Of a DNA stretch of 55,472 nucleotides, positions 1-55,472 are shown in pieces (position 1 is the stretch's first letter; the number at the start of each line of letters is the position of its first letter). The notes under the pieces are model-generated. The model searched no databases. It was not told the origin of the DNA and was given only the letters and a program-made list of their open reading frames with translations. A program made the position numbers and the translations under genes. Origin of the DNA: an uncultured Sphingomonadaceae bacterium (GTDB lineage Bacteria > Pseudomonadota > Alphaproteobacteria > Sphingomonadales > Sphingomonadaceae); assembly GCA_964632055.1 (NCBI GenBank), contig CAZWEY010000001.1, forward strand, positions 1 through 55,472. Direction: 5' to 3'.

Positions 1-1
1 C

Positions 2-1045
2 CTGGCCGAAAACGAAACGCGGCGTGCCGTCGATGGGCGCGAAGCCGACGAAGCACGGGCGGCAGTCGCACTGGAGGAGCTGCTGGCGGACACGCTGACC
101 GGGCAGGTGCGGTTGCAGGCCAGCGGCGGCGCCGTTCTCCAGACGGCGGGCGCGGCGATACTCGCCCTGACCCTCTGGCTGGCGGTGGAGCGGTGGCATG
201 TGCCTGCCTTGAGCCTGATCCCTCTCGTTGCCCTGTTCGCGCGCTTATTGCCCCTGACCAGTGCGCTGCAGGCGCAATGGGAGGCCTGGCTGGCGACGCG
301 TCCTTCGCTTGATGCGGTGATGGCGCTGCTGGCTGAGCTGGAGGCTTCGCGCGAGGATCCTGCTGATCTGCCCACGCTCGCCTCGCCTTGCCAGTCGATC
401 GCGCTGTCCGGCGTTGCCTTGCGCCATGAAGGCGGCAAGGGGGTGGAAGGGGTGGAGCTTGTCCTGCCCGTCGGATCGCTCAGCGTTCTCTCCGGTCCTT
501 CGGGCGCGGGCAAATCGACACTGGCCGACATCCTCTCGGGTCTGGTCGAGCCTGACGAAGGCGAGTTGCGGATCGACGGCAAGCCGCTGGGACCATGCGA
601 ACGCCTCGCCTGGCGCAGGCACGTCGCCTATGTCCAGCAACAGCCCGACCTGTTCAGAGGCACGATCCGCGACAATCTGCGCATTGCACGGCCAGATGCC
701 AGCGATGCACAGATCGAACAGGCGCTGCATCTGGCATCGGCACAGTTCGTGCTCGACCGGGCAAGCGGGCTGGACACCGGGACGGGCGATGACGGGTTGC
801 GTCTTTCCGGCGGAGAGCGCCAGCGCATAGCACTGGCCCGGGCGCTGCTGAGAGAGCCGGACCTGCTGATCTTCGATGAGCCGACCAGCGCGCTCGACCC
901 GCAAAACAGCGCGGCGGTGATTGCGGCGATTGCCGGATTGCGCGGCAAGGTGACGATGCTGGTTATCAGCCATGGCGGCGAGCTTGCCGCCCTTGCCGAT
1001 CAGCTGTTGCGGATCGAGCGGGGAAGGCTCTTGCTGGCTGAATGA
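2..1045 (+). CDS. ABC exporter, fused permease/ATP-binding protein (5' end outside window)
   Basis: The frame is open from nt 2 to the window edge. A hydrophobic segment is followed by Walker A GPSGAGKST, ABC signature LSGGERQRIALARAL, Walker B LLIFDEPTSALD and an ISH H-loop. Confidence 0.88.
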   Translation: MAENETRRAVDGREADEARAAVALEELLADTLTGQVRLQASGGAVLQTAGAAILALTLWLAVERWHVPALSLIPLVALFARLLPLTSALQAQWEAWLATRPSLDAVMALLAELEASREDPADLPTLASPCQSIALSGVALRHEGGKGVEGVELVLPVGSLSVLSGPSGAGKSTLADILSGLVEPDEGELRIDGKPLGPCERLAWRRHVAYVQQQPDLFRGTIRDNLRIARPDASDAQIEQALHLASAQFVLDRASGLDTGTGDDGLRLSGGERQRIALARALLREPDLLIFDEPTSALDPQNSAAVIAAIAGLRGKVTMLVISHGGELAALADQLLRIERGRLLLAE

Positions 1046-1134
1046 GAAATTCAGCGCCCATTCACGGCCCGATCGGCTATATGGTCCTTAGCCGGGCACA
1101 CCCCATTGCCCGCGTGGAAGGACAACAGGCCATT

Positions 1135-1644
1135 ATGAAGATCGCAGGTTTCAATCACTTCCTCGCCCCCGCCGCAGGCGTTGCCATGGCTCTGGCGGCC
1201 CCGCTCGCCATTCCGGCCGCTCATGCCGAGCCAGTGGCTCCCGGCCATTGCACCGGCGATCTTTCGGGCAAGGGCTGGCTCAATGTCGAGGTGACCGGCG
1301 TGCGCAACAGCGAGGGGTTGATGGCGATCACCATCTATGATGGCAATCGCAGCGACAAGTTCCTGCGCTCCAAGGGATCGCTCGATGTCGTGCGGGTCCC
1401 GGCGAAGGCTGGCAAGACGGTGGCTTGCGTGAAACTGCCCGCCAATGGCGTCTATGCGCTGGCGGTCTATCATGACGAGGATTCCAGCCGAAAGCTCAAC
1501 CGTGGCGGGATCGGCATGCCGACCGAAGGCTTCGGTTTTTCCAATAATCCAAGCACCTTTGCAGGCCTTCCGAGCTTCAGCTCGGTGCGGCTCGCGGTGC
1601 CCAGGCCGGGGCTGAGCGTCCGGATCAGCCTGACCTATCCCTGA
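1135..1644 (+). CDS. secreted DUF2141-like protein
   Basis: ATG 1135 follows GGAAGGA. The N-terminal signal peptide is MKIAGFNHFLAPAAGVAMALAAPLAIPAAHA. The GMPTEGFGFSNNP block is recalled from DUF2141. The upstream in-frame ATG at 1042 has low GC3 and would bury the signal peptide. Confidence 0.6.
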   Translation: MKIAGFNHFLAPAAGVAMALAAPLAIPAAHAEPVAPGHCTGDLSGKGWLNVEVTGVRNSEGLMAITIYDGNRSDKFLRSKGSLDVVRVPAKAGKTVACVKLPANGVYALAVYHDEDSSRKLNRGGIGMPTEGFGFSNNPSTFAGLPSFSSVRLAVPRPGLSVRISLTYP

Positions 1645-2384
1645 TTGGCGAGAAGCTGGCGCACATCGGCAAGGTCTGCGCTCTTGTCGATATCCACTGC
1701 GGCAAGCCCTTGCCGTGTCACCACCACCCGCGCGCTGATGCCGATACGCTGGCCCAGCCGTGCGACCGCGTCTGACAGGCTGAGCGTGCCGCACAAATAG
1801 GACCAGAGCGTGCCGACCCCCAGCCGGGCTGCAATGCGCCAGGGGCGTTTGCGATCGGCTTCGACCTGTTGCCAGGTGGCGATCGCTGCGCGGCCCTTGT
1901 CGCTGGCGATATGAAACAGGTTGCAGGTCTTCCACTGGCCATCGGCAAAACGCAGCCATGTTCGCTGCGCGCCCGGCATGGCGGCTTCCACATCCTCGCG
2001 CCGCACCGCCAGCAGCGACACATCAGCTTCGGCAGGGGTCGCCCCGATCAGCTCACGCACCCATGATGGCTGCAACAGCGCATGGTCGCTGGTGGTGACC
2101 AGCAGGGGCGCTCCCAGCTTATCAAGCCCGCGCGCGACGCTGCCGCTGGGGCCGCTGGCAGGCGGGATGATCTGCGCGCCCAGAGTTCGGGCCAGAGCGA
2201 TGATCGCAGGGTCGTCGGCAACGATGGCAATGGGCGCGATGCCAGCTTCGGCCAGCGCCCGGTGCACCCTCTCCAGCACGGTTGCGCCACCGAGTTCGAT
2301 CAGCCCCTTGTGGGAAAGGCCGATGGAGCGGGCGAAGGGATCGCCGCCTGGCCGTGTTCCGGCGAGAATCAGCCCGGCGGTCAT
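1635..2384 (-). CDS. MobA-like NTP transferase (nucleotidyltransferase)
   Basis: The N-terminus MTAGLILAGTRPGG...KGLIELGGATVLERV is typical of the NTP_transf_3 fold. Its ATG overlaps the stop of the upstream gene (ATGA at 2381-2384). Its 3' end overlaps the convergent DUF2141 gene by 10 nt. Confidence 0.7.
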   Translation of the reverse strand: MTAGLILAGTRPGGDPFARSIGLSHKGLIELGGATVLERVHRALAEAGIAPIAIVADDPAIIALARTLGAQIIPPASGPSGSVARGLDKLGAPLLVTTSDHALLQPSWVRELIGATPAEADVSLLAVRREDVEAAMPGAQRTWLRFADGQWKTCNLFHIASDKGRAAIATWQQVEADRKRPWRIAARLGVGTLWSYLCGTLSLSDAVARLGQRIGISARVVVTRQGLAAVDIDKSADLADVRQLLANQG

Positions 2385-3289
2385 CGTGCCCGCCCTTTCG
2401 CGCGCCAGACTTGCCAGAGGACTGCAGGCGCGGCCAGCACCGGGTGGTTTTCGCGCCATGGCGTCATCTTGACCGCAATTCCCGTATGCCGCTCCACCTT
2501 CCATGCGGCATAGCGGCCCGCGCCCGCAAATGTGGTGCTGGCGCGGATCAGCCGGACCAGATTGTAGGGCTTGCCCAGTGCGCGCCGCAGCCGCCACCAG
2601 CGCAAGGTGCGGCGGCGTTCAGCAGGGGCTAGTTGCGGGCGCAAAAGCGCCCCTTCCTGCGCAGTATCGATGCCAGCTGCTTCGAGCGCCACCGCCAGAA
2701 GCCCCTCAAAATGGGTTTGGTTTGCGGCAAGGATCGAATCTTCCCGCCCCGGCTTTTCCACCCTGAATTCGGCCTTGTAGGTCTGGCGGAACAGTCCGCG
2801 CCAATAATCAGCCGCGCTGGCCTCTTCCGGCCCCAGCGCCACCGCCAGCCGCGCGGCGGTCATCGCGGCAGCACAGATTGCTGCGCTGAGCTCGGCGCTG
2901 GCTGCCTCATCGGCCTGCCAGACCAGCGCGCTTGGCTGGACGAAGCGGGCCCAGATGGTCGTATCCAGCAATTCGCCGGCCGCGGCCCTGCCGAATGTCG
3001 ACAGCGTCATTGTCGCCACCTTGGCGCGCAAGGCGATGCCGCCATGGTCCCATTCGTGATAGCTGACGCGAGGCCAGATGCCGCTTTGCACAGCGCCATC
3101 CGTCAGAACATAGAAATCGAGCACCCCATCGAGTGATCCGGTTCTGAGGTTGGAGCCATAGAACAGCACGGCGCGACAGGGCTTGTTCCCGGTCGTAGCT
3201 TCTGTCAGCCGCGCGGCAAAGGCGCGCACGGCCTCGTCAACAGGCGCTGCAAGCGCCTGCGCCATGCGTGCCGGAAGCTTAGCGCTCAC
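2381..3289 (-). CDS. conserved hypothetical protein; possible Tam41/Mmp37-like nucleotidyltransferase (weak)
   Basis: The 302-codon ORF has high GC3 and a GTG start overlapping the kinase stop (GTGA). The LFYGSNLRTGSLDGVLDFYVL and TTIWARFVQPSALVW blocks resemble Tam41-type CDP-DAG synthases by eye only. Confidence 0.45.
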   Translation of the reverse strand: MSAKLPARMAQALAAPVDEAVRAFAARLTEATTGNKPCRAVLFYGSNLRTGSLDGVLDFYVLTDGAVQSGIWPRVSYHEWDHGGIALRAKVATMTLSTFGRAAAGELLDTTIWARFVQPSALVWQADEAASAELSAAICAAAMTAARLAVALGPEEASAADYWRGLFRQTYKAEFRVEKPGREDSILAANQTHFEGLLAVALEAAGIDTAQEGALLRPQLAPAERRRTLRWWRLRRALGKPYNLVRLIRASTTFAGAGRYAAWKVERHTGIAVKMTPWRENHPVLAAPAVLWQVWRAKGRAR

Positions 3290-4314
3290 GGGGCGACGAA
3301 ATGCAGCGGCGGGCCTGCGCGCAGGCGATAGCGCCCCGCCGGGAAAGCCTCGCCATCGAGGATGAAGCGGTCCTCCACCTCCAGAAAGGCCTCTTCTGCT
3401 GCGCCGCGATGGACACCAAGCCTTGCGAAGAGCGGCTTATCCCAGCCAGCAAGCAGGAAAGGCAGCAGCAGGACCACGCGTCTGAGCGGCCTGTCGAGCG
3501 CGCCATATTTGAGCGTGCCTGTGACCTTGCCGAACAGCTTCATGCCAAGCGGGAAGGTTTCCAGCGTCGAGAATATCGCGGCATAGCGGCGATGCGCTTC
3601 GCCATGGGTGCTGTGAGGAACCTCGAAGCCATCTGCAAAAAGGCGCATGGCGGAAATCTTGCGCCAGGGGCTTTTGCCGAAACCGAACAGGGCCTGGATG
3701 ATGCCGAAAACCGCAGTGAGCGCGACGGCAAAACTGTTGAAAGCGCCATAGCGATGGGCGGTCTGGCCTGCCTGTGTCGCAACCGTGAACAGGCCCGCGC
3801 CAAGGATGAAGCCCATGGCTTGCCCTGGTGCGCCGCCGGGCTGGTCCACCAGGATTGGCCGGCGCTCGACCAGTCGCATTTCACCGGCAAGTTTCAACGC
3901 TTCAGGCAGCGACCATTTACCCGGCAAGCCCAGGTCGAACGCCAGCGCATTGGTCTTGCCCTTGGGAAGAACGATCAGCGGCGGCCATGTATCGCCATAG
4001 ACGGCAGCACCGCAGGTCAGAACGTCGCGCACGGTGCCATCGCCGCCATCGACCGCCAGAAAATCGATCTGGCGGGCCTTGAAATCGGCGAGGATGCCGG
4101 AAAGCTCCTGTCTTGTCTGGGGGGCATGAGTCAGCACGCTCGGGCTGTCTGACATTTCAGGAATGCGGCCCTTGTTGCGGTGGCTGCGCGGATTGCGGAT
4201 AACGCCGATCAGCGGTTCGGTCCGCTGCTTGCGGGGGCTATCGGGCGCAGGCGCGCCTTGCGCCGGGGGCGCAGCACCGGGAAGCTGCTCGAACTCGTAA
4301 AGGCTGCTGTCCAT
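3286..4314 (-). CDS. DAGK_cat-family lipid kinase (diacylglycerol/sphingoid/ceramide-kinase-like)
   Basis: It carries the VDGGDGTVRDVL (GGDGT) motif and LPKGKTNALA. A strong RBS (AAGGAGG) lies 5 nt upstream of ATG 4314. Confidence 0.8.
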   Translation of the reverse strand: MDSSLYEFEQLPGAAPPAQGAPAPDSPRKQRTEPLIGVIRNPRSHRNKGRIPEMSDSPSVLTHAPQTRQELSGILADFKARQIDFLAVDGGDGTVRDVLTCGAAVYGDTWPPLIVLPKGKTNALAFDLGLPGKWSLPEALKLAGEMRLVERRPILVDQPGGAPGQAMGFILGAGLFTVATQAGQTAHRYGAFNSFAVALTAVFGIIQALFGFGKSPWRKISAMRLFADGFEVPHSTHGEAHRRYAAIFSTLETFPLGMKLFGKVTGTLKYGALDRPLRRVVLLLPFLLAGWDKPLFARLGVHRGAAEEAFLEVEDRFILDGEAFPAGRYRLRAGPPLHFVAP

Positions 4315-4337
4315 TGCCGCCTCCTTATTCCCGCCGC

Positions 4338-4366
4338 GCGCCAGAAAGACTAGATATTTCTGGCGC
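4338..4366. promoter_or_regulatory. perfect 10-bp inverted repeat GCGCCAGAAA-N9-TTTCTGGCGC in divergent promoter region
   Basis: Read directly from the sequence. It lies 24-52 nt upstream of the lipid-kinase start, between divergent operons. It could be an operator or a 5'-UTR hairpin. Confidence 0.4.
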
Positions 4367-4467
4367 AGTCCCCCGTTAAGAGCACTTTTCGACTATTCCG
4401 CCGCAATCGCGCGATCGCAATGCGTGACGATTGCGCAAAGCGGATGGGGGCCTTAGGGCAAAGGCCC

Positions 4468-5628
4468 ATGAACGCAAGCACGCTCAAGCCCGCCTTTGCT
4501 ACTATCGGTTCCAACCCCGTCCGCCTGTGGGGGCTGAGTATGGAGGAGAGAATCCGCCGTCTGGCGCGGGCGGCTGGCCTGCGCGATGATGCGGGCATTG
4601 CCGATAACGGACCTATTATCCTCACCAATGCCGCCCATGCCTTCGATCCGGCCTGGTTTCGCCATGTTGCGGAGATGCCGGGGATGGTTCTCACTCTTGG
4701 CGGGGTGCCGGTGATCGGTCATGCCTGCAATGCGGCGCAGGCCGATGCCTTGCGCGAAGCAATCGGTGCCAATCGCCCGGTTGCCGCGGCAAGCGGTCTG
4801 GTGGAGATTACCGCCTTTGAAGATGGCCCGACCATCGAGAACAAGCAGTTGCGCAAGCGCGAAACGCCCTTTCTCATGCCGCTGACCGATCAGACGGTGC
4901 GCGCGGCCGAACGCGCCAGCTATTTTGGCGCCTACAAGGGCGTGACCGACATCCTCACCAAATATCTCTGGCCGGAATGGGCGCTGGTGCTGACCCGCAT
5001 CGCCGCGCGCATCGGCATGACGCCCAATCAGGTTACCACCATCGGGGCGATCCTGTGCGTGGTTGCGACTTTTTATTTCGCTGTGGGCCAATACTGGCTG
5101 GGCATGGCGCTCGGCCTCGGCTTCATGGTGCTCGATACGGTGGATGGAAAGCTTGCTCGCTGCACCATCACCTCGTCCGCATGGGGCAATGTTTTCGACC
5201 ATGGCATGGATCTGGTGCACCCGCCCTTCTGGTGGTGGTTCTGGGCAACCGGCCTTGCCACCTGGGGTCTTGCCTATGACGATGGCAGCTTCGGGCCAAC
5301 CTTCTGGTGGGTGCAGGGCGCAATCCAGGGTGGCTATATCGTCCAGCGATTGATCGAAGGGGTATTCATGCGCCGTAACGCCATGATGCACATCCATGTC
5401 TGGCAACGCTTCGACAGCCAGTTTCGCCTGATTACCGCAAGGCGCAACCCCAATATGGTCATCCTGTTCGTCTCCATGCTGTTTGCCCGGCCTGATCTTG
5501 GCCTGATCGCGGTTGCATGGTGGACGGCGATTTCCTGCGCTGTTCATGCGGTGCGGCTGGTTCAGGCCGAGCTTTACCGCGCGCGTGGCGGGACCATTCG
5601 CAGCTGGCTTTCGGATGCAGGCGCATGA
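4468..5628 (+). CDS. CDP-alcohol phosphatidyltransferase family membrane protein with soluble N-terminal extension
   Basis: It carries the motif DTVDGKLARCTITSSAWGNVFDHGMD (D-x2-DG-x2-AR-x8-G-x3-D-x3-D), with multiple hydrophobic helices after residue ~180. The start is ambiguous (ATG 4420, 4444 or 4468). I chose 4468, which follows AAGG. Confidence 0.85.
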   Translation: MNASTLKPAFATIGSNPVRLWGLSMEERIRRLARAAGLRDDAGIADNGPIILTNAAHAFDPAWFRHVAEMPGMVLTLGGVPVIGHACNAAQADALREAIGANRPVAAASGLVEITAFEDGPTIENKQLRKRETPFLMPLTDQTVRAAERASYFGAYKGVTDILTKYLWPEWALVLTRIAARIGMTPNQVTTIGAILCVVATFYFAVGQYWLGMALGLGFMVLDTVDGKLARCTITSSAWGNVFDHGMDLVHPPFWWWFWATGLATWGLAYDDGSFGPTFWWVQGAIQGGYIVQRLIEGVFMRRNAMMHIHVWQRFDSQFRLITARRNPNMVILFVSMLFARPDLGLIAVAWWTAISCAVHAVRLVQAELYRARGGTIRSWLSDAGA

Positions 5629-6053
5629 ACGCGACACTGGAAAAATTTGGCTGGCCGGCAACGCTGGTGCGCGAGTTCGATCACTGGGTGGTGCTGGCGC
5701 GGGCCGCTCAGCCGACGCTGGGAAGCCTCGTGCTCGCCGCCAAGTCCGATGCCACTGCTTTTTCCGATCTGCCGGGCGAGGCTCATGCGGAATTGAAGCA
5801 GGTGACGACAGCGATCGAACAGGCGCTCGGCGAGGCCGTGAGCTACGAGAAGCTCAATTACCTGATGCTGATGATGGTCGATCCCCACGTCCATTTCCAC
5901 GTGATCCCCCGATACGAGGGATCGCGCGAGTGGAGCGGGCGGGAGTTTGTCGATGTGGGCTGGCCAAAAGTGCCTGACCTTGGCCATGCGGTGGCGTTGC
6001 AAGGGGGTGAACTGGCCGCGCTCGTTGACTGGTTGAAGGCGAATTTCGCCTAG
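5625..6053 (+). CDS. HIT-family nucleotide hydrolase/transferase
   Basis: It carries the histidine triad HVHFHVIPRY. Its ATG overlaps the stop of the upstream gene (ATGA 5625-5628). Confidence 0.85.
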   Translation: MNATLEKFGWPATLVREFDHWVVLARAAQPTLGSLVLAAKSDATAFSDLPGEAHAELKQVTTAIEQALGEAVSYEKLNYLMLMMVDPHVHFHVIPRYEGSREWSGREFVDVGWPKVPDLGHAVALQGGELAALVDWLKANFA

Positions 6054-6796
6054 GCCGCTTCCCACTTGTCCGTCAGCGCGCGGGCGATCTCGATGTCGTT
6101 GAGGAAATCGACCTCGGCCCAGTCCATTCCCTCGATCGAGACGGTGCCGACCTTGCCGGTGGGCGCAAGGCTGTCGATCACCTTCAGATACCAGTGCTGC
6201 ACGCCTTCGGGGGTGCGCATGGCTGCGCGCACGGCATTGCGGAACAGTTCTGCGCCTTCGCCCCGGAAGGCGAGGAAACCGATCGATTCGGCGTTGCTTT
6301 CCTCTGCGGTCAAGGTCTTGCCGATGCGGCGCAGCTGGCCATTCTCAGCGCGCGACACCTTCATGTCGTCGCTATCGTAAGCGGGCTTCACATCCACCGT
6401 CACGGCGATCGGCCAGTCCGAGCCTTGCTGCACGCAGGCCACGATGTCCTCGGACACCAGAGTGTCGCCATTGAGAATGAGGAAGTCGCGCTCCATCGCC
6501 TTTCGTGCAATCCAGCACGAACCGAGATTATCGGCCACCTTGTAGAACGGGTTGAACTTCGTTGAGATCGTCACGCGAGGATCATCGATCCGGGCGATAA
6601 CCTCGTCGACCATGTCGGTCATGAAGCCCGTGACGATGTCGATATGCTTCACCCCGCCGCGCGCCAGCATTTCCACCTGCCATTCGAGCAGGGTGCGGCC
6701 CGAAAAGTCGATCAGGCACTTGGGACGCTCGGCCGTCAGCGGCAGCAGCCGCGAGCCTTGACCGGCGCTCAGCAGGATGGCGTGCTCGATAGGCAT
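6050..6796 (-). CDS. LicC/IPCT-like nucleotidyltransferase (alcohol- or sugar-phosphate cytidylyl/nucleotidyl transferase)
   Basis: It has the N-terminal AILLSAGQGSRLLPLT (G-x-G-x-R-L) motif plus the NPFY..N and LNGDTL blocks. It lies 11 nt downstream of the NMO gene. Its stop is shared as CTAG with the convergent HIT gene. Confidence 0.78.
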   Translation of the reverse strand: MPIEHAILLSAGQGSRLLPLTAERPKCLIDFSGRTLLEWQVEMLARGGVKHIDIVTGFMTDMVDEVIARIDDPRVTISTKFNPFYKVADNLGSCWIARKAMERDFLILNGDTLVSEDIVACVQQGSDWPIAVTVDVKPAYDSDDMKVSRAENGQLRRIGKTLTAEESNAESIGFLAFRGEGAELFRNAVRAAMRTPEGVQHWYLKVIDSLAPTGKVGTVSIEGMDWAEVDFLNDIEIARALTDKWEAA

Positions 6797-6807
6797 GGGC
6801 CTTACGC

Positions 6808-7848
<1,041 letters not shown>

Positions 7849-7882
7849 TCACCACAAGCAGCCGGGCACAGGAACCAGCCGT

Positions 7883-8302
7883 TTATGCTTCCGGCTGCGC
7901 TCCGTCGAAGAACACATTCGTCACCAGCAGCGTGTCCATATATTCACGCGATTCGACAATCTTGCCGTCGCGGATGGTCAGTAGGAAGTGGTACTGGTTG
8001 TTATAGGGCTTGCCCGACACATGCACCGCTTCGGAATGACCGATGATCGCGACGCGGTCGTCCTCGCAGGTAAACAGGTCGGGAATGACCTTGAGGCCGG
8101 TTTCCGGGAACAGCTGCGGCAGGGCGCCGATCAGTTCCTTGATGGCGGCCCGGCCCTGCGTGACCTGCGGGAGAAGGGTCTTGCCCATCACCATCAGCTT
8201 GCCATCCTCGGTAAAGAGATCGGCGGTGCCTTCCGCGTCGCCAGCGGCGATCCGCGCGAAATATTGGCGGGCGATTTCCTTGTTGGCTTCGATAGTGCTC
8301 AT
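7883..8302 (-). CDS. SnoaL/NTF2-fold protein (ketosteroid-isomerase-like fold)
   Basis: It is 139 aa. ATG 8302 follows GGAGAGAG. The pattern NKEIARQYFARIAAGD...REYMDT is typical of SnoaL-like proteins. Confidence 0.65.
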   Translation of the reverse strand: MSTIEANKEIARQYFARIAAGDAEGTADLFTEDGKLMVMGKTLLPQVTQGRAAIKELIGALPQLFPETGLKVIPDLFTCEDDRVAIIGHSEAVHVSGKPYNNQYHFLLTIRDGKIVESREYMDTLLVTNVFFDGAQPEA

Positions 8303-8318
8303 CTGTCTCTCTCCAAAA

Positions 8319-9377
8319 TCAGGCCATGGCGTTGGCAAGGTGGCCGATCACCGCCGGGGCCAGCCGGTCCCGACGTTCGTTTGCGCGGCCGTAAAGGAAT
8401 TCGTTCAGGATCGCGCGCTTCAGGAACAGGTGGCAGTCATGTTCCCAGGTGAAGCCGATCCCGCCATGCAGCTGCACCGCGTCTTCTGCCATGTAGCGAT
8501 AAGCCGCTTCGGTGACGAGGCGGGCTTGCCCTGCAACCGTCGCGGCATTCGCGGCGCCATCGGCAAAGGCGCGGGTGGCGTTGCGGGCGGCGCCGCGGGC
8601 AACGTCGAGATCGACCTTGTGGTCCGCCGCGCGGTGTTTGAGCGCCTGGAACGAACCGATGGCCCGGTCGAACTGCTTGCGGGTCTTCAGATAATCCAGC
8701 GTTTCATCAAGCAGCCGGGCATGGCCGCCGACATTGTCCCATGCGATGGCGAGATCGAGATGCGCGCGCACCCGGTCGGTGGCTGCCGGATCGGCAGAGG
8801 CCAGCGCCGCTTGCGCAACCACACCATCAAGCGCGATGTCGAGCAGGATACGGCTGCGATCCCAGCTTTCGGGGGTGGTGACGCTGGCGGCGGCAAGATC
8901 GGCGATCCATGCTTGCCCGTCTCTGCCCAGCAGGAGCAGATGGGTTGCGCCTTCGTCTGCCATAACGCCGGTGAGTACGCCAGAGAGTGTCCCATTGGAG
9001 GCGCTGACGCTACCCTGATCGGCCACGGCCATGCGGACCTCGCCGCCGGCAATGCCGGCAGCCAGTTCGGTGAGTGCGTCTGTGGGTGCAAAGGCCAGCA
9101 GTTCCAGCGTTGCGATGCTGGGGGCGAGCACGACTGGCGCAACCGCTTTGCCCAGCTCCTCGTAGATCGGGGCAAGGGCTGCGAAGGACTGGCCAAGACC
9201 GTCCATCTCGGCCGGAACACTCAGCAGCAGCCAGCCCTGTTCGACCATGGCGCCATACAGGCCTTCGCGGTCGGCGTACTTGCCTGCGTCATAGGGCGCA
9301 CGGCGTTCCACCATGTCGCCCAGCATGCGCGATGCGGCATCGCGCAGTTCTTCGGGGTCGATCGTTTCGATGTCCAT
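8319..9377 (-). CDS. acyl-CoA dehydrogenase family protein, shorter partner of an adjacent pair
   Basis: It has the C-terminal ACAD block QLHGGIGFTWEHDCHLFLKRA. The start moves to MDIETID (ATG 9377), 11 nt after the upstream ACAD stop. It is 353 aa against 393 aa for its neighbour. Confidence 0.8.
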   Translation of the reverse strand: MDIETIDPEELRDAASRMLGDMVERRAPYDAGKYADREGLYGAMVEQGWLLLSVPAEMDGLGQSFAALAPIYEELGKAVAPVVLAPSIATLELLAFAPTDALTELAAGIAGGEVRMAVADQGSVSASNGTLSGVLTGVMADEGATHLLLLGRDGQAWIADLAAASVTTPESWDRSRILLDIALDGVVAQAALASADPAATDRVRAHLDLAIAWDNVGGHARLLDETLDYLKTRKQFDRAIGSFQALKHRAADHKVDLDVARGAARNATRAFADGAANAATVAGQARLVTEAAYRYMAEDAVQLHGGIGFTWEHDCHLFLKRAILNEFLYGRANERRDRLAPAVIGHLANAMA

Positions 9378-9388
9378 CTTTACACCTC

Positions 9389-10570
9389 TCAGCCGCGCGG
9401 CAGTTCGAGCATGCGCTCGGCCACGATGTTGCGCTGAATTTCGTTGGAGCCGCCGGCGATGTTCCACTGGTAGGAGTTCATGAAGTCGAACATCCAGTTG
9501 CTGGTCTCATAGCCAGCGCCCAGCACGTAATCCTCGAAATACTGGCTGCCGATGCCTTGCAGGCGGACGCCAAGATCGGCGTAATCGCGCAGGATGCGAG
9601 CATAAGCCAGCTTGAGGATCGAGGCATCGCCCAGTTGCTCGTTGCCGGCGGCCTTGCGGACCATGGCTTCTGCCACCATTGCGCGCAGGGCCTCGACCTT
9701 GGCGGTGACATCGACGATGCGGCGGCGGTCTTCGACATCAATGGAATCCGCAGCGGCACCGCCCTTGGTCGCCGCTTCGAGCAGGCGCCAGAGCGAGCCG
9801 TAAAGCCGCTCCACCAGTTCCACCAGCGTCAGGCCGCGTTCGGAAGACAGCGTGACCTGCGCAACCCCCCATCCGGCGTTTTCCTCGCCCACCCGGTTTT
9901 CGACGGGGATACGGACATTGTCGAGGAACATTTCGGCAAATTCCTCGTCGCCGGTGATCTGCTTGATCGGGCGCACGTCAATGCCGGGCGTTTTCATGTC
10001 CATCAGCAGGAAAGTGATGCCGGCCTGCTTCTTCGCGTCGGGGTCGGTGCGGACGAGCAGCAGGCAATGATCGGCAAACTGGCCGAGCGTCGACCAGATC
10101 TTCTGACCGTTCACCACGTAATGATCGCCGTCGAGCACTGCGCGGGTTTTCAAGGAGGCAAGGTCGGAACCGGCGCCCGGCTCGGAAAAGCCCTGCACCC
10201 AGACTTCACCCTTGAGGATGCCGGGGAGGTATTTTTCCTTTTGCGCCTGCGTACCGCATTCCTGCAGCGTCATGGCAGCGTGATAAAGCGAGACGAAGAA
10301 CAGGCTCATGCGCGGCGCGTCGCCACGGGCCATTTCCTCGAAGATCACGACCTGTTCGGCAAGGCTGCGCCCGCCGCCCGGCCATTCATGTTCCCAGTGC
10401 GGGGTGGCGTAGCCGGCTTCCACCAGATTCGCCAGCCATTCGCGCTGGCATTCAAGGAAGCTTTCGACATTGTCGCCGGTCTGGCGCGCGCGCCAATTGG
10501 CCGGGACGTTCTTCGGGATCCATTCGCGCACTTCGCGGCGCAGTTGGTCGAGATTGGGGGCTTCGCTCAT
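9389..10570 (-). CDS. acyl-CoA dehydrogenase
   Basis: It shows ACAD N, M and C domain patterns (GFSEPGAGSDLASLKT, GQKIWST, IAGGSNEIQRNIVAE). An AAGGAG RBS precedes the start. Confidence 0.9.
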   Translation of the reverse strand: MSEAPNLDQLRREVREWIPKNVPANWRARQTGDNVESFLECQREWLANLVEAGYATPHWEHEWPGGGRSLAEQVVIFEEMARGDAPRMSLFFVSLYHAAMTLQECGTQAQKEKYLPGILKGEVWVQGFSEPGAGSDLASLKTRAVLDGDHYVVNGQKIWSTLGQFADHCLLLVRTDPDAKKQAGITFLLMDMKTPGIDVRPIKQITGDEEFAEMFLDNVRIPVENRVGEENAGWGVAQVTLSSERGLTLVELVERLYGSLWRLLEAATKGGAAADSIDVEDRRRIVDVTAKVEALRAMVAEAMVRKAAGNEQLGDASILKLAYARILRDYADLGVRLQGIGSQYFEDYVLGAGYETSNWMFDFMNSYQWNIAGGSNEIQRNIVAERMLELPRG

Positions 10571-10584
10571 CTGATCGATGCTCC

Positions 10585-11388
10585 TTACTTGCCAGTGAAG
10601 ACGGGCTTGCGCTTCTCGAGGAAGGCGGCAACCGCTTCGTCATGGTCGCTGGTGGTGTGGGCGATCGCCTGATAGGCGGCCGACGTCTCCAGAATGTTCT
10701 TGAGGCTGGTCTGGTAGCCTTCGCGCAGCAGCCGCTTAGTCATGCGCACGGCATGAGGCGGCTTGGAAGCGATCTTGCGGGCGATCTCCATCGCCGTATC
10801 GAGCAACTGGTCGGCCGGAACAACGCGCGAGACGAGCCCGCAGGCAAGAGCTTCCTCGGCGTTCAGCATGTCGCCGGTGAAGGCCATTTCCACCGCCTTG
10901 GCAAAGCCCACGATCCGCGGGACCAGCCACGCGCCGCCATCGCCCGGCACGATGCCGAGATTGACGAAGCTTTCGGCAAAGCGGGCATGTTCGCTCGCGA
11001 TGCGGATGTCGCACATGCAGGTAAGGTCGCAGCCCGCACCGATCGCCGCGCCATTGACGGCGGCGATCACGGGGACTTCAAGGCCCTCGAACAGCAGCGG
11101 CAATTGCTGGATGCCGTCCTTGTAGCCGCGCCGGGTCAGCGCCGCCGTGCCACGATTGATGTCGCCGCCGGGCTTCATCGAATGGATGTTGCCGCCCGAC
11201 GAGAACGATTTGCCCGCGCCGGTAAGGATGACGACCCGCACGTCAAGGTTGGCGTCGGCGGCTTCCATCTCGGCCACCAGCGCCTTGATCATCGCAGGCT
11301 CGGACACCGGATTGTGCAGCTCCGGCATGTTCATGGTGAGCGTGAGGATGCCCTCTGCACTCAGTTCCTTGAGGATCAGTTCGCTCAC
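10585..11388 (-). CDS. enoyl-CoA hydratase/isomerase (crotonase family)
   Basis: Crotonase blocks seen are VVILTGAGKSFSSGGN and AAVNGAAIGAGCDL. The GTG start overlaps the SDR stop (GTGA). Confidence 0.9.
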   Translation of the reverse strand: MSELILKELSAEGILTLTMNMPELHNPVSEPAMIKALVAEMEAADANLDVRVVILTGAGKSFSSGGNIHSMKPGGDINRGTAALTRRGYKDGIQQLPLLFEGLEVPVIAAVNGAAIGAGCDLTCMCDIRIASEHARFAESFVNLGIVPGDGGAWLVPRIVGFAKAVEMAFTGDMLNAEEALACGLVSRVVPADQLLDTAMEIARKIASKPPHAVRMTKRLLREGYQTSLKNILETSAAYQAIAHTTSDHDEAVAAFLEKRKPVFTGK

Positions 11389-12146
11389 TTCGCAGGCATC
11401 CTGTACGCGGCGTCGACGCGGATCGTCTCGCCGTTGACATAGGGGTTTTCGATCAGCTGCTGGGCCATCATCGCGAATTCGTTGGGGCGGCCGAGGCGGC
11501 GCGGATTGGGGATGCCCGAAGCCAGCTTGTCGATCACCTCTTGCGGGTGGCGGCTGAGGATCGGGGTGTGGAACACGCCCGGCGCGATGGTGTTGACGCG
11601 GATCTGCTTGCCCGAAAGATCGCGCGCGGCAACCAGCGTCATGCCGACCACGCCCGCCTTGGACGAGGCATAGGGGATCTGGCCGATCTGGCCTTCCCAG
11701 GCGGCGATGGAGGCGGTCATGATCACCACGCCGCGCTCATCGTCAACCAGATCGTGCTTGGCCATGCGGGCAGCGGCAAGGCGCAGCACGTTGAAGCTGC
11801 CGATGAGGTTGAGGTTGATGATTGCGGAATAATCGGCGAGCGAGCCGGGATTGCCCTCCTTGTCAAGCACGCGAACCGTCGCACCGCGACCGGCGCAGTG
11901 GACCACGGCACGAAGGGCGCCGAGCTTGTCGGCAGCGTCAAGCGCGGCGTTCATCTGTTCTTCGCTGGTGACGTCGGCAGGCGCGAACACGCCGCCCAGT
12001 TCCTTCGCCACGTTCTCGCCATCAGAGGTGGGCAGGTCGACGATCACGACCTTTGCGCCTTTCGCGGCAAGAGCTTCCGCCGTCGCGCGGCCAAGGCCCG
12101 ATGCACCGCCGGTGACCAGCGCCACCATGTCCGAATTGATCTGCAT
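11385..12146 (-). CDS. SDR, type-II 3-hydroxyacyl-CoA dehydrogenase (HSD17B10-like)
   Basis: It has VALVTGGASGLGRATAEAL, the catalytic YASSK, and overall resemblance to 3-hydroxy-2-methylbutyryl-CoA dehydrogenases. Confidence 0.85.
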   Translation of the reverse strand: MQINSDMVALVTGGASGLGRATAEALAAKGAKVVIVDLPTSDGENVAKELGGVFAPADVTSEEQMNAALDAADKLGALRAVVHCAGRGATVRVLDKEGNPGSLADYSAIINLNLIGSFNVLRLAAARMAKHDLVDDERGVVIMTASIAAWEGQIGQIPYASSKAGVVGMTLVAARDLSGKQIRVNTIAPGVFHTPILSRHPQEVIDKLASGIPNPRRLGRPNEFAMMAQQLIENPYVNGETIRVDAAYRMPAK

Positions 12147-12173
12147 GTCTCGTCTTCCCTCTGTTCGTCTGAA

Positions 12174-13361
12174 TCAAATACGTTCGATGATCGTGGCGTT
12201 GGCCATGCCGCTCGCCTCGCACATGGTCTGCAGGCCATAGCGGGCGCCGCTGCGCTCCATGGCGTTGAGCATGGTCGCCATCAGCTTCGCGCCCGATGCG
12301 CCGAGCGGGTGGCCGGTGGAGATCGCGCCGCCAACCGGGTTCAGCTTCTCCATCGGCGCGCCGATTTCGCGCTGCCAGGCGAGCGGAACCGAAGCGAAGG
12401 CCTCGTTCACTTCGAAATGGTCGATGTCGCTGGCCGAAAGTCCGGCCTTCTTCAGCGCCATCTTCGTGGCCGGGATCGGCGCAGTCAGCATCAGCAGCAT
12501 GTCATCGCCCACCACCGAATAGGAGACGAAGCGCGCGCGGGGCTTGAGACCCAGCTTGTTCGCCATCGCCTCGCTCATGATGAGGGCGGCGGCCGCGCCA
12601 TCGACGATCTGCGAGCTGTTGCCCGCCGTCACCGCCCAGTTCACATGCGGGAAGCGGGCGCGCATTTCCTCGCTGCCGAACACCGGCTCCAGCGTGGAAA
12701 GCCCCTCCATGTTGGTGCCGGGGCGGATCACCTCGTCCTTCTCGAACAGGCCATTCGGCGTCATGATCGGCACGATTTCGTTGTCGAAGTCGCCGTTCGC
12801 CTGCGCGGCGGCGGCCAATGCATGCGAGCGCACCGCGAGTTCGTCCATCTCGGTGCGGCTGATGTTCCATTTGTTGGCGACGAGGTCCGCCGCCACGCCT
12901 TGTCCGACAAGGCCTTCGGGGTAACGCTTGGCGATGCCTTCGCCGAACACATCCGCGCCCATGCGCGCGCTGCCCATCGGCACGCGGCTCATCGATTCGA
13001 TGCCGCCTGCGATGACGATGTCATGCGCGCCCGCGGCAATGGCCTGGGCTGCGAAATGGATCGACTGCTGGGCCGAGCCGCAGCGGCGGTCGATCGTGGT
13101 GCCGGGAACGTGTTCTGGATATCCGGCGGCGAGCCATGCCGAACGGGCGGGCGTGACCGATTGTTCCGCCGCCTGGCTGACGCAGCCCATGATCACGTCC
13201 TCGACGAGGCCCGGATCGATCTGGTTGCGTTCGACAAGGCCTTTCAGAACCTGAGAGAGGAGGTCGACCGGGTGCACCCCGCTCAGCGCGCCCTTGCCCG
13301 CCTTGCCGCGCCCGATGGGGGAGCGGACGATATCCACGATGACGGGGGTGTTCTGGGTCAT
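12174..13361 (-). CDS. thiolase (acetyl-CoA C-acyltransferase)
   Basis: It has the nucleophile region IDRRCGSAQQSI plus the NEAFA and GHPLGASGAKL blocks. Confidence 0.9.
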   Translation of the reverse strand: MTQNTPVIVDIVRSPIGRGKAGKGALSGVHPVDLLSQVLKGLVERNQIDPGLVEDVIMGCVSQAAEQSVTPARSAWLAAGYPEHVPGTTIDRRCGSAQQSIHFAAQAIAAGAHDIVIAGGIESMSRVPMGSARMGADVFGEGIAKRYPEGLVGQGVAADLVANKWNISRTEMDELAVRSHALAAAAQANGDFDNEIVPIMTPNGLFEKDEVIRPGTNMEGLSTLEPVFGSEEMRARFPHVNWAVTAGNSSQIVDGAAAALIMSEAMANKLGLKPRARFVSYSVVGDDMLLMLTAPIPATKMALKKAGLSASDIDHFEVNEAFASVPLAWQREIGAPMEKLNPVGGAISTGHPLGASGAKLMATMLNAMERSGARYGLQTMCEASGMANATIIERI

Positions 13362-13470
13362 GGTCGGTTTTCCTTGTCGAGCCGCAACAGCATGGGCGCC
13401 GGCGGCAGAATATGCGAGTCTTCCAGTGCGATAAGAGCGGGCGGGAGCCAGCGCAAGCCAAGCTCTTTGT

Positions 13471-14628
13471 CTATGTCAGCACATGATCGTCGGTGGAGGC
13501 ATCATAGGCGCGGAACGGCTCACCCCGGCGAACCTTGGCGGCCCAGTGCGCATCGCCCATCATGGCGCGGCCCACCGCGACGAGATCGAACTCGCCCGCC
13601 GCGATGCGCGGCAGCAGCAAGCCGGTGTTGTCGCTGACGTCCGACAGTGCCCTGGTGTCGTATTTGCCTCGATTGATGCCGACGCCACCCACGGTCATGG
13701 CCAGCTTGCCGGTGAGCTTCTTCGCCCAACCCGCAAGGTTGAGTTCCGAGCCTTCGAAGGCGGGGCTGGCGAAATAGCGGATGGAGCCGTCGAACACGTC
13801 GACGCCCGCTTGCGCCAGTGGCAGCAGCACTTCGGCGAGTTCATCCGGGTTTGCAGCGATAGAGCCCTTGAAGTCCTGTAGCTTCCATTGCGAGAAGCGG
13901 AAGACAATCGGGTAATCCTCGCCGATGGCGGCGCGGATGCGGCGCACGATTTCGACCGGAAAACGCATCCGCTTTGCCCGGCTGCCGCCCCATTGGTCTG
14001 TGCGCTGGTTGGTTTCTTCCCAGATGAACTGGTCAATGAGATAGCCATGCCCGCCATGCAGCGCGATGCCGTCAAAGCCCACTGCGATGGCGTTGACCGC
14101 GCAGCGCACGAAGGCGTCGATGATCTGCTCGATTTCGGCTTCGGAGAGCGCTTCTCCGATCCGCACATCCTTGGGGATGGCGCGTTCGAGAATGGAGGTC
14201 ATGCGGCCTTCCGGCCCCCAGATGCCCGACGGGCTGACCGAGGGAAGATCGGGGAACGGGCCGGTGCCGGGGATGCGCATGGCGCCCTGGTGCCACAGCT
14301 GCGGAATGATCTTCGCGCCGGCAGCATGGGCCTGGTCGACCACCTCGCGCCAGCCCGCCAGCGCCTTGTCGCCGACAAGGAAAGGCACGTCGCGCTCGTC
14401 AAGCCCGGCATCGCCGCTCGATACAGGGTGATCGACCGCGACGGCCTCGGTGATGATGAGGCCGGTCTCGCCTTCGGCGCGGCGGCGGTAATAGGCGGCC
14501 ACATCCGGGCCGGGGATGCCGTCGGGCGAAAAGCCGCGCGTCATCGGCGACATGACGATGCGGTTGCGCAACGTCATGGAGCGGATCGTCAGCGGCTGGA
14601 ACAACAGCTCGCGCGAGTGATCGGCCAT
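13471..14628 (-). CDS. Old Yellow Enzyme family NADH:flavin oxidoreductase
   Basis: It has LFQPLTIRSMTLRNRIVMSPMT and LHGGHGYLIDQF. The start moves to MADHS (ATG 14628), 2 nt after the upstream ACAD stop. Confidence 0.85.
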   Translation of the reverse strand: MADHSRELLFQPLTIRSMTLRNRIVMSPMTRGFSPDGIPGPDVAAYYRRRAEGETGLIITEAVAVDHPVSSGDAGLDERDVPFLVGDKALAGWREVVDQAHAAGAKIIPQLWHQGAMRIPGTGPFPDLPSVSPSGIWGPEGRMTSILERAIPKDVRIGEALSEAEIEQIIDAFVRCAVNAIAVGFDGIALHGGHGYLIDQFIWEETNQRTDQWGGSRAKRMRFPVEIVRRIRAAIGEDYPIVFRFSQWKLQDFKGSIAANPDELAEVLLPLAQAGVDVFDGSIRYFASPAFEGSELNLAGWAKKLTGKLAMTVGGVGINRGKYDTRALSDVSDNTGLLLPRIAAGEFDLVAVGRAMMGDAHWAAKVRRGEPFRAYDASTDDHVLT

Positions 14629-14630
14629 GC

Positions 14631-15812
14631 TCAGAGCGACCTTGCGATGAGCAACTTCATGATCTCGCTCGCCCCGCCATAGATGCGGAAGCCGCGCGCA
14701 TCCTTGTACATCTCGGCGATGGGATATTCGAGAATGTAGCCATAGCCGCCATGCAGCTGGAGACACTCGTCCACGATCTCGCCCTGCGCCTCGCTGATCC
14801 AAAGCTTGGCCATCGATGCTGTCGCGGCGTCGAGTTTCTTGTCCAGCAGCAGTTCGGTGCACTGGTAAAGGAAGCTCTTGCCGACGGTCGCCTTGGTCTT
14901 GCACTCGGCCAGCTTGAACTGGGTGTTCTGCATGTCGAACAGCGTCTTGCCGAACATCTTGCGGTCGCGGGTATATTCCGTGGTCTTGGCGATCGCGCTT
15001 TCGATCATGCCGATCGCCTGCCAGGCGATGACGAGGCGCTCCTTGGGCAGTTCGGTCATCAGCATCGCAAAGCCGCGCCCCTCGCCGCCCAGCAGGTTTT
15101 CGGCAGGCACGCGCATGTCGTTGAAGAACAGCTCGGCGGTATCGCGCGCTTCCTGGCCCAGCTTGTGCAGCAGCTTGCCGCGCTCGAAACCGGGGGTCTT
15201 GTCGGTATCGACAATGAACAGCGAGATGCCTTTGGCGCCTGCGGCCGGGTCGGTTTTGGCGGCGACGATCACCAGATTGGCATGATGGCCGTTGGAGATG
15301 AAGGTCTTCTGGCCGTTGATGACGTAATGGTCGCCATCTTTCACCGCGGTGGTGCGCATACCCTGAAGGTCGGAGCCGGCGCCCGGCTCGGTCATGGCGA
15401 CGGCGCAGATATAGTCTCCGGTCATGGTGCCGGGCAGGAATTTCTGCTTCTGCTCTTCGGTGCCGTAATTGACGATATAGGGCACGACCACAGTGTTGTG
15501 CAGCGGCTGCGCGAAGTTGAGCGCATCGTTGACGCCAAGACGCTCCATCAGCAGCGCGTCGTAACGGAAATCGAGGCCGGGGCCACCATAGGCTTCGGGA
15601 ATAGAGGTGCCGAGCAGGCCGCTTTCGCCCGCAGCCAGCCAGACTTCGCGATCGACGTAGCCTTGCTGGCGATAGCTTGCGCTCTTTTCAGGGGTGAAAT
15701 GCTCGGCACAGAACTTGTCCATGACATCTTCGAGCATCCGCAGTTCTTCGGTATCCATGAAAGCGGGACGCGGCAGATCGATCGCAGCCAAAGCCAGGCT
15801 CCTGTTCAACAA
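14631..15812 (-). CDS. acyl-CoA dehydrogenase
   Basis: ACAD blocks seen are MTEPGAGSDLQGMRT, GQKTFISNG and QLHGGYGYILEYPIAEMYKDARGFRIYGGASEIM. The start is uncertain (TTG 15812 or ATG 15758). Confidence 0.88.
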   Translation of the reverse strand: MLNRSLALAAIDLPRPAFMDTEELRMLEDVMDKFCAEHFTPEKSASYRQQGYVDREVWLAAGESGLLGTSIPEAYGGPGLDFRYDALLMERLGVNDALNFAQPLHNTVVVPYIVNYGTEEQKQKFLPGTMTGDYICAVAMTEPGAGSDLQGMRTTAVKDGDHYVINGQKTFISNGHHANLVIVAAKTDPAAGAKGISLFIVDTDKTPGFERGKLLHKLGQEARDTAELFFNDMRVPAENLLGGEGRGFAMLMTELPKERLVIAWQAIGMIESAIAKTTEYTRDRKMFGKTLFDMQNTQFKLAECKTKATVGKSFLYQCTELLLDKKLDAATASMAKLWISEAQGEIVDECLQLHGGYGYILEYPIAEMYKDARGFRIYGGASEIMKLLIARSL

Positions 15813-15903
15813 AAAGATGCGCCGGCCTTAATCGGCCTGAGGCACAATGCCAATGCCGGAATGCAAGCGCGATAAAAACCCGATCTTACGGGCAGGTAAG
15901 GCC

Positions 15904-16932
15904 TCAGGCGCTGCCTGCGATGCGCAGTTCCAGGTCATCCATGGCGAATGCCTCTTCCGCCTCGCGGACCCCTTCCCCTTCGCCCTTGCGGAATTTGCGG
16001 GGCGGGCAGCCGAAGGCGGATTTGAACATGCGGCTGAAATGGGCCGCGCTCTTGAAGCCCGACATATAGGCGATTTCATGGATCGGATAATCACGGGTTG
16101 CTGCCGAGAGCAGCAGATCGCGGGCCTTGGCCAGTCGGTTGCGCCACAACAGGCGCGAGAAGGAGGTGCGGTTGGCTTTCAGCACATAGCACAGATAGCG
16201 CGGAGAGATGCCGCAATTGCTGGCGACCCGCTCGAAGGAAAGATCCGGGTCGGTCAGGTTCATCAATATGTAGTTCTGGATGTCCGACAGGCGCTTGGCA
16301 ACCAGCTGCTGGCGCCGCGAAATATCCGCCTGCTGTCCTTCGAGGTGATCAGCCAGCGCAACCAGCAGGCCCTCGGAGAGATGTTTGGCGGCGCTGCGGC
16401 TCAGATGTTCGCCGTCCTTGACCAGCAGGGCGAGAATATCCTGCACGATCCTGCCTTGCGGCGTGTCGAGATCGACAGGATGCATGAGCTTGTCGGCTTC
16501 CTGTAGATGCATTAGGAACATCGGACCGGGCACGACCAGCTGGAAGCTCTCATATTCGCCATTGTCATCGCAGATCGTCTTGACCTGGAAGGGGGCGCTG
16601 GAGTCGACAACGCCCATCTGGCCGCGGGACACATCGCAAACGCCTTGCGATCGCACGATCCGCAAGGTTCCCTTGCGAACGAACCAGATCGTGCGGAAAC
16701 CCACCTTGTTGCCACGGATATGCGGCCAGCCCCGGCGATAGGACGTGTCGCAACGAGCAGAAAGGCGGGTCAGGGAAACAGGAAAGGACAAGCCTTTTTC
16801 AAGCCTGACATCGGCCTGATCGAGCGATTCGATCTCGAGATCGCCGTCGTAGAATTCACGGGCAGAGACAGCCGCCCATCTGGTGAAGTCATCGGGCGAC
16901 ACCTTGCCGTCCGAAATAAACAGATTCTGCAT
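15904..16932 (-). CDS. AraC family transcriptional regulator
   Basis: It has the C-terminal double HTH (ISPRYLCYVLK, IHEIAYMSGFKSAAHFSRMFKSAFGCPP) and an N-terminal cupin-like sensor domain. Confidence 0.9.
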   Translation of the reverse strand: MQNLFISDGKVSPDDFTRWAAVSAREFYDGDLEIESLDQADVRLEKGLSFPVSLTRLSARCDTSYRRGWPHIRGNKVGFRTIWFVRKGTLRIVRSQGVCDVSRGQMGVVDSSAPFQVKTICDDNGEYESFQLVVPGPMFLMHLQEADKLMHPVDLDTPQGRIVQDILALLVKDGEHLSRSAAKHLSEGLLVALADHLEGQQADISRRQQLVAKRLSDIQNYILMNLTDPDLSFERVASNCGISPRYLCYVLKANRTSFSRLLWRNRLAKARDLLLSAATRDYPIHEIAYMSGFKSAAHFSRMFKSAFGCPPRKFRKGEGEGVREAEEAFAMDDLELRIAGSA

Positions 16933-16999
16933 GGCTTAGCCTTGCCTTTCCGCTTCCGTGGCGGAGTGTGGGCAGTGTCTCGTCGGCATCGCTCCACGC

Positions 17000-17015
17000 G
17001 GGACTCGCGAGTCCC
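17000..17015. promoter_or_regulatory. perfect 16-bp palindrome GGGACTCGCGAGTCCC
   Basis: Read directly. It lies 68-83 nt upstream of the AraC start (16932) and 135 nt downstream of the gloB stop. It could be an operator or a hairpin. Confidence 0.35.
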
Positions 17016-17150
17016 TCCGCATCTCTCTGATCACAGAGAAACACGCATCAGCCATACGGTCAATATATTTGACTTACACCGCACAGTAGATGCGCCAACA
17101 TGGAAAAACCTGCGCCAAGCATCACGAAAAACAGGGGGCTTGGTGGAGGG

Positions 17151-17897
17151 TCAGCCTTTGAAATTGTCCTTGGCTGCACGAATCTCTGCGAAGGCATCTG
17201 CCGGATTTTCTGCTGATGACAGCACGGGAGCGCGCAGGAAGGGGTTGGTGGCCAGCTCTTCGCCGATGGTGGTCGGCACGGTCGGCTGACCGCATTCCCG
17301 CAGGCGTTCGACCTGCCGGATGCGCGCGGCCAGTTGCTCCGAGGAATCGACGCTGGCTGCAAAGCGCGCATTGCCGAGTGTATATTCATGCGCGCTGTAG
17401 ACCACCGTATCGGCTGGCAGGGCGGCCAGCCGGGAGAGGCTTTCCCACATCTGCTCGAACGTGCCTTCGAACACTCGTCCGCAGCCGAGCGGGAACAGAG
17501 TGTCGCCCACAAAGACCTTCTGCGCCGCCGCCGAGTGATAGCAGACATGGCCCAGAGTATGCCCGCCGGTGTCGATCACCTCGAAAGCGGTCTCGCCGAG
17601 CATCACGGTGTCGCCATGCCCGACGATCCTGTCGACCGGGAAATGCTCCTTCACCTCGGCCGGGCCAACCAGCTCTGCGCCGAAACGGGCCTTTACCGCC
17701 TCGTTGCCGCCGGCATGGTCGGGGTGCCAATGGGTGTTGAGCACCATGTCGATGGCCCAGCCCACCTGTTCGGCCGCAGCGATGACCGCATCGCCATCGG
17801 GGGTGTCTATGCAGCCCACCTTGCCGGTTGCTTCATCACGGATGAGAAATCCGTAATTATCATCGAGACAGGCGAACTGGTGGACCTTCAAAGACAT
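17151..17897 (-). CDS. gloB: hydroxyacylglutathione hydrolase-type MBL-fold thioesterase
   Basis: It has the metal motif NTHWHPDHAGGN and a C-terminal GloB-like segment HEYTLGNARFA. The start moves to MSLKVHQF (ATG 17897), 16 nt after the ACAD stop. Confidence 0.8.
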   Translation of the reverse strand: MSLKVHQFACLDDNYGFLIRDEATGKVGCIDTPDGDAVIAAAEQVGWAIDMVLNTHWHPDHAGGNEAVKARFGAELVGPAEVKEHFPVDRIVGHGDTVMLGETAFEVIDTGGHTLGHVCYHSAAAQKVFVGDTLFPLGCGRVFEGTFEQMWESLSRLAALPADTVVYSAHEYTLGNARFAASVDSSEQLAARIRQVERLRECGQPTVPTTIGEELATNPFLRAPVLSSAENPADAFAEIRAAKDNFKG

Positions 17898-17913
17898 GGG
17901 GCAGCGCTTTCGT

Positions 17914-18918
17914 TCAGTCGGCCGGTTCCGGCGCAAGTTTGGCGCGGATGAAATCGGCGCTGGTGTCATAATGCTCCGCCAGGCGCGCCTTGCCAAGCAT
18001 GCCGGCCCAATAGGCGTCTGTTCCGAAGCTGACTTGCGCCCGCTTGAGGCTGCGGGTGAACAGCTGCAGGTCATATTCCTCGGTGATGCCGATGGCCGCA
18101 AAGCAGGCATGGGCAACAGAGGCCACGGTGTTGGCCGCCTCGCCCGTCACGCTCTTGGCCACCGCCACGCGCAGCGGCGAGAGCGTGGCGCCCTCAGAGG
18201 TAAAGCCCAGCCGGGCGGCGGTTTCGGCGATGACCGCCTGCTCAGCCATCTGGGCCGTCATGTGCTGGATCGCCTGGAATTTCGACAGCGGTTTGCCGAA
18301 CTGCTTGCGCTCGTTCACATAGTCGAGCGTCATCTGCATCACCTTGTTGAGCGCACCCGACATCAGCAGCGAGGTGATGGCCGCTGACCAGACCAGCAGG
18401 TCTTCGCCCTCCAGCGTGAATGTGGCAAGCGGAGCAGCGCCCGCGTACAGTTCGGCTGCGATGTAGCCGAAGCCGTCTCGCTCTCCTGCCACCAGCGGGC
18501 GCACGGAAAAGCCATTGCCCTGCTGCACCAGCGCATGGCCTGCTTCCCAGATCGCGGGTGCGGCTTGAGAGCGCAGCTTGCCTGCTTCATTGAGAGGCCA
18601 CAGCACCACCGGGCCATCGACGCCAAGCTCTGCCCCTGCCTTGCTGGCCAGCAGGCGGGCCACCATGGTCTGCGCGAAAGCGACCGGCAGCAGGCGCTCG
18701 CCCGCCGCCACGATCAGAGGCACGACGGTTGCCGTGTCGAAACCTGCGCCGCCCGCATCTTCGCTCAGAAGCGCATCGACAAAGCCCGATTCCTGCACCG
18801 CTTCCCATATGGCGTCGGTGGAGTGGCCTTCCTGCACACTGCGGATCGCAGCATTGTCCGACACGCTGTCGAGCAGGCCGGAGAAGCTATCGAGAAAAAT
18901 ATCGTCCAGTTCGATCAT
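17914..18918 (-). CDS. acyl-CoA dehydrogenase family protein, short (beta-like) subunit
   Basis: It is 334 aa with an ACAD fold pattern (RKQFGKPLSKFQAIQHM) but lacks a recognisable C-terminal catalytic block. Its ATG overlaps the upstream ACAD stop (ATGA 18915-18918). Confidence 0.75.
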   Translation of the reverse strand: MIELDDIFLDSFSGLLDSVSDNAAIRSVQEGHSTDAIWEAVQESGFVDALLSEDAGGAGFDTATVVPLIVAAGERLLPVAFAQTMVARLLASKAGAELGVDGPVVLWPLNEAGKLRSQAAPAIWEAGHALVQQGNGFSVRPLVAGERDGFGYIAAELYAGAAPLATFTLEGEDLLVWSAAITSLLMSGALNKVMQMTLDYVNERKQFGKPLSKFQAIQHMTAQMAEQAVIAETAARLGFTSEGATLSPLRVAVAKSVTGEAANTVASVAHACFAAIGITEEYDLQLFTRSLKRAQVSFGTDAYWAGMLGKARLAEHYDTSADFIRAKLAPEPAD

Positions 18919-20072
18919 CGCAGGCCAAGCCCCCGTGCAATCATGCCCCTCAGGATTTCGCGCGTACCGCCGCGCAGCGAGTAGGCCGGGCTGACCTGCA
19001 TCACATAAGCGAGCGTGCGCATCAGTTCGGCATCTCCCGCGGCATCGGGATCGGCCCCGACAAGACGGGCGATTTCCATCGGCACGTCCTGTTCCATGGT
19101 GGTGCCGATATCCTTGATCAGCGCGGCTTCCAGAACGGGCGATTCGCCTTCGACAAGGCGCCCGGTGATCGCGACCGACATTTCGCGCAGCGCCGCCATG
19201 CGGGCGATAAGCCGGCCGAGCGAGACTTCGCTGAGGCGATCCGAGCCAGCCTTGCGCAGATATTCCGCCCAGATGTCGAGCAGGACGATGCTGGAATAGA
19301 TACGTTCCGGCCCGCTGCGCTCGAAGGCGAGTTCGGCATTGACCTGCGCCCAGCCATTGCCTTCCTCTCCGATCAGCGCATCGGCGGGCAGGCGCACATC
19401 CTCGAAGAACACTTCGTTGAAATGGGTGTCGCCAGCCAGATCCTTGATGCCGCGCACAGTGACGCCGGGCGCCTTCAGCGGAATGAGCAGCTGAGACAGG
19501 CCCTTCTGGCGATCGTCAGGCTCGCCCGAAGTGCGGACCAGCGCGATCATGTAGTCGGATTCATGCGCGTATGTGGTCCAGATCTTCTGGCCATTGAGCA
19601 CCCACTCGTCGCCATCCTTCACCGCGCGGCTGCGCACGCTGGCAAGGTCGGAGCCGGAATTGGGCTCGCTCATGCCGATGCAGAAGAAGGCCTCGCCGCG
19701 GCAGATCGCCGGGATCAGCGTATTACGCTGTTCGTCCGTGCCGTAGTGAAGGAGCAGCGGCGCGCTCTGCCGGTCGCCGATCCAGTGCGCGGCCACCGGC
19801 GCACCATAGGCGAGCAGTTCCTCGACCAGCACGAAGCGGTGGAAGAAGCTCATCCCGCCGCCGCCATATTCCTTGGGGATGGTCAGGCCGAGCCAGCCCT
19901 GCCTGCCCAGCGCCTGGCTGAATTCGCGGTCGAAACCCTGCCAGCTCAGCGCGCGCTTGTGCGGCGGGCGCTTGGCCGTCCAGTCCTTCAGAAAGGTCTT
20001 GATTTCCGAACGGAACGCTTCCGCTTCGGCGGGCAGCGGCGTCGCCCGGAACGTATGTGCAAAATTGGTCAT
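18915..20072 (-). CDS. acyl-CoA dehydrogenase (alpha-like subunit)
   Basis: It has MSEPNSGSDLASVRS and GQKIWTTYA. The start moves to MTNFAHTF (ATG 20072), which follows GGAGA. Confidence 0.85.
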   Translation of the reverse strand: MTNFAHTFRATPLPAEAEAFRSEIKTFLKDWTAKRPPHKRALSWQGFDREFSQALGRQGWLGLTIPKEYGGGGMSFFHRFVLVEELLAYGAPVAAHWIGDRQSAPLLLHYGTDEQRNTLIPAICRGEAFFCIGMSEPNSGSDLASVRSRAVKDGDEWVLNGQKIWTTYAHESDYMIALVRTSGEPDDRQKGLSQLLIPLKAPGVTVRGIKDLAGDTHFNEVFFEDVRLPADALIGEEGNGWAQVNAELAFERSGPERIYSSIVLLDIWAEYLRKAGSDRLSEVSLGRLIARMAALREMSVAITGRLVEGESPVLEAALIKDIGTTMEQDVPMEIARLVGADPDAAGDAELMRTLAYVMQVSPAYSLRGGTREILRGMIARGLGLR

Positions 20073-20189
20073 AGCATCTCCAGAGCCATTTCCCATGCCC
20101 TGCCTTGCACCCGCAAGGCAAGAGATAGCAGACGACAGGGCCTGCGCCCTGCCGTCCTTGCCAGCCCTGCATCCCTCCAAACTTCAGTT

Positions 20190-21929
20190 TCAGGCATCCA
20201 CAGGCCGGTTAACCCTCGCCTGCTCGGCGATGTGATTGACCGCGGCATAGCCGAACGCCATGCCGGGCCCGATCGTGCCGCCGGCGCCCGGATAGCAATT
20301 CCCGAAGGGCGAACCCGAAGCGTTGCCTGCTGCATAGAGGCCGGGGATAGGCTTGTCCTTGGTGTCGACAACCTGTCCGTTAGCATCAGTCTTGAGACCA
20401 CCCTTCATGCCCAGTTCGCCCAGATTGACCGGGATGGCATAGAACGGCGCCTTGCGGATCGGCCCCAGATTGACGTTGGGCGCGCATTTCGGATCGCCGA
20501 AATTGTTGTCATAGGGGCTGTCGCCGCGGCCGAATTCCGGGTCTTTCCCGTTTTTCGCATATTCGTTCATATTGGCGACGACGCGTTCGAGCTTGTCCGG
20601 ATCGAGATCGATCTTTCGCGCCAGTTCCGAGATGGAGTCGGCTTTCCAGATATAGTGGTCCCACCATTCGACCGGGATCGACCGATCGGGCATGATCTGG
20701 CTGGGCAGGATGCCGCCGGCGGTGAACTGGTGGCGGAACTTGGCGTCGAACACCAGCCAGCACGGCGCATTGGCGCCGGTCTTTTCGGCATCGGCCAGCA
20801 TGGCGTTGCCGAAGCGGTCATAGCCTTGCGATTCGTTGGTGAAACGGTCGCCATTGCGATTGACGCAGACCGAATAGGGGCGGCCCACATCGAAGGTCGC
20901 ATGGTGGTTTTCGACATGGTTCGACGCGTTCTGGATCGGCAGTGTCATGATCGGCGTCATCCACGCGGTTTCGGTGAACTCGGTCGCCGCGCCGATTTCC
21001 ATGCCCGCTTCCATCAGCGCGCCGGTGTTCATGTATTGCGGGGAAGACGGCAGCTTGAGATCGCCCGGATGGCGCATGAACCTATCGCGCAGTTTCTGGT
21101 TCCAGTCGAACCCGCCGGAGCAGTTCACCACGCCGTGGCGCGCGCGATAGGTGATTTTCTTGCCGAACCATTCGGTCTCGACACCCGCTACCTTGCCGTC
21201 CTCGACGATGAATTTTTTCGTGTCATTGTCGAGCTTGATATCGACGCCACGCTCGATCAGCTTTTCGGCAAAGGGCGCAATCAGCGCGCCGCCCATCACC
21301 ATGGTCGAATCATGCTTGGTTTTGAGGCGCGTGCTGACATCCAGCCAGTAGCGCCCGACAACGGTGAGGAAGGCCTTGATCCAGCCGGGGCTTTGCGTCG
21401 AGATGACGCCGGCTTCCTCGAAATCCATCGAATAGCGGTTGAACATCTTGTAGCGCGTGAACTGCTCGCGCATGACGAAGAACCATTTACCGAGCTTCTT
21501 GCCGTCATATTTCGGGAAGACGATGGAGCGGTCGGCGCGAGCGCCCGGATATTCCGAAAAATAGTCCGGCCAGGGCATGTAGTTGAACTTGATACCCAGC
21601 TTCTGGACGTACTGCATCATGTCCCGCCCATGGCGCAGGAACGAACGCAGCTTGTCCTCGCGCGCGGCAGGATCGCATACCGACTTGAGGTAGAGCATCG
21701 ACTCTTCCTCGCTATCGGGCGTTTCGCCTTCATTGCCGAAGCCGTGGTTCGGGATCCAGATCACGCCGCCAGACGTGATCGAAGTGCCGCCAAAACGCGC
21801 GCCTTTTTCGAGCAGCAAGACCTTGAAACCGAACTCTGTCGCGCGCAGCGCGGCCATGCAGCCCGCGCCGCCCGTGCCCACGACGATGACGTCATATTCG
21901 CTGTCTGCGCCCTTGCCGCTGGTGGTCAT
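20190..21929 (-). CDS. FAD-dependent oxidoreductase, 3-ketosteroid delta-dehydrogenase (KstD)-like
   Basis: It has the N-terminal dinucleotide fold YDVIVVGTGGAGCMAAL...LLEKGARFGGTSITSGGVIWIPN and the C-terminal IPGLYAAGNASGSPFGNCYPGAGGTIGPGMAFGY, both very KstD-like. The start is at MTTSGK after GAGAGGGA. Confidence 0.75.
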   Translation of the reverse strand: MTTSGKGADSEYDVIVVGTGGAGCMAALRATEFGFKVLLLEKGARFGGTSITSGGVIWIPNHGFGNEGETPDSEEESMLYLKSVCDPAAREDKLRSFLRHGRDMMQYVQKLGIKFNYMPWPDYFSEYPGARADRSIVFPKYDGKKLGKWFFVMREQFTRYKMFNRYSMDFEEAGVISTQSPGWIKAFLTVVGRYWLDVSTRLKTKHDSTMVMGGALIAPFAEKLIERGVDIKLDNDTKKFIVEDGKVAGVETEWFGKKITYRARHGVVNCSGGFDWNQKLRDRFMRHPGDLKLPSSPQYMNTGALMEAGMEIGAATEFTETAWMTPIMTLPIQNASNHVENHHATFDVGRPYSVCVNRNGDRFTNESQGYDRFGNAMLADAEKTGANAPCWLVFDAKFRHQFTAGGILPSQIMPDRSIPVEWWDHYIWKADSISELARKIDLDPDKLERVVANMNEYAKNGKDPEFGRGDSPYDNNFGDPKCAPNVNLGPIRKAPFYAIPVNLGELGMKGGLKTDANGQVVDTKDKPIPGLYAAGNASGSPFGNCYPGAGGTIGPGMAFGYAAVNHIAEQARVNRPVDA

Positions 21930-21985
21930 ACCTGTCCCTCTCTTTGCCTCATTGCGTCCCTGCCCAAGTTTTCCGCCCGATGCAA

Positions 21986-22780
21986 TCAGGCGGCGCTGGT
22001 TGGATCGTAGCCTTCCAGTGCCGGGCGTTCGGCCAGTGTCGGGAAGCGGGTTAACTGGTTGCCGCCATTGACCTGCAAATTCAGCCCGGTGACATAAGAC
22101 GGGCCGGCAAGCCACAGGCAGGCATCGGCGAAGTCCTCAGGGCTGCCGATCCGGCGCAGCGGGATTTCCCCGATATAGGATTCTTCCATTCCCTCGACCC
22201 CCCATAGCGGCGAAGACATTTCGGAACGGATGGCGCCGGGCAGGATCGAATTCACCTTGATGTTGAACGGCCCATATTCCGCCGCGGCATAGCGCACCAG
22301 GCAATCTGCCGCCGCCTTGGCGCAGGCATAGGGATAGACATATTCCATGATATGGGTGGTGACCATCGACGAGAACAGCATGATCGAGCCGCCGCCGGTC
22401 TTTTTCATCGCTTCGGCGATGTGGCGCACGAAATAGACGCAGCCATAGAAATCGACATCCATCGCATGGCGCAAATCTTCCATCGGCGCGTTGGTAATGG
22501 TGCCGCCCATCGGCAGTCCGGCGGCGTTGCAGGCCACATCGATGCGGCCGTATTTTTCGAGCGTGAAATCGACCAGCGCCTTGATCTGCTCTTCGCTGGC
22601 GACATCGCAGCCGATCCACGCGCCGCCTGTTTCAGCCGCGAGTTTGGCCAGCGGTTCGGTCCGGCGCGCGGCAACGACCAGCTTTGCTCCTTCTGCGGCA
22701 AAGCGCTTGGCCACCGCCCAGCCCGAGCCGGCTTCCGCCGATGCGCCCAAAACGATGGCGACCTTGTCCTTCAGAACCAT
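21986..22780 (-). CDS. short-chain dehydrogenase/reductase
   Basis: It has an atypical glycine motif VLGASAEAGSGWAV and the catalytic YACAK. I prefer ATG 22780 to GTG 22786 because of its spacing from AGGAGA. Confidence 0.82.
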   Translation of the reverse strand: MVLKDKVAIVLGASAEAGSGWAVAKRFAAEGAKLVVAARRTEPLAKLAAETGGAWIGCDVASEEQIKALVDFTLEKYGRIDVACNAAGLPMGGTITNAPMEDLRHAMDVDFYGCVYFVRHIAEAMKKTGGGSIMLFSSMVTTHIMEYVYPYACAKAAADCLVRYAAAEYGPFNIKVNSILPGAIRSEMSSPLWGVEGMEESYIGEIPLRRIGSPEDFADACLWLAGPSYVTGLNLQVNGGNQLTRFPTLAERPALEGYDPTSAA

Positions 22781-22966
22781 TTCCACTCTCTCCTGCGCCT
22801 AAGCAATGCCTGATCTCTATCGCATAGCGGCGGTGCCACTGGGCCTCAATAGCAACCACCTGAAAGCAAAACTGCATCACGTGGTAGGCAAGGAACAGGA
22901 AAACCGTCTTGCCCAAATCCGTGGGATGCTGTTTGTGCTCGCCCATTCAGGAGAAAAGGGATCACA

Positions 22967-23971
22967 ATGCGTCAATATGAACTCGCAGCCGAGCGCGGCC
23001 TCGACAACCTGACCATCGTCGAGCGTGAGACGCCAAAACCGGGCGCGGGCGAAATTCTGGTGCGCCTGCGGGCGACCTCGCTCAACTTCCATGACTATAT
23101 CGTGGTGATGGGCTGGTTCCCGGCTGACAATGGCCGCATCCCGATGTCCGATGGCGCAGGCGTGGTCGAGGCGGTTGGCGAAGGCGTGACCCAATTCAAG
23201 GCGGGCGACCGCGTGATGGGCACCTTCTTTGCCGACTGGGTCGACGGGCCGGTGGATGCCACGCGCGTCTCGCGCATGCGAGGCGATCAGGTCGATGGCT
23301 ACATGGCCGAATATGTCGCGCGTCCGGCGGATGATTTCACGCTGATCCCCGATGGCCTGTCTTTCGAGGAAGCCTCCACCCTGCCTTGCGCGGGGCTGAC
23401 GGCATGGCGCGGGCTGATTGTCGAAGCGCAGATCAAGCCGGGCGATGTCGTGCTGGTGCAGGGCAGCGGCGGCGTTTCCGTCTTCGCGCTGCAATTTGCC
23501 CGCATGGCCGGCGCGACGGTGATCGCCACCACATCGTCGGATGCCAAGGCGCAGAAGCTGCGCGAGCTGGGCGCAACCCATGTCATCAATTACAACACCA
23601 CGCCCGAATGGCACAAGGAAGCCGTGGCGCTGACCGGCGGGCGCGGCGTTGACGTGCTGGTCGAGGTCGTGGGCGGCGAGGGCATCGTCCAGTCGATCGG
23701 CGCGGTGCGCACCGGCGGCGCGATCGTCCTTGTCGGCGCGCTGAGCCGCAAGCCGCTCCAGTTTCCGATGCTGGGCCTGTTGAACGGCAACAAGCGCATG
23801 ATCGGTATCACGGTTGGCAGCCGCAAGGAACAGGAAGAAATGGTCGCGGCTATCAGAGCCTCTGGCATGAAGCCTGTTGTGTCGGACGTCTTCCCGTTCG
23901 AAAAGCTGGCCGACGCCTTCCGCCACCAGGAAGCGCACGGCCATTTCGGCAAGATCTGCGTATCGATCTGA
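22967..23971 (+). CDS. medium-chain (zinc-type/quinone oxidoreductase-like) dehydrogenase/reductase
   Basis: It shows the MDR pattern GEILVRLRATSLNFHD...VLVQGSGGVSVFALQFA. An AAGGGA RBS precedes the start. Confidence 0.85.
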   Translation: MRQYELAAERGLDNLTIVERETPKPGAGEILVRLRATSLNFHDYIVVMGWFPADNGRIPMSDGAGVVEAVGEGVTQFKAGDRVMGTFFADWVDGPVDATRVSRMRGDQVDGYMAEYVARPADDFTLIPDGLSFEEASTLPCAGLTAWRGLIVEAQIKPGDVVLVQGSGGVSVFALQFARMAGATVIATTSSDAKAQKLRELGATHVINYNTTPEWHKEAVALTGGRGVDVLVEVVGGEGIVQSIGAVRTGGAIVLVGALSRKPLQFPMLGLLNGNKRMIGITVGSRKEQEEMVAAIRASGMKPVVSDVFPFEKLADAFRHQEAHGHFGKICVSI

Positions 23972-23981
23972 GGAGAAGCAC

Positions 23982-25619
23982 ATGCAAGGGATGCTGGAGG
24001 GAACATTGCCGGGGCTGATGCAACAGGCTCCGCTGATGATCAGCGGCATCCTGCGCCATGCCGCGGCGGCCCATGGCGAGCGGGAAATCGTCTCCCGCCT
24101 CGTCGGTGAGCCGGACTGGCGCTATGATTATGCAGGGCTTGCCGAGCGTGCGGCGCGCCTTGCCAATGCGCTTGGCGGCCTTGGCGTCAAGGCGGGGGAC
24201 CGCGTCACCTCGCTGGCGTGGAATACGCATCGTCACCTTGAGATGTTCTATGGCATCCCCGGCATGGGGGTGGTGCTGAACACCGGCAACCCCCGCTTTT
24301 CCGAAGATCAGCTGGTCTATACCGTCAACCACGCCGCCTCGCGCGTGCTTTTGTTCGACAAGAGTTTTGCCGGTCTTGTCGCAAAGCTTGCACCCCAGAT
24401 GCCTACGGTGGAGCATTTCGTCGTGCTGTCTGACGAGGCGACGCATGATCCGGGCGCGATCGGCGCGCTCTGCTACGAAAGCTTGCTCGCTTCCTCCTCG
24501 CCGGAGTTTGACTGGCCGCTGTTCGACGAGAATTCGGGCGCGTTCCTGTGCTACACGTCGGGCACCACGGGCGATCCCAAGGGCGTGCTCTATTCGCATC
24601 GATCGGTCGTGCTTCACGCCATGGGGGCGGGGCTTTCTGCAGCGCTCGGTTTTTCCGCCTTCGATGTCATCATGCCGTGCCAGTCGCTCTATCATGCCAC
24701 CGCATGGGGCCTGCCTTTCACCGCTGCGATCTGCGGCTGCAAGATGGTGCTGCCCTGCGACCGGTTCGACGGCGCATCGCTGCACAGCCTTATCCATGGC
24801 GAGGACGTGACCTTTTCAGGTGGCGTGCCGACGATCTGGACCATGTATCTCGATTACCTCGCCCGCATCGGCGGCAACACCGGCACGCTCGACCGGCTGG
24901 TGATCGGCGGCTCGGCCGTGCCGCGCGCCATGGCCGAGACTTTCCAGAAGACATACGGCGTCAAGGTGCGCCAGCTATGGGGCATGACCGAGACAAGTCC
25001 CTTGGGCGTCGTCGCAACCCCCACCCCCAAGCTCGCGGCGCTGGGCGAGGATGCCGAGGACGATGTCATCTGGACCCGGCAGGGCCGCCTCCAGTTCGGC
25101 ATCGAAATGGCCATCTGGGACGATGACGGCAATCCGCTGCCGCATGACGGCGAGGCATCGGGCCGGATCATGGTGCGCGGACCATGGGTGGTGCAGCGCT
25201 ATTTCAGGGCGGAAAAGGACGCGACGGATGCCAATGGCTGGTTCGACACCGGTGATATCGGCACGATCGATGATCTGGGCTTCATGCGGATCACCGACCG
25301 CGCCAAGGACGTCATCAAATCGGGCGGCGAATGGATCAGCTCGATCGACCTTGAAAACATCGCCGTCGCCTGCCCCGGCGTGAAGATCGCGGCCGTGGTC
25401 GGCGTGTTCCACCCCAAGTGGGAAGAGCGGCCCGTTCTGGTGATCGAGCCGCATGACGGCGCGAGCGTGACGGCGGATGATGTGCTGGCCTATCTCGACG
25501 GCAAGATCATCAAGTGGTGGACGCCCGATGCGGTCGAGATAGCGCCCGTCCCGCTCACCGCCACCGGCAAGATCGACAAGAAGGTGCTGCGCCAGCGCTA
25601 TGCCGACAGGTTGCGCTGA
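23982..25619 (+). CDS. acyl-CoA synthetase (AMP-forming, long/medium-chain type)
   Basis: It has the AMP-binding motif [11 protein letters not shown] plus the WFDTGDIG and KSGGEWISS blocks. The start is ATG 23982 after GAGGAG. Confidence 0.9.
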
Positions 25620-25758
25620 CCGGTTGCGCTGTCTGGCCTTCTGGCCCTGGGGCGCATAGGAATCTGTCTTGTCGGGAAACCGGCCTGCCGGGGCTTGGCA
25701 GTCTTGCGCAAGCATGGAATGACCATGGCCTGAAGCCAAAGCGATCACGGGAGTTACC

Positions 25759-26988
25759 ATGTCTGACGACAATTATCCGCTTACCCCCTATGACGAGTTC
25801 CCGGTCCACGCGACCCCCTATCCCGTCAGCTACACGCCCGCGACCGACTATAATTGGGACGAGGGCTATTATTTCGCGGTGATGAACCCTGAGCTGGGCA
25901 TCCAGTATTGCTGCGGCTTCCGTGTCAATCCGGCCACCGACATGATCGGCGGCTATGCCCTGCTCAACGTCAAGGGCATCCAGCGCACCTTCCGCTTCAG
26001 CCGCACATGGCGGCGCAATTTCAATCTGGAAGTCGGGCCGTTCAAGGTCGAGTTCGTGGAGCCTTTGAAGAAGATCCGCCTGACGCTGGGCGAAAACGAA
26101 AGCGGCATCAGCCACGACATACTATGGATCGGCTCCTGCCCGCCGCATCTGGAAGAGCACCACCTGGCTCATCGCCGTGGCCGCCGCACCACGGACCAGA
26201 GCCGCTATTCGCAACCCGGCATTGCTACCGGCACGCTGAGCCTCAATGACCAGACCTGGGACATGGCGGATGCGGGCTGGGTCGCCGTGCGCGACCATAG
26301 CTGGGGCCTTTATGTGGAGCGCCCGCCTTTTGCCGCCAACCCCAAATGGCTGCCGCCGGTCCTCGAAAACGAAAACGCCCGCGCGCTGCGCTTCTGGGTG
26401 ACGTTCCATTGCGGCGCGCTGTCGGGCTTCTATCACATGCACGAAGACAAGCACGGCGTGCAGCGCAAGCTGGACGATGTGTTCGGCACGCCGTTCGAAG
26501 GCAATTTCTATATCAATTGGGACGAGGAAGTGATCGAACTCGAAGCCTCCCGGCACGAGATCGTCTTCGTTCCCGGCACCCGCATGTTCCAGAGCGCGAA
26601 GGTCTATCTGACCGACAAGCAAGGCCGCGAATGGGTGCAGGAACTGGAAAGCTCCTGCCCGCCCTGGGTGATCCAGACGATGGGCTATACGCCGGGCAGC
26701 TGGAAGGATGGCGGCAGCTTCCATTGCTATCATGGCAATGAGGAGCTGTTCACCGAATGGGACGAGTTCGATTTCTCGGCCCAGCCCTTCGACTACACCC
26801 CCTATGGCGAGACCGGCAAGGACGAGCCGGACACGATGCACACGGGCCTCTCCTACAATGAGAAGATCCATGGCGTCGAATATGTCCTGCGGATCAAGAC
26901 CATCGCGCCCGATGGCAAGACCTATGAGGGTGCAGGCCAGCTGGAGCTGTTCCTGCAAGGGCCATATGAGCCTTATGGGTTTGAGTAA
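25759..26988 (+). CDS. hypothetical protein, no family recognised
   Basis: The 409-codon ORF has high GC3, a GGGAG RBS, and a clean terminator downstream. It is aromatic-rich and soluble, and contains an RDHSWG block. Confidence 0.7.
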   Translation: MSDDNYPLTPYDEFPVHATPYPVSYTPATDYNWDEGYYFAVMNPELGIQYCCGFRVNPATDMIGGYALLNVKGIQRTFRFSRTWRRNFNLEVGPFKVEFVEPLKKIRLTLGENESGISHDILWIGSCPPHLEEHHLAHRRGRRTTDQSRYSQPGIATGTLSLNDQTWDMADAGWVAVRDHSWGLYVERPPFAANPKWLPPVLENENARALRFWVTFHCGALSGFYHMHEDKHGVQRKLDDVFGTPFEGNFYINWDEEVIELEASRHEIVFVPGTRMFQSAKVYLTDKQGREWVQELESSCPPWVIQTMGYTPGSWKDGGSFHCYHGNEELFTEWDEFDFSAQPFDYTPYGETGKDEPDTMHTGLSYNEKIHGVEYVLRIKTIAPDGKTYEGAGQLELFLQGPYEPYGFE

Positions 26989-27009
26989 GCTCGATCACTC
27001 CTGCCATTG

Positions 27010-27048
27010 AAAAGACCCCGGAAGCGATGTGCTTCCGGGGTCTTTTTC
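27010..27048. terminator. bidirectional rho-independent terminator
   Basis: A perfect 12-bp stem GACCCCGGAAGC/GCTTCCGGGGTC with a 5-nt loop is flanked by an A-run upstream and TTTTT downstream. It sits between convergent genes. Confidence 0.75.
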
Positions 27049-27066
27049 ATGCGATTCGCGCGGGGA

Positions 27067-28053
27067 TCAGAATTCCAGCGAAACCGCGCCGAAGGGCCGC
27101 TGCGTCGCCATGTAGGTCAGGGCTTCCCTGGCATCCTCGAACTTGAAGCTCTTGTCGTGGATCACCTTGATGTTGCCCTTGTCGGCCTCGGCCTTGAAGA
27201 AGGCGAAAGCTTCGGCCCATTGTTCGGGTGTGCTGGTGTAAGCGCCATAGCCCTGGATGCTGACCCGGTTGAGAATGAGGTCTGACAGGGTGATGGTCGA
27301 CTGGCGGCCAGCGGCAAAGCCCAGAACGATCGCCTTGCAGTAGCGCCCGCCCGCCTTCACCGCTTCGGCGATGACCTGCCCGCCGACTGAATCGATGATG
27401 ATGTCAACGCCCGCGCCGCCGGTTTCGCGCATGATGTGCTCGGCGATGCTCTCCTTCGACAGGTCGATGATGTCGGTAAAGCCCATCGCGCGGGCCTGTT
27501 CGGCCTTGGCGGTGGAACCGGCGGTGGAGAAGACGCGCGCCGCGCCCATCGCCTTGGCCTGCTGGTAGGCGGCATTGCCGACCGAACCGCCGATCGCGGT
27601 GGCAAGCACGGTCTTGCCCGGCGCCATCCCCGCTTCCTTGAGCGCGAAATAGGCGGTGGGATAGGCAACGGCGGCCTGCGAGGCTGCGCCATCCGAAACG
27701 CTGTCGGGGATGATGCCGATATGATCGCGCTCGACCGCGCAATATTCGGCCCAGCTGCCGGGCGCCATGAAACCGTAGATAAAGGCGCCGAACATCACCC
27801 GGTCGCCCTTCTTCAGGTTCGACTTGCCCGGATCGACCACCACGCCTGCGCCCTGGTTGCCCGGAACGATGGGCAGGACTGCCGGCGGGAAGGTCGGCTC
27901 GTTTTCGTCATTGACGATTGCCTGGTCGAAGGGGACGACGCCCGGCGCGGTGAGCTTGACCAGAACCTGTGTGTCGGTGATCGCGGGCATGTCGCGTTCC
28001 ACCAGCTTGAGGTCCGCGGTGCCGGTCTGGCCTTCGATGAGCCATGATTTCAT
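27067..28053 (-). CDS. medium-chain dehydrogenase/reductase (quinone oxidoreductase-like)
   Basis: It shows the MDR pattern and the Rossmann motif VLATAIGGSVGNAAYQQA. An AGGAGA RBS precedes the start. Confidence 0.85.
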   Translation of the reverse strand: MKSWLIEGQTGTADLKLVERDMPAITDTQVLVKLTAPGVVPFDQAIVNDENEPTFPPAVLPIVPGNQGAGVVVDPGKSNLKKGDRVMFGAFIYGFMAPGSWAEYCAVERDHIGIIPDSVSDGAASQAAVAYPTAYFALKEAGMAPGKTVLATAIGGSVGNAAYQQAKAMGAARVFSTAGSTAKAEQARAMGFTDIIDLSKESIAEHIMRETGGAGVDIIIDSVGGQVIAEAVKAGGRYCKAIVLGFAAGRQSTITLSDLILNRVSIQGYGAYTSTPEQWAEAFAFFKAEADKGNIKVIHDKSFKFEDAREALTYMATQRPFGAVSLEF

Positions 28054-28083
28054 AATATATGTCTCCTGATGGAATAAAGAGGT

Positions 28084-28431
28084 TCAGAGCGGCGGCTGCT
28101 GGACAGGCCTGTCCGACAGGGCGACTTCGATCTGGCCGTTTTCTATCCGCACCTGATGGGTGACAATGGCCGGACAGCCCAGCGCAGTGGCCAGACATTC
28201 GCCGGTGTGAAGATCGAATCGCGCGCCGTGCATCGGGCAGGATATGGTGTCCTTGCGCACCTTGCCTCCGCCAAGTGCTGCTCCGTTATGAGGGCACAGA
28301 TCGTCAAGGGCGAAGAGTCCGTTTTCTCCGTGACAGACAAGTATGCGGCGCCCATCCACTTCGACCGGGAATGCTTTTCCGGGAGGAAGATCGCCTGCTG
28401 CAAAAAGGGGCTTGTAGTCGGAGTCGCTCAT
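28084..28431 (-). CDS. Rieske [2Fe-2S] ferredoxin (oxygenase electron-transfer component)
   Basis: It has the ligand motifs CPHNGAAL and CPMHGARF, and is 115 aa from MSDSDYK. The ORF-track upstream extension is a translated G-rich repeat. Confidence 0.85.
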   Translation of the reverse strand: MSDSDYKPLFAAGDLPPGKAFPVEVDGRRILVCHGENGLFALDDLCPHNGAALGGGKVRKDTISCPMHGARFDLHTGECLATALGCPAIVTHQVRIENGQIEVALSDRPVQQPPL

Positions 28432-28526
28432 CTGGAACCTGTCTTCGAAACTGGGCTGCGCACCAAATTTGGATGGCGCGCATGCAGGCCTGATAGGCGC
28501 ACTGGCATTTACCCGCAATGGCGCAA

Positions 28527-28560
28527 GGGGGGCACAAGGGGGCGCATGGGGGAGCAAGGG
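28527..28560 (+). repeat. four phased G-runs (G6-N5-G5-N5-G5-N5-G3), G-quadruplex-type motif with 10-11 nt period
   Basis: Read directly as GGGGGGcacaaGGGGGcgcatGGGGGagcaaGGG. It lies in the divergent intergenic region between the Rieske ferredoxin and SDR genes. Confidence 0.6.
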
Positions 28561-28632
28561 CACTCTCCCCTTTGGCTTGCGGACAGGTCGGGCTCGGTGC
28601 TAGTCAGATGCAAACAATCGATTGGAGACGAA

Positions 28633-29394
28633 ATGACACTTCTGGCTGACAAGGTTTGCATCGTGACGGGCGGCGCGGGCAGCATCGGGCTCGCTTCGGC
28701 ACGCCTGTTTCTGGAGCAGGGCGCCAAGGTTCTGATTGTCGACCTGCATGAGGATGCTCTTGCCAGCGCCGCGGCGACAATCGACTCCCCCAATCTGATT
28801 ACCAAGGCGGCCGATGTCGGCGATGCGGCCCAGACCAAGGCCTATGTCGATGCCGCTGTCGAAGCTTGGGGCAAGGTCGATGTCCTGTTTTGCAACGCGG
28901 GCAATTCGGGGCCGATCGGCGGCATCGAGGACTATCCCGAAGACGCGATGGACGCGGTCTACCGGGTTCATGTGCGCGGGAGCTTTCTGGGCGCCAAACA
29001 TGCCATTCCGCATATGGGGGCTGGCTCCAGCATCATCGTGATGTCGAGCGTGGCTGGGCTTGGCGGCAGCCCGGGCGTCTATGCCTATGCCACGGCCAAG
29101 CATGCGCAGGTCGGCTTCATGCGCTCGCTTGCCAAGGAAGTCGCTGCGCGCAATATCCGCGTCAACAGCCTGCATCCCGGGCCGATCGACAACAGCTTCC
29201 AGACGGCAATCGAAGATGCCTTCAGCCCGCTGATTGGTGGCGGTGATGCAACGGCGCTGATGAACACGATGATCCCGATGGGACGGCATGGCAAGGCCGA
29301 TGAAATCGCGCAGGCCGCCCTGTTCCTCGCCTCGCCCATGAGCAGCTTCATGACTGGCAGCGTCATGGTCGCCGATGGCGGATTCACGGCCTAG
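28633..29394 (+). CDS. short-chain dehydrogenase/reductase (classical)
   Basis: It has VCIVTGGAGSIGLA, NAG, the catalytic YAYATAK, and a GGAGA RBS. The ORF-track start at 28156 is an artefact. Confidence 0.9.
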   Translation: MTLLADKVCIVTGGAGSIGLASARLFLEQGAKVLIVDLHEDALASAAATIDSPNLITKAADVGDAAQTKAYVDAAVEAWGKVDVLFCNAGNSGPIGGIEDYPEDAMDAVYRVHVRGSFLGAKHAIPHMGAGSSIIVMSSVAGLGGSPGVYAYATAKHAQVGFMRSLAKEVAARNIRVNSLHPGPIDNSFQTAIEDAFSPLIGGGDATALMNTMIPMGRHGKADEIAQAALFLASPMSSFMTGSVMVADGGFTA

Positions 29395-29412
29395 ATTTCA
29401 GGCGTTTCGCGT

Positions 29413-29446
29413 CCGTGGCCCGCAATTGCGGCCACGGGCAAATTTT
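29413..29446 (+). terminator. hairpin (12 bp, one bulge) followed by AAATTTTG; terminator or attenuator
   Basis: The stem is CCGTGGCC(C)GCAA/TTGCGGCCACGG, 19 nt after the SDR stop and about 90 nt before the oxygenase start. Confidence 0.5.
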
Positions 29447-29534
29447 GCTATCCTCCAGAAACTGTATCGGCGGTTCCGCTGATCGGGTCAGAGTGTTAGA
29501 ATAGACCAACGACGAGAGGTTCTGTGCTGAGGTC

Positions 29535-31016
29535 ATGTTCCCTCAGACGCCTGGTTCGCTCGGCCAACACAAGATGGAATCCGACATGAACAAAGAAGTG
29601 GACATCACGAAATACGGCAACAAGAGCTTCGTGCGGGCCTCGCTTGGCATGCAGTTCGAGAATATGCCTGACTACGAAGCCTATCTGCGCGAGGCGGGGG
29701 AGGAAATTCCCTGGACCGTATCCACGCGCGGCACGCACCAGCCTCAGAATCGTCCGCTGGCCTATGAATATTTCCTCGATGCGAAATATGTGCCAGAAGA
29801 GATCGAGAAGATCTGGAAGAAGCACTGGCAGGTCGCCTGCCGGGAAGAAGACATTCCCAATGTCGGCGATCGCGTGTCCTATGAAGTGGGGCCGCTGTCT
29901 TTCCTGGTGGTGCGTTCGGACGAGAACACGTTCAAGGCATTCTGGAACAGCTGCCGTCACCGTGCCCGCCGGCTTTGCGGAGACACGCCGGAATCGGGCG
30001 ATGTCATCCAGTGTCCGTTCCACGCCTGGTCCTATGGGCTGGACGGCAAGCTCATCTGGGTCCCTCGCGAAGAGGAATTCCCCAATGTGCAGACCAACCT
30101 GGTCGGGCTGCGCCCGGTGCAGTGCGACACGTGGGGCGGCAACGTTTTCATCAACCCCGATCTGAGCGCCCCCTCCCTCAAGGAAGCGCTCGGGGTTCTG
30201 CCCGATCACTTCAAGGATTGCCCGCTGGAAGAGCGGTACACGGCGGTGCGCATCAAGAAGAAGGTGCGGATCAACTGGAAATCGGGGATGGAAGCCTTCC
30301 TTGAAGGCTATCACGTTCTCACGACCCACCCTTCCGGCATGCCGATGTTCGGATCCACCTATACCCAGACCGATTGCTGGGATGACGGTGTTTCGGCTGT
30401 CAGCAGGCTCATCACCCCTGCGCTGGTGCCCGATGGCTGGGTGAAGGACGAGGTCACGCCGCGCCTGGCGCTTGAACTGTTCTGCAACACCTACCAGTTG
30501 CCTGCGCCGCCTGCTGGCCGCGGGGATACCGTTGCCGATGCCCGGCAATATGCCGGAGGCGTCATCGCCGAAAAATACAAGGAAGCATCGGGCCGGGATT
30601 ACAGTGACAGGTCGATCTCCTATCTGGTCGACATGCACCAGTGGTATTCCTTCCCGGCATTCTACCCCTGGTGGGGCGAAGGCCTGTCCTGGTGGTATAA
30701 TTTCACCCCGCTCGGTGAAAGCCCGGATGAATGCATCATGGAGATCCGCCTGCTCCTTCCCAAACCTCTGGAGGGGCCGGCGCCGGCTCTCCCCGACACT
30801 GTCTGGGTGGACTTCGACGAGCAGGGCCGCGACTATCCCGAAGCCGGTCACCCGGGCTTCCTGATGGACGAAGACATGGACAACATGGAAGAAGTCCACA
30901 GGGGCATGAAGGCCACCGATCCCAGCGTTGCGCGCCCGGTGCTCGCAACGAAGCAGGAAATCCGCATCCGCCATTTCCACGAAGCCTATATGCGGGCGAT
31001 GGGAATCAAGGGTTAA
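29535..31016 (+). CDS. Rieske non-heme iron oxygenase, alpha (catalytic) subunit
   Basis: It has the Rieske motif CRHRARRL...CPFHAWSY and the mononuclear iron region NWKSGMEAFLEGYHVLTTHP. The start is uncertain (ATG 29535, 29574 or 29586). Confidence 0.88.
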   Translation: MFPQTPGSLGQHKMESDMNKEVDITKYGNKSFVRASLGMQFENMPDYEAYLREAGEEIPWTVSTRGTHQPQNRPLAYEYFLDAKYVPEEIEKIWKKHWQVACREEDIPNVGDRVSYEVGPLSFLVVRSDENTFKAFWNSCRHRARRLCGDTPESGDVIQCPFHAWSYGLDGKLIWVPREEEFPNVQTNLVGLRPVQCDTWGGNVFINPDLSAPSLKEALGVLPDHFKDCPLEERYTAVRIKKKVRINWKSGMEAFLEGYHVLTTHPSGMPMFGSTYTQTDCWDDGVSAVSRLITPALVPDGWVKDEVTPRLALELFCNTYQLPAPPAGRGDTVADARQYAGGVIAEKYKEASGRDYSDRSISYLVDMHQWYSFPAFYPWWGEGLSWWYNFTPLGESPDECIMEIRLLLPKPLEGPAPALPDTVWVDFDEQGRDYPEAGHPGFLMDEDMDNMEEVHRGMKATDPSVARPVLATKQEIRIRHFHEAYMRAMGIKG

Positions 31017-31024
31017 GCGATTGC

Positions 31025-31061
31025 GTGCGGCAGGCGATGCTCCGGCATTCGTCTGCCGCAC
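31025..31061 (+). other. 13-bp-arm hairpin (1 mismatch) just after the oxygenase stop
   Basis: The arms are GTGCGGCAGGCGA ... TCGTCTGCCGCAC. There is no T-tract. Confidence 0.4.
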
Positions 31062-31081
31062 CATTCATGTGGTTTCCGGCT

Positions 31082-31104
31082 GGCCCCATGCAGGGGCCTT
31101 TTTC
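31082..31104 (+). terminator. rho-independent terminator
   Basis: The hairpin is GGCCCC-atgca-GGGGCC followed by TTTTTCATTTT. Confidence 0.65.
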
Positions 31105-31174
31105 ATTTTGCAGGGGCCTTGATACGATCCTTTCGCAACGCTCCCCTTATGGCAGATAGAAAGTTGCCCCGAGT

Positions 31175-32572
31175 ATGGACCAGATGACGCCCCTAGTTTC
31201 CAATAGTGCACTCATCGAGGGCCTGCGGGCCATTGTGGGCGATCGCGGCCTGGTGCTGGGCGATGATGTCGCCATGCGTTCCTGCGATCCGTTTCGCGAG
31301 GTTCCGCCAGAAAGCGGCGTGATCGTGCGCCCTGAAAACACCGATGAAGTCAGCCGGGTCATGGCGTTTTGCCATGAACGCGGGCAGCCGGTCGTCACGC
31401 ATGGCGGGCGGACAGGGGTTGCAGGCGGTGCCTTTGTTGCACCCGATCAGCTGGTCCTTTCGCTTGAAAGGATGAGCCGCATCGAGGAAATCGACGAGTT
31501 CAACCAGTGCATGGTGGCGCAGGCTGGTGCCCCGGTCGAGGCGCTGCAGAATGCGGCAGATGGGGCCGGTCTGCTCTATCCGATTGACCTTGGGTCCAAG
31601 GGCACGGCGACACTGGGCGGGACCATCGCCACCAATGCCGGTGGTAACCGCGTGCTGCGCTGGGGCATGACGCGGGCGAACCTGCTTGGCATCGAGGTGG
31701 TGCTGGCCGATGGCACCGTGGTTTCGGCGATGAACCGGCTGACCAAGAACAACACCGGTTTCGACATGAAGCACATCTTTGCAGGCACCGAAGGCGTGCT
31801 CGGCATCGTCACCCGTGCGGTGGTGCGGCTGGTGCCGAAACCTGTCAGCCAGCAGGTCGCGGTGGTCGCGGTGCCGAGCTATGATGCGGTGCTTGGCATG
31901 CTCAAGGCTGCGCGCAAGCTGCCAACCCTCTCCGCCTTCGAGGTGATGTGGGCGGATTATTACGAGCTGATGGCCAACAGCAACACCGGCCGCCGCCCGA
32001 TCGAGCCGGGAAGCCCGTTCTATATATTGCTGGAATCGATGGGCTATGACGAGGAGCAGGACGAAGCGCGCTTCATGGCCTTTCTCGAAGAAGCTTTCGA
32101 GAAAGAGCTGATCGTCGATGCCGTCACTTCCCAGTCGTTGCAACAGGTGCAGGATATGTGGAAGGTGCGCGAAGGCGGTGAAGCGTGGTCCTCGATGTGG
32201 CCGATCATCAGCAGCGATATCAGTGTCGATGTTCGCAAGACCGATGAATATGTCGGCAAGGTGCGCGAGAAGCTGCATGCGGCCTATCCCGATATCTGCA
32301 AGACCGCGACTTTCGGCCATCTCGGCGATGGCAATATCCATATCGGCATTCATGTCGGCCCCAACTCGATCGAGGAAGAGCAGAATGTCGAGCGCATCCT
32401 CTATGATACGCTCAAGGGCTATGAGAGCGCGGTGACAGCCGAACACGGCATAGGCCAGGTGAAGAAGAAGTTCCTGCCCGAGCATGTTTCTGCAGGATCG
32501 ATGGAGGTGATGCGCCATCTGCGCGATGCGCTCGACCCGGAGCGGATACTTAACCGCGACGTGCTGTTCTGA
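31175..32572 (+). CDS. FAD-linked oxidase (GlcD/D-2-hydroxyacid dehydrogenase-like)
   Basis: It shows the FAD_binding_4 pattern VVTHGGRTGVAGGA and the C-terminal SAEHGIGQVKK. Confidence 0.85.
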   Translation: MDQMTPLVSNSALIEGLRAIVGDRGLVLGDDVAMRSCDPFREVPPESGVIVRPENTDEVSRVMAFCHERGQPVVTHGGRTGVAGGAFVAPDQLVLSLERMSRIEEIDEFNQCMVAQAGAPVEALQNAADGAGLLYPIDLGSKGTATLGGTIATNAGGNRVLRWGMTRANLLGIEVVLADGTVVSAMNRLTKNNTGFDMKHIFAGTEGVLGIVTRAVVRLVPKPVSQQVAVVAVPSYDAVLGMLKAARKLPTLSAFEVMWADYYELMANSNTGRRPIEPGSPFYILLESMGYDEEQDEARFMAFLEEAFEKELIVDAVTSQSLQQVQDMWKVREGGEAWSSMWPIISSDISVDVRKTDEYVGKVREKLHAAYPDICKTATFGHLGDGNIHIGIHVGPNSIEEEQNVERILYDTLKGYESAVTAEHGIGQVKKKFLPEHVSAGSMEVMRHLRDALDPERILNRDVLF

Positions 32573-32587
32573 GGCTGCGGCCGGGGA

Positions 32588-34153
32588 GTGTTGCGAGTGG
32601 GTGCAGACACTGAAGTCTGGACGATAGACCACGCCCGGCTGCAGACCTTGTGGTCTATCGCAGACTACCATCGCGATCGCCGGCCCGATGCAGTGGCGAT
32701 GGAGTATGAGGATCGCCGCACCACCTATCGCCAATGGGCGCAGCGTGCCGAGGGAATGGATTCGGCCCTGCGAGCGACCGGCGCAGGTCCGGGGGCGCGG
32801 ATCGCTTATCTCGGCAAGAATTGCGATCTCTATTTCGCTCTGCTGGCTGCCATTTCCAGGGCTGGCATGGTGCTGGTGCCCCTGAACTGGAGACTGGCGC
32901 AGGACGAATGGGATTTCATCCTGCGTGATGCCGAAGTCGCGCTTTTGCTTCATGATGAATATCTCGCCGCAGAGGCGCAGGCTCTGGGGCAGCGCATTTC
33001 CGGTCTTGCGGTGCACCCTCTCGGGCCGTTCGGTGTAGAGAGGCTCTCCGCTCCAGAGCGCCGGAGGGACGATCCCGGTGTAGTTGCGTTGCAGATGTAC
33101 ACTTCGGGCACCACCGGGCGCCCCAAGGGAGCGATGCTGACGAACCGCAATGTGCTGGCGCAGCGCAAGCCGGGTTATGACCGGAAAGAGGAATGGTATC
33201 AGACAGAGCGGGACGCCACCCTTGTCATCTCTCCTGTCGCGCATATTGCCGGGACCGGCTTTGCGGTGTGGCAGCTCTATGCAGGCGGGCGGATCGTGAT
33301 AGCTAGTGAATTTGCGCCCTCTGCGACCACGCATCTTATCAATGATGCGGGGGTGACCTATGCCCTGTTCGTTCCCTCGATGCTGCAGATGCTGCTCGAT
33401 TACCTCGACACAAGCGGCGAGAGCGTCAACGGACTGCGGTATATCGCCTATGGAGCATCGCCCATGCCCGAGGCGATCCTCGCTCGCGCCCAGGCCATGC
33501 TGCCCGTGCGCTATGTCCAGATGTATGGCATGACCGAAACGGGCGGCGTGGCGACTGCGCTGTCGCCGCAACACCATATCGGCGAAGACCGGCCCAAGCT
33601 GCGTTCAGCAGGCGTGCCCTTCCCCGGCGGAGAGGTGGCGATTGTCGATCCTGCGGGCAGTTTTCTTGCATCTGGCATGGAAGGCGAGGTCGTAGTCCGC
33701 TCCGATCAGGTCATGCAGGGCTATTGGAAGCGGCCCGAAGCCACGGCAGAGGCGATGCTGCCGGGCGGATGGTTCCGCACCGGCGACATGGGCCGGATGG
33801 ATGAGGACGGTTTTCTCTATGTGTTCGACCGGGTGAAAGACATGATCATCACCGGCGGGGAGAACGTCTATCCCGCCGAGGTCGAAAACCTGCTGTTCAC
33901 GCATCCCGCGATCCGCTCTGCCGCGGTCATTGGCCGCCCGCACGAGAAATGGGTGGAGGAGATCGTCGCAGTGGTGGTGCTGGAAGCCGGCGCATCGCTT
34001 AGCCTGGATGAATTGCGCGCATGGGCGCGTGGGCGCATTGCCGGCTTCAAGATCCCGCGCGTGCTGCAGATTGTCGATGCCCTGCCGATGAATGCCAGCG
34101 GCAAGGTGCTGCGGCGCGAATTGCGCAGCGCCGACCTGGCAATCCCCTCATAG
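32588..34153 (+). CDS. acyl-CoA synthetase (AMP-dependent ligase)
   Basis: It has YTSGTTGRPKG, WFRTGDMG and GGENVYPAEVE. The start is GTG 32588 or GTG 32597. The latter is better spaced from GGGGAG. Confidence 0.9.
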   Translation: MLRVGADTEVWTIDHARLQTLWSIADYHRDRRPDAVAMEYEDRRTTYRQWAQRAEGMDSALRATGAGPGARIAYLGKNCDLYFALLAAISRAGMVLVPLNWRLAQDEWDFILRDAEVALLLHDEYLAAEAQALGQRISGLAVHPLGPFGVERLSAPERRRDDPGVVALQMYTSGTTGRPKGAMLTNRNVLAQRKPGYDRKEEWYQTERDATLVISPVAHIAGTGFAVWQLYAGGRIVIASEFAPSATTHLINDAGVTYALFVPSMLQMLLDYLDTSGESVNGLRYIAYGASPMPEAILARAQAMLPVRYVQMYGMTETGGVATALSPQHHIGEDRPKLRSAGVPFPGGEVAIVDPAGSFLASGMEGEVVVRSDQVMQGYWKRPEATAEAMLPGGWFRTGDMGRMDEDGFLYVFDRVKDMIITGGENVYPAEVENLLFTHPAIRSAAVIGRPHEKWVEEIVAVVVLEAGASLSLDELRAWARGRIAGFKIPRVLQIVDALPMNASGKVLRRELRSADLAIPS

Positions 34154-34190
34154 GGAAGGGCACCGGCGCTGCCGCCGATGCCCTTCCCTA
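34151..34190. terminator. 12-bp perfect hairpin between convergent genes (includes the TAG stop)
   Basis: The stem is TAGGGAAGGGCA-N16-TGCCCTTCCCTA. The flanking T-tracts are weak. Confidence 0.5.
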
Positions 34191-34208
34191 TTCCGATTGG
34201 CGAACCGC

Positions 34209-37200
34209 TTATTCGGCCGGTTCGGCCACCTTGGAGGCGGCAGGCGCGTCGAACTGGCGGTGCAGTTCTGCAAGGCGCGCATTGTATTCCTCGATCGAGG
34301 CTTCCTTGACCGGGCCGTATCCGCGAACGTCATAGGCAGCCATGGCGATCTCGGTCGCAACGCCGAGATTGTCTTGCGTCAGCCGGTCGACCAGTGCGCT
34401 CATCTGCGCCTTGTAGTCCTCGATCAGCTGGCGTTCGAAGCGGCGTTCGGCGGTGTAGCCGAAGACGTCCAGCGCCGTGCCGCGCAGGCCCTTGAACTTC
34501 TTGAGCACCTTGAACACCGGCAGCATCCAGCTGCCGAATTCGCGCTTCAAGGGGCGGCCATTGACGTCCTTGCCCGGCAGGATCGGCGGGGCGAGGTGGA
34601 ACTTGACCTTGAAGTTGCCCTTGAACTGGTGGTTCAAATCGTCCCAGAACCGCTGGTCGGTGTGGAGACGAGCCACTTCATACTCGTCCTTGTAGGCCAT
34701 GATCCGCGAGAGTGTCAGGGCGATGTCGCGCACCAATATGTCGCCGCCCTCAAGGTTCTTCGCCTTCACGCGCGCTTCGATGTCGCGCACATAATCGACA
34801 TAGCCTTGCGCATAGGCCGCATTGCCCCAATCGGTCAGCAACTTTGTCCGGCTGTCGAGCACCTGATCGACCGTGTCGAGCGGGGGCAGCGTGTTGGGCG
34901 GGGCGAGCTCATGCTCCAGCGAGGCAAGATCGTGGGCAGCAAGGCGCCCCAGAGCCAGCGTACGCAGATTGCCTTCGACGAAGGTGCCGTTGAGACGGAT
35001 CGCTTCCTCGACAGCCTCGACGCCGACCGGCAGCAGGCCCTTCTGCAAGGCATAGCCGACCATCAGCACGTTGGTTGCGATGGAATCGCCAATGAGGTCG
35101 GTCGCCAGACGGCTGGCGCCGATGCCCATGAAGGTGCCGCCGCGCAGCGCCTTGACGATGGTGTCCTGCATCATCGTTTCGCCGGTGTCGTAGTTCTTGT
35201 TGGTCTGGAACTCGCCGGTAGGCGCGACGTCGTTGTTGACCACGGCCACGGTCTTGCCGGGCTTGATCGTCTGCAACATGTTGGGGCCGGAACCCACGAT
35301 CATGTCGCAAGCAAGGATCACGTCAGCCGACGCAATGCCGAGGCGGGTGGAGAACATGTCCTTGGGCGACTTGCCGATGCGGATATGGCTCGTCACCGCG
35401 CCGCCCTTCTGGGCCATGCCGGTCATGTCGAGGATGGTCGTGCCCTTGCCCTCGAGGTGAGCCGCCATGCCGAGGATCGCGCCCACGGTCAGCACGCCCG
35501 TGCCGCCGATGCCGCCGACCATGACGGAATAGCCGTCGCCGACTTCGGCAACGGGCGGGGTCGGCAATGCCTTGATCATGGCCTCGATCCGCGCCTCGTC
35601 GCCTGACACATGGCGGGCGATCTTGGCGCCTTCAACGGTCACGAAGGAGGGGCAGAAGCCCTTGATGCAGCTGAAGTCCTTGTTGCAGGTCGACTGGTCG
35701 ATCCGGCGCTTGCGGCCAAACTCGGTTTCGAGCGGGGTGACCGAAATGCAGTTCGACTGGACCGAACAATCGCCGCAGCCTTCGCACACGGACGAGTTGA
35801 TGAACACGCGGCGATCCGGATCGGGATAGGTGCCCCGCTTGCGGCGGCGGCGCTTTTCGGTGGCGCATGTCTGTTCATAGACGATGGCGGAGACGCCCTT
35901 CAGCTCGCGCAGTTCGCGCTGGAGCTTGTCGAGTTCATCGCGGTGATGAAGGCGGATGCCCTGCGGGATCAGGGTGCGCCACTGTTCCGGGTTGTCGGAC
36001 ACCAGCAGGATCGGGCTGACCCCTTCGGCCTTCAACTGGTTCAGCATGTCGATGGGCGAGAAATGCATCTCCACCGGCTGGCCGCCGGTCATCGCCACCG
36101 CGTCATTATAGAGCAGCTTGAAAGTCATGTTCGCCTTGCCGGCAACCGCCGCGCGGATGGCGAGGATGCCGGAATGCGAATAGGTGCCGTCGCCCATGTT
36201 CTGGAACATGTGCGGCACATCCGAGAACTTGCCCGCCGAAACCCACGGCATGCCGTCCGCGCCCATGCCCACCGGCATCAGCGTGCGGCGTTCGGGCATG
36301 ACATAGGCGGCAAGGCCCTGGCAGCCGACGGCGGCAATCGCCTGGCTACCTTCGGGCACCTTGGTGCTGGTGTTGTGCGGGCAACCGGAGCAGTAGAACG
36401 GCGGACGGATCTTGCCGGAACCTGTCAGCAGGATGGCCTGGCCTTCGAGGTCGTGGAAGCTGTTGTAGCGCGCTTCCACCTCGGCATCGACAATGCCCGT
36501 CTGTTTGATTGCCTGATAGAGGGCCTTGCGACACAGCGCGACCGTCAACTCGCCGATGTCGGGCAGCAGCGATTTGCCGGCGAGATCCTTCTTGCCGATG
36601 ATCGCGGGGCGCATATCGGCAGGCGCGCTGTAGAGTTGCAGGGCCAGCTGTTCCTCGATGACCGGGCGTTTTTCCTCGACCACGAGGACTGCCTTGTGGC
36701 CCATGGCAAAGCTCGTCGCGCCCTGCTTTTCGAGTGGCCAGATCATGCCCGGCTTGTAGAGACGGATGCCGAGCTGGCGGCACTTGGCTTCGTCAAGACC
36801 GAGGTCGTTCATCGCGGTGCGAAGGTCGAGATAGGCCTTGCCGGCGGCCACGATGCCCAGTTCCCGACGCTCGCCGTCGAAGATCACCTTGTCGAAGCCA
36901 TTGGCGCGGGCAAAGGCCTCTGCGGCCGGCACGCGGAAATCGGTGAGGATGCGCTCCATCAGCAGCGGCGACATGCTGACCTGCTTGGAGAGGTTGAGCC
37001 CTTCGGGCGGCATGTCGACCTGCGGAATCTCGAACTGGCGCATGAAATCGGGCAATTCGACAGACGCGGTGAGGTCCAACGTGTCGGTGATGCACTTGAG
37101 GCCCACATAGGCGCCCGAGAAGCGGGACATGGCCCAGGCGGCAATGCCGTATTCGAGGATTTCATCAGTGGTTGCGGGGTAGAGCGTAGGCACCATTGCC

Positions 37201-37694
37201 GCGATCAGCTGGTGTTCCGACTGGCCCGCGGTGGCGGAAGACTTGCCGCCATGATCGTCGCCCGCCAGCACGATGTAGCCGCCCGTGGCAGACGCGCCTT
37301 CCATGTTGCCGAGCTTGATCGCCTCGCCACCACGGTCCACGCCGACATGCTTGCCATACCACAGGCCGAAGATGCCCTGATATTGCGACGGACCGAACCA
37401 GCCTAGCTGCTGCGTGCCGCGAACGGCCGTTGCCGCCAGTTCCTCGTTGAGGCCCGGCTCGAAAGTGATTTCGTGCTCGTCCAGCAGCTTCTGAGCCGCC
37501 CACAGCGCCGCATCATAGACGCCGAGCGGCGAGCCGCGATAGCCGGAGATATAGCCTGCAGTCTTGAGGCCGTTGGCGCGGTCGCGTCTTGCCTGATCCA
37601 GCGGCAGGCGCACCAGCGCCTGGTTGGAGGAGATGTAAACCCTGCCTGTAAGCTGGGTGTACTTGTCCATGAGGGTGGTCGCGGTCTTGGTCAT
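34209..37694 (-). CDS. indolepyruvate:ferredoxin oxidoreductase family protein (fused alpha/beta 2-oxoacid:ferredoxin oxidoreductase)
   Basis: It is 1161 aa. It has the TPP region GDGTYSHSG, CSGCPHN, and the ferredoxin-like cluster CEGCGDCSVQSNC. The C-terminal IorB-like domain carries GGIGGTGV. Confidence 0.88.
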   Translation of the reverse strand: MTKTATTLMDKYTQLTGRVYISSNQALVRLPLDQARRDRANGLKTAGYISGYRGSPLGVYDAALWAAQKLLDEHEITFEPGLNEELAATAVRGTQQLGWFGPSQYQGIFGLWYGKHVGVDRGGEAIKLGNMEGASATGGYIVLAGDDHGGKSSATAGQSEHQLIAAMVPTLYPATTDEILEYGIAAWAMSRFSGAYVGLKCITDTLDLTASVELPDFMRQFEIPQVDMPPEGLNLSKQVSMSPLLMERILTDFRVPAAEAFARANGFDKVIFDGERRELGIVAAGKAYLDLRTAMNDLGLDEAKCRQLGIRLYKPGMIWPLEKQGATSFAMGHKAVLVVEEKRPVIEEQLALQLYSAPADMRPAIIGKKDLAGKSLLPDIGELTVALCRKALYQAIKQTGIVDAEVEARYNSFHDLEGQAILLTGSGKIRPPFYCSGCPHNTSTKVPEGSQAIAAVGCQGLAAYVMPERRTLMPVGMGADGMPWVSAGKFSDVPHMFQNMGDGTYSHSGILAIRAAVAGKANMTFKLLYNDAVAMTGGQPVEMHFSPIDMLNQLKAEGVSPILLVSDNPEQWRTLIPQGIRLHHRDELDKLQRELRELKGVSAIVYEQTCATEKRRRRKRGTYPDPDRRVFINSSVCEGCGDCSVQSNCISVTPLETEFGRKRRIDQSTCNKDFSCIKGFCPSFVTVEGAKIARHVSGDEARIEAMIKALPTPPVAEVGDGYSVMVGGIGGTGVLTVGAILGMAAHLEGKGTTILDMTGMAQKGGAVTSHIRIGKSPKDMFSTRLGIASADVILACDMIVGSGPNMLQTIKPGKTVAVVNNDVAPTGEFQTNKNYDTGETMMQDTIVKALRGGTFMGIGASRLATDLIGDSIATNVLMVGYALQKGLLPVGVEAVEEAIRLNGTFVEGNLRTLALGRLAAHDLASLEHELAPPNTLPPLDTVDQVLDSRTKLLTDWGNAAYAQGYVDYVRDIEARVKAKNLEGGDILVRDIALTLSRIMAYKDEYEVARLHTDQRFWDDLNHQFKGNFKVKFHLAPPILPGKDVNGRPLKREFGSWMLPVFKVLKKFKGLRGTALDVFGYTAERRFERQLIEDYKAQMSALVDRLTQDNLGVATEIAMAAYDVRGYGPVKEASIEEYNARLAELHRQFDAPAASKVAEPAE

Positions 37695-37772
37695 ATATGC
37701 GTCTCTTTTGCCCTGTGAGTCTCGTCGGCCTCGCGGCAGTTCTGTGATCCATATCGGGGTTCAGGAGGAAAA

Positions 37773-37919
37773 ATGAAAGGGCCATGGTTTGTCTGGGACG
37801 GCCAAACCCCTTGCCGATATTCTGCCACTGCGTGCAAGCCGGAACTATGGCGTGTGGGCCAGATTGCTTTATGGACTGGGCCAACATGTGAAAGATGCAC
37901 CAAGGGGATATCAAGATGA
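37773..37919 (+). CDS. candidate 48-codon upstream ORF (possible leader peptide); may be non-coding
   Basis: AGGAGGA lies 4 nt upstream of ATG 37773. The stop overlaps the next gene start (ATGA at 37916-37919). The peptide is MKGPWFVWDGQTPCRYSATACKPELWRVGQIALWTGPTCERCTKGISR. Its low GC3 argues against normal coding. Confidence 0.25.
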   Translation: MKGPWFVWDGQTPCRYSATACKPELWRVGQIALWTGPTCERCTKGISR

Positions 37920-39013
37920 CGCAAGCAACCGGCCCGCTCAAGGGCGTCAAGATTCTGGAGATTGCCGGGATCGGGCCTGGGCCACTGGCAGGAATGATGC
38001 TGTCCGACATGGGCGCGGATGTCCTGCGTGTCGAGCGCAAGGGGGGTAGCGGATTTCCCGGCATTTTCGTGGATGAACGCGGCCGCACCAAGATCGAACT
38101 GGATTTCAAAAAAAGCGACGACATCGAATATTGCCTCAAGCTGGCCGAATCGGCCGATGTGATCTTTGAAGGCTTCCGCCCCGGCGTCATGGAGCGGCTC
38201 GGCCTTGGCCCCGATGTGGTGCTGAAGCGCAATCCGAAGATCGTCTATGGCCGGATGACCGGATGGGGGCAGGACGGCCCCTATGCCCAGATGGCCGGCC
38301 ACGACATGAACTATCTCGCCATTTCCGGCGCTCTCTACAATATCGGATCGAAGGAAAAGCCGGTGCCACCGCTTAACCTTATCGGCGATTATGGTGGCGG
38401 CGGGGTGATGCTGGTGGTCGGCATTCTTGCTGCTGTGATCAGCGCGCGCAGCACCGGCAAGGGCCAGGTGGTGGATGCCGCCATGTGTGACGGCGTCAAC
38501 GTGCTGATGGCGATCTTCCACGGCATGCGCCATGCTGGTCAGTTTGCCGACGGGCGCGGCACCGGCATGCTCAATGGTGGCCTGCCCTTCTACGACACTT
38601 ATGAATGCGCGGATGGCGAATTTGTCTCGATCGGCTCAATCGAACCGCAGTTCTATGCCGAATTGCTCGAAAAGACCGGCCTTGCGGACGATTTCAGGGA
38701 CCGCCCGCAGATGGACCCGAAGACCTGGGCCGATCTGCGCCCGCGCCTCGAAGCGGTGTTCAAGAGCAAGACGCGCGACGAATGGAGCGCGATCATGGAA
38801 GGCTCGGACTGCTGCTTTGCGCCGATCCTCAAGCTGTCAGAAGCCTATGACCACCCGCATGCCAAGGCTCGTGGCGCCTTTATCGAACTGGATGGCATCA
38901 AGCAGCCAGCGCCTGCACCGCGTTTTTCCGAAACGCCGAGCGCGGTCCGCTGGGGCATTACCAAGCCGCGAGCGGACGTCGAAGCTGCCGTGTCCGAGTG
39001 GCTTGCGAGCTAA
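37916..39013 (+). CDS. family III CoA-transferase, alpha-methylacyl-CoA racemase-like
   Basis: The N-terminus is LKGVKILEIAGIGPGPLAGMMLSDMGADVLRVER. The start is at MTQATG after GGGGA. Confidence 0.85.
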   Translation: MTQATGPLKGVKILEIAGIGPGPLAGMMLSDMGADVLRVERKGGSGFPGIFVDERGRTKIELDFKKSDDIEYCLKLAESADVIFEGFRPGVMERLGLGPDVVLKRNPKIVYGRMTGWGQDGPYAQMAGHDMNYLAISGALYNIGSKEKPVPPLNLIGDYGGGGVMLVVGILAAVISARSTGKGQVVDAAMCDGVNVLMAIFHGMRHAGQFADGRGTGMLNGGLPFYDTYECADGEFVSIGSIEPQFYAELLEKTGLADDFRDRPQMDPKTWADLRPRLEAVFKSKTRDEWSAIMEGSDCCFAPILKLSEAYDHPHAKARGAFIELDGIKQPAPAPRFSETPSAVRWGITKPRADVEAAVSEWLAS

Positions 39014-39019
39014 GGCAGC

Positions 39020-39538
39020 CTAAACAGGGATGGGACGGATGGGATCGCTCCCGTCCCATCCCTCGGCAGCGTCGCGGATCATGTCGAACAGGCCCTTCAC
39101 ATCGGCGTTGTCCTCCAGCACTTCCGTCATGAAGCCGAGCTGGGCGCGGGTGTCGAAATAGGCCACGCGCATGGTGCCGAAAATGCCCTCGAATGCCGCC
39201 GGGGCTCCCATCGCTTCGAAGCGTGCGCGTTCCCCGTCATAATCCCCGCTGAAATAGCACACATGGTGGAAGCCTTCGGTTCCCCGCGGGACGGCATCGA
39301 GATAGATCGAGGGAGCGGGGGTCTTGGGCTGGATCAGCTCGATCTGCAATTGCCCCGCTTGGGCGAGTCCGATGTCAGAGACCTGCTTCGTCGGATTCCC
39401 CAGATAGGTGGCATTGTCGACCGTCGAGTTTTCGATCACGAAAAACGGGCCGCAGCCCATGGTTCGCTGGAAACGCGGCATGGCTTCGTGCAGATCGTTT
39501 ACGATCCAGCACGCCTGGATGATGTTATTTACCGCCAT
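39020..39538 (-). CDS. VOC (glyoxalase/bleomycin-resistance/dioxygenase) fold protein, epimerase-like
   Basis: It is 172 aa from MAVNNIIQ (AGGGAGA RBS). It shows paired beta-alpha-beta-beta-beta module patterns (IQACWIVNDL..., GFHHVCYFSGD...). Confidence 0.65.
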   Translation of the reverse strand: MAVNNIIQACWIVNDLHEAMPRFQRTMGCGPFFVIENSTVDNATYLGNPTKQVSDIGLAQAGQLQIELIQPKTPAPSIYLDAVPRGTEGFHHVCYFSGDYDGERARFEAMGAPAAFEGIFGTMRVAYFDTRAQLGFMTEVLEDNADVKGLFDMIRDAAEGWDGSDPIRPIPV

Positions 39539-39672
39539 TTGCCGATCTCCCTTTTGTCTTTGTGGTAATGTTTCGCGGGAATGCCTTTTGCCAAGCCGCG
39601 CAAGCACAACTGCTGGCAGGGTTAAGGCTTGGGCGTTAAGACACAAGCCAAATCAATCGAGAGGAGCGGCCC

Positions 39673-40473
39673 TTGGATCTCGGGCTGGAAGGCAAAAGCG
39701 TCATCGTTTCCGGCGGAAGCAAAGGCATTGGTCGCGCCATTGCCGAGGAATTCGCGCGCGAGGGGGCTAATGTCGTCATCGCCGCGCGGGGGCAGGCGGC
39801 GATTGACGAGACGGTGGAGGCCATCAGGGCTGCAGGCGGCAATGCTGCGGGATTTTCTGGCGATATGACCGATGCGGAGCAGGTCGCCGTGGTTGTCGCT
39901 TGTGCAACGGAACGGTTCGGATCGCCGGATATCGCCATCTCCAACATCGATGCGCCCGATGCGAGGCGGGGGTCTTCCTTTAATCTCAGTTTCGAGGATG
40001 CCGATTTCGACGAAGGCCACCGCTATCTTGTCAGCAGCGTTGTGCACCTCACCCGCGCCGTGCTGCCCGGCATGAAGGAAAAGCGCTGGGGCCGGTTGAT
40101 CAATATCGGCAGCCACGCGGCCAAGGAGCCACACGGCCCACCGACGCAGATGATCCAGTCCAATGTCGGCAGGCTCGCCACCGTCGGCCTGATGAAGACC
40201 CTGTCCTATGAATATGGCAAGTTCGGGATCACGGCCAATGTCATCGCGGTGGGCTATGTCGCGACCGATCTGGCGCTTGGCTGGATCGGTGCGCATGGGA
40301 TGAGCCGGCAGGGCATCGAAGCGCATATGCGCCAGACCGGCATGGGCGCCTGCCGTTTCGGAGAGCCAGAGGAGGTCGCCGCCGTTGCCGCATTCCTTGC
40401 CTCGGACCGGGCCGGTTTCATCAGCGGCGAATGCATGACCGTGACCGGCGGCATGTATCAGGGGACGTTCTGA
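39673..40473 (+). CDS. SDR-fold protein, atypical active site (tandem paralogue 1)
   Basis: It has a TTG start after GAGAGGAG and the motif VSGGSKGIGRAIA. The position of the canonical YxxxK reads SNVGR by eye alignment. Confidence 0.8.
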   Translation: MDLGLEGKSVIVSGGSKGIGRAIAEEFAREGANVVIAARGQAAIDETVEAIRAAGGNAAGFSGDMTDAEQVAVVVACATERFGSPDIAISNIDAPDARRGSSFNLSFEDADFDEGHRYLVSSVVHLTRAVLPGMKEKRWGRLINIGSHAAKEPHGPPTQMIQSNVGRLATVGLMKTLSYEYGKFGITANVIAVGYVATDLALGWIGAHGMSRQGIEAHMRQTGMGACRFGEPEEVAAVAAFLASDRAGFISGECMTVTGGMYQGTF

Positions 40474-40474
40474 G

Positions 40475-41287
40475 ATGGACCTCGGATTGCAAGGCAAGGT
40501 TGCGCTGGTATCGGGCGGCAGCAAGGGGCTGGGCCGCGCGATTGCGGGCGAGCTGGCGGCAGAAGGCGTGCAAGTCGTGATCGCGGCGCGAGGGCGCGAG
40601 GCGCTGGACAAGGCGGTGGCCGAAATCCGCAAGCTTGGCGGCGAGGCATCGGGTGTTGTTGCCGACATGGCGGACGAGCAGGCGATCAACCAGGCGGTTG
40701 CTTTTGCCACGCAGGCCTATGGCCCGCCCGATATTGCGATTGCCAATCTCGACACGCCCGATGCGCGAGCGGGATCGAGCTTCAGCATCGAGCTGGAAGA
40801 TGCCTCTGACGCCGATTTCCGTGATGCCTTCGAGACACTGGTGATGAGCGTCGTGCATTTGTCGCGCGCCGTTCTTCCGGCGATGAAGGAGCGGCAATGG
40901 GGCCGGATCGTCAATATCGGGTCCAAATCGATGAAGGCGCCGCATGCGCCGCCAACCCAGAAAATCCTGTCCAATGTGGGGCGGCTGGGCGTGGTCGGGT
41001 TGATGAAGACATTGTCGTTCGAATACGGAAAATACGGTATCACCGCCAATATCGCCGCCACCGGCCAGTTTGCCACCGACCTCGCGCGGGAAGCCTATGC
41101 CGCCAGGGGCACCACCATCGAGCAATATGAAGAACAGGTGATGCGCCCCGCAGGCCTTGGCGTATGCCGTTTCGGCAGGCCCGAAGAAATGGCGGCGCTG
41201 GTCGCGTTCCTGTGTTCCGCGCGGGCGAGCTTCGTCAATGGCGAGACCATCACCATCACCGGCGGCATGCACAAGGCAATCTTCTGA
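40475..41287 (+). CDS. SDR-fold protein, atypical active site (tandem paralogue 2)
   Basis: Its ATG lies 1 nt after the upstream stop, and it has VSGGSKGLGRAIA. It shares long blocks with its neighbour (PPTQ..SNVGRL..VGLMKTLS.EYGK.GITAN), and the canonical YxxxK again reads SNVGR. Confidence 0.8.
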   Translation: MDLGLQGKVALVSGGSKGLGRAIAGELAAEGVQVVIAARGREALDKAVAEIRKLGGEASGVVADMADEQAINQAVAFATQAYGPPDIAIANLDTPDARAGSSFSIELEDASDADFRDAFETLVMSVVHLSRAVLPAMKERQWGRIVNIGSKSMKAPHAPPTQKILSNVGRLGVVGLMKTLSFEYGKYGITANIAATGQFATDLAREAYAARGTTIEQYEEQVMRPAGLGVCRFGRPEEMAALVAFLCSARASFVNGETITITGGMHKAIF

Positions 41288-41318
41288 GCGCAGGTGCAAC
41301 CATTGAAAGGCGAGAGAC

Positions 41319-42731
41319 ATGACACCCGATGACAACCACCTGAAGCTTGCGGTCCTCGATGCGGTTCTGCGGGCGCAGGCTATGCCGGGGGCGTTTGACA
41401 TACCTAGCCTGCTGGAAGGCGTGCGCACCGGCACGAATGAGCTTTTGCTGCGCGAGGACGGGCCATTCTTCGCGCGGTTTTGCGCTGAAGGGGCGGCGCT
41501 GGCCGCCAAGGCAGGGCGCCCGGTTTCCGCGCTGACGGGCGAGCGGGACGCCGATCTTGCCGCCGTGCTTGAAGCCACTGCCGCAGCTGCTGCCGATCTG
41601 TGCGCCCGCAGGACGGCGCAGACCAAAGAGATGGTCGCCCGGCTGGTTGCGTGGGAAAAACAGCTGCATAGCTATCGCAACCAGAGGGCTGGTGCAGCGG
41701 GCGACGATCCGCGCGCCGGTATCACGGCGGAGAGGTTCGAGGCCTATCTGCGCTCCCATCGCAAGGAATGGAAAGATCCGCGGGTTTCGAATTTCCGCAT
41801 GGTGCCGGGTGGGTTTTCTAAGATCACTGTGCTGGCCGACATCAGTGATGGCGGCAAGGAGCCGGAAGGAGTGGCGCTCAGGATCGAGCCGGAACGCCGC
41901 ATGCTCGATCTCGACGGCATGCTGGTGGAAGGGGAGTATCCGCTGGTGCTCCATGCCTATCGCGCCGGACTGCCGGTGGCAGAGCCGCTGTTCATGGAAG
42001 CCGACTCGGCGCATCTGGGCCTCAAATTCATGGTGTCGCGCCGCGCGCCGGGCCGCGTGCTGGGCACTTATGCAGGTGCTGCCGAGCCGGTTGGCGAGGG
42101 CAAGCTCAAGGATGCGATATCGCTTATCGTGCGCCTGCAGAAAGTGCCGGTGGAAGGCGATCTGGTGGAACAGAGCTACATGAAGCGGTGGCTGGGCTAT
42201 GGCTCGATTGCGGATAGCACCCGCGCGGTGGTCGAATATTGGCGCGAGGTGGGCCGCATCGGCCGCGCGCCCGCTTCGGCGATCATGGAGCAGGCGACGG
42301 CATGGATGCTGGCGAATGTTCCGGCGGAACAGGGGCGCGCGGTGCTCAATCATGGCGATTACGGCTTCCACAATATCCTGTTCGATGGCGACCGGATCGC
42401 GGCCCTGCTTGACTGGGAAAATGCCCGGCTGGGCGATCCGGCAGAAGAGCTGGCGCTGTTCATCATGGCGAGTGCCGCCCATGCCAGCGCGGATCAGATC
42501 ATGGGCTGGTATAATGAGGCAGGCGGCGAGCCGATCTCGGACTATCGCCTGCGCTATTATGACGTCTTCCACACATACAAGGTGATCATTTCCGCGCTGG
42601 TGGCACTGCAACGCGTTCAGGACGATCCGCGCGGGTCGCTGAACCTGGCCGTCTTCGGGCTGCAATATATGGCACCCATGGCCGACAAGCTGGAGCAGCA
42701 GATCGCCGCTGCCGAAGCCTGCAGACCCTAG
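41319..42731 (+). CDS. APH-type phosphotransferase (kinase) family protein with N-terminal extension
   Basis: It has the catalytic and Mg loops LNHGDYGFHNILF...ALLDWENARLGDP. It is 470 aa. Confidence 0.8.
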   Translation: MTPDDNHLKLAVLDAVLRAQAMPGAFDIPSLLEGVRTGTNELLLREDGPFFARFCAEGAALAAKAGRPVSALTGERDADLAAVLEATAAAAADLCARRTAQTKEMVARLVAWEKQLHSYRNQRAGAAGDDPRAGITAERFEAYLRSHRKEWKDPRVSNFRMVPGGFSKITVLADISDGGKEPEGVALRIEPERRMLDLDGMLVEGEYPLVLHAYRAGLPVAEPLFMEADSAHLGLKFMVSRRAPGRVLGTYAGAAEPVGEGKLKDAISLIVRLQKVPVEGDLVEQSYMKRWLGYGSIADSTRAVVEYWREVGRIGRAPASAIMEQATAWMLANVPAEQGRAVLNHGDYGFHNILFDGDRIAALLDWENARLGDPAEELALFIMASAAHASADQIMGWYNEAGGEPISDYRLRYYDVFHTYKVIISALVALQRVQDDPRGSLNLAVFGLQYMAPMADKLEQQIAAAEACRP

Positions 42732-43732
42732 TTGAGTATTTTCTCGCCAGCCTGTGCCTGCGCACCCTTGGCTTTTTTCAACGCTTCGATGCGAAATTCC
42801 TTGGGCGGGGTGCCGAAAGTGGATTTGAAGATGCGGCTGAAATGGGCGGCGTCCTTGAAGCCGGCCATGAAGGCGATTTCGCGGATCGCGTAATTGGCGA
42901 GTTCAGGCGAGCTAAGCCATTCGCGGGCCTTTTCCAGCCGCTGGCTCCACACCAGCCGGGCGAAAGTCGTATTGTCGGCCTTGAGCAGATAATAGAGATA
43001 GCGCGAGGAAATGCCGCATTGCGCGGCGACGTCCTCGTAATTGAGGTCGGGATTGGTGAGGTTGCGCATGATATGCGCCTTGATATCGGCCAGGCGCAGA
43101 TTGGCGTTGCGTTCGCGCGGCGTCAGGCAATCGGACACTTCGCGCACACGGTCGGACAGAGCTTCGAGGAAGGCGGCTGCCAGCGGTTCAGCAGTGCGTG
43201 CGCCAATATTCTCTCCCAGGTCGCAGAGCAGATCGAGCAGACGCACGACGCTCTCGCGATTGGCGTAATCCAGCGCCAGCGGCTCTTCCAGGTCTGCTGC
43301 CACGGCAAGATGGCTCATGAACAGATGGGCCGGCACGATAGCATAGACGACATCGAAGCTTTCATCGTCGGGCTGCATCCTTGCATGGAAGGGCACATTC
43401 GAATCGATGATCGCACATTCTCCGGCACTGACCGAGATGCTGCCGCGTGAACGGACCAGCTGGCAGGTGCCGCGGCGCACGAACCAGATCACACGCACGC
43501 CGGATTTGTCGGCCCTGATATGCTGCCAGTTGCGGCGATAGGAGATCGAGGAATTGGAGGTCATGCGCAGCAGAGAAATCGGAGCGGACATGGCCTTTTG
43601 CGCGGTGATCGAGAAATCCGCACGCATTTCGGTCTCGAGTTCACCTTCGTAGAACTCGCGCTTCACCAGGTCGCCATAATCATGACGCAGCTCGCTCAGG
43701 TCACCGCCTGAAAAACGGTAAATCGTGTGCAT
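42728..43732 (-). CDS. AraC family transcriptional regulator (paralogue of 15904-16932)
   Basis: It has the same architecture and many shared blocks (SYRR.W.HIR, VIWFVR.GT, ISSRYLYYLLK, AGFKDAAHFSRIFKSTFG). Confidence 0.9.
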   Translation of the reverse strand: MHTIYRFSGGDLSELRHDYGDLVKREFYEGELETEMRADFSITAQKAMSAPISLLRMTSNSSISYRRNWQHIRADKSGVRVIWFVRRGTCQLVRSRGSISVSAGECAIIDSNVPFHARMQPDDESFDVVYAIVPAHLFMSHLAVAADLEEPLALDYANRESVVRLLDLLCDLGENIGARTAEPLAAAFLEALSDRVREVSDCLTPRERNANLRLADIKAHIMRNLTNPDLNYEDVAAQCGISSRYLYYLLKADNTTFARLVWSQRLEKAREWLSSPELANYAIREIAFMAGFKDAAHFSRIFKSTFGTPPKEFRIEALKKAKGAQAQAGEKILN

Positions 43733-43825
43733 TCATTCTCTCCCCGGCCTGGACATGCGGCCGCGCTCGCCTTGTTTGTGCGATTGGGGAGATGATCTGC
43801 CCGATTGCGAAGCTGGTCAAGTCCG

Positions 43826-45520
43826 TCAGCTATCCTGTCGCAGAACAGCGGCATCGCGCGCCGCGCGCCGTCCGGTGAAGATGCCATCGGCAATGGACAG
43901 CCCGCTGATATAGCCATTGGACGGCAGCCCCATGGCCGCGCGGCCCGCCGCGTATAGGCCGGGAACAGGGGTGCCATCATCTTTCAGCACGGTTCCCCGC
44001 AATTCGTCGACCTTGAGCCCTCCGAGTGTAAAGAACACGCAGAAGGAATACTTGTTTCCAATGGAAGTGTTCAGCGCGACATAAGGGCCCTCGCCGACGG
44101 GGCGGACATAGTCGGGATTCTTGCCAAAGGGATCGCCTTCACCCGATTCGAGCGCCTGGTTGAACTGCGCCACCGTGCGCTCAAGACTGGCAGCGGGCAC
44201 ACCGATCTTCCCGGCAAGCTGGGCCAGCGTCTTGCCCTTCTTCGTGCCGCCGAAAAAGCGGTTGAGCAGGCTGGGCGCGAGATAGGGATAGAAGGTGCCG
44301 TCGCCCTTGGGCAGGCACTGCATCAAAAATTCGCGGTGCAGCTTCTTGTCGAGAATGATCCAGGCGTCGGCTCCGGGCTGCATCGAGATCGCATTGCCTA
44401 GATAGGCATTATAGGCGTCCTCGTTGACGAAGCGTTCGCCATGGGAATTGACGATGATGCCTTCCACCGGCGCGCGCGGCGGGATGATCATGCGGCCCAG
44501 AAATTTGTGATCGAGCTTGCCGACTGCGCCGCCGACCGAATGACCCAGCTGGATACCGCTGCCGCTGCACCCTGCCGATCCCAGCCGCATGAGCGCGCGG
44601 AAATTCTCGCCCAAAAACGGCATGTGTTGCGAGACCATCTTCTGATTGTAGCCAAAGCCGCCGGTTGCCAGAATCACGCCGCCTTTGGCGCGGACAAATT
44701 TGCGCACGCCTTTCGCGCGTTCCAGGGCATAGGCCTCGGCCATGGCGGCTTCGGCCTTGTCGCCATTGAAGGGCTTCATCGGGTCGACCTTGAGATAGAG
44801 CGCCTGATGCTGCTTGCGGGCTTCTGCGTCTTCCAGCACGATGACTTCGACGCCGATCACTTCTTGCGCGGAATTGACCACCAGCCGGTTGGCCATGGTG
44901 TGTTCGCGAAAGCGGATGCCGTGCTTCAGGGCCGATGTCTTGAGTGCGTCGGCCAGCGCATAGCCGGTCCAGCCCTTGCCCTTGACCCGGTGGCCGCGCG
45001 CGGCAGGCTTGGCCTTGGCAGCAAAGCCCGGCACTTTTTCATTGCCGGCGTAATAGAGATATTTGTCTTCGGGCGGGTAATTGGTCTTGCCGCTGTAAAG
45101 CGAGCCTTCGAAGCCGACCCCATGGCTCACCAGCCAGTCCATGCTCTCCACGCTTTCTTCGCAGAAGCGGCGCAGGGTCTCGGGCGAAACGGCGTCGGTC
45201 ACTTCCTGGATCAGATAGTCGTAGAGGTTTTCCGGGCTGTCCTCGACGCCCGCATCCTTCTGGAACTTCGTGCCGCCGCCGGCATAGATGACGCCCCCGG
45301 AATTGCCGGTGGCGCCGCCGCCCTCGAAGCGTTCCAGAACCACGACACTGGCGCCGCGTTCATGCGCTTCCAGTGCAGCAGCGCCTCCTGCTGCACCAAA
45401 GCCGACCACCACGACATCGGCTTCTTCTGCCCAGTCGATCTGCCCTGCATCCGCGACTTCGACCGGCCCTTCGATCATGACGCCGGGTCCGGCAAGTTCC
45501 TTCAAGCTCAGTCCAGCCAT
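43826..45520 (-). CDS. FAD-dependent oxidoreductase (KstD/fumarate-reductase flavoprotein-like)
   Basis: It has DVVVVGFGAAGGAAALEA...LERFEGGGATGNSGGVIYAGG and the C-terminal VPGLYAAGRAA. Confidence 0.72.
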   Translation of the reverse strand: MAGLSLKELAGPGVMIEGPVEVADAGQIDWAEEADVVVVGFGAAGGAAALEAHERGASVVVLERFEGGGATGNSGGVIYAGGGTKFQKDAGVEDSPENLYDYLIQEVTDAVSPETLRRFCEESVESMDWLVSHGVGFEGSLYSGKTNYPPEDKYLYYAGNEKVPGFAAKAKPAARGHRVKGKGWTGYALADALKTSALKHGIRFREHTMANRLVVNSAQEVIGVEVIVLEDAEARKQHQALYLKVDPMKPFNGDKAEAAMAEAYALERAKGVRKFVRAKGGVILATGGFGYNQKMVSQHMPFLGENFRALMRLGSAGCSGSGIQLGHSVGGAVGKLDHKFLGRMIIPPRAPVEGIIVNSHGERFVNEDAYNAYLGNAISMQPGADAWIILDKKLHREFLMQCLPKGDGTFYPYLAPSLLNRFFGGTKKGKTLAQLAGKIGVPAASLERTVAQFNQALESGEGDPFGKNPDYVRPVGEGPYVALNTSIGNKYSFCVFFTLGGLKVDELRGTVLKDDGTPVPGLYAAGRAAMGLPSNGYISGLSIADGIFTGRRAARDAAVLRQDS

Positions 45521-45678
45521 CTCATTCCCCTATCGCCCGCTATCGGCTTATGTGTTTCGATATTTTCAACTAGCCTGCGAAAGGCTGGATCGCACGTTTC
45601 AAGAATTGCCTCAACTGGCACCGGCCGCCTTCCTTCTTGCCGATAAGTGAGCCACGTGGAATTGGATGACGCCCATTC

Positions 45679-46461
45679 GTGCATGAGAGGATATTGAGCG
45701 TGGCAGACAGGCAGGGACAGGTGGCGGTCGTGATCGGCGGCACGGGTGCGCTGGGCGCAGGGGTCGCTCGCGCGTTGGCCGCACAGGGCGCGCAGGTCTG
45801 CATCAATATCCATAGCAGCCGGGCCAAGGCCGAGGCGCTGGATGGCGAGATTCGAAAGGCGGGCGGGCTGGCCCTGCATTGCGAACAGGTCACCATTTCA
45901 GAGCCTGATGCGGTGGCTCGCTTCATTGAGGGATGCGTTGCGCGTTTCGGGCGGATCGACACGCTGGTCTATGCCGCCGGGCCGTCTTTCACGCTCGATT
46001 TCGTCTCCGGTATCGATCCTGCCGAATTCAGCCGGGTGATCGATGCAGATCTGAAGGGGTGCTACAATGCCATTCACGCCGCCCTGCCGCATCTGCGCGC
46101 CTCTCGCGGGGCCATAGTGGCGGTCACCGCGGCAGGCGTTGAACGCGCAATTGCGCGCGATGCGCTCTCGATCACCCCCAAGGCGGCGATCACCGCGCTC
46201 ATACGCCATGTTGCACTGGAAGAAGGGCGCAAGGGAGTAAGGGCCAATTGCGTGGCTCCCGGCTTCATCGATGGCGGGCTGGGCGCGGCGATCCTTGACC
46301 AGGTCGGGCCGGAAGGAAGCAAGGCGATCGTCAAATCCATACCGATGCAGCGCACGGGGACGGTTGAGGAGATTGCCGATGCCGTGCTCTATCTCAGCTC
46401 GCCACGCGCCTCCTATGTGACAGGCACCACTCTGTTCGTGACCGGAGGAATGGAACTGTAA
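45679..46461 (+). CDS. SDR-fold protein, atypical active site
   Basis: It has VAVVIGGTGALGAGVA. The canonical Ser/Tyr positions read VTAAG and SITPK by eye. The start is GTG 45679 or GTG 45700. The latter is better spaced from GAGAGG. Confidence 0.78.
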   Translation: MHERILSVADRQGQVAVVIGGTGALGAGVARALAAQGAQVCINIHSSRAKAEALDGEIRKAGGLALHCEQVTISEPDAVARFIEGCVARFGRIDTLVYAAGPSFTLDFVSGIDPAEFSRVIDADLKGCYNAIHAALPHLRASRGAIVAVTAAGVERAIARDALSITPKAAITALIRHVALEEGRKGVRANCVAPGFIDGGLGAAILDQVGPEGSKAIVKSIPMQRTGTVEEIADAVLYLSSPRASYVTGTTLFVTGGMEL

Positions 46462-46556
46462 TTATTCGTTTGGGGTCAAGCCGGTTTGCCTGTCCGGCGG
46501 ATTGAGGCCGCGCGCTTGCGCGCCTACCATGGGGCGCAGCAAGCAAAGAGGATGCC

Positions 46557-47771
46557 ATGGCCACGCTAATCGCTGAACGCCCGTCGCATGTCGCGCCAGA
46601 GCGCGTCGTCGATTTCGACGTATGGTCGCCTCCGGGCGGGGAGCAGGACATTCACGCGGCATGGGAGGTGCTGCATGCCGGCCCGGCGGTTGTCTGGACG
46701 CCGCATAATGGCGGGCACTGGATCGTCACCCGCACCGAGTCCATGCGTGATGTCTATGAGGATTATACCCGCTTCTCCAGCCGGGTGTTGCTGGTGCCCA
46801 AGGCTCTGGGCGAGAGTTTCGACATGGCACCGACGACCTATGATCCGCCGGTAAACCGTCCCTATCGCAAGGTGATGCAGGACAGTTTTTCGCCCAAGAT
46901 TGTGAAGGGCTATGAGAGCAAGATCCGCGCCATCGTGATAGAGCTGATCGAGGCATTCAAGCAGGACGGCCAATGCCGCTTCCGCGAGCAGTTCGCCGAT
47001 CCTTTCCCGATCATTCTGCTCATGGAACTGATGGACCTGCCCATGGCCGATGTTCCCAAGTTCAAATATTGGGCCGAACAGATCACCCGCAATCTGGGCG
47101 ATATGACGATCCAGCAAGCGGTCGATGCCTTTTACGACTACCTCTCGCCCGTGGTAGCCGAGCGGATGGGAGGCAGCGGCACCGACCTCATCAGCATGGT
47201 CGCCAATGCCGATATGGGCGGCCGTCCGATCACGCATGAAGAAGCCCTGAAAACCGTCAGCCAGGTATTGCAGGCAGGCGTCGATACGGTGGCGCAGGCG
47301 ACGACCTTCGCTTTCATCGCGCTGGAAAAACACCCCGAGATGAAGCGCCTGCTGGCGTCTGACCCATCGCGCATTGGCGATTTTCTCGATGAAGTGCTGC
47401 GCCGCTATCCGCTGGTGATGAATGTGCGCGAGATCGTGCAGGATACAGAGCTGGCAGGAGCGACACTGAAGGCGGGCGAGATGATCTGCCTGCCCAATTG
47501 CCTGGCCGGGACGGACGATACGAAGAACGAGCGCCCGCTGGAATTCGACATCGACCGCAAGAGCCGCTCCACCCTGACCTTTGGCGCGGGCGCGCATCGC
47601 TGTGTCGGCGCGCCGCTTGCCCGGCTGGAGCTTCTCATCGTTTTCGAGGAATGGTTCAAACGCATCCCACAATTCCATCGCAAGGCAGGCGAGCAGATCG
47701 TCTATCAGGCCGGCGTCACCCCCCATGCGGGCGACTTCACGCTGGAATGGGACAGAGCGATTGTCTGCTGA
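46557..47771 (+). CDS. cytochrome P450
   Basis: It has the heme loop FGAGAHRCVGAPLA, the I-helix AGVDTV, and the ExxR motif in EVLRRYP. Confidence 0.9.
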   Translation: MATLIAERPSHVAPERVVDFDVWSPPGGEQDIHAAWEVLHAGPAVVWTPHNGGHWIVTRTESMRDVYEDYTRFSSRVLLVPKALGESFDMAPTTYDPPVNRPYRKVMQDSFSPKIVKGYESKIRAIVIELIEAFKQDGQCRFREQFADPFPIILLMELMDLPMADVPKFKYWAEQITRNLGDMTIQQAVDAFYDYLSPVVAERMGGSGTDLISMVANADMGGRPITHEEALKTVSQVLQAGVDTVAQATTFAFIALEKHPEMKRLLASDPSRIGDFLDEVLRRYPLVMNVREIVQDTELAGATLKAGEMICLPNCLAGTDDTKNERPLEFDIDRKSRSTLTFGAGAHRCVGAPLARLELLIVFEEWFKRIPQFHRKAGEQIVYQAGVTPHAGDFTLEWDRAIVC

Positions 47772-48627
47772 ACCTGCCCGCCGTTCCTATACTACCCGAG
47801 GATTGACGCTCAGCTATTGCGAATGGGGCGATGCTGCCGCACCCGCCGTTGTGCTGGTCCATGGCGGGTTGGAAAACGCCCGCGCCTGGGACCAGACGGC
47901 GCGTGTCTTGTCCGGCCAATGGCGCGTCATTGCGGTGGACCAGCGCGGCCATGGGGAAAGCGACTGGGCCAGCGGCGGGGCTTATGCAGTGCTCGATTTC
48001 GCGAGCGACCTTGCCGCCCTTTTCGCGCAGGCGGGGCTGGAACGCGCGAGCCTTGTCGGCCATTCGCTGGGCGGGGCGAGTGCGACCTGCTTTGCTGCCC
48101 TTTATCCCGAAAAAGTCTCCCGCCTGTGCAATGTCGAAGGCTTGCGGCCCGTCTCGCAATCAGGCCCGGCCACCATGGACGAATATTTCGTCGCGATCCG
48201 CACATGGGCCGACAAGGCATCTGGCGGAAAGGGACGACGAGAGCGCGTCTATCCCGATCTCGATGCCATGGCGCACCGGCTGATGGAGGCCGATCCGCTG
48301 ATGCCCGAAGCCACCGCCCGCGCCTTTGTGGCGACCAATGCGAAACAGGTAGACGGCGGGCTTGTCTGGAAATACGACCCACTGGTGCGCGAAACCGCAC
48401 TCGTCACCGCGATCGGCCCACAGCCGACAGAGTTCTGGAGCCGTATCGAATGTCCGGTGCTGCTGGTCTATGGCGAGGACAGCTGGGCGACGAACCCGAC
48501 CAAGGACGGCAGGGCCAGCCATTTCCGCGATGCGCGCGTGGTGGAGGTGGAAGGGGCTGGGCACAATGTCCACCATCACCAGCCAGACGCTTTTGCTGCG
48601 CTGCTGCGGGAGTTCCTTGGCGGGTGA
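47725..48627 (+). CDS. alpha/beta-fold hydrolase
   Basis: It has the oxyanion region VLVHGG, the nucleophile elbow GHSLGG, and a late GAGHNVHHH. The start is unclear: ATG 47725 overlaps the P450 gene by 47 nt, and TTG 47761 overlaps it by 11 nt. Confidence 0.78.
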   Translation: MRATSRWNGTERLSAEPARRSYTTRGLTLSYCEWGDAAAPAVVLVHGGLENARAWDQTARVLSGQWRVIAVDQRGHGESDWASGGAYAVLDFASDLAALFAQAGLERASLVGHSLGGASATCFAALYPEKVSRLCNVEGLRPVSQSGPATMDEYFVAIRTWADKASGGKGRRERVYPDLDAMAHRLMEADPLMPEATARAFVATNAKQVDGGLVWKYDPLVRETALVTAIGPQPTEFWSRIECPVLLVYGEDSWATNPTKDGRASHFRDARVVEVEGAGHNVHHHQPDAFAALLREFLGG

Positions 48628-48714
48628 AGCGCGGGGCTGGACAGCAGTTCTGGAATAGTCGATACATAACTTTCGGGCACAGCGGCCAAAGCCGCAAGGC
48701 CTGGAGGGGAAGCC

Positions 48715-49404
48715 ATGTTCTACGACGCGCACGAACTGCTCGCGATCATCGACGCCAATAAATGGGCGGTGCTGGCCGGGGGCGGCATAGCGATGATCTT
48801 CAACTATATTTTCTTCTGGGAGGCCGGCCGCAGCGCAGCGCGCGATGCCAGCCCAGCCTTTCCGCTGATCGCCTGCACCATCTGGTTCGCGCACGACCTG
48901 TCCTTCGTGCTCAATTACGCCGACTGGTTTGGCACTTACGACCACTGGTATCTGAAGTTGTTCTGGGTCGCGCTGATCCCGACCACGGCATTCGAGGCAT
49001 TCTACACCTGGCAGGTCTGGCGCTACGGGCGCGAGGAGTTCTATCCCGCCGCACAGCAGGAACGATGGACGCGGTATGTTATTGGCTGCATCGCCGCCGG
49101 CTGTCTTGGCTGGTGGGCGATCAAGCAGGTGCTGGACGATCCGCTTTACACCTGGTCCTTTGCAACCACAGGTGCGCTTGCCGCATTCTTCTGTCTCGCG
49201 CGGTCTGTGCGTCGGGGTGATACGGCTGGTCAGTCCGCGCTAATGTGGTGGTCCTACTGTGCCATGACGACGACATGGTTCGCCTGCGAATATATCGTGT
49301 TTGGCGGCATGTTCCGCCATCCGATCTTCGTCGGGATTGGCGTGGCCTCGGTGGCATGCGGGGCAATGATGGCCCGGCGGTGCAAGGCGCAGGCGTCAGC
49401 CTGA
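48715..49404 (+). CDS. integral membrane protein of unknown function
   Basis: It is 229 aa with about 6 hydrophobic, aromatic-rich segments. It has a GGAGGGG RBS and high GC3. Confidence 0.6.
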   Translation: MFYDAHELLAIIDANKWAVLAGGGIAMIFNYIFFWEAGRSAARDASPAFPLIACTIWFAHDLSFVLNYADWFGTYDHWYLKLFWVALIPTTAFEAFYTWQVWRYGREEFYPAAQQERWTRYVIGCIAAGCLGWWAIKQVLDDPLYTWSFATTGALAAFFCLARSVRRGDTAGQSALMWWSYCAMTTTWFACEYIVFGGMFRHPIFVGIGVASVACGAMMARRCKAQASA

Positions 49405-49408
49405 ACAG

Positions 49409-49837
49409 TCAGACCCGCCCGTTGGGGTAGCTTTTGGCGTAAAGCTCGGCCACCAGCTTCGTGTCGTGCCAGACCGGCAGGATGTCGACCGCCATGCCCT
49501 TCTCGAAAGTCCAGTATTCGATGATCGGGATGTCGAAGCTGCCCGCGGGCAATTGCGCCGTTAGCCGCCCTCGAAAAGCGAGGCGGGTATCGCCGTCCGT
49601 CACCATGTCGACAAATGTGAAGTCGAAGCCGTTGAAGGCCGCCTGCACCGCGCCCATCAGGTCGATGAAACCTTGCGGCCCGACCCAGTCGCGCCCGCCG
49701 ATTTCGGGCAGGCCGGCCGCCTCGTGCACCCGGCAGTTTGGTGCGATGAATTTGGCGGCGCCTTCCACTGTCAGCGTCTTGAAGTTCTCGCCGACCTGTT
49801 CGAAAATTTCCGCAGGAGTTGGATAATCACGTGCCAT
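49409..49837 (-). CDS. NTF2/SnoaL-fold protein
   Basis: It is 142 aa from MARDYPT, with a GGGAGAAG RBS. It lies tail-to-tail 4 nt from the membrane protein gene. Confidence 0.6.
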   Translation of the reverse strand: MARDYPTPAEIFEQVGENFKTLTVEGAAKFIAPNCRVHEAAGLPEIGGRDWVGPQGFIDLMGAVQAAFNGFDFTFVDMVTDGDTRLAFRGRLTAQLPAGSFDIPIIEYWTFEKGMAVDILPVWHDTKLVAELYAKSYPNGRV

Positions 49838-50017
49838 CAAAACTTCTCCCGTTCCGGGTCTGACCCTAGCGTCAGCAATCGCAGAACCCGCCGCCAAAAA
49901 TCATCAGGACAGCCTTATTTCGCTCTCAAGCAAGCAGCATTGGCCATGGCTTCATCGACGCGGAGCCTGTGCCCCGTCTATATGTGGCAAGGCAGGATAT
50001 AATTCACGGGAGGCAAT

Positions 50018-52405
50018 ATGACCACGAAAAGCACTGCAGCGCTGCGCGTCATGGCCGCATTGCTGCTTTTGATGGGTCTTGGTCTTGGTTGGGGCGGGGT
50101 GCTCCTCGTCGCTGAAGGCGGCTCCTGGTATTACCTGCTGTCAGGCGCCGTTTCGATTGTTTCCGGTCTCATGTTGTGGCGCGCGCGTGCGGCGGGTGGC
50201 AGGCTGTTTGCCGCGCTGACGCTGATCACTGTTGCATGGGCGTTCTGGGAATCGGGCGCGGATCACTGGGCCTTGCTGCCGCGCGTCTGGCCGTTTCTGC
50301 TGCTTTGGGCTGTGCTGCTACTTCCACCATTGCGCCACCCGCTAGGCCTTGGCTCTTCGCCCGGAATTGTTGCAAAGGCCGCAGGCGGCATTGTCATCGC
50401 CGGGCTTGTCGGCCTTGGTTTGCACCATGCAACGGGCATGGAACTGGAAGACCCCGCCTATGCGCGCGGCATTGCCGCCGCGCCTGCCGCCAACCCCAAT
50501 GCCGCCGCAACCGCGTGGGGCGGCGACTGGCGGCATTACGGCAATGACGAAGGCGGCTCCCGCTTTTCCCCGCTCGACCAGATCAATGCGGGCAATGTCG
50601 GCAAGCTGGAAAAGGTGTGGACCTATCGCGTTGGTTATGGGCTCGACAAGATGGAAGCCAATCTGGAGCTGACCCCGATCAAGGTCGGCAACAAGGTGTT
50701 CATCTGCACGCCATTCAATGATGTCATCGCGCTCGATCCTGTCAGCGGCAAGGAAATCTGGCGGCACCGTTCCGGCGTCGATCGCAAGGGCTGGGTTTAT
50801 TCCAACTGCCGCGCGGTCAGTTACTACGAGGTTCCCGGCGCGACCGGCATCTGTGCGAAGCGGATCATCAGCACGCAGTTTGGCGGCTGGCTGAAGGCTC
50901 TGGATGCGGAAACGGGCCGCTTGTGCGAGGGCTTTGGCGAAGGCGGCAAGGTCAATCTGCGCGAAGGGCTGACCCCGTTCGATCATCCTGGCTATTATTA
51001 CCCGACCTCAGCGCCTGCTATCGCCAGGGGCAACATCATCCTGGGTGGATGGGTCGCAGACGGTCAGCACTGGCATGAACCATCGGGCGTGATCCGCGCC
51101 TTCGATGCGGTTACCGGCAAGCTTGCCTGGGCGTGGGACATGGGCCGCCCGGATCGCAAGGGCCTGCCGCCAGAGGGTGAATATTACACCCCGTCGACCC
51201 CCAACAGCTGGGCGCCGATGAGCGTCGATTCCGAATTGGGCCTCGTCTATGCGCCCACCGGCAGTACGTCGGGCGCGGATTATTATGGCGCCAACCGTCG
51301 CCCGTTTGACGAAAAATACGCGACCTCCACCGTCGCGCTCGATGCGGCCACGGGCGATGTGCGCTGGTCGTTCCAGTCAACCCATCACGATATCTGGGAT
51401 TACGACAATCCGGCCCAGCCGAGCCTTGTCGACGTGCCGACTCCCAATGGCGTGGTGAAGGCGGTGATCCAGCCGACCAAGCGTGCTCAGCTTTTCGTGC
51501 TCGACCGGGCGACCGGCAAGCCGATCAAGCGCGTGGTGGAGCGCCGCGTACCTCAGGGCGGCCTGGCGATGGGCGACTGGGTCTGGCCGACACAGCCCTA
51601 TTCGGAAGAAATGCCCGACCTTGGCGGGCCGCGCCTTGCCGAGCGCATGATGTGGGGCATCACCCCGTTCGACCAGCTGTGGTGCCGCCTGGAATTCCGC
51701 AAGAGCCGCTATGAAGGCGATTTCACCCCTCCGGGCGAGGGGCGCTTCAACATCGTCTACCCCGGCTATAGCGGCGGACAGAACTGGGGCATGACCGCTT
51801 ATGATCTCGACCGCGGCCTGCTGATCACCGCCTCCAACCGCATCGCCAACCGGGTGAAGCTGGTGTCGCGCATTGACGCCCAGAACCAGGGCGCAGAACC
51901 GATGGGCAAGGACAGCAACCCGGATATCGGCGGCCTGGCCCCGCAGGCCAATACCAGCTTTGCCGCCGCCGTTGCCCCGTTCCTCTCGCCGCTGTTCTCG
52001 CCCTGCCAGCAGCCCCCCTATGGCACGCTGACGGCGATCGACCTCGCATCGGGCAAGGTTGTTTGGCATCGCCCCGTAGGCAGCGCGCGGGCGGCGGGGC
52101 CTTTGGGCATGCGCTCGCATATCCCGATGGACATGGGCATGCCGATGTTCGGCGGGCCGGTGGTCACGCGCGGCGGGCTGACTTTCATGGCGGCCACCAA
52201 GGACGAGACCTTCCGCGCCATCGACAACCGCACGGGCAAGACGCTGTGGGAAGCGGAACTCCCCGCTGGCGGGCAGTCCGGGCCGATGAGCTATATGGGT
52301 GCGGACGGACGGCAATATGTCGTTGTCGCGGCGGCGGGCCATTATGGCACGGCGAGCAAGCGCGGCGATTACATCATTGCCTATGCGCTCCCGAAGGGAA
52401 GGTAA
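50018..52405 (+). CDS. membrane-bound PQQ-dependent dehydrogenase (glucose/quinate/shikimate dehydrogenase family)
   Basis: It has about 5 N-terminal TM helices followed by repeated propeller motifs (ALDPVSGKEIW, AFDAVTGKLAW, ALDAATGDVRW, AIDLASGKVVW, AIDNRTGKTLW). Confidence 0.9.
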   Translation: MTTKSTAALRVMAALLLLMGLGLGWGGVLLVAEGGSWYYLLSGAVSIVSGLMLWRARAAGGRLFAALTLITVAWAFWESGADHWALLPRVWPFLLLWAVLLLPPLRHPLGLGSSPGIVAKAAGGIVIAGLVGLGLHHATGMELEDPAYARGIAAAPAANPNAAATAWGGDWRHYGNDEGGSRFSPLDQINAGNVGKLEKVWTYRVGYGLDKMEANLELTPIKVGNKVFICTPFNDVIALDPVSGKEIWRHRSGVDRKGWVYSNCRAVSYYEVPGATGICAKRIISTQFGGWLKALDAETGRLCEGFGEGGKVNLREGLTPFDHPGYYYPTSAPAIARGNIILGGWVADGQHWHEPSGVIRAFDAVTGKLAWAWDMGRPDRKGLPPEGEYYTPSTPNSWAPMSVDSELGLVYAPTGSTSGADYYGANRRPFDEKYATSTVALDAATGDVRWSFQSTHHDIWDYDNPAQPSLVDVPTPNGVVKAVIQPTKRAQLFVLDRATGKPIKRVVERRVPQGGLAMGDWVWPTQPYSEEMPDLGGPRLAERMMWGITPFDQLWCRLEFRKSRYEGDFTPPGEGRFNIVYPGYSGGQNWGMTAYDLDRGLLITASNRIANRVKLVSRIDAQNQGAEPMGKDSNPDIGGLAPQANTSFAAAVAPFLSPLFSPCQQPPYGTLTAIDLASGKVVWHRPVGSARAAGPLGMRSHIPMDMGMPMFGGPVVTRGGLTFMAATKDETFRAIDNRTGKTLWEAELPAGGQSGPMSYMGADGRQYVVVAAAGHYGTASKRGDYIIAYALPKGR

Positions 52406-52942
52406 TCAGGCGGGTTCCCTGAACTCGGCGCGACGCTGGCTAAGATCCTTGCCGTCCTTGCGGGCGAGGATCGCGGTGCCCATCAGGTCGGGCAGGATCG
52501 CCTCGGGACTGGCAGGCTTCAGCCAGTCCGCAATCTCGGCGCGATAGGTGATCTTCCAGACGCCATCGCGCTTTTCGTAGCGGTCGACATAGCGCCCGGC
52601 ATAGATCCAGTCGTCCAGTCGGCCGTCCGGGCCATCGACCTGATGATGCGCGATAAGGTAGGCCTCGCCAAAAGCCTCTGTATCGCTGGTGATGTCGATT
52701 TCGATCTGGCCAAGGAAGTGCTGGGTGATGCCGATGGCCTTCAATGCCCCTTGCGCAAAGTCGACGAATGCGTCGGGCCCGCCCTGGAAATAGCCATAGT
52801 CCAGCCAGGCATCATCATGGAACACGCTGCGATGCGCAGCCGGATCAAGCCGGTCCTGCGCGCGGGCATAGGTGTGGCTGAGCTGGATGATCTCTTCTCT
52901 TGCTTCCAGTCTTGCAATGCGCTGTTCGAGTGTATGGCTCAT
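52406..52942 (-). CDS. NTF2-fold (SnoaL_4 / ring-hydroxylating beta-subunit-like) protein
   Basis: It is 178 aa from MSHTLEQRIARLEAREEI, with a GGGGAGAG RBS. Its stop abuts the PQQ gene stop with a zero gap. Confidence 0.62.
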   Translation of the reverse strand: MSHTLEQRIARLEAREEIIQLSHTYARAQDRLDPAAHRSVFHDDAWLDYGYFQGGPDAFVDFAQGALKAIGITQHFLGQIEIDITSDTEAFGEAYLIAHHQVDGPDGRLDDWIYAGRYVDRYEKRDGVWKITYRAEIADWLKPASPEAILPDLMGTAILARKDGKDLSQRRAEFREPA

Positions 52943-53110
52943 GGTTCTCTCCCCTTTTGCAGGCAAACAGGTGCCTGTGACACGGGGTTGCTGGCAAGCA
53001 TTTCCATCGCTTGATTGCAGCAAGGGTCAAGCGAGCGGAGCAAAACCGCTTGCCCTCTTTGCAGAGTCCGGGCCTATGCGACGCAAAGCGGACTTCCAGG
53101 AGGCAGACAG

Positions 53111-53908
53111 ATGAGCGAGCAGATCCTTTTCGAGAAACGTGATGGCGGCGCCTTTGCCACGATCAACCGGCCCGAGGTGCGCAACGCGCTTAACCCCGAG
53201 ATCATCGGCGCGCTGGCAAGTTTCCTCATCGACATCCGCGAAGACCCCGATGTGCGCTATCTCGTCATCCAGGGCGCGGGCGAGCATTTCAGTGCGGGCG
53301 GCGATCTGGCGAGCTATGCCCAGAAGTTTGACCTCCCGAACGAGGAACTGGCGAGCTATATGCGCCGCCGGGTGCGCGGCAATGCGGAGTGCTTCTATTT
53401 GCTCGAATCGCTCCCCATGCCGGTTATTTCGGTGGTGCGCGGCGCGGCGGCGGGCGGCGGCCTTAGCTTCATCCTCGCCTCCGATTTCGTGCTGGCGGCA
53501 GACAACACCATGATGATCTTCGCCCAGCCCAGGGTCGGCCTGCCGCTGGACATCGCCGCCACCTATTTCCTGCCGCGCGTGGTGGGGCTGAAGGCGGCGC
53601 GCAAGCTGGCCATGACCGGCGCGACGCTTGATGCGGCAGAAGCGCAAAGGCTCGGCATCATTGACGAAGTGCACGCAGCAGACGGGCTGGATGAAGCACT
53701 GGCCAAGCTGGTCAAACGCTTCGCCTCGGTTGCCCCCAAGGCTGGTGGCCGCACCAAGCAATTGCTCAACCGCAGTCTCGACAATGACATAGTGCAACAG
53801 ATGGAGGCCGAAGTTCTGGCCATCGGGCAATGTGTGGGCGAAGCCGATTTCCGCGAAGGGGTCACGGCTTTCCTTGAAAAGCGCAAGGCGAGCTTTACCG
53901 GGCGCTGA
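53111..53908 (+). CDS. enoyl-CoA hydratase/isomerase (crotonase family)
   Basis: It has INRPEVRNALN, GAGEHFSAGGDL and VRGAAAGGGLSF. ATG 53111 follows AGGAGG. Confidence 0.9.
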   Translation: MSEQILFEKRDGGAFATINRPEVRNALNPEIIGALASFLIDIREDPDVRYLVIQGAGEHFSAGGDLASYAQKFDLPNEELASYMRRRVRGNAECFYLLESLPMPVISVVRGAAAGGGLSFILASDFVLAADNTMMIFAQPRVGLPLDIAATYFLPRVVGLKAARKLAMTGATLDAAEAQRLGIIDEVHAADGLDEALAKLVKRFASVAPKAGGRTKQLLNRSLDNDIVQQMEAEVLAIGQCVGEADFREGVTAFLEKRKASFTGR

Positions 53909-54004
53909 ACAGCCAGATTGCTTCGAGAGACAAAAAGTAGCTGGTTCAAGCCCCTTCCATTCGCCAGTCCTTGTCCTAGAGGGAACAGAAGCAATCGGTA
54001 ATTT

Positions 54005-55084
54005 ATGACAGGAACGACGATGATGTCTGCCGGCGCGGCGCAGGAACTTGATCCCCGGATCGTGGAGCCGGGCAAGCTGGCTGAGTGGCTTGGCGGCGAA
54101 GGCGTTCCCGGCGGTGAGCTGGAAGAGCTGCGCCTGCTCGCAGGCGGCACGCAGAACCTCCTCGTCCAGTTCCGCCGCGGCACGCGGGAATATGTGCTGC
54201 GCCGCCCCTCGCTCAATCCCCGGCCCGAAGCGGAAACCACCATCCGGCGCGAAGCCCGTGTGCTGGGTGCCTTGAAGGGCAGCACTGTGCCGCACCCCGA
54301 TCTCGTGGCGGTTTGCGAGGATGCTTCGGTTGTCGGCTCCATCTTCTACGTGATGGAGAAGAAGGAGGGTTTTAACGCGGCGCTGGGCCTCCCTGCGCCC
54401 TTTGATACCGATCCTGCGGCCCGCCACAAGCTTGGCCTTGCGTTGATCGACGGGATTGCCGCGCTGTCCAAAATCGATCCCGTTGCGGTCGGCCTTTCGG
54501 ATTTCGGCAAGCTCGAAGGCTTCCTTGAACGGCAGGTGCCGCGCTGGGCCTCTCAGCTGGAAAGCTACGCCAAATTCGCCAAGTGGCCGGGGCCGGAAGG
54601 GCTGGGCGATGTGAAGCTGGTGGGCGACTGGCTCTCCGCCAACATGCCCGCCACCATGCAGCCGGGCCTGATCCATGGCGATTATCACCTCGGCAACGTG
54701 TTGTTCGCTGCCGACGGGAGCCTGAGCGCGATCGTCGACTGGGAACTCTCGACGCTGGGCGACCCCATGCTGGACCTCGCGCGCCTTACCGCCGCATGGC
54801 CCGACGCGGACGGGACCGGGCCTTTGAGCCTCACGGTCAAGCCGTGGGATGGCTTCCCGACGCGCGATGAACTCGTTGCCCGCTATGGCGAGCTGACCGG
54901 CAGGCCGATGGATGATGTGCTGTGGTTCGAGGTGCTGGCCTGCTACAAGCTGGGCATCATCCTTGAAGGCACGCATGCCCGTGCTTCGGAGGGGCTCGCT
55001 TCTGCGGAAACCGGCGAAAGGCTGCACAAATCGGCGCGCGCCCTGTTCGATCGCGCCCGCAAATGGATTTCGGCGCGCGGCTGA
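54005..55084 (+). CDS. APH-type phosphotransferase, ACAD10/11 N-domain-like
   Basis: It has LIHGDYHLGNVLF...AIVDWELSTLGDP. It sits immediately upstream of an ACAD gene. Confidence 0.8.
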   Translation: MTGTTMMSAGAAQELDPRIVEPGKLAEWLGGEGVPGGELEELRLLAGGTQNLLVQFRRGTREYVLRRPSLNPRPEAETTIRREARVLGALKGSTVPHPDLVAVCEDASVVGSIFYVMEKKEGFNAALGLPAPFDTDPAARHKLGLALIDGIAALSKIDPVAVGLSDFGKLEGFLERQVPRWASQLESYAKFAKWPGPEGLGDVKLVGDWLSANMPATMQPGLIHGDYHLGNVLFAADGSLSAIVDWELSTLGDPMLDLARLTAAWPDADGTGPLSLTVKPWDGFPTRDELVARYGELTGRPMDDVLWFEVLACYKLGIILEGTHARASEGLASAETGERLHKSARALFDRARKWISARG

Positions 55085-55122
55085 TAACGGCCCCGTCCCA
55101 AATTTGAAGAAGAGGTAAGCAG

Positions 55123-55472
55123 ATGGATTTCAGCTACAGCGAAAAGCAGCTCGAATGGATCGAGAAGGTCCGAGGCTTCATGAACGAGGAGGTTCGCCCG
55201 GCCGTCCCGACCTACGAAGCGCAGTTGGCTGAAAACCCTTGGCAACTGCCCGCCGTGGCCGAGGAACTGAAGAAGAAGGCCAAGGCCAAGGGCCTGTGGA
55301 ACCTGTTCCTGCCCCCGCATGGCGATCTGCCCGAAGGCGTGCCGGGGCTTTCCAACCTCGAATATGCGCCGCTTTCAGAAGAAATGGGCCGCATCATCTG
55401 GGCGTCGGAAATCTTCAACTGGTCCGCGCCCGACACCGGCAACATGGAAGTGCTCTATCGCTACGGCACCGA
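55123..55472 (+). CDS. acyl-CoA dehydrogenase (ACAD10/11- or FadE-like), 3' end outside window
   Basis: This ORF is not in the ORF track because it has no stop inside the window. ATG 55123 follows GAAGAAGAGG. My own translation is MDFSYSEKQLEWIEKVRGFMNEEVRPAVPTYEAQLAENPWQLPAVAEELKKKAKAKGLWNLFLP...NMEVLYRYGT, a typical ACAD N-terminus. Confidence 0.85.
   Translation, partial: MDFSYSEKQLEWIEKVRGFMNEEVRPAVPTYEAQLAENPWQLPAVAEELKKKAKAKGLWNLFLPPHGDLPEGVPGLSNLEYAPLSEEMGRIIWASEIFNWSAPDTGNMEVLYRYGT

Follow-up and report, generated by a model that had tools for sequence, protein, structure and literature searches.

The window, that is, the whole 55,472-nt stretch of DNA that was analysed, contains six clustered genes, named here after their Caulobacter counterparts (Table 1). 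Positions, overlapping junctions and the divergent spacer were found as described in the original prediction when open reading frames, Pfam matches and the DNA itself were examined; profile searches and DNA reading also bore out its domain assignments, its account of the operons and its count of three nucleotidyltransferases, each with a different fold.

Table 1. Genes and intergenic region of the locus, with the basis of each assignment.
Feature	Position	Strand	Basis
MobA/CofC-like nucleotidyltransferase, CC_1153 (CCNA_01211) orthologue	1635-2384	-	NTP_transf_3, orthology
CpgC orthologue (CC_1161/CCNA_01219), predicted Tam41-fold nucleotidyltransferase, 302 aa	2381-3289	-	orthology, AF2 model
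CpgB orthologue (CC_1160/CCNA_01218), predicted ceramide kinase	3286-4314	-	DAGK_cat, orthology
Divergent intergenic region, 153 nt	4315-4467	.	alignment of spacers
CpgA orthologue (CC_1159/CCNA_01217), CDP-alcohol phosphotransferase	4468-5628	+	CDP-OH_P_transf, orthology
HIT-family protein, CC_1157 (CCNA_01215) orthologue	5625-6053	+	HIT, orthology
CpgD orthologue (CC_1152/CCNA_01210), predicted CTP:phosphoglycerate cytidylyltransferase	6050-6796	-	NTP_transferase, orthology

The junctions were read from the DNA. The kinase gene cpgB overlaps the 302-aa protein gene cpgC by GTGA, the stop of cpgC overlaps the start of the MobA-like gene by ATGA, and an ATGA overlap also joins the transferase gene cpgA to the HIT gene. 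The HIT gene and the LicC-like gene cpgD have convergent stops with a common CTAG, and the stop of the NMO gene lies 11 nt from the start of cpgD. Translation of cpgA was assigned to the ATG at 4468 and not to 4420, a choice supported by homologues that begin with MNAS. In the database gene call, the 302-aa protein starts eight codons later and has 294 aa. Because the 4-nt cpgB/cpgC overlap is conserved in two Novosphingobium relatives (L008 and L010) and in Caulobacter, the GTG start appears preferable to this later call. The spacer is common to the divergent cpgB-cpgC-CC_1153 and cpgA-HIT units. Alignment of 25 homologous spacers revealed two conserved blocks, TTGC...N(about 19)...TA directly 5' of cpgA and AA..AC/TAC..TTT near cpgB; when the spacer was scanned for E. 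coli-type consensus elements, neither sigma-70 nor terminator sequences were matched.

Ceramide phosphoglycerate (CPG) and ceramide diphosphoglycerate (CPG2) are anionic sphingolipids. The pathway leading to them was described in 2022-2026 by genetics and lipid mass spectrometry (PMC9393093, PMC11324152), together with the enzymology of CpgB (10.1101/2023.05.01.538943) and the enzymology and structures of CpgD (PMC12275187, PMC13228409). All six products of the window matched proteins of the Caulobacter CC_1152-CC_1161 sphingolipid cluster full-length and one-to-one, with 38-54% identity and without cross-matches among the three nucleotidyltransferases. As judged by this orthology, the six genes are sphingomonad counterparts of the Caulobacter genes for CPG and CPG2, and the earlier description of the locus as an unassigned pathway that could not be mapped onto a known one had to be abandoned. 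The cluster is beyond chance, since five of its six genes passed the Pfam gathering threshold (the exception being the gene of the 302-aa protein), the family of the 302-aa protein is large (about 900 clusters at 50% identity) and the gene order recurs across many independent contigs.

The kinase matched Pfam DAGK_cat (E 7e-10) and was 37.8% identical to CpgB over 307 aa (E 6e-53). Its GGDG ATP motif starts at residue 90, and the eukaryotic CxxxCxxC motif was not found in its sequence; Caulobacter CpgB, a biochemically proven ceramide kinase, likewise has GGDG and no CxxxCxxC (10.1101/2023.05.01.538943). The window protein is therefore best regarded as a predicted bacterial ceramide kinase, which would form ceramide-1-phosphate from ceramide and ATP. 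The guess that the chain could start at ceramide phosphate was borne out by the proven activity of CpgB.

The 302-aa protein had no match in Pfam or NCBIfam, PF09139 included, but was 50.5% identical to CpgC over 305 aa (E 3e-93), and its gene lies directly downstream of cpgB. A weak resemblance to Tam41/Mmp37, the mitochondrial and Firmicutes CDP-DAG synthase, had been noted in the original prediction, and structure prediction agreed with it: the AF2 model (pLDDT 94.7, pTM 0.91) retrieved only Tam41 among the top five Foldseek matches in the PDB (6ig4, 6ig2, 7ecd; probability 1.0, TM 0.46-0.58). The model shares the two-domain fold of Tam41 over 280-300 aligned columns, as well as the G-S...D nucleotidyltransferase signature, which is invariant in the CpgC family (G45, S46, D58). 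However, identity to Tam41 was only 10-13%, and the substrate of Tam41 is phosphatidate, whereas that of CpgC, from genetics, is ceramide-1-phosphate. Membership in the Tam41 family was rejected: PF09139 did not match the window protein and matched only 3 of 67 members of its family, weakly (best E 5e-5), and a profile search against PDB sequences did not recover Tam41. On the basis of the model, the protein may be called Tam41-fold but not a Tam41 family member. Both the Tam41 hunch and the ceramide phosphate chain were close to published thinking.

The MobA-like protein matched NTP_transf_3 (E 2.5e-15) and was 46.7% identical to CC_1153 over 242 aa (E 7e-66); its best PDB sequence match was TTHA0179 (2dpw, E 3e-21). 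Its best NCBIfam match was CofC (TIGR03552), but the score was 28 bits where the cut-off is 105, so its identification as a CofC/FbiD 2-phospho-L-lactate guanylyltransferase was rejected and the kinship with CofC is one of fold only. Its true family is CC_1153/TTHA0179-like.

The LicC-like protein matched Pfam NTP_transferase (E 1e-12) and, full-length but below threshold, the IPCT/DIPPS model NF041135 (E 2e-13). Its identity to CpgD was 50.8% over 244 of 248 aa (E 2e-79). Thirteen CTP and glycerate contacts taken from CpgD crystal structures (PMC13228409) served as test residues. Eleven were identical (G12, R16, K26, N90, N110, G111, D112, M147, K161, S170 and W201), and the other two were conservative, T93 being replaced by S with the hydroxyl kept and T88, a backbone-only contact, by A. 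The protein is a predicted CTP:phosphoglycerate cytidylyltransferase that would make CDP-glycerate. The operon membership of its gene, previously ambiguous, is largely settled by comparative data: cpgD is convergent to the HIT gene in 44 of 49 related loci and adjoins the NMO gene only in the window and its closest relative.

The CDP-alcohol transferase matched CDP-OH_P_transf (E 3e-8) and was 42.7% identical to CpgA over 377 aa (residues 8-383, with the roughly 170-aa N-extension included; E 2e-91). The signature D223-x2-DG-x2-AR-x8-G-x3-D-x3-D248 of CpgA is complete in the window protein, and 15 aligned homologues share 113 invariant columns over both domains. Its AF2 model (pLDDT 72) aligned with AF2299 (4o6m, 4o6n) over 376-385 columns and with IPCT-DIPPS (4mnd) over 449 columns; CpgA thus models as an AF2299/IPCT-DIPPS-type enzyme with a cytoplasmic N-domain. 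This domain is probably non-catalytic, as in AF2299, because it lacks the GxGxRL nucleotide loop and has TIGSNPVRLWG instead. The presumed donor is CDP-glycerate. In both the CpgD-CpgA pair and the IPCT plus DIPPS system, which makes di-myo-inositol phosphate in archaea and Thermotoga, a cytidylyltransferase of LicC/IPCT fold produces a CDP-alcohol that is then used by a phosphotransferase with a cytoplasmic N-domain, as in AF2299. In the window, by contrast, the two activities reside on separate polypeptides, the activated alcohol would be glycerate rather than inositol, the acceptor would be a lipid, and identity to IPCT-DIPPS and AF2299 is only 12-17%. The IPCT/DIPPS-type logic proposed earlier was nevertheless sound: the closest structural relative of CpgD is an inositol-1-phosphate cytidylyltransferase (PMC12275187), and the CpgA model aligned full-length with AF2299 and IPCT-DIPPS.

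The HIT protein matched Pfam HIT (E 2e-6; 28.7 bits, the cut-off being 21.5) and was 54% identical to CC_1157 (E 2e-45). Its HVHFHVIP motif fits H-phi-H-phi-H-phi-phi with a nucleophilic middle His; in 18 orthologues, the middle and third His were invariant and the first was D or N in some. In the window, its gene is translationally coupled to cpgA, which it directly follows in 53 of the 69 related loci and in all three HIT-anchored look-ups. In the literature, the HIT gene is described as "probably unrelated". This position downstream of cpgA, together with the convergent cpgD, suggests that the HIT protein is an accessory component of the pathway, a modest new point; the suggested role is that of an accessory nucleotide-conjugate hydrolase or transferase.

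Four Novosphingobium relatives (L006, L008, L010 and L093) have the gene order of the window, and so do 80 metagenome loci. Caulobacter crescentus has all six proteins, with motifs and CpgD contacts kept and the same 4-nt cpgB/cpgC overlap. However, its cpgA-cpgB-cpgC genes form one operon beside spt, divergent from CC_1158-HIT, and its cpgD and CC_1153 lie 6 kb off, past lptFG and cerS. In the window, cpgA is separate and coupled to the HIT gene, CC_1153 follows cpgC, cpgD is convergent on the HIT gene, and no ceramide, Lpt, flippase or CC_1158 metallophosphoesterase gene is nearby. The orthologues of S. wittichii RW1 (Sphingomonas/Rhizorhabdus), Swit_1306-1309 and Swit_3902-3903, have already been mapped (PMC11324152, S2B table), so the novelty claimed for the locus fell away, its orthologues being in spirit already assigned to a known route. 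S. wittichii resembles the window in having a consecutive CC_1153 - cpgA - HIT - cpgD block and an adjacent cpgC/cpgB pair and in the absence of CC_1158, but its two blocks are far apart and its cpgC/cpgB pair adjoins spt. In the window and the four Novosphingobium relatives, the blocks are fused at one divergent spacer, with CC_1153 now behind cpgC.

Because of the orthology, the steps known from Caulobacter may be carried over to the window. In Caulobacter, CpgC is required for conversion of ceramide-1-phosphate to CPG, and CpgA and, by genetics, CC_1153 are required for conversion of CPG to CPG2; their window counterparts would be needed for the same steps, the latter two for addition of the second phosphoglycerate. 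CpgD would convert CTP and 2-phospho-D-glycerate to CDP-glycerate. From its Tam41 fold, CpgC is a predicted CTP:ceramide-1-phosphate cytidylyltransferase that probably makes CDP-ceramide, and the activated ceramide phosphate may then be taken by glycerate or phosphoglycerate. CpgA would probably transfer phosphoglycerate from CDP-glycerate to a hydroxyl of CPG with release of CMP, following the logic of IPCT plus DIPPS. The HIT protein is probably an accessory enzyme whose target is CDP-linked, either an intermediate of the pathway or a by-product; CDP-glycerate and CDP-ceramide are examples.

The sphingolipids for which sphingomonads are mainly known are glycosphingolipids, which counts against CPG and CPG2 as the products, as does the fact that the literature searched yielded no lipid data for the source organism or any sphingomonad. 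In Caulobacter, the metallophosphoesterase CC_1158 has a part in forming CPG2; no homologue of it was found in the window, and this also counts against CPG and CPG2. It is conceivable, though unlikely, that the same families make another product in sphingomonads, in which ceramide or diacylglycerol carries, for example, phosphoglycerol or phosphoinositol instead of phosphoglycerate. The best sub-threshold NCBIfam matches of CpgA, the PIP synthase and DIPPS models, would fit such a product, as would the missing ceramide-synthesis genes and the phosphorylation of diacylglycerol by CpgB in vitro (10.1101/2023.05.01.538943), which again speaks against CPG and CPG2. A Z. mobilis mutant reportedly accumulates ceramide phosphoglycerol (S1 text, PMC11324152), but neither cpgA nor the HIT gene is present in Z. 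mobilis, which therefore is no model for the window locus. The window protein also keeps every glycerate contact of CpgD (N90, N110, M147, K161, S170) unchanged, and this, like the full-length similarity of all six proteins to the Caulobacter set, argues against another product.

An undescribed Kennedy-type or IPCT/DIPPS-type pathway to a new polar-lipid head group, as originally proposed, is very improbable and, as a novelty claim, already refuted. Measured activities do cover only two of the six enzymes in any organism, and the 302-aa protein had no Pfam or NCBIfam match, but the genes are orthologous to those of a pathway that has been dissected by genetics and solved in part by biochemistry (PMC9393093, PMC11324152, PMC12275187), and sphingomonad orthologues are already tabulated (PMC11324152). 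Slightly less probable still is that the product of cpgD, cpgA and the HIT gene is not a lipid head group but a soluble phosphodiester solute, namely a diglycerate phosphate resembling DIP, with the cpgB-cpgC lipid genes as mere neighbours. The architecture of this module copies IPCT/DIPPS, the maker of a compatible solute, and in most loci cpgA-HIT-cpgD has no cpgB or cpgC nearby (cpgB is upstream in 15 of 48). However, deletion of cpgA or cpgD in Caulobacter leads to specific loss of the lipid CPG2 and accumulation of CPG (PMC9393093, PMC11324152, PMC12275187), and the module often adjoins a Polysacc_synt flippase gene homologous to CC_1166 and, in places, cerS and lptFG.

Since the ceramide-synthesis genes (Spt, bCerS/cerS, CerR) were not found within the 55-kb window, ceramide is only inferred as the lipid acceptor under the CPG/CPG2 reading; spt, cerS and the other ceramide-synthesis genes would have to be encoded outside the window, a dispersed arrangement that S. 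wittichii also shows (PMC11324152). The existence of the cluster is confirmed, but it is not an unknown pathway: with a probability of roughly 85%, the source organism is a Novosphingobium-like sphingomonad in which these genes provide the head-group half of the bacterial pathway to ceramide (di)phosphoglycerate.

The six open reading frames were recovered exactly where the original prediction had placed them. As read from the DNA, the junction of the 302-aa gene with the MobA-like gene was ATGA, that of the kinase gene with the 302-aa gene was GTGA and that of the transferase gene with the HIT gene was again ATGA; the convergent HIT and LicC-like genes had a common CTAG at their stops, and 11 nt separated the upstream catabolic gene NMO from the LicC-like gene. 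The ATG start of the transferase gene at 4468 was supported by homologues that start with MNAS, and for the 302-aa gene a GTG start was supported by a 4-nt overlap that is conserved in both relatives and Caulobacter; one database gene call placed the latter start 8 codons further on. All NCBIfam matches of the six proteins were sub-threshold: CofC for the MobA-like protein, an identity that was ruled out because the score was far under the cut-off; PIP synthase and DIPPS for the transferase; and a full-length but sub-threshold match to IPCT/DIPPS for the LicC-like protein. When the locus was compared with PLSDB by megablast as a check for plasmid origin, no match was obtained.

Features of the window, with the BLASTP matches of the six cluster proteins to Caulobacter proteins
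Feature	Coordinates	Strand	Pfam	Caulobacter match	Identity	E value
ABC exporter, C-terminal ATPase part	2-1045	+				
DUF2141 gene	1042-1644	+				
MobA-like	1635-2384	-	NTP_transf_3	CC_1153	46.7%	7e-66
302-aa protein	2381-3289	-	no assignment	CpgC	50.5%	3e-93
Kinase	3286-4314	-	DAGK_cat	CpgB	37.8%	6e-53
Divergent spacer	4315-4467					
CDP-alcohol transferase	4468-5628	+	CDP-OH_P_transf	CpgA	42.7%	2e-91
HIT	5625-6053	+	HIT	CC_1157	54%	2e-45
LicC-like	6050-6796	-	NTP_transferase	CpgD	50.8%	2e-79
Catabolic island	7883-55084					

A literature search on bacterial ceramide kinases led to the Caulobacter pathway for ceramide phosphoglycerate (CPG) and ceramide diphosphoglycerate (CPG2), which uses the same domain types as the window proteins. 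In Caulobacter crescentus, Zik et al. (2022) established the roles of CCNA_01217-01219 by deletions and LC-MS/MS: ceramide-1-phosphate requires CCNA_01218 (CpgB), CPG requires CCNA_01219 (CpgC) and CPG2 requires CCNA_01217 (CpgA) (PMC9393093). The ceramide kinase activity of CpgB was then demonstrated in vitro (10.1101/2023.05.01.538943). Olea-Ozuna et al. (2024) found that the CPG2 step also takes CC_1152, CC_1153 and, partly, CC_1158, and InterPro signatures were given as Tam41 for CC_1161/CpgC, CofC-like for CC_1153 and CDP-alcohol for CC_1159 (PMC11324152). CC_1152/CpgD is a CTP:phosphoglycerate cytidylyltransferase that forms CDP-glycerate, and its crystal structures followed later (PMC12275187, PMC13228409). 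The chemical instincts of the original prediction were therefore good, but its claim of an unassigned polar-lipid head-group pathway has to be given up, since the pathway is already described in Caulobacter and its sphingomonad orthologues are already tabulated (PMC11324152).

The published sequence of the cloning primer oLOP448 (PMC11324152) was used to find the Caulobacter locus in C. vibrioides DSM 9893, and a look-up with the CpgA protein of this strain returned a 21-kb locus (L003) with the whole CC_1152-CC_1168 cluster. Each of the six window proteins had a single BLASTP match among the Caulobacter proteins, with no cross-hits. Five matches were approximately full-length, and that of the HIT protein comprised the first 125 of 142 residues; the CpgA match spanned residues 8-383 and thus included the N-terminal extension. 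In the reverse direction, tblastn with the Caulobacter proteins as queries recovered the same six genes from the whole window, and no tblastn homologue of spt, cerS, cerR, acpR, lptF/G, the CC_1166 flippase or the CC_1158 metallophosphoesterase was found in the window. Of the 13 CpgD residues in contact with CTP, Mg or the glycerate moiety in the structures, eleven were identical in the window protein; the others were T93, replaced by S, and T88, replaced by A at a position where the contact is made via the backbone only. CpgB kept GGDG and was devoid of the eukaryotic CxxxCxxC motif, and the CDP-alcohol signature of CpgA was complete.

The 302-aa protein (CpgC) falls in a family that comprises about 900 clusters at 50% identity. 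Its model, built from a 67-sequence alignment, reached a pLDDT of 94.7 and a pTM of 0.91, and the best five PDB matches were all Tam41 CDP-DAG synthases (6ig4, 6ig2, 7ecd), with a probability of 1.0, TM scores of 0.46-0.58 and 279-301 aligned columns; aminoglycoside nucleotidyltransferases came next at far lower TM scores. The tie to Tam41 is faint at the sequence level: PF09139 had no match in the window protein and weakly matched only 3 of the 67 family members, and searches of PDB sequences with the single sequence or a profile returned nothing, Tam41 included. For this reason, the protein is named Tam41-fold and not a Tam41 family member. The CpgA model was weaker (pLDDT 72) but could be aligned from end to end with AF2299 (4o6m, 4o6n) and with the bifunctional IPCT-DIPPS (4mnd), so that the N-terminal extension is, by this model, an AF2299/DIPPS-type cytoplasmic domain. 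Because it has no glycine-rich nucleotide loop, this domain is probably non-catalytic. CpgD matched only generic nucleotidyltransferases in a PDB sequence set that did not contain the CpgD structures.

By orthology with Caulobacter, where these steps were shown, CpgB would convert ceramide to ceramide-1-phosphate, and CpgD would form CDP-glycerate from CTP and 2-phospho-D-glycerate. On the same grounds, CpgC would be needed genetically for CPG, and CpgA, CpgD and CC_1153 for CPG2. The Tam41 fold suggests that CpgC produces CDP-ceramide, and by DIPPS logic CpgA probably transfers phosphoglycerate from CDP-glycerate onto CPG with release of CMP; the HIT protein would act on CDP-linked species. 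The literature search found no lipid data for any sphingomonad, so we infer the product in the window organism.

The gene neighbourhood was compared across relatives. In the closest relative (L010, 78% CpgC identity), the gene order matched that of the window, also in having cpgD after NMO. Novosphingobium sp. 9 and N. naphthalenivorans kept the divergent core CC_1153-cpgC-cpgB / cpgA-HIT; the locus of the first has no cpgD, and in the second cpgD lies a few genes off. An Altererythrobacter had cpgB-cpgC only. Scanning metagenomes with a CpgA alignment yielded 80 loci (54-83% identity), from which only those with sufficient flanking DNA were counted. HIT lay directly 3' of cpgA on the same strand in 53 of 69 loci and elsewhere in the locus in 4 more; a cpgD-like gene was present no more than 3.5 kb downstream of cpgA, convergent every time, in 44 of 49; and cpgB was divergent upstream of cpgA in 15 of 48. 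In look-ups anchored on HIT homologues, cpgA was immediately upstream in 3 of 3. These findings indicate that the conserved unit is cpgA-HIT / cpgD and that its joining to cpgB-cpgC-CC_1153 characterizes Novosphingobium-like relatives.

The operon membership of the LicC-like gene had been considered ambiguous. The locus counts (44/49) place it with the cpg set, although it may be co-transcribed with the NMO operon in the window organism. The short gap had raised the idea of NMO-cpgD as a functional unit, but the pair was not a conserved feature, as a Polysacc_synt flippase gene intervenes between NMO and cpgD in the related locus L008; the 11-nt arrangement was shared only by the window and its closest relative. 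In most related loci (L008, L011, L014, L017, L018 and others), cpgD was divergent from a Polysacc_synt gene, the product of which had 25-29% identity to CC_1166, the proposed sphingolipid flippase of Caulobacter. This gene is missing beside cpgD in L010 and in the window (6797-6807), where cpgD lies about 10 nt behind NMO and may depend on read-through from a fatty-acid-type catabolic operon.

CC_1157 had been listed as "probably unrelated" because its mutants showed no cofitness with the rest of the cluster (PMC11324152). In the orthologue tables of the same study, HIT adjoins cpgA in Hyphomonas and S. wittichii and cpgD in Nitrosomonas eutropha, lies within the cluster in Pseudomonas luteola and is lost along with cpgA in Zymomonas mobilis; Azotobacter vinelandii is an exception, with HIT absent though cpgA and cpgD are present (PMC11324152). 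Together with the locus counts, these tables point to an accessory functional link of HIT to the pathway, short of proof. Of the His triad, the middle (nucleophilic) residue and the third were invariant among 18 orthologues and the first varied; public annotations read only "HIT family" or "Ap4A hydrolase". We put at roughly one in three the probability that the HIT protein is a genuine, overlooked component of CPG2 synthesis and not a bystander. As such, it may be a CDP-conjugate hydrolase/phosphorylase that removes or recycles CDP-glycerate or CDP-ceramide, or a GalT-like enzyme that transfers CMP between phosphoglycerate and ceramide phosphate. In lineages that lack the CC_1158 metallophosphoesterase, it may fill the place of that enzyme, the counterpart of which is absent from S. 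wittichii as well as from the window.

A Sphingopyxis contig (L091, 10039-11714) carried a short DAGK_cat-like gene translationally coupled to a Metallophos gene near cpgA-HIT-cpgD-CC_1153; the latter may be the counterpart of CC_1158. In a HIT-less variant of the module (metagenome loci L036, L037, L041, L042, L043, L053, L066), cpgA was directly followed by a convergent cpgD-like gene of divergent sequence (34-41% identity). A different substrate pocket was mostly not seen in these genes, since the glycerate-contact residues were largely kept, with only N90 changed to S and W201 to Y/F. This module may represent a HIT-independent lineage or one with a slightly different activated alcohol.

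Two sequence blocks of the divergent spacer were conserved across 25 homologous spacers. One, TTGC...(about 19 nt)...TA, is promoter-like and precedes the cpgA start by 10-15 nt; the other, near cpgB, reads AA..AC/TAC..TTT, takes the form of an inverted repeat (CCAGAAA-N9-TTTCTGG) in the window and is interrupted by an insertion of about 29 nt in some relatives. A promoter and terminator scan of the spacer with E. coli-type consensus gave no match.

The DUF2141 gene, which encodes a signal-peptide-like N-terminus, converges on the CC_1153-like gene with a 10-nt overlap. It was found beside cpgB-cpgC(-CC_1153) in L006, L007, L008, L010 and L093 and in 10 of 31 long metagenome loci, even where cpgB-cpgC stood alone (Altererythrobacter, L007), and was absent from the Caulobacter cluster; its product may be a functionally linked periplasmic protein. 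The homologue of the ABC exporter in L008 and L010 adjoins Asn_synthase, Transglut_core3 and PqqD genes, which is a lasso-peptide cluster layout. The window gene is thus probably a lasso-peptide exporter, and these neighbours disfavour a sphingolipid flippase. A large catabolic island occupies the remainder of the window; among its genes are those for SnoaL, several acyl-CoA dehydrogenases, enoyl-CoA hydratase, SDRs, thiolase, two KstD-like FAD_binding_2 flavoproteins, a Rieske oxygenase, acyl-CoA ligases, a family III CoA-transferase, a P450, an indolepyruvate/POR-type oxidoreductase and a PQQ dehydrogenase. The island recalls steroid or aromatic side-chain degradation and has no connection with the lipid locus.

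The cluster is real, and nothing in the locus is categorically new; what remains of interest is the compact six-gene layout and the comparative evidence that HIT belongs with the pathway. Such a compact head-group pathway could be transferred in a single step to a heterologous host and reconstituted there. The Tam41 fold confidently modelled for CpgC, the AF2299/DIPPS-type build of CpgA and the tight cpgA-HIT-cpgD linkage sharpen the enzymological questions of how glycerate is attached to ceramide phosphate and which roles CC_1153 and HIT play. CPG and CPG2 are the anionic sphingolipids behind the survival of Caulobacter without lipid A and are its polymyxin target. To our knowledge, sphingomonads are entirely without LPS, and production of CPG and CPG2 by them would bear on how their outer membrane holds negative charge.
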